Assembly (NCBI RefSeq): GCF_003231495.1
Contig: NZ_PQWO01000029.1
Coordinates: 1 to 32,000, forward strand
Reading direction: 5' to 3'
Length of the DNA stretch: 32,000 nt
Source of the DNA: Acaryochloris thomasi RCC1774
GTDB lineage: Bacteria > Cyanobacteriota > Cyanobacteriia > Thermosynechococcales > Thermosynechococcaceae
Positions within the stretch are counted from its first letter, which is position 1; the number at the start of each line of letters is the position of its first letter. Position numbers and translations under genes: made by a program. Positions 1 through 32,000 of the stretch are shown here, piece by piece. The notes beneath the pieces are model-generated. The model was not told the DNA's origin, searched no databases, and saw nothing but the letters and a program-made list of their open reading frames with translations.

Positions 1-981
1 AGGAAGACCTTCTGCAACATACGTCAATGGAGAGGCTCGACGATATAAATCTGGACGCTCAGAGGGAAGGCTACCTAAAAAATCCTCGAGGACCGAGCGC
101 GTATCTATCGGATCCGGATCCGGGGGATTATCGTATCCTGTCGCTAAATCAACAGGACCATAGTAGTTAACCACACCTCGAATCTGTGGCTGAGGGGTTG
201 CATAGGCAGCAAGCATGGCTAGATGTGCTCCTGCAGATCTACCGACCATAACAAGTTGTTGGGGATCTGTTTCATATTCAGCCCCATGACTCTGAATAAA
301 GTCAAGAGCCGCCTGGACATCTTCAAGCTGGCTAGGGAAGCGATGTTGAGGGGCATGGCGATAATCAATAGCCCAGACAACATATCCCTGGGCTGCGATA
401 TAGCGGTTGAAGTTACGGTTGGCGGTGGGTTCGCCTCGTCGCCAAGCGCCACCATAAATAGTCACAATACCCGGATAGCGCCCAGGCTGTGGAGGCTGAT
501 AGATCTCCATAGAAAGAGGAACACCCTCGGGCTGGGCAAAGGCAATATTAGAGAGCTGGCGGACCTTGGGTTGCGGAATACCCCGTAGAGCATCAAAGAA
601 TATAAAAGGACGGGTCCGAAATTGATTCTGCTGGGCGGCAGGAATGGTGCTGAGATATTCTGGGCCTAAACTCTGCATAGCAGCTTCAGCAGTGCGGACA
701 GTTGTTGAAAGCTGCATCAGAGGATGGCTAGAGAGCAGGAGACCGAGGGTGCTGCAGCCAATGAGAACGACAGAAAGTAGGGTGCGTTTACTAAAGAGGC
801 AAAGAAGAAGTGAGATTGCATTAATCCCCATCAGCCAGACGCTAACCTCTGGGGCACCGATACTCAGTGGCAGCCAAAAGGCAGTAGAGGCAGGCAAAAC
901 GATCCACCAACTCAAAAAAAATCCCGCCAGACAGAACCCAACCCTCAACACAAAACTAAATTTTTTAAACTGCATTGCCAT
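1..981 (-). CDS. membrane-anchored alpha/beta hydrolase (esterase/lipase type); C-terminus runs off the window
   Basis: Absent from the ORF track because there is no stop codon in the window. My minus-strand translation from ATG at 981 stays open to position 1. It reads MAMQFKKFSFVLRVGFCLAGFFLSWWIVLP... (hydrophobic helices), then ...GIVTIYGGAWRRGE... (oxyanion-hole-like GG) and ...QLVMVGRSAGAHLAMLAA (GxSxG nucleophile elbow). Confidence 0.8.
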   Translation of the reverse strand, partial: MAMQFKKFSFVLRVGFCLAGFFLSWWIVLPASTAFWLPLSIGAPEVSVWLMGINAISLLLCLFSKRTLLSVVLIGCSTLGLLLSSHPLMQLSTTVRTAEAAMQSLGPEYLSTIPAAQQNQFRTRPFIFFDALRGIPQPKVRQLSNIAFAQPEGVPLSMEIYQPPQPGRYPGIVTIYGGAWRRGEPTANRNFNRYIAAQGYVVWAIDYRHAPQHRFPSQLEDVQAALDFIQSHGAEYETDPQQLVMVGRSAGAHLAMLAAYATPQPQIRGVVNYYGPVDLATGYDNPPDPDPIDTRSVLEDFLGSLPSERPDLYRRASPLTYVAEGLP

Positions 982-1142
982 TGGCGTCTAGCCTCAGAAG
1001 TCATAGAGTAGTGAACAGTGTGGATTTTACTATAGGCATGCTAAAGCTTGTCTGCTAAACTACGGCTGTCCGGTGGGGATTGTGGTCTTTATCGGACAGC
1101 GCTGTCACCCCAGCAAACCTTCTCAAAGGGAACTTTGTCATC

Positions 1143-1868
1143 ATGACTCAAGGCACAATCTATCTAGCTGAACAGCTAGATGTTGCAACCCTTAACCAGC
1201 AGTTCGCGGCAGCCCATCCGAAAAGCATCCTGATGTGGTGCCTAGAAAACATTGAGCAAGGCCTGGTGCAGAGTACCGCCTTTGGTGCTGGTGGCATGGT
1301 GATCATGGATCTCCTTTATCAGGATCTCAATCCATCCCCTGCAGTTCCCGTGATTTTTCTAGATACGCTGCATCATTTTCCTGAGACCTTAGCGCTGGCA
1401 GAGCAGTCCCGCGAACGCTATGGGTTAGAGCTACGCATCTATCAACCCCAGGGATTCCAGCAGCAAGATGTCTTTGCGGCCCACTACGGCGAGGCGCTTT
1501 GGGAACAAGACCTGGAGCAGTACCACCAGATTACAAAGGTCGAGCCACTCCAGAGAGCACTGCAGGACTTAAACGTAACCGCCTGGATTACGGGTCGTCG
1601 TCGGGACCAGTCAGCAACCCGCACAGAAATGGAAATTTTTGAGTGGGATTCACAGGGGCGGCTCAAAGTTAATCCGCTGGCGGCTTGGAGTTATAAAGAT
1701 GTTTGGCGCTATGTGGTGGGGAACGATGTTCTCTACAATCCGCTTTACGATCAGGGATATGCGAGTATTGGCGACCAGCCGCTAACGACAATTGTGCAAG
1801 ATGGCGAACATGAGCGGGCCGGACGCTGGCGGGGTGCTGGTCGCCTCGAATGTGGAATGCATGCTTAG
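1143..1868 (+). CDS. cysH: phosphoadenosine phosphosulfate (PAPS) reductase, thioredoxin-dependent type
   Basis: ORF 1080..1868. The C-terminal ECGMH matches the CysH ECGLH catalytic-Cys motif, and a PP-loop-like region (STAFGAGGMVIMDLL) is present. There are no CC...CxxC Fe-S cysteines, so it is the PAPS type, not the APS type. I prefer ATG 1143 (MTQGTIYLAEQ, 241 aa) by length comparison with recalled E. coli CysH (244 aa). ATG 1080 remains possible. Confidence 0.85.
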   Translation: MTQGTIYLAEQLDVATLNQQFAAAHPKSILMWCLENIEQGLVQSTAFGAGGMVIMDLLYQDLNPSPAVPVIFLDTLHHFPETLALAEQSRERYGLELRIYQPQGFQQQDVFAAHYGEALWEQDLEQYHQITKVEPLQRALQDLNVTAWITGRRRDQSATRTEMEIFEWDSQGRLKVNPLAAWSYKDVWRYVVGNDVLYNPLYDQGYASIGDQPLTTIVQDGEHERAGRWRGAGRLECGMHA

Positions 1869-1870
1869 CC

Positions 1871-2125
1871 ATGACAGCGGTTAAAGTCATGGTGAAGCTG
1901 TTTGCGGCTTATCAAGAGGCCTATGGTCAGACAGAGATTATGTTAGAGCTGCCGGTTGGAACGACAGTGGGAGAGATTTGCGATCGCATCTGCCAGCCCT
2001 ATCCCGAATTAGAGGAGTTGAAGGAGGTCACCCGCTACGGTCTCAATCTAGCCTTCGTGGATGCTGGAACCCCTGTTCAAGAAGGAGATGAAGTCGTCCT
2101 GATTCCGCCCGTTAGCGGCGGCTAG
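1871..2125 (+). CDS. moaD: MoaD/ThiS-family beta-grasp sulfur-carrier protein (MoaD type)
   Basis: ORF 1850..2125. The C-terminus ...EGDEVVLIPPVSGG is the hallmark MoaD ending (E. coli ...FPPVTGG). ATG 1871 lies 2 nt after the cysH stop and gives 84 aa. Confidence 0.7.
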   Translation: MTAVKVMVKLFAAYQEAYGQTEIMLELPVGTTVGEICDRICQPYPELEELKEVTRYGLNLAFVDAGTPVQEGDEVVLIPPVSGG

Positions 2126-2136
2126 CTCACCCAGAT

Positions 2137-2805
2137 TTAATCAGACGCAATCAGCAGCCGATCAATGAGTTCTGCAACACCCGACCCGCGTTCTCCTTGC
2201 GTCACAAAATCAGCCTTCTTTTTTAGAACCGGCAGAGCATTAGCAACGGCAACCCCATAGCCACAGAACTGCAGCAGATCGAGATCGTTTTCTGCATCAC
2301 CCACACCAACGACATGGTTAGGCGCAAGCTCCATCTGTAAAAGAAGGTGACGGAGACCCGCTGCTTTATTGATGCCGTTGGGTAAAACCATAACGGCTCG
2401 CTTATTACGGATGACCTGCCAATCTATTCCTAAGGCCGAAATAATATCGAGCACAGTTTGGTCGTGGGGTTCCCAGGTGGCAACAATCACCTGACCAACA
2501 ACAATGGGAGAAACGCCCTGAGCTTCTAACTGTTCGAGAAATACTGACGGCGGAGGCGGAGCGATGCATTGAATTTGGCCGGTCGCTGGCTCATAGATTA
2601 CAGGACCGTTTTCCACCACCACTTGGTCAAATAAAGCCAGCTCCGGGAAAATAGCCTTCAGCTCTTTTAGCTCACGACCGGTCACCATAATCAGAGATCG
2701 TCCAGAAGCCTTCCAGCGCTGGAGCGCCGCCACCGTCTCGCCACTCACGTACCCATTGGTGGCTAAGGTACCATCATAATCACTCGCCAAAGCTAAGTAA
2801 GACAT
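2137..2805 (-). CDS. HAD-IIB family hydrolase (Cof / sugar-phosphatase-like)
   Basis: 222-aa ORF. HAD motif I is ASDYDGTLA (DxDGT) and motif IV is GVGDAENDLDLL. The internal cap region is typical of the IIB subfamily. Confidence 0.8.
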   Translation of the reverse strand: MSYLALASDYDGTLATNGYVSGETVAALQRWKASGRSLIMVTGRELKELKAIFPELALFDQVVVENGPVIYEPATGQIQCIAPPPPSVFLEQLEAQGVSPIVVGQVIVATWEPHDQTVLDIISALGIDWQVIRNKRAVMVLPNGINKAAGLRHLLLQMELAPNHVVGVGDAENDLDLLQFCGYGVAVANALPVLKKKADFVTQGERGSGVAELIDRLLIASD

Positions 2806-2987
2806 GCTTTTTCAGACCTGCTCAGACGAGAACGATTACAAGGCGTTAAGTTCAGACAGACTCAGTAAGGCAGTGGTCGATAGCGTATCTTTGGATCGTC
2901 CGCAAAACTTGACTTCTTCCTCTGAGGCGAACCGGAAACATCACAGTATCCGGCAATCTCTCATGCAAACGCGCAAGACAATTAACC

Positions 2988-4223
2988 ATGCCCAATATTG
3001 AACCCGACACCCATAATGCCACGCTCTGCCAACTCATTGCTCAGCGTATCAGCGAGCAACCCCAGCAGCGAATTACCTTCGCTGACTACATGGACTGGGT
3101 GCTTTATGAACCAGAACAGGGCTACTACGCCACTAACGCCGTCCAGATTGGCATACAAGGCGACTTCTTCACCGCCCCCCACCTGGGCCCAGACTTCGGT
3201 GAACTACTCGCAGAACAATTTTTTCAAATGTGGCAATATCTGGACGGTCCAAGCTCATTCACATTAGTAGAAATGGGGGCAGGCCAAGGACTGATCGCCA
3301 TAGATGTGCTGAGGCATCTACAGCGCTGTGCTGCAGTAGACACAAACTATGCTGATTTTTGGACAGCTCTAGAATACATAATTGTGGAAAAGGCCGCAGC
3401 GCTGATTGCTGAGCAAAAGCACCACCTCCAAGCCTTCTGGGAAGAAATTCATAAGGTAAAGTGGCTGACGCTGGCAGAGATTCCGCCCTCTTCAATCACA
3501 GGATGCTTATTCTCCAACGAGCTAGTGGATGCGTTGCCAATCCATCAAATTGTGATTAAAGAGAGAGAACTACTTGAGATCTATGTACAGACCGGTAAAA
3601 CGCCTGATGTGGCTGCTGAACAACCTATTTTTCAAGAGCAACATGGTCAACCCTCAACACCAGAGCTAGCAGCCTATCTGGACTGGATGGAGATTGACCT
3701 CACTCAACTGCCGGAGGGCTACCGCAGCGAGATTAATTTAGCAGCCCTAGATTGGCTGAGTGAAGCCGCCAAGAAACTAAAGCAAGGCTATTTACTAACC
3801 ATTGATTACGGCTATTCTGCAGAAAAGTACTACAACCCTGCCCGTCAGCAAGGAACACTACAGTGCTACCGTCACCATGCCTCTCACGGCGATCCTTATC
3901 AATATGTAGGTCGGCAGGATATTACGAGTCACGTTAATTTCACAGCCTTAGAACGCCACGGCGAAACCCTAGAGTTAGAAAATCTAGGACGAACCCAACA
4001 AGGACTATTCTTAATGGCTTTAGGTTTAGGCAATCGCCTAGTCACCAATAACAACACAGCAGATCTGACTCAGCTCTCTGATGTACTGCGGCGGCGTGAT
4101 GCGATTCATTCTCTGATGAATCCTTTGGGATTAGGCGGTTTTCAAGTATTGATTCAGGGTCGGGATATAAACACACATCAGCAGAAACAGGAATTAAAAG
4201 GGCTACAGGCTCGTTTGATATAG
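2988..4223 (+). CDS. class I SAM-dependent methyltransferase, MidA/NDUFAF7 (DUF185) family
   Basis: 411-aa ORF. The N-terminus ITFADYMDWVLYEPEQGYYA is followed by a GDFFTAP motif and the SAM-binding loop LVEMGAGQGL. The pattern SNELVDALP and the later DITSHVNF segment are characteristic of the DUF185 family as I recall it. Confidence 0.75.
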   Translation: MPNIEPDTHNATLCQLIAQRISEQPQQRITFADYMDWVLYEPEQGYYATNAVQIGIQGDFFTAPHLGPDFGELLAEQFFQMWQYLDGPSSFTLVEMGAGQGLIAIDVLRHLQRCAAVDTNYADFWTALEYIIVEKAAALIAEQKHHLQAFWEEIHKVKWLTLAEIPPSSITGCLFSNELVDALPIHQIVIKERELLEIYVQTGKTPDVAAEQPIFQEQHGQPSTPELAAYLDWMEIDLTQLPEGYRSEINLAALDWLSEAAKKLKQGYLLTIDYGYSAEKYYNPARQQGTLQCYRHHASHGDPYQYVGRQDITSHVNFTALERHGETLELENLGRTQQGLFLMALGLGNRLVTNNNTADLTQLSDVLRRRDAIHSLMNPLGLGGFQVLIQGRDINTHQQKQELKGLQARLI

Positions 4224-4358
4224 CGATTATATCTATCCTCTATCTGCTGACTCGCTCCCTCATTATTCATTTCATGCGGTTTATACTAAAACATGCCCAA
4301 GATAGCAGAGCCTTCCGCATCAATCGGAGTCAATATAAGTTAGAGAGCTTTCAAACTC

Positions 4359-5483
4359 ATGGTATTTCTGTATACTCAAGCTCAACATCCACTCATTCCT
4401 AAGGCTCATTCACCAGAATCAGATTTGCAACTCGCCAGTAAAATCTCAGAGTTCCGTCAGAATTACTTCAAAACTCTTCAAAGCAAAATAGAAGAAATTT
4501 CGTGTCTGGATCTGGCAGAAGAGAAACAAGGACTTTCTTACTCTTACTTTCGGGAAGAACTTGATCAATCTCCAGAGATGCAAGCTGCAAACCAACGCCG
4601 CAGTTCACTACAGGATAGTCTTTGGCAACAGGTTTCCGAGGAGATTGGCAAGGACCGAGATCGGCTTGCTCAAGAATTTGAGACTTATGCAAAGAATCAA
4701 GAAAGATTAGAACTTTTCCCCGACCTTAAAATTCCTGTACATCAATTGAAGGTTGATATCCATAGAATGCCGGGGGGCTATCTTCAGGATAAGGTTGATG
4801 ATTTTTGGCAAGGGATTCTTTATGACCACGGTGTCTTTCTTTATGGGCAAGGGTGGTTAGGTTCTCTAAACGATGAGTTAGGCCAGACATTAATTCATCA
4901 TATTTTGCAGAAGTATTATCCAAGACTTGATCCCAAAAAAATTCTCGACATGGGTTGTTCTGTGGGTCATAGCACTCTCCCCTATGCCTCTCACTATCCT
5001 CAAGCAAAAACTTGGGGTATCGATCTGAGTTCTTCGCTGCTGAAGTATGCAAATGCTCGAGCAAATGCCCTTAGTCAAGAGGTCTATTTTTCACAGCAAA
5101 ATGCTGAGCAAACCAAGTTCGCCGGACAATTTTTTGATCTCGTAGTCAGCCATATTTTGATACATGAAGTCCCCTGTGGAGCTAGGAAAAGAATATTTGA
5201 AGAGAGCTACCGTTTACTTGATAAAGGTGGGGTAATGGTGCATTTAGACAGCAAATTATTTCTCTCTCCTTCAACTCATACGGCTCGTTATTTTCGAGAT
5301 ACTGAAGTCTGGGTCAATTCTGAGCCATATCTAGCTTCGTCAAAATTTGAAGACTTCAAAACCTATGCATTAGCAGCAGGCTTCTCAGCAGAGAACTTTC
5401 AGGTTTTATCTGTTCCGGGTTACTACGCCCATCAGCATGGCAACCATAATCCTGGTTGGGCTGCATTTTGTGCTGTCAAATGA
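4359..5483 (+). CDS. class I SAM-dependent methyltransferase with ~190-aa N-terminal extension
   Basis: 374-aa ORF. SAM motif I is ILDMGCSVGHST, followed by an acidic loop (WGIDLS) and a post-I/II region DLVVSHILIHEV...LLDKGGVMV. The gene is visibly AT-richer than its neighbours. Confidence 0.7.
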   Translation: MVFLYTQAQHPLIPKAHSPESDLQLASKISEFRQNYFKTLQSKIEEISCLDLAEEKQGLSYSYFREELDQSPEMQAANQRRSSLQDSLWQQVSEEIGKDRDRLAQEFETYAKNQERLELFPDLKIPVHQLKVDIHRMPGGYLQDKVDDFWQGILYDHGVFLYGQGWLGSLNDELGQTLIHHILQKYYPRLDPKKILDMGCSVGHSTLPYASHYPQAKTWGIDLSSSLLKYANARANALSQEVYFSQQNAEQTKFAGQFFDLVVSHILIHEVPCGARKRIFEESYRLLDKGGVMVHLDSKLFLSPSTHTARYFRDTEVWVNSEPYLASSKFEDFKTYALAAGFSAENFQVLSVPGYYAHQHGNHNPGWAAFCAVK

Positions 5484-5765
5484 AAGGGGTCCGGAAAGAC
5501 TCATCCCGCTTCTCTAAGTCCTGTAGCCTCGGCAGCATATCCACATTGCTCACGAACAAAGGATTAGTAAAGCGAAGCTGAGCATGAGGTTTGATAAAAG
5601 CAAAAGATGAGTATGGGTTAAATAATTCTAAGAAGCAACTCATTTTGGCCCATATGTCTTGAAATCTGTGGAACAAGGGCAACCTAACAGTAGGCGCATC
5701 AAGATCGCCCAAGGATGCTCATGGTAAGCATCCACATCATAATTGCGGCAAAACGGATCACAGAG

Positions 5766-6107
5766 ATGGCGACTTCAAGAGAAGAAGAACTTCGACAGCG
5801 GGAATTAGAACTCAAAGAAAGAGAGTTAGAGGTTCGTCTACGTGAACTAGACGCTGATGTCCAGAGATCTACTTCGAAAGAGCCTGAAGTTCAAGAGCCG
5901 GCTGACTATGCAGAAACTAAGCTAGAGGATGCTCGCCCAGGACGATCTTTTCGTCGCCGCTGGCGCAGAGCAATCACGATCAGCAAATTTGTTGGGTTGG
6001 CTGTTGTCTCAATCGCAGCCGTCAGTGTCGCTTTCTGGCTGGGCCTAATCGTGATCTTCGGTGCACTTGCCTATACCCTTTTTCAGGTCTTCTTCACTAA
6101 AGATTAG
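5766..6107 (+). CDS. hypothetical coiled-coil protein with C-terminal transmembrane anchor
   Basis: ORF 5715..6107. I prefer the internal ATG 5766 (MATSREEELRQRELELKERELEVRLRELD...). After a charged repeat region comes RRRWRR, then two hydrophobic stretches (FVGLAVVSIAAVSVAFWLGLIVIFGALAYTLF). Confidence 0.55.
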   Translation: MATSREEELRQRELELKERELEVRLRELDADVQRSTSKEPEVQEPADYAETKLEDARPGRSFRRRWRRAITISKFVGLAVVSIAAVSVAFWLGLIVIFGALAYTLFQVFFTKD

Positions 6108-6185
6108 CTAGATTTTGCGCATTTCAAAACCGTTTGACCCGTCAGTCAGCCGTTACCGACTCACCCACAGATTAGGAAAATCTCA

Positions 6186-6731
6186 ATGAAAATACGGTCT
6201 ACTTGGATTCCCTATCCGGGGGCTTGGTTGAGTGCGGTGTTGCTGCTCTTACTGACGGGGGCAATTGCCTATGGCGGACAGGTGTTTTTGCAGATGGGAT
6301 ATCCTCTAATTCAGTTTTCGCCTAATGTTGGGATTCTGTTTGGATTGCTGGCGCTATTGATGCCGATTTTTGTGGTTGCGATCGCACATCACACACTCCA
6401 CCTGTTTTTAGATCACTTTTTCCCCGACTCCCAAACCTCTGCGCAAAAAAAAGTGCAGGGATTTTTCCCAAATCTAATGAGCTGGTGGGAAGGACTCTAT
6501 GGGTGGCAGGTGATTGTGCTGAGCACCTTGATCACAGCCGGACTCATCAGTGGCTTTACGACTCCAGACGTATCCTATGCAAATCTTTATTCCCTCCTTT
6601 CTGCTTGGGACAAAACCCGCTATATCTTTACCTTTCCCACCCTTATTTGGATTGTTATTTCCGCCTATCTTTATCAGTTTGAGCACCTTGTCCATCGTCA
6701 TTTGATGTCGCTAAATTCAGGCCGACGATAG
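6186..6731 (+). CDS. hypothetical polytopic membrane protein
   Basis: 181-aa ORF with 4-5 hydrophobic helices (AWLSAVLLLLLTGAIAY, GILFGLLALLMPIFVVAIA, VIVLSTLITAGLISGF, FTFPTLIWIVISAYLY). No family recognised. Confidence 0.55.
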   Translation: MKIRSTWIPYPGAWLSAVLLLLLTGAIAYGGQVFLQMGYPLIQFSPNVGILFGLLALLMPIFVVAIAHHTLHLFLDHFFPDSQTSAQKKVQGFFPNLMSWWEGLYGWQVIVLSTLITAGLISGFTTPDVSYANLYSLLSAWDKTRYIFTFPTLIWIVISAYLYQFEHLVHRHLMSLNSGRR

Positions 6732-6794
6732 CCGCCTTACCTTTCTATTCTTCAAAGCACAAGCCGTACTTCTAGCAGCAGCCCTTCGAACAAC

Positions 6795-8876
6795 ATGAGT
6801 AATACCGTCGCCTCCAAAACATTTTTGCAAGACTTAGGCCGCGTTGCCCAAGCCCGTCAACACATTGCGGGACACCTAAGCGAAATGTCTCAAGCCATCC
6901 AGCAGGCAGAACGAGCCGCAGAGCAGGGGTCAGGACAGCTTGGCCTAGAGCGAGACATTGAAGACATTAGTCGGGCCAGTCAAAATCTAAAGCAGGGCGT
7001 TTTTCGGCTGCTGGTGTTAGGCGATATGAAACGGGGTAAAAGTACATTTCTCAATGCGCTGATTGGCGAGAATCTGCTGCCCAGCGACGTTAATCCCTGT
7101 ACGGCTCTGCTGACCATCCTGAAATACGGGGCTAAAAAGCAGGTAACGGTGCATTTCAAGAACGGCAGCAGTCCTGAACAGCTTGACTTTCAGAACTTTA
7201 AGGAACGCTATACCATCGCCCCTGAAGAAGCGAAGGAATGGGCGGCGAAGAATCAGCAGGCTTTCCCTGATGTCAGCCATGCCGTCGTGGAATATCCTCT
7301 AGCATTGCTGGAGAAAGGCGTGGAGATTGTCGATAGTCCTGGCCTTAACGATACGGAGGCCCGCAATGAGCTATCGCTGGGTTATATCAATAACTGCCAT
7401 GCGGTTTTGTTTGTGTTGCGGGCCTCTCAACCCTGCACGATGGCCGAGCGCCGCTATCTAGAAAATTATATGAAGGAACGCGGTCTCTCGATCTTTTTCT
7501 TAATTAACGCTTGGGATCAGGTCAAAGAAAGTCTGATCGATCCTGATGATGTTGAGGAGCTACAGGCGGCTGAATCAAAGCTGCGAAAGGTTTTTCAGAC
7601 CCATCTTGCATCTTACTGTCAGGTGGAGGAGACTGATCTCTACCATGAGCGTGTGTTTGAAATCTCGGCTCTCAAGGCATTGAGAAAACGACTGAAAGAT
7701 ACCGATGCACAATTAGAGGGAACAGGTTTTCCGGCTTTTATGGGCGCGCTTAATACCTTTTTGACAGAGGAGCGAGCGGTGTCAGAACTGCGTCAGGCGC
7801 GGACGATTGCACGACAGGCACGGGAACGGGTCGCAGACTCAGTGGATCGTCGGATTCCGCTTCTAGATCAAGATGTGACAGAACTCAAGCAGCTTATTAG
7901 TTCTGTGGAGCCAGAGTTTGGACAGTTGGTAGGCATCCGCGATCAGTTTCAGGGAGAGATTCATCGGCTGCGAGATCGCAAGTCTCGTCAAATAGCAGAT
8001 TCTTTCCGGGACTACGTGTTTGGCCTTGAACAAACCTTTGAAGAAGATTTTCTCAAGTATCAGCCGCCTAGCCTCAAAATCTTAGATATCTTCAATCAGG
8101 ACAAACGTTCAGCCCTAGATGCGGCCCTAAAGCAAGCCTTTCAGCAGTACGTCAACGACAAGTTTTTTGCCTGGACGCTCCAAGCAGAGAAGGACTTGGG
8201 CACAGCCTTTGATGATCTGTCGAAAGAAGCAATCAAGTATGGTGCTTCCTATCAAAGTATTCTGGATCAGATCACCGAAAAGTTAACCGGACGCCCCATT
8301 GAACCGCGTCATACCAAAGCCGTAACCGAGGAAGAGAGTTCCCCCGCCTGGGCAAAATGGGCAATGGGTCTCTATTCTCTAGCTTCCGGCAATATCACCG
8401 GAGTCGCAATGCTAGCGGGAGGCTTTGACTTCAAAAGCGTCGCCCTCAACATCATGACTGTGGGCAGTATTGCCATTGTATCCGGCGCTGTGTTTGGGAT
8501 TATGCTGGGTCCAATTTCCCTAGCACTGCTAGGCTTTGGGGTCGGAGTTCTACAAGCCGAACAGGCTCGCAAGGAGCTGGTCAAAGCGACAAAGCGAGAA
8601 CTGGTGAAGCATTTACCCCAGGTGGCCCAGGAGCAGTGGCAGCCCATCTACAGCGCGGTGCAGGAGTGCTTCAACAGCTATGAGCTAGAGGTGATTCCCC
8701 GCCTGAATGACGATATTCAATCTCGGCAACAGGAACTGGATAATCTGGTGCAGCAGAAAGAATCCCGAGAGATCCATCGTGATACAGAACTGAAGCGCCT
8801 CAACACTCTCAAGCAAACGGTAGCAACTGAATGTCGAGGGGTGGAGACTGTCTATGAAGCGCTTTTGGCAGGATAG
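6795..8876 (+). CDS. bacterial dynamin-like protein (BDLP), apparent ortholog of Nostoc punctiforme BDLP
   Basis: 693-aa ORF. GTPase G1 is LVLGDMKRGKSTFLNALIGENLLPS and G3 is VDSPGLND. A hydrophobic paddle is present (GVAMLAGGFDFKSVALNIMTVGSIAIVSGAVFGIMLGPISLALLGFGVGVL). It appears collinear with, and the same length as, the crystallised Nostoc BDLP as I recall it. Confidence 0.9.
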   Translation: MSNTVASKTFLQDLGRVAQARQHIAGHLSEMSQAIQQAERAAEQGSGQLGLERDIEDISRASQNLKQGVFRLLVLGDMKRGKSTFLNALIGENLLPSDVNPCTALLTILKYGAKKQVTVHFKNGSSPEQLDFQNFKERYTIAPEEAKEWAAKNQQAFPDVSHAVVEYPLALLEKGVEIVDSPGLNDTEARNELSLGYINNCHAVLFVLRASQPCTMAERRYLENYMKERGLSIFFLINAWDQVKESLIDPDDVEELQAAESKLRKVFQTHLASYCQVEETDLYHERVFEISALKALRKRLKDTDAQLEGTGFPAFMGALNTFLTEERAVSELRQARTIARQARERVADSVDRRIPLLDQDVTELKQLISSVEPEFGQLVGIRDQFQGEIHRLRDRKSRQIADSFRDYVFGLEQTFEEDFLKYQPPSLKILDIFNQDKRSALDAALKQAFQQYVNDKFFAWTLQAEKDLGTAFDDLSKEAIKYGASYQSILDQITEKLTGRPIEPRHTKAVTEEESSPAWAKWAMGLYSLASGNITGVAMLAGGFDFKSVALNIMTVGSIAIVSGAVFGIMLGPISLALLGFGVGVLQAEQARKELVKATKRELVKHLPQVAQEQWQPIYSAVQECFNSYELEVIPRLNDDIQSRQQELDNLVQQKESREIHRDTELKRLNTLKQTVATECRGVETVYEALLAG

Positions 8877-8881
8877 GAATA

Positions 8882-10504
8882 ATGTCTGAAATACCGCTGG
8901 TTCAAACGCTGCAGACGGCTGTAGGTCTATTAGAAGGAAATGAAGAGCTGCGACAGCAGGTTTTGACGGGATGCGATCGCATCTCTAATCCCAGCACTCG
9001 CATCGCTGTCTTCGGTCCCTTCAACTTCGGTAAATCAACCCTCCTCAATGCTTTGTTGGGGGACCGACTGCTGCCGATGGATCTGATTCCAGCAACAGGT
9101 GCAGCGATTACCGTTAAAGCAGGCCCCGAACTGCGTACGCAAATTAATCTCACGGATGGCCGTCAAATCTCTGAAAGTGGCACAGCAATTCTAGAGGAAT
9201 ACGCCACTCTCGATGATCAACGCCAGATGCGAGGTGATGTGGACTCTATTGAGGTACAGTCAACGGCCCCGTTACTGACTCAGGGCGTCGAGTTTATTGA
9301 TCTACCGGGTACGAATGATCAGGAAGCACAGGATGAGATCGTTCGGGAGCAACTGCTACAGGCCGATCTAGTGATCCAGGTCGTCGATGGTCGCCAACTG
9401 ATGACGCTTTTAGAGCGGGAACAGCTTAGAGATTGGCTGCTAGATCAGGGAATCTCCACCGTGATTTTTGTGGTCAACTTTTTGAATCTGGTGGAACCAG
9501 ACGACCAAAAACAGGTGATGACTCGGCTGCGATTTATTGCCGAGAGCTTTCGGAGCCATCTGCCCCCCGGCATTAGCAATCTCTATCGCGTCGATGCCTT
9601 ACCCGCCCTCCGGTCTAGACTCCAGGGAGATGGTGCAGCCCTCACAAATTCAGGGTTACCGATGCTAGAGGCAGCCCTCCAGAGCTTTATTGCCACACCT
9701 CAGCAGGATTTAATACGGCTGCGAATGCCGCGATTGCAAAAGCTTTCTGAGCAGGTCACTGTAGCACTCCAGAAACAAGTTTCTGTACTCCAAGTCAAGC
9801 AGGAAGAAGTGCAACAGCGGGCGGAGAAACGTTCCCAGATTAAGCAGAAGGCCCAAAGGCTTCTACAGCAGGACTTCCGAGCACAAACTCAAGCGCTACA
9901 AACTTGGTTAGAACTGCAAAATTTACTCAATCAATATCAAGGCAGCGCTACGTTAGCACTTCAGGAGAACAAATTTGAGGATTGGGTTACTCAAACGTTC
10001 CGCCCTGCATGGATGCATCACCAAAAAGCGGTGGTTAGCCCGGTTCATAAAGCCTGTGAGTTTTTTGAGCAGCCCCGTCCTGCTGACCTGTGGGTGGCTT
10101 TTCCACCTGCGCCCAGTGTGAAATCGGCTCAGACGGCTGCTCCTTCATCCTCGACATCTGGGAAAGACGTGACCCCAGTTGCGATCGCAACTGGGGTCGG
10201 CCTCCTGCTCAGCGGTCCCGTCGGCGCAGCAGTCCTTGGGGGAGCTAGCTATCTTTTGAATAAGAAAGAGAGTTCGGGCGATACTCAACCTCCAGCTTCA
10301 AAGACAGGACAGGAGGAAGAACAGATCAGAAACTATCTGACACAATTTAGCCAAGTCGCCTTTGCAGCTCTGCAGCAGTACCAGAGTGCCGCTCAATCTA
10401 TTCTCCAGTCAGCAATTCTAGACAAACAACATATCAACCAATCGCAAAACCACCAACTACGGCTTCTACGATCAACTCTAGAGCAATTGCAGCAGTCCTG
10501 TTAA
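8882..10504 (+). CDS. dynamin-family GTPase, second BDLP paralog
   Basis: 540-aa ORF starting 5 nt after the upstream stop. G1 is VFGPFNFGKSTLLNALLG and G3 is IDLPGTND. It has a long helical region and a C-proximal hydrophobic segment (VTPVAIATGVGLLLSGPVGAAVLGGASYLL). Confidence 0.85.
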   Translation: MSEIPLVQTLQTAVGLLEGNEELRQQVLTGCDRISNPSTRIAVFGPFNFGKSTLLNALLGDRLLPMDLIPATGAAITVKAGPELRTQINLTDGRQISESGTAILEEYATLDDQRQMRGDVDSIEVQSTAPLLTQGVEFIDLPGTNDQEAQDEIVREQLLQADLVIQVVDGRQLMTLLEREQLRDWLLDQGISTVIFVVNFLNLVEPDDQKQVMTRLRFIAESFRSHLPPGISNLYRVDALPALRSRLQGDGAALTNSGLPMLEAALQSFIATPQQDLIRLRMPRLQKLSEQVTVALQKQVSVLQVKQEEVQQRAEKRSQIKQKAQRLLQQDFRAQTQALQTWLELQNLLNQYQGSATLALQENKFEDWVTQTFRPAWMHHQKAVVSPVHKACEFFEQPRPADLWVAFPPAPSVKSAQTAAPSSSTSGKDVTPVAIATGVGLLLSGPVGAAVLGGASYLLNKKESSGDTQPPASKTGQEEEQIRNYLTQFSQVAFAALQQYQSAAQSILQSAILDKQHINQSQNHQLRLLRSTLEQLQQSC

Positions 10505-10689
10505 CGGATTACGATGAGCGGCGTGCAGCCATGAAAAAGAGCCAAATTCGCAGGGTAACTCAGACGTCCCCTCCATCGCTTGGTTAGACTTGAAGCCAAA
10601 GTGTGAAATACCTGTAAGCTAGATGGTAAGAAGGAAAGATTAATGAATTCGATTCTAGGAATAGCATTTATGTATTGAGTTATGCCGAT

Positions 10690-11214
10690 CTACTTATTTT
10701 TTCCTTTCCTATCGGGCTTAATTTTTATTTTTAATCCCAGACTGATTTCAAATTCATCGATGACATAGTCATTTTTTATCATAGCTGTTATACCAAACAG
10801 TCCTAAACCACCAACAGCGCCCCCACCAACAATACCAGCCGCCGAGACTCCGCCACCTGTTGTAGCCGCTGTTCCCGTTGTTGCCGCAGCAGATGCAATC
10901 GTTGCATCTGCTGAAAGCTTAGTGATTATTACACTTGTTGCTGTGGAACTTGAACCTACTGCGCCCCCTCCAAAGAAACCAGATAGAATTCCAACAATTC
11001 CAGCCATGCCTCCTGTCAGCACTAAAGCTGTTGCTGCCGCCACGGAAAAACCTGCGACAACAAGGAGGTTTACTAGAACCTTTTTTGTAAGACGCTTAGC
11101 AGTCATGATCGTATTGACTCGCTTGGCAAGTTCGGGCTCCTTTATCAAAATGGAAGGCTCTTTTCTTTTGAGAGCACTTTGAAGTTCTTTCTTAGATGTA
11201 ACAACGACTGTCAT
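10690..11214 (-). CDS. hypothetical Gly/Ala-rich (glycine-zipper-like) membrane protein
   Basis: 174-aa ORF. A ~45-aa charged N-terminal region is followed by hydrophobic Gly-rich stretches (LTGGMAGIVGILSGFFGGGAVG, GGGVSAAGIVGGGAVGGLGLFGI) and a Lys-rich tail. The antisense ORF 10922..11182 is judged a shadow. Confidence 0.55.
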   Translation of the reverse strand: MTVVVTSKKELQSALKRKEPSILIKEPELAKRVNTIMTAKRLTKKVLVNLLVVAGFSVAAATALVLTGGMAGIVGILSGFFGGGAVGSSSTATSVIITKLSADATIASAAATTGTAATTGGGVSAAGIVGGGAVGGLGLFGITAMIKNDYVIDEFEISLGLKIKIKPDRKGKNK

Positions 11215-11453
11215 ATTCAGAAACCCCTACCCCGTAAATTGCGTAACACCTACTTTCACGAATTGTAAATCTTCAAAAAATTTAGAGCAATTATTATTCC
11301 ACCAAAGCCAGTGCTAACAGTTGCACTCACCGGTCGGCAAAACATCCCACAAAATTAAGCATAGGAGATGGATCTGCCGATCCGGTGAAGTATAGGGTTA
11401 GACAGGTAGAGTGACACCCTCTTCATAAATGAGAAACAAAAGGAATCCCGAGA

Positions 11454-11939
11454 TTAGTTACGGTTTCTACACCAGCCCCCACAGTCATCAGACCAATGCC
11501 CCTTCTCTGTGAACTCAGGACGGTCACCAATACCTCTTAATCGAAATTGCCCTCTCCCATCAGACACAATTTTCGCCGCTGAGAAACACTTTCCGTTTGC
11601 ACTTGGAGATGGGATCACACTATAGTTGCTTTTCCCAGAGGATCGGCTCCTGTCATACAAGCCAATTAATAACCGTCTGTTGAACTGTTCACCGGGGGAT
11701 AAGGAAGTCGGAAATCGGTGACTATCGCCCTTACCAATAACAATTTCATCCCAGCTACCCCCATGAAACCCCCACTGGACAATCACTGGATAATCTGAAT
11801 CATTCCTAATACAGGCTTCATAACTTGCAGCGCTCGCATTTCTAGAAATGCTAAAAGTAGGTACAAAAACTACTGCAAGAACTAGGCTAAGTTTTTTAAG
11901 AGATTTAGCAGAGAACAAAGCAGTAAAGTACTCAATCAT
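11454..11939 (-). CDS. hypothetical secreted Cys-containing protein
   Basis: 161-aa ORF. A signal-peptide-like N-terminus (LKKLSLVLAVVFVPTFSISRNASA-AS) is followed by a mature part with 4 Cys, including a C-terminal CGGWC. No family recognised. Confidence 0.5.
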   Translation of the reverse strand: MIEYFTALFSAKSLKKLSLVLAVVFVPTFSISRNASAASYEACIRNDSDYPVIVQWGFHGGSWDEIVIGKGDSHRFPTSLSPGEQFNRRLLIGLYDRSRSSGKSNYSVIPSPSANGKCFSAAKIVSDGRGQFRLRGIGDRPEFTEKGHWSDDCGGWCRNRN

Positions 11940-12262
11940 GATTAAAACCCTCTACAACTGTGAATGAGACTGAGGCACAAAAAATTCCAAACAACTTGGG
12001 ACTCTTTGAAGTAAATGACCCTCCCACATTTCCAGGAAAATCAATCTTCCCGCGACATACAAGGAGCCATGTGAAAGAGGTCCAACTATATTTAGAAGGC
12101 AAATTCCCCACCAAGAGAAAATGATTAGCAGACAATAGAACGTCTAAAGTCCTTAAGTAGGCATAATATAACACTCTCTACCTTGAGTTTATATCAAAAA
12201 TATATTCCGATATAAAAATCCTATTCAGAGAAAAAATACAGATTGTCTTTATCAAAATTTTG

Positions 12263-12296
12263 TAGATATATAGGAAGAAAACTTCCTATATATCTA
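12263..12296. promoter_or_regulatory. perfect 15-bp inverted repeat with 4-nt spacer (operator or hairpin)
   Basis: TAGATATATAGGAAG aaaa CTTCCTATATATCTA, read directly from the sequence. It sits in the AT-rich intergenic region about 235 bp upstream of gltA. Confidence 0.5.
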
Positions 12297-12531
12297 GCGA
12301 TTCAGGGTTTTATCGGGCACACGTAATGGAATCAGATTAGCGAAGGGTGCCAAGTACTCTTTTAACTCTGGGAAAATCAAAAAAAGCATATCTCCGTCAG
12401 CAACTAGCGAGTCTCTTAACAGAATAGTTTGTCCCTGAACACAGAAAACTCTAGAACAGGGCTATGATTGAGGCATTCACGGGAGTCTATGCAGCAGCCC
12501 ACCGTGATCCATGCTCTAGCGAAACAAGATT

Positions 12532-13674
12532 ATGGCAGTTTGCGACTATTCTCCTGGCCTAGAAAACGTGCCAGCAGCTCGATCGAGCATCTGCTTTATC
12601 GACGGCAAAACCGGACAGCTCGAATATCGCGGCATTCCGATCACTGAGCTGGCCCAGAAGAGCAGCTTTCTAGAAACGGCCTACTTATTGATTTGGGGCA
12701 ACCTGCCCAGCCAAAAAGACTTCGACACCTTTAAGCAAGAGATTATTCATCACCGCCGCACAAAATATCGCATTCGAGATGCGATGGAGTGCTTCCCGGC
12801 CAGCGGACACCCAATGGATGCACTCCAGGCTTCCGTAGCAGCTCTGGGCCTATTTTATTCGCAGCGGAAGCTCGACGACCCAGCCTACATGCGGGAGTCG
12901 ATTGTGCGCCTGCTAGCAAAGCTACCGACGATGGTGGCAGCCTTCCGGCATTTGCGTAAAGGTAACGACCCAATCAAGCCTCGTGATGACCTCGACCACA
13001 CCGCTAACTTTCTCTACATGCTCAACGAGCAGGAACCTCATCCACTGCAGGCCCAAGTCTTCGATACCTGTCTGCTGCTCCATGCCGAACATTCACTAAA
13101 CGCTTCCACCTTCTCAGCAAGAGTCACTGGCTCGACACTCACAGATCCCTACGCGATCGTGGCATCGGCAGTGGGAACACTGGGGGGGCCACTCCACGGA
13201 GGCGCGAATGAAACCGTGATTCCAATGCTCAATGAAATTGGCACTGTGGAAAATGTACGCCCCTACCTCGATCAAAAGCTGGCTCAAGGTGAGAAAATTA
13301 TGGGGTTCGGCCACCGGATTTATCGCGTCAAAGACCCTCGGGCTAAGATCTTGCAGGGGTTAGCGGAACAGCTATCAGAGACCTTTGGTTGCGATCGCTA
13401 CTATGGCATCGCCCAAGAACTCGAAAAAGCTGTCGAAGAGCGTCTTGGAGACCGCAAGATCTACGCCAACATCGAGTTTTACTCTGGCTTAATTTACCGA
13501 CAGCTCGGCATTCCGTCAGATTTGTTTACGCCCATTTTTGCGACAGCCCGGACCGTCGGCTGGCTAGCCCACTGGAAAGAACAGCTCGAAGCCAATCGTA
13601 TTTACCGCCCCACCCAAATTTACGCAGGCCAACATGATCAAGGATATATTCCTGTCGTCGAGAGAGCGGGATAA
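12532..13674 (+). CDS. gltA: citrate synthase
   Basis: 380-aa ORF. It carries the catalytic-region motifs LLLHAEHSLNAST and MGFGHRIYRVKDPRA, followed by ANIEFYSG. Confidence 0.92.
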   Translation: MAVCDYSPGLENVPAARSSICFIDGKTGQLEYRGIPITELAQKSSFLETAYLLIWGNLPSQKDFDTFKQEIIHHRRTKYRIRDAMECFPASGHPMDALQASVAALGLFYSQRKLDDPAYMRESIVRLLAKLPTMVAAFRHLRKGNDPIKPRDDLDHTANFLYMLNEQEPHPLQAQVFDTCLLLHAEHSLNASTFSARVTGSTLTDPYAIVASAVGTLGGPLHGGANETVIPMLNEIGTVENVRPYLDQKLAQGEKIMGFGHRIYRVKDPRAKILQGLAEQLSETFGCDRYYGIAQELEKAVEERLGDRKIYANIEFYSGLIYRQLGIPSDLFTPIFATARTVGWLAHWKEQLEANRIYRPTQIYAGQHDQGYIPVVERAG

Positions 13675-13753
13675 AGTTCTGATTGCCTGTCTTAAGAGGG
13701 ATGACGAGATAGCTCACCAAGCCTAGGCTAAAACAGTAGAACTCAACTGCTTC

Positions 13754-14317
13754 ATGGAACGCTCTCAATTTACGGATATTTCTAGCTTCACAGTTCAGGG
13801 ACGTTTATTGCGCCTGTATGGAAAGCAGAAGAAAAAGCCCAAAGCTCTGCGAGTCGAGACAAAACAGGGAAAGTACTATATCCATCTTTCTAAAAAACTG
13901 CGCAAGCAAGGCTGCTCTGGCTTGAAGAAAGGAGAGTGGGTTTGGATCACAGGTTCCCTAGAACCGAAGGGAGGCCGGTGTATCTTGAAGGCAACAGAGC
14001 TTCGCGTTATTGCGCCGGAGATCGCCCCCTCCCACTCCACCAACGGCGCGCCTGAAAACTCTAGTTCGCCTTCAACTCAGTCCGGTAAGGTTTTGATTTG
14101 CTTGAAGTCGAGCTGTGTGAAGCGTGGCGCAAAGGGAGTTGAGAAAGCGGTTGAGACAGTAATTTGCGATCGCAACCTCACCGAAGACATCACAATCAAG
14201 CCCACCGGCTGCATGGGGCACTGCAAAAAAGGTCCGAATGTTGTCGTTATGCCCGGAAAGCAGCGCTACCAGAAGGTCAAACCCAGTGATGCTCCTAGAC
14301 TGATTTCTCAGGCTTAG
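13754..14317 (+). CDS. thioredoxin-like [2Fe-2S] ferredoxin domain protein with basic N-terminal domain
   Basis: 187-aa ORF. The C-terminal half (VLICLKSSCVKRGA...TGCMGHCKKGPNVVV) shows the Cys pattern of thioredoxin-like 2Fe-2S ferredoxins. Confidence 0.7.
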   Translation: MERSQFTDISSFTVQGRLLRLYGKQKKKPKALRVETKQGKYYIHLSKKLRKQGCSGLKKGEWVWITGSLEPKGGRCILKATELRVIAPEIAPSHSTNGAPENSSSPSTQSGKVLICLKSSCVKRGAKGVEKAVETVICDRNLTEDITIKPTGCMGHCKKGPNVVVMPGKQRYQKVKPSDAPRLISQA

Positions 14318-14759
14318 AACTTAAAGATTTGGTTTTCAGCCAGTGATCTACAGACACTGTGTTGAAGCTGCTGCAGGCCAGCAGAATAAACAGGATCAAA
14401 CCATAGACCAACTGACTGCCCGCAGCATCCCAATTCTGTACAGATGTGACCCCGAGCATCAAAATCACCATCAAGGCTGAAGTCACCGTTAGCGCCGTGC
14501 GAGTTCGCCAGCCCACAATCATCAGCACTCCCACAATTAGCTCAATGATCGGGACCAAAAAGGCATTGATACGCACCAAGGGTTCCGGAAAATAGGACGC
14601 TTCCATGGCCTGCACCATACTGTCTACAAAACCAGGAATGTTGCCAATCCGGGTAAGGCCGTGGTTGAGGAAGTTGACGCCCATTAAAAGACGAAGCAGG
14701 AAGTATGCGATCGCAATATCCTTTGAATTCAAACGCAGGTCAGTTCTGTAATCATTCAT
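14295..14759 (-). CDS. DoxX-family membrane protein
   Basis: 154-aa ORF with four hydrophobic helices. FLLRLLMGVNFLNHGLTRI matches the DoxX N-terminal pattern. Its 3' end overlaps the convergent ferredoxin gene by 23 nt. Confidence 0.65.
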   Translation of the reverse strand: MNDYRTDLRLNSKDIAIAYFLLRLLMGVNFLNHGLTRIGNIPGFVDSMVQAMEASYFPEPLVRINAFLVPIIELIVGVLMIVGWRTRTALTVTSALMVILMLGVTSVQNWDAAGSQLVYGLILFILLACSSFNTVSVDHWLKTKSLSSKPEKSV

Positions 14760-14920
14760 TGTTCTATCTCAGTGGGTGCGTGCAACGCTAGTCATCACTT
14801 AAACAGCGTAGCCAAAACTTATGAGAGCATTATTCACGCAGAAATTACAGCGCCTCCATAGTTGGAAACATTATATTTACGATTCTGTTGCAACCTCGGT
14901 TACTTGCGCTGGTAGATTAA

Positions 14921-15073
14921 GAGCTTTCTCATTCCTTCTGTAGCGCAAGACGAACAATACGAGGATATGAGACGATCAATGCCATTGGCAAGGGTCAGAT
15001 TGTTGGTATCGAGAAAGGAGATATCCGCTCTCAAAATCACTTCATCTCTGAGATCTTTGGGGTAGCCGTATAA
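14921..15073 (+). pseudogene. IS6-family DDE transposase, C-terminal ~50-codon fragment
   Basis: My translation is ELSHSFCSARRTIRGYETINAIGKGQIVGIEKGDIRSQNHFISEIFGVAV*. It resembles the conserved IS6/IS26-type transposase C-terminus (F.SA.RT..G.E....I.KGQ). An in-frame stop lies immediately upstream at 14918-14920. Confidence 0.55.
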
Positions 15074-15106
15074 AAAGACATGAGAACTCTAGCGTTCTCA
15101 TGTCTT
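15070..15106 (-). terminator. rho-independent terminator candidate downstream of the 15200..15664 gene
   Basis: A perfect 13-bp stem pairs AAGACATGAGAAC (15075-15087) with GTTCTCATGTCTT (15094-15106) around a 6-nt loop. Read on the minus strand, the stem is followed by TTTTTA. Confidence 0.6.
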
Positions 15107-15199
15107 CTCGAATTTTTGCAACACAACCCTTTCGCAGACATGGGTTGGTTATTTCAATGTCCCAATCAATACGTGTACCACTGGCTCACTAGATAACTG

Positions 15200-15664
15200 T
15201 TACCGCTTAGGAGTCGTTCTGACAATTGCTGTCCCGAGAGGAAATTCATCGTTGCTAAGACTGGGGTAGTTAGCAAATACACGATAGGGTACGGAGACAC
15301 CTTGAACAATTCGACCTTGAACGCGAGAATTTAGCATCACCACCCGAACAGTCTGACCGGCGGGGATTGGTTCTGCAAAAGTAAGAGCAAACTCTTCAAA
15401 ACCAAAGTCCTCTTTAGGTTCAACTTGCACACCATCAACAAACACGGCCAAACTGTCAAGTTCATGGAACGTAACGCATTGGACACGAAGACGCTTCAGC
15501 GGTTCTTCCTGAACAGCAACCTCAAAAAAGTGATCTTCGCCGTTACGCAGCACACCCGCTTCAGAAACTACCGATGTGGCAGCAGCCTGTGCTTCGAAGG
15601 TAATTGCGTTCAAGCCGGTTACCATTGCAACCGCAACTAAGCCATTTAATAGTAGCTTCTTCAT
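15200..15664 (-). CDS. hypothetical secreted protein (possibly cyanobacterial DUF2808 family)
   Basis: 154-aa ORF with the signal peptide MKKLLLNGLVAVAMVTGLNAITFEAQA. The beta-rich mature part contains FAEPIPAGQTVRVVM, which resembles the DUF2808 pattern as I recall it. The family name is tentative. Confidence 0.6.
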   Translation of the reverse strand: MKKLLLNGLVAVAMVTGLNAITFEAQAAATSVVSEAGVLRNGEDHFFEVAVQEEPLKRLRVQCVTFHELDSLAVFVDGVQVEPKEDFGFEEFALTFAEPIPAGQTVRVVMLNSRVQGRIVQGVSVPYRVFANYPSLSNDEFPLGTAIVRTTPKR

Positions 15665-16162
15665 TATTACTACACCCTCAATAGATTTTTACATGAAATT
15701 TCTAAGATGCTGGCACCTCAGAAACTAGGGACTAAGGCAGGCTTAGGGAACATTTTAGAAACCCATTTAAGCATATGCTGAAAGCCTGATTTAGATTCGG
15801 CTTCCTGAGCTATATCTACATACTTTCTCTTGCTCCAACGATCCATTTTCCTCAGGAGAATGACGCTACTAGCAAAATCGGAAACTTAAGGAAAAGGAAT
15901 CTATTTACCCCCTCAAAGACTTCCCTAATTTCCTTGCAGTAGTGCTCAATAAGTAATTCATCAAAATTAGCCTTACTTTTATCGGCCATAATGAGTAGAA
16001 GATGAGTATTGACCTACATCGATATGAATTATGGTTGGGATCTGCTGCAAAATCACACCAACATCAGGATTTTGTCTTTTTTTGGCGATACTGGGATGAA
16101 GAGCCTACTAAGTAGTGAGGCAGAATCAAGTTAAAGATCAGATATTAGCAAATGCTCTACAT

Positions 16163-16279
16163 GGCCCTCACCCCCAGCCCCTCTCCCAACATTGGGAGAG
16201 GGGAAAAAGATCCCCTCGCTATCTGCCTTTCTCCCCCTTCGCCCAGTATTGGGAGAGGGGGGCTGGGGGGGTGAGGGCC
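16163..16279. repeat. GC-rich nested palindromic mini-element (MITE-like cyanobacterial repeat)
   Basis: The outer arms are GGCCCTCACCCCCAGCCCCTCTCCC and GGGAGAGGGGGGCTGGGGGGGTGAGGGCC. An internal perfect 11-bp hairpin is CCCCTCTCCCA acat TGGGAGAGGGG (16178-16203), and ATTGGGAGAGGGG occurs twice. ORF 16115..16324 (PLSQHWERG...) is just its translation. Confidence 0.7.
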
Positions 16280-16523
16280 AATGCAACGATATTGAATCTA
16301 ATCAGGAATCTTCAAGTCAATTAAGCCTATCTACTTAGCAAGGCAGAGCTACACGTTCAACCGGTCAATATCAAACGCTTACTCAACGGGTCTAAACCCA
16401 GGGTTGTATTGCAACAATTGTGAGAGTAGGAGAAGCCCAATAAAAGCGATCGCAACTCTCAAACCAGAGATCATCGAACCCCGCATCATTTAAAATAAGG
16501 ACTCACACAACAGGAACCCCACA

Positions 16524-19133
16524 GTGGCTAAGCTCAGCGGCGCTCAAATCCGACAGAAATTTCTCGACTTCTACGCGGCCAAAAACCATCAAGTCTTACC
16601 GAGTGCTTCCCTGGTGCCAGAAGATCCCACAGTACTGCTCACCATTGCTGGGATGCTGCCCTTCAAGCCCATCTTCCTGGGCCAAAAGCCTGCTGAGTAC
16701 CCACGGGCGACGACTTCGCAGAAGTGTATTCGCACCAACGATATTGAGAATGTCGGGAAGACCGCCCGCCACCATACCTTCTTCGAGATGTTGGGCAACT
16801 TCAGCTTTGGCGATTACTTTAAAGAACAAGCCATTGCTTGGGCCTGGGAACTCTCCACAAAGGTGTATAAACTCCCCCCCGAGCGCATTATCCCCAGCGT
16901 GTTTGTAGAGGATGATGAAGCCTTTGCGATCTGGCGAGACAAAATTGGCATTCCTGCTCACCGAATTCAGCGTATAAGAGAAGACAACTTCTGGACTAGT
17001 GGCCCTACAGGTCCCTGCGGTCCCTCCTCAGAATTGTTTTATGACTTTTATCCTGAAAGGGGCGACGACAGTATTGATCTCGAAGACGATTCCCGGTTTA
17101 TCGAGTACTACAACTTAGTGTTCATGCAGTCCAATCAGGACAGCGAGGGTAAACTGACACCCCTAGAAAAGCAAAATATTGACACGGGCTTGGGTCTAGA
17201 GCGGATGGCTCAAATCCTCCAGGGAGTGCCCAACAACTATGAGACCGATCTGATTCTCCCGATCATCAAGACAGCAGCTAAGATCGCCGGGATTAAGTAT
17301 AAAAAGTCCGACGAGAAGACTAAGACTTCGCTAAAGGTGATTGGCGATCATATTCGGGCGGTCGTACATCTAATTGCCGATGGAGTAACGGCCTCCAATA
17401 CCGATCGCGGCTATATACTCCGCAGGCTGATTCGGCGTGTTGTGCGGCACGGTCGATTGATTGGTATTGAGGGAGCCTTTACAACTGAAGTCGCTGAGAG
17501 TGCGATCTCACTCTCTGAATCTGCTTTCCCTACCGTCCGCGAACGGGAGTCAGCCATTAAAGCAGAGCTAGAGCGCGAAGAGGCCCAGTTCTTGGCTACG
17601 TTAGGGCGAGGCGAAAAACTGCTGGCTGACATTATGGCTAGTAAACCAAAGCAAATCTCCGGCGAAGACGCCTTTACTCTCTACGACACCCACGGTTTCC
17701 CGTTTGAGCTAACCCAAGAGATCGCCGCCGAGCAGGGGCTAACGGTGGACGAAAAAGGTTTTGAAGCAGAAATGGCGAAGCAGCGCGATCGCTCCCGTGA
17801 TGCCCACGAAACTATCGATCTCACCGCTCAGGGTGCCTTGAGTCAGCTCAAGATTCATCCCACTGAGTTTTTGGGCTATACCCAGCCCGACTCTAGCGCT
17901 GCGGTAAAGGCATTGCTAGTAGAAGGCAAGTCTGCCGATAGTGCTGAGGCCGGAACGCAGGTGCAAGTAGCGCTCGACCAAACCCCTTTCTATGCCGAAT
18001 CCGGGGGACAGATTGGCGACCAAGGCTATCTGTCAGGTAAAGATGTTTTGGTCCGCGTCGAAGATGTACAAAAAGAGTCCGATGTTTTTATCCATTACGG
18101 ACGGGTTGAGCGCGGCAGTCTCAAAGTGGGCGATCAGGTTTCAGCCCAGATCGATCTGGCCTGTCGTCGTCGGGTGCAGGCCCATCACACCGCCACGCAT
18201 TTGCTCCAAGCTGCTCTGAAAAAATTGATTGACGAGAATATTGGACAGGCCGGTTCTCTGGTTTCCTTCGAACGCCTGCGGTTTGACTTCAACTATGGCA
18301 AGCCATTGACGGCAGAAGAACTGCAGTCCATCGAAGAGCAGATCAATACCTGGATTGCAGAAGCCCACGCAACGACCACCAGCGTCATGCCCATTGCTGA
18401 CGCAAAAGCCAAAGGTGCCGTTGCCATGTTTGGCGAAAAGTACGGTGCAGAAGTCCGGGTGATGGATGTCCCTGGTGTGTCAATGGAGCTGTGTGGCGGC
18501 ACCCACGTCACAAATACGGCTGAGATTGGCATCTTCAAGATCGTTTCTGAAGCGGGTGTTTCTTCTGGCATTCGTCGCATTGAAGCCATTGCGGGACCGG
18601 CTGTGCTGGAGTATCTCAACGTGCGTGATGCCGTGGTGCGAGATTTGAGCGATCGATTCAAAGCCAAACCGGAGGAACTGCCGGAACGGATTACAAACCT
18701 CCAGACTGAGTTGAAGTCTACACAGAAACAGCTTGAGCAACTCAAATCTGAGCTAGCCATTACTAAATCTGATCAGCTTGTCGAGCAGGCGGATTCGGTT
18801 GGTTCATTTAAGGTGCTGGTGTCTCAACTTGAAGGTGTCGATCCTGAAGCGTTGAAGACGGCGGCGGAACGGCTATTGCAAAAGCTAGGTGAAGGTGCAG
18901 TGGTGCTGGGGTCTGTCCCAGAGGCTGGCAAAGTCAGTCTGGTGGCGGCGTTTAGTCCAGAAGTGATTAAGCAAGGGCTGCAGGCAGGGAAATTTGTGGG
19001 TGCGATCGCAAAACAATGCGGCGGCGGCGGCGGCGGTCGTCCGAACTTAGCACAGGCGGGCGGACGCGATCCCAGCAAACTGGGCGCAGCCTTAGCTGAC
19101 GCTCGACAACAGTTAAGTGATGCTCTCGGTTGA
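16524..19133 (+). CDS. alaS: alanine--tRNA ligase
   Basis: 869-aa ORF with a GTG start. The N-terminus [32 protein letters not shown] parallels recalled E. coli AlaRS. Further matches are [18 protein letters not shown], the editing-domain HTATHLL...CGGTHV, and the C-terminal CGGGGGGRP motif. Confidence 0.95.
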
Positions 19134-19795
19134 TGAAGGCAGTTATCTTTGATCTAGATCAGACACTCCTTGATCGCGAACAATCACTGATAAGTTTCGC
19201 TAAATGGCAGTGTCGCGGCATGCTGCGAACTAATATAAATGATGAGAATTTATTTATAGCCCGCTTCATCGAATTAGATGCAAACGGTACTGTCTGGAAA
19301 GATAGAGTTTACGAGAGTTTAATTTCTGAATTTGAAATACAGGGTTGGAGTGTTCCAGAACTTCTATCCGTTTACGAACTGTGTTTCTGTGGATTTTCCG
19401 TTCCAAAGAATGGGGTCAGAGATGCGCTCGATGAAATTTCGAAGAACTACAAACTAGGTCTGATTTCTAATGGGATGACACCTTTCCAAGAACGTAACTT
19501 TCAAAGCCTTGGATTTGCTTCGCAGTTTGAGAGCATCATTGTTTCTCAGGCCGTAGATATTCGCAAGCCTGACCCAAGAATCTTTGAGCTCAGTTGTAAA
19601 GAACTCGGAATTGATACATCAGAGGCTATCTACGTCGGAGATAATCCTGTCGCAGATATTGAAGGGGCAAGGGATACAGGATTACACACCATATTTATTC
19701 CTAGCTCGGTACATTCTAAATGCTCCATTGCAGACGCCATCTGTTCTGATATGAGACAGCTTCCGCAGATTATCAATGGCTTTGTCGATCCGTGA
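19133..19795 (+). CDS. HAD-IA family hydrolase
   Basis: ORF 19130..19795. The ATG at 19133 overlaps the alaS TGA by 1 nt (TGATG). Motif I is VIFDLDQTLLD, motif II is LISNG, and the final motifs are KPDPRIF...YVGDNPVADIEGA. The gene is AT-richer than alaS. Confidence 0.8.
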   Translation: MKAVIFDLDQTLLDREQSLISFAKWQCRGMLRTNINDENLFIARFIELDANGTVWKDRVYESLISEFEIQGWSVPELLSVYELCFCGFSVPKNGVRDALDEISKNYKLGLISNGMTPFQERNFQSLGFASQFESIIVSQAVDIRKPDPRIFELSCKELGIDTSEAIYVGDNPVADIEGARDTGLHTIFIPSSVHSKCSIADAICSDMRQLPQIINGFVDP

Positions 19796-19867
19796 TTGAA
19801 TACTGATTGCACAAGTAGCATGCGGCAACGATACAGCAGCGGCCTTCAATTCGTTAATAATAGGTCT

Positions 19868-20836
19868 TCACTCGGGCTTAGTTGCGATCGCAACCCCTCT
19901 CACCGGCCCCGGATAGCCCTCAATCGTCTTCGTCACATCATTGGGATCTAAAAAATCCGCCAGCGATTGCTTCATCATCCAATCTGTTGCCCGCTGCTCT
20001 TGAACCGTCGTCGGCGTCACATCCACAATCCGAACGTCTTGAAACCCGCATTGAGCCAGCCAAAGCCTGAGGGTACCGCAAGAAGGAATCGCCCACACAT
20101 TCCGCATTTGAGCATAGCGATCTTCGGGCACCAGTACTTGCTCTTGCTCTCCCGCCAGCACCAAAGTCTCCAGCACTAACTCTCCCCCCGGCCTCAGTGC
20201 ATCACCCAGCACCGCCAGATGCTCCAGTGGTTCGCGGCGGTGATACAGCACACCCATCGAAAACACCGTATCAAAAGCACACAAACAACCCGGCAGATGT
20301 TCAATCCCCAGCGGCAACACGTAGACTTCTGGTTGCGGTAGATAGCGTCGCATCGCCGCATACTGCATTTCAAATAAGCGCGATGGATCTAAACCAATCA
20401 CCAGTGCAGCCCCGGCCCCCGCCATCCGCCAAGCATAGTAACCATTTCCGCAGCCCACATCTAAAATCACCCGCCCCTCCAGGGGTTGAATCTGGTCCTT
20501 AATACGCTCCCACTTCCAGTCAGAACGCCACTCCGTATCGAGATGGAGACCAAATAGCTCAAACGGTCCTTTGCGCCAGGGCTTGAGCTGCTTCAGAGCT
20601 GTTACAAGTTGCTCTTGCAGTTCCCCATCAATATCCTTTGACCGACCGATCCTGACACCGTTGACCAAATCGACCTCACTGGGCAGCGCATCTGGAAGAC
20701 TGGCAACGGCCTGCTGCCATTGCTCCATATGACCGTGCTTTTTCGGTGCTGTTTGGAGCTGTGTTGGCAGCGTCTCTAGCCAGGGGCGCACAGAGGTTCG
20801 AGAGAGACGGTCATACAATCGATCGAGTTCAAGCAT
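19868..20836 (-). CDS. cmoB: tRNA U34 carboxymethyltransferase CmoB (ho5U34 -> cmo5U34)
   Basis: ORF 19868..20851. Long collinear matches to recalled E. coli CmoB include WLETLP, PWRKGPF, DTEWRSDWKW, ILDVGCG.GY, FDTVFSMGVLYHRR.PLEHL, GELVLETLV, VLVP.DRYAQMRNV, SLADFLDP and EGYP. ATG 20836 (MLELDRLY...) gives the same N-terminal spacing as E. coli, but ATG 20851 is possible. Confidence 0.9.
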   Translation of the reverse strand: MLELDRLYDRLSRTSVRPWLETLPTQLQTAPKKHGHMEQWQQAVASLPDALPSEVDLVNGVRIGRSKDIDGELQEQLVTALKQLKPWRKGPFELFGLHLDTEWRSDWKWERIKDQIQPLEGRVILDVGCGNGYYAWRMAGAGAALVIGLDPSRLFEMQYAAMRRYLPQPEVYVLPLGIEHLPGCLCAFDTVFSMGVLYHRREPLEHLAVLGDALRPGGELVLETLVLAGEQEQVLVPEDRYAQMRNVWAIPSCGTLRLWLAQCGFQDVRIVDVTPTTVQEQRATDWMMKQSLADFLDPNDVTKTIEGYPGPVRGVAIATKPE

Positions 20837-20884
20837 AAACGGGAGTTCCAAGCCTCCCTAGACTATGCCATGCTCTAGAAAGAG

Positions 20885-21610
20885 TTGAGGAAAAGAACCT
20901 TGGCAAAAGTGGGTGATGCCATCCAGGCTGCAAATGCGAACTGGTCTTTCGGGGGGCAAACCCGCGAACAGTTTGAACAGCATATTCATAAATCTGTTCC
21001 CTTTTATGCCGAAGGACATCAGCTTGTGGAGGCGCTCTCTGATTTCTTTCTAGTGGAAGGTTCAGTTTGCTATGACTTAGGCTGCTCCACCGGTTCACTT
21101 ATGGTCTCGCTCGCGGAACGTCATGCCAACAGGCAGATTCAGTTTATCGGCATTGACTGCGAAGCCGATATGGCTCAGCAGGCGCAGGCCCAAGGTCAAA
21201 CCTTTGCCAATATTGAGATCCGTCACCAGAACTTGATTGATGTAGAGCTGGAGCCAGCCGACCTGATTGTGGCCTATTACACGATGCAATTCGTCAATCC
21301 CAAGCATCGCCAAGCCATCTTCAATCAGATTTACGAAGCCCTTAACTGGGGCGGCGGTTTAATTTTGTTTGAGAAAGTGCGCGCCCCCGATGCTCGCTTC
21401 CAGGACATGACGACGACGCTCTACACCGACTTTAAGTTGCAGCAGGGTTATTCCGGCGATGAGATTGTAGCCAAGACCCGCAGTCTAAAAGGAGTCTTGG
21501 AACCTTTTTCCACTGCAGGCAATCTAGGATTATTAGAACGAGCCGGTTTTGTCGATATTATGACAGTGATGAAGTACGTTTGTTTCGAGGGTTTCCTAGC
21601 CATCAAGTGA
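20885..21610 (+). CDS. cmoA: carboxy-S-adenosyl-L-methionine synthase CmoA
   Basis: 241-aa ORF, collinear with recalled E. coli CmoA. NWSFGGQ...FEQHIHKSVPFY matches DWTFDE...FPDMIQRSVPGY, and VCYDLGCSTG is SAM motif I. MQFVNPKHRQAIFNQIYEALNWGG is also matched, and the C-terminus is ...CFEGFLAIK. No in-frame ATG follows the upstream stop at 20876, so the start is non-canonical (TTG 20885, TTG 20900 or GTG 20909). Confidence 0.88.
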   Translation: MRKRTLAKVGDAIQAANANWSFGGQTREQFEQHIHKSVPFYAEGHQLVEALSDFFLVEGSVCYDLGCSTGSLMVSLAERHANRQIQFIGIDCEADMAQQAQAQGQTFANIEIRHQNLIDVELEPADLIVAYYTMQFVNPKHRQAIFNQIYEALNWGGGLILFEKVRAPDARFQDMTTTLYTDFKLQQGYSGDEIVAKTRSLKGVLEPFSTAGNLGLLERAGFVDIMTVMKYVCFEGFLAIK

Positions 21611-21697
21611 TCTAGAGGTGGTGCGAAACAGTTGGAGATAAATAAATGACCTATGCCCTAACCATACGCTTAAAAACTCAGTTCTAAGCTATGTATT

Positions 21698-21732
21698 CTC
21701 CCCCCTTTTTCAAGGGAGGCTGAGGGGGATCT
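21698..21732. repeat. short GC-rich palindromic mini-repeat (cyanobacterial CCCCC...GGGGGATC type)
   Basis: The sequence CTCCCCCCCTTTTTCAAGGGAGGCTGAGGGGGATC lies in the intergenic region after cmoA. C-run and G-run arms can pair. It resembles the dispersed repeats that yield spurious '...KGG.GGI/DL' peptides in cyanobacterial annotations. Confidence 0.45.
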
Positions 21733-21883
21733 GACTCGTGGCCGTATGCAACAGGCTTGCTAAAATTACGGGTTGTAGAGCGATAGCTGAGGGAAGAGCA
21801 TACTTTAAAGTGTGGCAGATGTACCACCATTTTGGCCCGTGCCTAGTTATCACGACTAATTACTATTTGAAGAGTTATCAACG

Positions 21884-22489
21884 ATGCAAAGATATCTAAA
21901 ATTTTCTCTACTGACTTTATTCATTGCGCTATCCGCATGTACAAATGGGAATCTCACGGAGAACAGCAGCATTGAAACGGCTGCTGAACCAGAGAATATT
22001 GACTCAGCGTTCACTCAAGGTGCCGAGCCAGAAGATGTTGAACCGACGGTAGAAGGCGTCGGACGGATCGAATCGGAATCAGAGCCAACACCAGTGGCAG
22101 CCGCCCCCAGCGAGGTGCTTCAGACCCAGCCAGGGCCAAGGGGTATGGAGGTAGACTTACGTCGTGCTGTCGTTACTGGTGATATCCTGACCGTTGAAAT
22201 CACCTATCGCAACCCGACTGATAGGGTCCAATCTACGGTCTACAAACCTGATAAAGTCAGCATCATTGATGATGCCACCTCGAAACGGTATGACGTGCTT
22301 CAAGACGACACAGAGCGCTACATGGCATCGCCATTAGCTGCGACAGACAGCATTAGCCTCACGGCGGCGTCCAAGGGGGGAGCAGCTACTGGGTGGTTCA
22401 AGTTCCCGGCTCCGCCCCCTTCTTCAGAGACAATCTCGGTCAATATCCCCGAGGTAGGAGCTTTCCTAGGTGTTCCGGTGCAGCGATGA
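21884..22489 (+). CDS. hypothetical lipoprotein with acidic linker and C-terminal beta-rich domain
   Basis: 201-aa ORF. The signal plus lipobox is LLTLFIALSAC-TNG. An E/P-rich linker is followed by a ~110-aa domain (DLRRAVVTGDILTVEITYRNPTD...GWFKFPAPP). No family recognised with confidence. Confidence 0.7.
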   Translation: MQRYLKFSLLTLFIALSACTNGNLTENSSIETAAEPENIDSAFTQGAEPEDVEPTVEGVGRIESESEPTPVAAAPSEVLQTQPGPRGMEVDLRRAVVTGDILTVEITYRNPTDRVQSTVYKPDKVSIIDDATSKRYDVLQDDTERYMASPLAATDSISLTAASKGGAATGWFKFPAPPPSSETISVNIPEVGAFLGVPVQR

Positions 22490-23136
22490 GCAAACATTTG
22501 ACCACAATACTCTTGCTGCTTATATCTGCGCTGGTGGGCTGCAGTGAGCCGATTGCCGAGTTGCCCCCCGAACCACCTGCGGGGAAAGAAGCCTCTTCGC
22601 CTGTTTTGCCTTCTCCTGACAGTGAGCTTCCTACTCCCTCTGAACAGAGTCAAGACCGTCTTGATTCCAGTACTCGTAGCGAGAATAATGATGCCGGTAG
22701 ACCTCTCACCGCGCGAGTAAGCGATCTCAATGCGCTTGTCGATGAGCTGGGTGGGCGTGTGACGGCGCAAGAGATTACGGTTCCACTCCCCGCTGACGTT
22801 CTGTTTGATTTTGATAAGGCCGAGCTGCGTTCTGATGCCCTGCCCACGCTCCAGCGTCTTGCAGATCTAATCAGAGAAAGTGGTGATGGAGCAATTCAGA
22901 TCGAAGGACATACAGACTCTAAAGGTGAAGAAGCCTACAATCAGCCTCTCTCTGAGCGGCGCGCCCAAGCCGTTGCTGATTGGCTCACCAGTCAGGGTAT
23001 AGGCTCAGATCGCCTACGCTCAAGTGGCTTGGGTGAATCAAAGCCAGTCGCAGAAAATACAAATGCAGACGGCAGCGATAATCCTGAAGGACGTCAGCAA
23101 AATCGACGGGTAGAGGTCATTATTCAGCGAGAATGA
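22486..23136 (+). CDS. OmpA-family (OmpA_C-like, peptidoglycan-binding) lipoprotein
   Basis: ORF 22393..23136. I choose ATG 22486, which overlaps the upstream stop (ATGA) and gives MSKHLTTILLLLISALVGC-SEP (lipobox). The OmpA_C-like core is VLFDFDKAELRSDALPTL...IEGHTDSKGEEAYNQPLSERRAQAVADWL...NRRVEVII. Confidence 0.85.
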   Translation: MSKHLTTILLLLISALVGCSEPIAELPPEPPAGKEASSPVLPSPDSELPTPSEQSQDRLDSSTRSENNDAGRPLTARVSDLNALVDELGGRVTAQEITVPLPADVLFDFDKAELRSDALPTLQRLADLIRESGDGAIQIEGHTDSKGEEAYNQPLSERRAQAVADWLTSQGIGSDRLRSSGLGESKPVAENTNADGSDNPEGRQQNRRVEVIIQRE

Positions 23137-23241
23137 TGACGAAAAGGGGTGCTGCTAGCTTTGTCCTGAGAGAGGAGCAGCGTTACCGGCTTGATGTTCC
23201 AAGCCTGTTATTTTAGACGTTTTGCAGATAGGAACTCGACA

Positions 23242-23311
23242 AGTCGGTTTTGTCGATATTATGACGGTGATGAAGTACGTCTGTTTTGAAGGGTTCCTCG
23301 CTATCACGTAG
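23242..23311 (+). pseudogene. orphan copy of the last 22 codons plus stop of cmoA
   Basis: 59 of 70 nt are identical to 21541-21610. It translates in frame as VGFVDIMTVMKYVCFEGFLAIT*, against AGFVDIMTVMKYVCFEGFLAIK* at the end of cmoA. An in-frame stop lies upstream at 23192-23194 and no N-terminal part is present. Confidence 0.85.
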
Positions 23312-23324
23312 CCCCAGTCACACC

Positions 23325-24281
23325 ATGCCAGATCATTCACTCGTTATAGAGCCACCTTGCGATCGCCCTATCGTAGTGGCAACCATGTATAAATTTATAT
23401 ACATAGAAGACTGCCTGCCCCTCAAAGAGCAGCTCATCGAAATTTTTCAGGCCCACAACCTCATGGGCACCATTCTCTTAGCCACAGAAGGCTTAAATGG
23501 CACCGTTGCCGGTCCAGCATCGGGAATAGAGGCTCTATTTCAGTTTTTGCATCAAGATTCACGATTTGTTGACCTATGGCCGAAGCTTTCCTACGTACCA
23601 AGCCCCCCCTTTAAACGCATGAAAGTTAAGGTGAGGCGCGAGATTGTCTCCATGGGCTTAGAGGGCATCGATCCAGCAGAGAAAACCGGCACCCATATTG
23701 ATCCTAAAAACTGGAATGAGCTGATCCGAGACCCCGAAGTGCTGGTAATTGATACTCGCAATCAGTATGAGTATGAGATTGGTACCTTTGAAGGGGCTAA
23801 GTCGCCTGAGACCGAGAATTTTCGACAATTCCCGCAGTTTGTTGATGAGCAGCTTAATCCCAAAGAGCACCCAAAAGTCGCAATGTTTTGTACCGGTGGA
23901 ATTCGTTGTGAGAAGGCTAGCGCCTATCTATTGGAACAGGGATTCGAAGAGGTCTATCAGCTAGAGGGCGGCATTCTCAATTACCTACAGGCGCACCAGC
24001 CTGAAAATTCTCTATGGAATGGCGAATGCTTTGTCTTCGACGAGCGCGTTGCCGTCGATGAACAGCTTCAACCCGGTAGCCATACCATGTGTTTTGGCTG
24101 TCGCCACCCGCTATCCGAGCAAGACTATCAATCAGAGAAATACGAGCCAGGCATCTCCTGCCCCCATTGCTTCGATCAGCTAACTGAAAGCCAGCGTGCT
24201 AGCTTTGCAGAGCGCAGATTACAGATGGAGCTTGCGGCCCAACGCAGCCAAAAACATCTGGGAACATCGGAAGAAACGTAA
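23325..24281 (+). CDS. trhO: rhodanese-domain tRNA uridine(34) hydroxylase TrhO (YceA/UPF0176 family)
   Basis: ORF 23286..24281. I prefer ATG 23325 (MPDHSLV...). It is collinear with recalled E. coli YceA. Matches include YKFIYIED (YKYFHIAD), EGLNGTVAGP (EGINAQISVP), RMKVKVRREIV, VIDTRNQYEYEIGTFEGA, the active-site loop MFCTGGIRCEKASAYL, LEGGILNY and CFVFDERVAV. Confidence 0.88.
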   Translation: MPDHSLVIEPPCDRPIVVATMYKFIYIEDCLPLKEQLIEIFQAHNLMGTILLATEGLNGTVAGPASGIEALFQFLHQDSRFVDLWPKLSYVPSPPFKRMKVKVRREIVSMGLEGIDPAEKTGTHIDPKNWNELIRDPEVLVIDTRNQYEYEIGTFEGAKSPETENFRQFPQFVDEQLNPKEHPKVAMFCTGGIRCEKASAYLLEQGFEEVYQLEGGILNYLQAHQPENSLWNGECFVFDERVAVDEQLQPGSHTMCFGCRHPLSEQDYQSEKYEPGISCPHCFDQLTESQRASFAERRLQMELAAQRSQKHLGTSEET

Positions 24282-24296
24282 GGCTGTGCAGGCCCG

Positions 24297-24800
24297 TTAC
24301 GGTTTACGCACCGTAATAGGATTTGTAAACAGCGTTGAATTCGGTATTAGGATGCGATCTCCTTCAGTTTCCAGGGTTGTGTAGCGCAGATCAATTTCAA
24401 TCACCGTTCCCTCTAAACCCGACACCGTAATCCAGTCCCCACGGATAAACGGACGGTAGGTCAAGACAAGTACACCAGAGAGCAAATTTGACAGAACGTC
24501 CTTGAGGGCAAAGCCTAGAGCAAAGCCCGTCAGACCTAGGCTAGCAACCATCGCTGAGACATCAACCCCCATCGTGCCCATTGAGACGGTTATACCCACT
24601 AGAATGATGCCCACAGAGACCACTCGGCGCAGAAGGTTAACAATATCCCGATCTAGATGGCTACGCCGACCGACCTGATCAACAATCCTTCCGGCAACGA
24701 GACTGAGAAACCAGAAGACAAGCAGGCTCAGTAAACCTGAAATGAGCTGAGGGGTAAATAGCAAGAGTTTCTCAGTCAATGCTTTAATGCCGTCGTTCAT
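24297..24800 (-). CDS. small MscS-family mechanosensitive channel-like protein (lacks C-terminal alpha-beta domain)
   Basis: 167-aa ORF. It has three TM helices, including a pore-helix-like LGLTGFALGFALKDVLSNLLSGVLVL, then the beta-domain YRPFIRGDWITVSGLEGTVIEIDLRYTTLETEGDRILIPNSTLF. The protein ends right after that. Confidence 0.75.
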   Translation of the reverse strand: MNDGIKALTEKLLLFTPQLISGLLSLLVFWFLSLVAGRIVDQVGRRSHLDRDIVNLLRRVVSVGIILVGITVSMGTMGVDVSAMVASLGLTGFALGFALKDVLSNLLSGVLVLTYRPFIRGDWITVSGLEGTVIEIDLRYTTLETEGDRILIPNSTLFTNPITVRKP

Positions 24801-24805
24801 ATTCT

Positions 24806-25891
24806 TTAAGGCTCTATTCCATCTTCAAAAAATTCTGTGGGTACAACGCGTACCTTAAGCTGGACGGGCTGCTCAAGACGTTCAACAAGAAACTGACGAA
24901 CCAACTGCACCTGTTTTTGAGAGATGGTGCCCGGGGGTGCGGCAACATCTAACTCAACAAAAGCACTATCAAAATCAGGGCGAACCTCAAGGCGCTGAAT
25001 CTCAGTATTGGCAAAGGTTAGCGATTCACGTGAAATTAGGGTATTTATTTCAGATTTGAGCTGCTGTCGCACCAAAATATTACGTAGAGACCAGCCGAGA
25101 GGTACTCCAAGAATCAGTAGGGAGACGCCCCCGGCCACCAAGCTCTTTCTCGCTCGTTCGAGAGAACCATAGCTCTGAAAAAGGAAAACAAGTGAACCAC
25201 TGAGAATAATACCAATCAAGTTGGTGGCAAATAGGACAGTGGCCCCTACCGCAATATTTGTGTTGGCCCAAGCGATCCCAATGCCAATCACGCTCAGTGG
25301 TGGCACTAACGCGACAGAGATTGCGACCCCAGGCAGGGCATTTTCAACCTGACGCCGCGACTGGGCAAAGGCTCCAGCAGCCCCTGCTGCCAGCGCTACG
25401 CCTAAGTCAATCAAGGTGGGCCTGACCCGAATTAAAATCTCTGAACTCGGCGTTTTCAAACCGATGAGAAATGTAATAATCGCGGCAGTCAAAACAGAAA
25501 GAATGACGCCCTTGAAGGTGGTCAATACCGATCGCTTCAGCAAGCGTCGGTTCCCCACAGTCATGGCATAGGCCATCCCAATAATAGGCCCCATCAAGGG
25601 AGCAATGATCATGGCACCAATAATGGCGGCAGCACTATTGGCAAGCAGCCCTAGCGTTGAGATCACACCAGACAGACTCAGAAGCGCATAGAAGCTTAAA
25701 GAGGGAACCGAGGCCTTCCAGAGGCTACGGTTCAGCGCAGCGATGGGCCTTTTCTTTTCAATGACCCAACTCCAATCACCGCTATTCTGATTCCAAATCT
25801 CAGAGATTTTTTTGCGCGTGCGGATGAGCTGCCGAAAAAAGCGTAGCTTCAGTAGTCTGCGCTTCAGCGAGGGTGAAGATTTATGGGTCAT
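24806..25891 (-). CDS. DUF389 (TIGR00341) family membrane protein
   Basis: 361-aa ORF. SFYALLSLSGVISTLGLLANSAAAIIGAMIIAPLMGPIIG is the characteristic DUF389 signature as I recall it. It has multiple TM helices and a soluble C-terminal domain. Confidence 0.75.
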   Translation of the reverse strand: MTHKSSPSLKRRLLKLRFFRQLIRTRKKISEIWNQNSGDWSWVIEKKRPIAALNRSLWKASVPSLSFYALLSLSGVISTLGLLANSAAAIIGAMIIAPLMGPIIGMAYAMTVGNRRLLKRSVLTTFKGVILSVLTAAIITFLIGLKTPSSEILIRVRPTLIDLGVALAAGAAGAFAQSRRQVENALPGVAISVALVPPLSVIGIGIAWANTNIAVGATVLFATNLIGIILSGSLVFLFQSYGSLERARKSLVAGGVSLLILGVPLGWSLRNILVRQQLKSEINTLISRESLTFANTEIQRLEVRPDFDSAFVELDVAAPPGTISQKQVQLVRQFLVERLEQPVQLKVRVVPTEFFEDGIEP

Positions 25892-25897
25892 GCAGGT

Positions 25898-26800
25898 TCA
25901 AGTCGGAGGAGGCTGGTCTGGATTAACTGAAACGGCATACCGAGCAGGCAATATTTTAGAGCCATATTTTTGGGCATAAACCTGTGTCAGTTCAGCACCA
26001 AAAAAGAGAATTTGAGCTGAGTAATATACCCATAGTAGAAGAACAGCAAGAGACCCGGCTGCGCCATAGGTCGAGCTAAAGCTGCTGTGGCCGAGATAAA
26101 GACCAATCAGAGCTTTACCCACCGAGAATAAAATCGAGGTCATGATCGCACCAACCCAGACGTCACTCCACTTGATCATGACGTCTGGCAGCACTTTATA
26201 AATCATGGCAAACAAGATAGTGATCACGCCAAATGAGATCACAAGGTCCAGGAATTGACCAATTTGAATCAAACCTTCCGAGCCTTTGTTGAGATACTCA
26301 CTGATGACTGCAAGGCCCGCACTGAAGATCAGAGCTACGAGCAGCAGAAAGCCAATACCTAAAACCATCGCAAAAGATAAAACGCGATCGCGCACAAAAC
26401 TGACAATCCCTCGACCGGGTTTGGGCTTGACCTGCCAGATTGTATTCAGAGCATCCTGGAGTTGCGCAAACATGCCGGTGGCTCCAAAAACCAAAAAGAC
26501 AAGACTGCTGAGTGTGGCAGTAATACCGGACCCTGACTGCTGCGTATCCCGCATCATGACCTTTACAATAGCTGCACCATCGTCGCCAACCAGATCTCTA
26601 AACTGAGCTAGAATCTGAGCCTGGGCTGCCTCTTCACCGAAGGCAAGACTCAAGATCGCAATCACAATTACGAGAATGGGAGCGAGCGAAAAGGCTGTGT
26701 AGTAAGCCAGAGCCGCCGCCAGTCGAGAGGCTTTGTCGGCCTGCCACTTCGCAATTGTCATCCTCAGCAACTTAATGGCTCGCTTTAGTTTCGGGGGCAT
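25898..26800 (-). CDS. YihY/BrkB-family inner-membrane protein
   Basis: 300-aa ORF. The N-terminus ASRLAAALAYYTAFSLAPILVIVIAI and the C-terminal AAGSLAVLLLWVYYSAQILFFGAELT are typical of YihY. Confidence 0.8.
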   Translation of the reverse strand: MPPKLKRAIKLLRMTIAKWQADKASRLAAALAYYTAFSLAPILVIVIAILSLAFGEEAAQAQILAQFRDLVGDDGAAIVKVMMRDTQQSGSGITATLSSLVFLVFGATGMFAQLQDALNTIWQVKPKPGRGIVSFVRDRVLSFAMVLGIGFLLLVALIFSAGLAVISEYLNKGSEGLIQIGQFLDLVISFGVITILFAMIYKVLPDVMIKWSDVWVGAIMTSILFSVGKALIGLYLGHSSFSSTYGAAGSLAVLLLWVYYSAQILFFGAELTQVYAQKYGSKILPARYAVSVNPDQPPPT

Positions 26801-27106
26801 ACTGACAAAGGTCCATTTAGATCGGCTTGAAGAGGCTTGTGAAGCTCTAGTTTACGCTCCGGGAAGATTGAGACGAGTGGGGTTATCAACGTTGCTTAAA
26901 ATTGTGCCGCAGATATCATCCAACTGCAGATCCCTGGCATTGTAACCGAACAGATTTTTGAATTCACGACCTAGCAAAACTAAAGCCCAAACATTTAGCT
27001 ATGTGGAGCCAAAGGAGCACAGATACGAGCGATGTTCAAAGATAAAGATGTCCGAGCAAATTCACATGCGGTTTGAGCCGGAAAATCGACTCGGAACGAA
27101 TCATGT

Positions 27107-28918
27107 CTAATCGTCTTTAAGCTTCAATACAGCCATAAAAGCCTCCTGGGGCACATCAACACTGCCCACAGACTTCATTCGCTTTTTGCCTTTTTTCTGC
27201 TTCTCTAGTAACTTGCGCTTCCGCGATACGTCGCCGCCGTAGCACTTCGCCAATACATCCTTGCGCAGGGCTGGGATGCGCTCACTAGCAATCACCTTAG
27301 AGCCAATCGCAGCCTGAATCGGAATCTTAAACTGATGGCGGGGAATGAGTTCTTTAAGTTTGCTCACTAGCGCCCGCCCCATCCCGTATGCTTTATCGCG
27401 ATGCACGATGGCCGCGAGCGAATCAACCGGATCTTCATTGATCAAAATATCAAGCTTCACCAGATGGTTCTCGCGATAGCCAATTAACTGATACTCCATG
27501 CTGGCGTAGCCGCGCGATCGCGACTTCATCTGGTCAAAAAAGTCTGTGACAACTTCCGCCAAGGGCAATTGATAAATTAACGTTGTCCGCCCCGGCGTCA
27601 GGTATTTCATATCCTTGAATTCGCCTCGCCGATCTTGGCCCAGCTCCATCAGCGTCCCCACAAACTCCTCGGGGGTAATCATATCGACTTGAACGGAGGG
27701 CTCTTCAATTTTTTCGCGGTGGTTTGGCTCTGGCAGAGTACTGGGGTTATCAATCGTGATCACCTCTCCCGTATTGGTGGTGACGCGATAGACCACTGAA
27801 GGGGCCGTAATAATCAGGTTGAGGTTGTACTCACGCTCTAAACGCTCCTGCACAATTTCCATATGCAGCAGGCCCAAAAAGCCGCACCGGAAGCCAAAGC
27901 CCATCGCGCTGGAGGTCTCAGGCTCATAGTTAAGGGCTGCGTCATTCAGCTTTAGGCGCTCCAAAGCATCGCGCAAATCAGGGAACTGATCGGCATCAAT
28001 GGGAAACATCCCGCAGAACACCATCGGCTTCGCTTCAACGTAACCTGGTAGGGGGTCTGCAGCCTCGGCTTTGGCAAGGGTAATGGTGTCGCCCACCCGA
28101 GCATCTTCTACAGCCTTGATAGAGGCTGCAATGTAACCCACTTCTCCGGCATGGAGTTCACCAACCTGGACCTGAGTCGGTGAGAGAACACCGAGTTCAT
28201 CGATATCAAATTCTTTGCCTGAGGCCATCAGGTGGATGCGATCGCCCGTCTTAACGGTCCCATCCATGACGCGGAAATATACAATGACGCCTCGGTATAC
28301 ATCGTAATAACTGTCAAAGATCAAAGCCCGCAGCGGCTTATCGGTCGTATCTTCCGGCGGCGGCACAAGATGAACAATGGATTCCAGAATTTCATCAACA
28401 CCAATGCCAGCCTTCGCTGAAGCATGAATGGCCCCACTGCAGTCAAGCCCTACAATCTCTTCAATTTCGTCCTTAACCCGCTCAGGCTCAGCACCCGGCA
28501 AATCAATCTTGTTGAGGACGGGGATAATCTCCAAATCATTCTCAATAGCGAGGTAAACGTTTGCCAAAGTTTGAGCTTCAACCCCTTGGGAAGCATCAAC
28601 AACCAGCAAAGCTCCTTCACAAGCGGCTAGAGATCGCGACACTTCATAAGAAAAGTCCACATGCCCCGGTGTGTCAATCAGATTAAGCACATATTCTTCA
28701 CCGTCTTGGGCCTTGTAGTTCATCCGAGCAGCCTGCAGCTTGATAGTGATGCCTCTCTCTCTCTCAAGATCCATGCTGTCGAGGAACTGCTCTTTCATTT
28801 CCCGAGCCTGCACCGTACCGGTCACCTGCAATAGGCGATCTGCCAGCGTAGACTTGCCGTGATCGATATGGGCAATGATCGAAAAGTTGCGAATACGAGA
28901 GACGGGAACGTCAGTCAT
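27107..28918 (-). CDS. lepA: translation elongation factor 4 (LepA)
   Basis: 603-aa ORF. It has [22 protein letters not shown] (G1), DTPGHVDF (G3) and NKIDL (G4). The LepA-specific C-terminal domain is present ([48 protein letters not shown]). Confidence 0.95.
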
Positions 28919-29280
28919 GCGGTCAGTAAACTCACAAAGGGCTAAGGGAGTATGGAGAACCCCAACAAAATTGTAATCGTTCCTAACGCGGGTGCGGTGA
29001 TTTAGGTAGTGTTACGTTAACCCGTTGCCCAGATGACAGGTTGAGGGATTTACAGCTCCAGCTTTACATAGATGTCAGCTGATCAGCTCCTTCATTATCC
29101 TGATGGCTTTGCGCGGGTATCTCCGCTATCGCTTGACTTATCAAGATATCTTTAGGATTGCTGTTTAAAAAATCAGAGGGTTGCTCCCATTCATCTGCCT
29201 TCATAGAGCCAATGCAACAGAACCTTCATCAGCTTGATTTATACTATTTCAATCGGCCATTAGATTTGGAAAAAGCTTAG

Positions 29281-31488
29281 ATGCAGAAACAACAGAGCGA
29301 TGTTTTTCTGCGCACGAAGAAATTATCAGCCCTACCATTAGCGGTGACACTATGCGGCGTGATAGCTCTAACTTTTATGGCCTTCTGGGTTGTACTACAG
29401 CTCGAAAAATCCAATCGAAAGAAAGAATTTAAATTACAGGCATCCAATGCAGAATTATCCATCCAAAGAGCATTGGATCGGAATATCGAATCCATCGAAT
29501 CCATCGTTGCTCTTTACAATGCCTCTGAGACGGTTGAGCGGCAGGAGTTTCAAAAGTTTGTCGAAGTTCGCTTGCTTGAGAATTCAGCGATCAAAGCGCT
29601 GGAGTGGATACCACGGATCCCCTCTACCGAACGAGAGACCTACGAACAGGCAGCTAGACAAGAGGGGTTCCCTAACTTCCAAATCACCGAGCGCAATCTG
29701 CAGGGGCAGATAGTCAGGGCCAGTCAACGCCTAGAATACTTCCCCATCTATTACATAGAACCCTTTCAAGGCAATGAGCCTGCACTTGGCTTCGATCTAG
29801 CATCTAATCCGGCTCGACTAAAGGCGATGAATCAAGCCCGAGATCAAAATCAAGCGATCGCCACCGCTCCCATTGACTTGGTACAAGAAACACTAAAAGG
29901 CAAGAAAGGTATTCTCATCTTTTTGCCCATCTTTCGCCAAGATCAACCGATCAACTCTATTCCAGCTCGTCGCCAGAACCTAGAAGGATTTACCCTTAGC
30001 ATTTTCCTGATTGAGGATCTGATGAACCGTATCTTGGATGGCACCCTCCCAAAGGGCTTCGAATTTTACCTCTTGGATCAATCATTGCCTCAGAGCGAAC
30101 AACTCCTCTACGCCGCTTCGTCCACTCAAAAGAAGACCTCTGGCAATTTTAAGGGGGATATAGCTAGCACTCTTCAGAAAGGAATTTATTACACCACAAC
30201 CCTAGATATTGCTGAACGGAAATGGTTACTGATTGCCAAACCTAATGCAGACTCTATTGTCCATCAAAGTTCTGGTCTTCAATGGTTGGTTTTGGCGAGT
30301 GGGGGAGTCGTGATGCTTGGATCTATGGCGAACTCGTTGGCGCAAGCCCTTGAGCGCAGACAGGCAGCATCCACCTTGAAAAAGAGTGAAGCTAGATTTA
30401 GAGCATTAGTGACCTCCGCCCCAGTTGGGATTTATCAAACCTCTTTCCAGGGAGAGTGTGAGTTCGTAAACGCCCGTTGGCAAGCTATGACAGGACTTAC
30501 GATAGATGAGGCAATGGGAACTGGCTGGTCTCATGTACTCCATCCTGAGGATCGAGAGCGAATTTGGAGCGAATGGTCTCAGGCGACTGAATCGGGGATA
30601 GAGTTTGAGTCGGAATATCGATTCTTGACGCCCCAGAAAAAGGTGGTTTGGGTGTATGGCCGGGCGATCTCACTTCGAGATGATGCTGGAACCGTGACGG
30701 GCTATTTAGGAATCGTAACGGATATTAGCGATCGCAAGCGCGCAGAAGAAGAACTGCAGCAACTCAACCAAGAACTCTCTCGCTCTAATCAAGAGCTGGG
30801 TCAGTTTGCCTATGTTGCGTCTCATGATCTGCAGGAACCACTCCGTAAAATCAAAAGCTTCACCGAACTCTTGGTCAAACGCTACCCAGAACAAGGAGAC
30901 GAAAAAGCAGAGCGTTATATGAACCACATTATGGATGGGACCCATCGGATGCAGTTACTGATCCGCGATTTGCTGACCTATTCTCGAGCCGGACGAGCGG
31001 AACTTAATATTCAAACCACTGACCTAAACGAAATCTTAGAGGGCGTTAAGTCTGACCTCGCCCACATTATTGCAGAACGAGAGGTCCAGATTGATGCTCA
31101 GCTCCTGCCAACTCTATCTATAGATCCGTCGCAAATGCGGCAGTTGTTTCAGAATCTAATCAGTAATGCAATCAAATACTGTCAAGCTGATATCCCCAAA
31201 GTTTTAATTCGGGTCGTTCAATCTGAAGCATTCTGGACTTTTACCGTTCAAGATAACGGCATTGGTATTGATCCTAAGTATGCTGATCGTATTTTTGTGA
31301 TTTTCCAGCGCCTTCACAACCGTGAAGCCTATTCTGGGACCGGGATTGGCCTAGCAGTCTGCAAAAAAATTATTGAGCGACACGGTGGTAAAATCTGGCT
31401 CGATCCATCATCTCAAACTGGATCTACATTTATGTTTACGCTACCCAGCAAAGGCCAAATTCAGCAACAAGTTAAGGATGGCGGATAG
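29281..31488 (+). CDS. CHASE-PAS sensor histidine kinase
   Basis: 735-aa ORF. An N-terminal TM helix is followed by a periplasmic CHASE-like domain (IKALEWIPRIPSTERETYEQAARQEGFPNFQITE...) and a second TM helix. Then come a PAS domain (FRALVTSAPVGIYQT...), a HisKA H-box (FAYVASHDLQEPLRKI) and an HATPase domain with N box NAIKY and G boxes DNGIGID and GTGIGLAVCKKIIERHGG. Confidence 0.88.
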   Translation: MQKQQSDVFLRTKKLSALPLAVTLCGVIALTFMAFWVVLQLEKSNRKKEFKLQASNAELSIQRALDRNIESIESIVALYNASETVERQEFQKFVEVRLLENSAIKALEWIPRIPSTERETYEQAARQEGFPNFQITERNLQGQIVRASQRLEYFPIYYIEPFQGNEPALGFDLASNPARLKAMNQARDQNQAIATAPIDLVQETLKGKKGILIFLPIFRQDQPINSIPARRQNLEGFTLSIFLIEDLMNRILDGTLPKGFEFYLLDQSLPQSEQLLYAASSTQKKTSGNFKGDIASTLQKGIYYTTTLDIAERKWLLIAKPNADSIVHQSSGLQWLVLASGGVVMLGSMANSLAQALERRQAASTLKKSEARFRALVTSAPVGIYQTSFQGECEFVNARWQAMTGLTIDEAMGTGWSHVLHPEDRERIWSEWSQATESGIEFESEYRFLTPQKKVVWVYGRAISLRDDAGTVTGYLGIVTDISDRKRAEEELQQLNQELSRSNQELGQFAYVASHDLQEPLRKIKSFTELLVKRYPEQGDEKAERYMNHIMDGTHRMQLLIRDLLTYSRAGRAELNIQTTDLNEILEGVKSDLAHIIAEREVQIDAQLLPTLSIDPSQMRQLFQNLISNAIKYCQADIPKVLIRVVQSEAFWTFTVQDNGIGIDPKYADRIFVIFQRLHNREAYSGTGIGLAVCKKIIERHGGKIWLDPSSQTGSTFMFTLPSKGQIQQQVKDGG

Positions 31489-31605
31489 ACTGTGTCTCAA
31501 CTCACCCCATCAAAAGTAAAGTCAGACTCGTAATGATCTGCAAGTATTGATGAGCTACAAGCAATGCACAACAAGGAAAACATGCAATATTTACTGGGGC
31601 ATGTC

Positions 31606-31641
31606 AGAAAAAAAAGAGCCTGAGATTTTCAGGCTCTTTTT
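31606..31641. terminator. bidirectional rho-independent terminator between the convergent kinase gene and acsF
   Basis: A perfect 10-bp stem pairs AAGAGCCTGA (31614-31623) with TCAGGCTCTT (31629-31638) around a 5-nt loop. It is flanked by an A-run upstream and a T-run downstream. Confidence 0.8.
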
Positions 31642-31669
31642 CAAGTAGGTCTATCCAGACTTTATTGAA

Positions 31670-32000
31670 CTATCGAATAGTGCCCTCTAGCTGAGCCGTA
31701 GGAATTGGCTTGAGCAAATAGAGATTTAGAAACTGGATGGCGTTGGAGATAAACGCAGGTAGCTTCTTGAGAGTCTTAACCGGCTTGGACGCATTGGAAG
31801 CATCCACAGCACGGAGCTTCTCACCATTCGCAACGCAGGTTTCTAAGCGGCGATAGAAGTCAGGATGATTAACATCTAACACGATGGGGAATACGCGACC
31901 CGCAGTATCGTTAGTCTTCTCAATAACCTCCTTGTCATACTCACGGGCATTGAGGCCCAGCATGGCATAAAAGTCAGAGCGGTTTAGATCATTGAGATAC
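31670..32000 (-). CDS. acsF: Mg-protoporphyrin IX monomethyl ester oxidative cyclase (AcsF/CHL27), C-terminal part; N-terminus outside window
   Basis: ORF 31670..31963 stays open upstream to the window edge (YLNDLNRSDFYAMLGLNAREYDKEVIEKTNDTAGRVFPIVLDVNHPDFYRRLE...). This matches the recalled AcsF C-terminal pattern YLND...FY..(I/L)GL...(F/Y)D..VI..TN.T..R(I/V)FP..LDV..P.F. Confidence 0.75.
   Translation of the reverse strand, partial: YLNDLNRSDFYAMLGLNAREYDKEVIEKTNDTAGRVFPIVLDVNHPDFYRRLETCVANGEKLRAVDASNASKPVKTLKKLPAFISNAIQFLNLYLLKPIPTAQLEGTIR

Follow-up and report, generated by a model that had tools for sequence, protein, structure and literature searches.

A duplicated cmoA 3′ end flanks a 1.63-kb insertion between cmoA and trhO in Acaryochloris thomasi RCC1774

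Islands and prophages that integrate at the 3′ end of a gene carry a replacement for this end and leave attL/attR direct repeats behind. DNA is also inserted without a dedicated recombinase, namely by homology-facilitated illegitimate recombination or by template switching of the FoSTeS/MMBIR type, where an upstream re-entry results in a flanking duplication. The fate of duplicated sequences with two roles is described by duplication–degeneration–complementation, in which either copy retains a single role while decaying with respect to the second. Finally, promoters internal to an operon are known that lie within its upstream gene.

The gene cluster cmoB/cmoA–trhO serves the synthesis of cmo5U34, and yceA/trhO was described as close to cmoA in cyanobacteria (Sakai et al. 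2019, PMC6599085). The same three genes are present in the DNA stretch analysed here—32,000 nucleotides of A. thomasi RCC1774, referred to as the window. In contrast to the known cluster, unrelated envelope genes separate cmoA from trhO by 1.63 kb, a copy of the cmoA end that does not code lies ahead of trhO, and the cmoA product scores below the NCBIfam cutoff for CmoA (TIGR00740, 151.6 bits versus 193.3). Its gene (20885–21610, forward strand), cmoA-like and of the carboxy-SAM synthase family, is intact and ends in TGA; the best matches of the product among solved structures are CmoA entries (4gek, 4iwn and 1im8, with E-values from 6e-29 for 4gek to 3e-25), and the clustering with cmoB and trhO is conserved in relatives. 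The true start of cmoA is probably located downstream of the TTG at 20885; in L002 and L003, two of the related loci, the longest cmoA reading frame is broken by an in-frame stop at codon 3. The tRNA U34 carboxymethyltransferase gene cmoB (19868–20851, reverse strand) is divergent from cmoA, as it is in the relatives, and its product reaches 459.3 bits for TIGR00452 (cutoff 275) with the Pfam domain Methyltransf_9. The oxygen-dependent tRNA U34 hydroxylase gene trhO (23325–24281, forward strand) encodes a UPF0176_N and a Rhodanese domain (NF001133, 316.5 bits, cutoff 170), and the protein N-terminus from the ATG at 23325 is conserved in the loci L081, L083 and L001. An upstream TTG start overlapping the repeated block was considered from the sequence and rejected, as L083 bears an in-frame stop there.

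The last 23 codons of cmoA together with the TGA (21539–21610, forward strand; copy A) recur in codon register at 23240–23311 on the same strand (copy B, or the relic), with 60 of 72 positions identical, no indels and an offset of 1701. An independent repeat search returned nearly the same segments (21538–21608 and 23239–23309, 86%), whereas no other 72-mer on the two strands of the window matches at more than 34/72, and 50 shuffled windows gave best matches of 34.9 on average and 38/72 at most. The longest run of identity between both copies is 21 nt in the window and 10 nt in L081. The original prediction had listed 11 differences within a 70-nt range—seven silent third-position changes, the replacements A>V and K>T, and TGA against TAG—and all of these are found; the third replacement, R>Q (CGA/CAA at 21540/23241), is found one nucleotide beyond the start of this range. 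An upstream extension of weak similarity to about 23220 had also been suggested. Gapped local alignments upstream of both blocks are, however, no better than shuffles, and at most 5–6 further nucleotides (CTCGA) may belong to the relic. Whereas copy A is the live end of the gene, copy B is non-coding as cmoA and reads QVGFVDIMTVMKYVCFEGFLAIT*. It retains a TATTAT hexamer (23257–23262), an in-frame ATG (23261–23263) and the stop TAG, which ends at 23311. The 13-nt spacer between this stop and the ATG of trhO (23312–23324, forward strand) is homologous to the native cmoA–trhO spacer; it reads CCCCAGTCACACC in the window, CCCCCGTTGTGCC in L081 and CCTCAGTCATGTC in L001.

The cassette between both copies starts with a non-coding part of 273 nt (21611–21883), which shares no more than 59% of its positions with L081 and differs from it by many indels; a TACTAT at 21861–21866 is seen in both sequences. 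Its small open reading frames have no Pfam match. What had been described as a mini-repeat is a single hairpin-like string of 35 nt (21697–21731) without a second copy in the window, and pairwise alignment shows no counterpart in L081. Two lipoprotein genes follow on the forward strand. The first (21884–22489, 201 aa, lipobox LSAC) yields no Pfam or NCBIfam match at E ≤ 1e-3; its product equals A. thomasi C1752_09730 at 100% identity and has 66% identity to L081, with further homologues scattered over taxa including Hymenobacter, Larkinella and Neisseria. The second (22486–23136, 216 aa, lipobox LVGC), whose start overlaps the stop of the first in an ATGA, encodes a peptidoglycan-binding lipoprotein with an OmpA domain (PF00691, E = 1.7e-21), 77–79% identical to L081. 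The lipoprotein–OmpA gene pair is also present in L082 and L090. The right non-coding part (23137–23239, 60% identical to L081) holds a block conserved with L081, TAGACGTT..GCAG, and a terminator-like hairpin at 23188–23205 followed by a T-rich run, a type of site no commoner here than in shuffles. Within the insert, no recombinase or transposase was found: only the OmpA-domain frame has a family match, the others having none in Pfam at E ≤ 1. The window and L081 share no terminal inverted repeats, plasmid and phage collections gave no match, and the GC content of the cassette shows no anomaly against its flanks.

The original prediction had proposed an ancestral cmoA–trhO operon that was split by an insertion. 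About 20 related loci bear this out with contiguous cmoA and trhO and a divergent cmoB, so that the reading as a split operon has strong support. Among lineages without the cassette, in the five closest (L083, L001/L086, L003, L093 and L094)—the closest of all being L083 with a TrhO 86% identical—the cmoA stop lies 12–13 nt before the trhO ATG, and this native spacing equals that between relic and trhO. Only one further cassette-bearing sequence was found, L081, a 2.3-kb contig from another sample and organism (Logan SRR14610195), which is also the only sequence above 60% identity in the protein searches. It was assembled independently, belongs to a second lineage that is deeply diverged, and carries the same cassette and the same relic, sharing with the window the derived CAx and GTC codons of the relic, its edges and its TAG stop. 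Hence, the event is old and not a misassembly. Cassette and relic in all related genomes had been named as an outcome that would speak against the original prediction; this is partly the case, with L081 in possession of both. A pattern scan of metagenomes for more cassette-bearing relatives returned three distant cmoA genes only, and among 94 fetched loci none has the cassette next to cmoA without a relic. The GAG, CTA, GCC and TGA states of copy A were fixed before the lineages of the window and L081 split. Taken together, an ancestor of A. thomasi RCC1774 and L081 received the 1.63-kb segment at the cmoA end of a cmoB<>cmoA–trhO cluster. The insertion was accompanied by a duplication of the 3′ end of cmoA over ~72 nt, or perhaps as much as ~78 nt, which left cmoA with a complete C-terminus and stop and trhO with its native 85 nt upstream.

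A direct repeat of a gene 3′ end flanking cargo, with the gene itself intact and an orphan end beyond, is reminiscent of islands integrated at gene ends. Unlike in these, there is no integrase here, an identical run between the repeats of 21 nt in the window but only 10 nt in L081, a cargo of only 1.6 kb and a live cmoA end without any sign of being element-borne. Transposons and insertion sequences leave target duplications of merely 2–14 bp, whereas ~72 nt are duplicated here without a transposase or terminal inverted repeats. A 72-nt flanking duplication is not known as the signature of any standard bacterial insertion mechanism. Template switching or illegitimate recombination, which likewise inserts DNA next to a resident gene without a recombinase and leaves a flanking duplication, is the candidate mechanism—with the difference that junction microhomology is confined to a possible CTCGA at the right junction and that no donor was found. 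The event is of an ordinary kind, but with an evolutionary twist in what became of the two copies.

For these, we lean, slightly above an even chance, toward a duplication of the resident copy, the block being later partitioned between coding and a putative cis role for trhO. Both copies would derive from the resident gene by duplication in place—for example by a template switch or illegitimate recombination that re-entered the chromosome ~72 nt upstream of its exit—and a foreign cmoA would be unnecessary. In the intact operon, the 72 nt would encode the invariant CmoA tail and, overlapping with it, a nucleotide-level cis element for trhO expression. Copy A would then have remained a coding sequence with drift confined to its silent sites; copy B would have stopped coding, with replacements accumulating at its edges, while purifying selection continued to act on its core ahead of trhO. 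Such an element would most likely be a putative promoter or leader for trhO, as suggested by the TATTAT in both relics and the terminator-like hairpin just upstream in the window.

The polarity of the changes is consistent with this. All relatives end in ...RAGFVDIMTVMKYVCFEGFLAIK*, and hence the relic holds the derived state at each of the three replacements. What has changed in the live copy A alone is silent or stop-to-stop throughout, and so are its 4–5 differences at sites invariant in intact operons. The original prediction had taken the silent bias as a sign that both copies diverged in functional cmoA genes of two lineages. This does not follow, since a duplication in place with one coding copy predicts the same: seven silent changes out of ten are improbable if all decay is neutral (p = 0.0035) and not if one copy stays coding (p = 0.055), which makes the pattern weak evidence. 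The inference of foreign DNA is not needed, and the three proteins CmoB, CmoA and TrhO agree with one another in how similar they are to L083 and to L001.

Constraint on the block is already visible in single-copy operons. Among conserved residues, identical codons are used at 16/27 positions in the last 30 cmoA codons versus 33/144 elsewhere (p = 3e-4), or at 14/22 versus 38/154 when repeated with an alignment (p = 7e-4); three other clades do not show this effect, a comparison from which "Halothece trio 1" was left out for a frame problem. In the five intact operons, 59 of the 72 sites of the block are invariant. The relic of the window has changed at 3 of 63 sites invariant in intact operons, where ~19 (~30%) would be expected under neutrality (p = 6e-7), and the relic of L081 at 12 of 63 (p = 0.036). 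Both relics are identical at 57/72 positions without indels, while four-fold degenerate sites are identical between window and L081 at 128/246 (relic slower, p = 4e-5) and flanking intergenic DNA at ~60% with many indels. The TATTAT hexamer is lost in copy A of L081 (GATGTCATG) and kept in both relics. The frozen state of the relic core is due to a constraint on the nucleotides of the block, which acts in uninterrupted operons too.

What this constraint stands for is a question of lower confidence. Judged from conservation patterns, the last ~70 nt of cmoA might be of dual use, serving as CmoA C-terminus and as a cis element (promoter, leader or micro-ORF) that trhO requires for its expression, which we deem quite possible at somewhat less than an even chance; the constraint could also have another cause. 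A sigma-70 consensus scan gave no promoter inside the relic at the threshold of the tool, RNAalifold found 0 compensatory pairs in five junction sequences, and Rfam gave no match at E ≤ 1. Single-sequence folds are weaker than those of shuffles (z = +1.9 for the window and +2.3 for L083). An NtcA/CRP-like palindrome in the block, GTC-N8-GAC, was discarded on reading the sequences, as both half-sites are mutated in the L081 relic. Furthermore, the L081 relic bears 11–12 changes against 3 in the window, and with this stronger decay any function would not be equally needed in both lineages.

Alternatively, one of the copies might be foreign: the cassette would have arrived joined to the cmoA 3′ end of another lineage by homology-facilitated illegitimate recombination, a Campbell-type single crossover of a circular fragment or a decayed integrative element with a replacement for the gene end, making the live end donor-derived and the relic the displaced native end. 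We regard this as unlikely, albeit as an explanation with real weight. The right edge of the repeat coincides with the stop codon, as if donor–recipient homology had ended there, and GAG, CTA, GCC and TGA are present in both cassette-bearing lineages and therefore older than their split. CTA and GCC are, however, also native states of L083, and by its sequence the TGA may consist of a native T followed by GA from the insert. At silent sites the relic is closer to L001 than copy A is (66 versus 61/72), but both copies are equally similar to L083 (64/72 each), so neither of them is "the foreign one". Recombination with DNA of relatives is detectable elsewhere in the gene: in a mosaic test, ~21237–21520 is L002/L003-like and the 5′ part L083-like, and the window cmoA thus demonstrably contains a recombination tract from a relative. 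Yet this tract is absent from L081 and not traceable into the block, and its type mismatches the private states of copy A; it does not account for the block differences. As to the cassette, a homologous lipoprotein–OmpA pair adjoins an IS481-type transposase in L090, whereas the insert here lacks integrase, transposase and terminal repeats, stays within the GC range of its flanks, and lies beside a relic-less cmoA in 0/94 fetched loci. The two L081 copies share at most a 10-nt identical run, which gives little sign of a conserved att-like core, and the silent-site bias is explained without a donor. It thus appears that selection has maintained the 72-nt copy before trhO, and not that a foreign genome supplied it.

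If the relic is selected, it might be so as a translated micro-ORF of 16 codons, from the ATG at 23261 to the TAG at 23309–23311, whose terminating ribosomes would stop 13 nt upstream of the Shine–Dalgarno-less trhO start and thereby replace the coupling to cmoA. Both relics, which lack indels, retain the ATG and the TAG with an open frame between them and the spacing of 13 nt, the spacers by eye bear no Shine–Dalgarno-like motif, and the unstable folding given above would fit as well. Moreover, the L081 relic has 5 replacement and 0 silent changes upstream of the ATG against ~4 and 6 downstream—but these counts are tiny and chosen post hoc (Fisher p ~0.04). Coupling would select for frame and stop and not for the exact nucleotides seen conserved, no ribosome-binding signal precedes the ATG at 23261, and the conserved core reaches upstream of it (TCGATATT), which renders this version improbable.

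Very improbable is that the relic is functionless debris, its similarity prolonged either because copy A occasionally converts it or because few mutations arise locally. Both copies do agree within each genome at the third base of codon 1 (A,A versus C,C) and at codon 19 (TTC,TTC versus TTT,TTT), GGA is present in both L081 copies, and the L081 relic has decayed considerably. However, the copy-specific states flanking those sites have not merged in either genome, which would limit conversion tracts to less than 9 nt; the window relic matches the consensus of intact operons rather than its own copy A, and the block is constrained at silent sites in single-copy operons too. An assembly artefact, that is, a collapsed or chimeric join, has practically no chance, as no support for it was found, the copies differ at 12/72 positions and the independent assembly of L081 shows the same architecture.

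The locus hence provides a dated two-lineage example of an operon split by foreign genes with neither flanking function lost, and a ~70-nt segment inside cmoA whose silent sites evolve far too slowly for coding alone. For annotation, it also shows that a bias toward silent differences between the end of a gene and an orphan copy of it is, on its own, no evidence of horizontal origin. Should the preferred reading—a resident duplication with later partitioning—be true, a single insertion–duplication would have separated both uses of the block, with each copy since degenerated for the use it lost. In comparison to duplication–degeneration–complementation as described, the unit would be 72 nt with overlapping coding and cis roles and not a whole gene; in comparison to known embedded internal promoters, the cis role is deduced from conservation only. 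If the segment controls trhO, the expression signal of the cyanobacterial tRNA wobble-hydroxylase would be identified, and "orphan gene fragments" beside insertions could be selected regulatory DNA instead of debris. This would be subfunctionalisation at a 72-nt scale of overlapping coding and regulatory sequence, preserved in two deeply diverged lineages.

In the window, cmoB (19868–20851) is divergent from cmoA (20885–21610, plus strand), which is followed on the same strand by 273 nt of noncoding DNA, the overlapping genes of a 201-amino acid lipoprotein (21884–22489) and a 216-amino acid OmpA-domain lipoprotein (22486–23136), another 103 nt of noncoding DNA, a 72-nt copy of the cmoA end (23240–23311; the relic), a 13-nt spacer, and trhO (23325–24281). 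The relic and the live cmoA end (21539–21610; copy A) are identical at 60/72 positions, in the same register and with zero indels; the best other 72-nt match in the window reaches 34/72, and shuffles reach 38/72 at most. The differences between the copies were listed exactly in the original prediction across its 70-nt range, and an extra R>Q replacement lies just beyond it. As to the other end of cmoA, the longest ORF begins with TTG at 20885. Because codon 3 of the equivalent ORF is a stop in two Thermosynechococcaceae MAGs, L002 and L003, the true start is probably TTG 20900 or GTG 20909—which would leave a very short divergent cmoB–cmoA control region.

A CmoA-based scan with one genome per species returned 80 loci, about 20 of which—from cyanobacteria and gammaproteobacterial MAGs—show contiguous cmoA–trhO with a divergent cmoB. 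Protein-based look-ups provided closer relatives: L083/L084/L085 (TrhO 86% identical; L083 from SRR32619217), L086 (identical to L001 over the compared cmoA-end and junction region), L093, and L094. All of these are uninterrupted, with 12 to 13 nt from the cmoA stop to the trhO ATG, and the window's relic-to-trhO spacer is homologous to this native spacer. The predicted splitting of an ancestral cmoA–trhO operon by the insert is thereby confirmed. The proximity of the two genes in cyanobacteria was already recorded in the TrhO discovery paper (PMC6599085), and the locus adds a case to an already known kind of event, insertion with partial duplication of a gene at its flank.

More widely, the divergent cmoB/cmoA–trhO cluster is also found in gammaproteobacterial MAGs (L013–L034; CmoA 60–64% identical to cyanobacterial CmoA), and Omnitrophota and Planctomycetes carry similar CmoA without cmoB/trhO neighbors; the entire cluster looks horizontally mobile across phyla. 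It has been hit by other rearrangements at different points: L003 (2750–6522) has about 2.1 kb between cmoB and cmoA, compared with 30 to 70 nt in most relatives, and in L006 (4864–7693) cmoB lies 1.1 kb from cmoA on the same strand.

That relatives might carry the same cassette and relic, which the original prediction had counted against itself, is partly the case, through a single second lineage. This lineage, L081, is a 2.3-kb contig from an independent assembly of a different sample (Logan SRR14610195) with the same layout as the window, and its relic likewise closes with TAG, leaving 13 nt to the trhO ATG. Amino acid identity to the window is 88% for the cmoA 3′ half, 66% for the lipoprotein, 79% for the OmpA-like protein, and 94% for trhO, and 128/246 four-fold degenerate sites are identical (52%; Jukes–Cantor distance ~0.77). 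Hence, the event is old, and misassembly is ruled out. Both relics bear the derived states CAx and GTC in their first two codons and have the same edges, so they go back to a single ancestral event.

The two cassette proteins match A. thomasi C1752_09730 (the lipoprotein) and its OmpA-family protein at 100% identity. Their homologues are scattered over Hymenobacter, Larkinella, Acidobacteriota, Neisseria, and some cyanobacteria. In L082, the same overlapping pair (54% and 69% identity) adjoins the gene of a protein bearing a Por secretion tail, and in L090 (2311–5642) a homologous pair has an IS481-type transposase and hicAB toxin–antitoxin genes ~1 kb away; L090 and L082 come from the same metagenome. 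The pair is a portable two-gene unit, with hints that it travels with mobile DNA. Within the insert, there is no recombinase, transposase, or terminal repeat, its GC content shows no anomaly, and plasmid and phage collections gave no match, so that its origin and insertion mechanism can be inferred only. A template switch or illegitimate insertion with re-entry ~72 nt upstream would give the observed structure in one step. The left noncoding part also bears a 35-nt hairpin-like string of a C-run and a G-run (TCTCCCCCCTTTTTCAAGGGAGGCTGAGGGGGATC; 21697–21731), single copy in the window, which is a lineage-specific small insertion because it is absent from L081.

The silent-biased differences between the copies had been taken to mean that one copy is foreign. 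The data do not support this as stated. All relatives, near and far, end in RAGFVDIMTVMKYVCFEGFLAIK followed by the stop, and the three replacements R>Q, A>V, and K>T are for this reason derived on the relic. Where the sequence does not vary among three to five intact operons (63 and 59 of the 72 sites), copy A has changed at 4 to 5 sites in the window, all silent or stop-to-stop, and at 5 to 6 in L081, where I>V and V>I replacements accompany silent or stop-to-stop changes; the relic has changed at 3 sites in the window, all second codon positions, and at 11 to 12 in L081, of mixed kind. Each window copy is 64/72 identical to L083, the nearest empty-site relative. Given the silent bias (7/10 changed codons), all-neutral decay is rejected (p = 0.0035), and a model with one copy still coding is not (p = 0.055). 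Furthermore, identities are concordant across the locus, with CmoB, CmoA, and TrhO at 80, 86, and 86% to L083 and 81, 81, and 83% to L001. Taken together, the difference pattern does not require a donor. A donor origin of one copy is still conceivable: GAG, CTA, GCC, and TGA were already fixed before the window and L081 lineages split, and the right edge of the repeat falls exactly at the stop codon. The apparently A-type CTA and GCC are native states of L083, and the TGA/TAG difference may be a junction effect, the native T being joined to GA of the insert.

The more general part of the prediction, recombination with related DNA, fares better. Where L083 and L003 differ, the 5′ part of the window's cmoA matches L083, and ~21237–21520 matches L003 and L002 (39/58 versus 24/81 informative sites); the best-segment p is 1e-5, reached by 0/500 permutations. 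This mosaic indicates that homologous exchange with relatives does occur in the window's cmoA. The tract is lineage-specific, L081 being L083-like there (residues F30, I46, A47, and A22; clean four-taxon sites 12 to 6), and it is untraceable into the repeated block; the tract type ACG, TTT, GGG differs from the private states ACA, TTC, GGT of copy A. As a separate observation, the copies (window, 21539–21610 and 23240–23311; L081, 269–340 and 1976–2047) agree within each genome at three silent sites where the genomes differ—the third base of codon 1, codon 19 (TTC/TTT), and codon 18 (GGA in L081)—a pattern that very short patches of gene conversion, or else parallel G:C>A:T changes, could explain.

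In uninterrupted operons of the clade, the last ~25 cmoA codons hardly vary in nucleotide sequence. At residues conserved in L083/L001/L003, all three codons are identical at 16/27 in the last 30 codons versus 33/144 elsewhere (p = 3e-4), or 14/22 versus 38/154 with a proper alignment (p = 7e-4). No such excess appeared in trios from Halothece, a Synechococcus-like group, and gammaproteobacteria. The constrained stretch is about the same segment as that kept in the relic. Between the window and L081, the relic is 57/72 identical without indels; the figure for four-fold sites is 52% (p = 4e-5), and that for each intergenic part of the insert is ~60%, with many indels. At the 63 invariant sites, 3 changes are seen in the window relic, where divergence since the split alone would predict ~19 (p = 6e-7), and 12 in the L081 relic (p = 0.036). 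By these comparisons, the relic evolves much slower than neutral DNA; it appears to be under purifying selection and probably serves trhO.

As to how, a consensus scan found no sigma-70 promoter in the relic; it did find a terminator-like hairpin with a T-run just upstream (23188–23205). If this hairpin is real, the window's trhO would need its own promoter; L081, with its more decayed relic, does not conserve it. The region shows no covariation, matches no Rfam family, and has folds weaker than those of shuffles (z = +1.9 in the window and +2.3 in L083), and this weak folding fits a ribosome-landing or leader region. A minority possibility is a micro-ORF for translational coupling, as both relics retain an ATG in frame, followed by an open frame that ends in TAG 13 nt short of the Shine–Dalgarno-less trhO start, and the L081 relic has, by our own count, ~4 replacement and 6 silent changes downstream of the ATG versus 5 and 0 upstream. 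The 13-nt spacer is variable, and codon identity is raised in the first 30 to 45 trhO codons in every pair of the clade (~70–80% versus ~50% further in; 23325–23460).

The HIP1 octamer GCGATCGC at 23361–23368 is common to the window, L081, L083, and L001. The public A. thomasi TrhO (P0053) has 298 amino acids, which would place its start at 23385, the ATG of MYKF. This annotated start is probably too far downstream, since L081, L083, and L001 all conserve the 20 additional N-terminal codons from ATG 23325 and the match to UPF0176_N sets in at residue 17. Beyond trhO, with its stop 15 nt from the trhO stop, lies an MscS-like ORF (24297–24800, minus strand; 167 amino acids) that covers profile positions 25 to 172 of 286 and misses the C-terminal domain; L083 and L084 instead have histidine kinases there, and the ORF may be a truncated gene at a rearrangement boundary.

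Returning to the probable trhO role of the relic, copy A sequences have started to change at sites invariant in intact operons, and the TATTAT hexamer is kept in both relics and lost from L081 copy A. Together with the constraint in intact operons and the slow relic, this drift suggests that the ancestral cmoA end had two roles—coding for CmoA and acting in cis for trhO—which the duplication would have divided between copy A and the relic. Purifying selection on an orphan fragment that probably serves trhO would be the more interesting, and testable, addition to the finding of a split operon.
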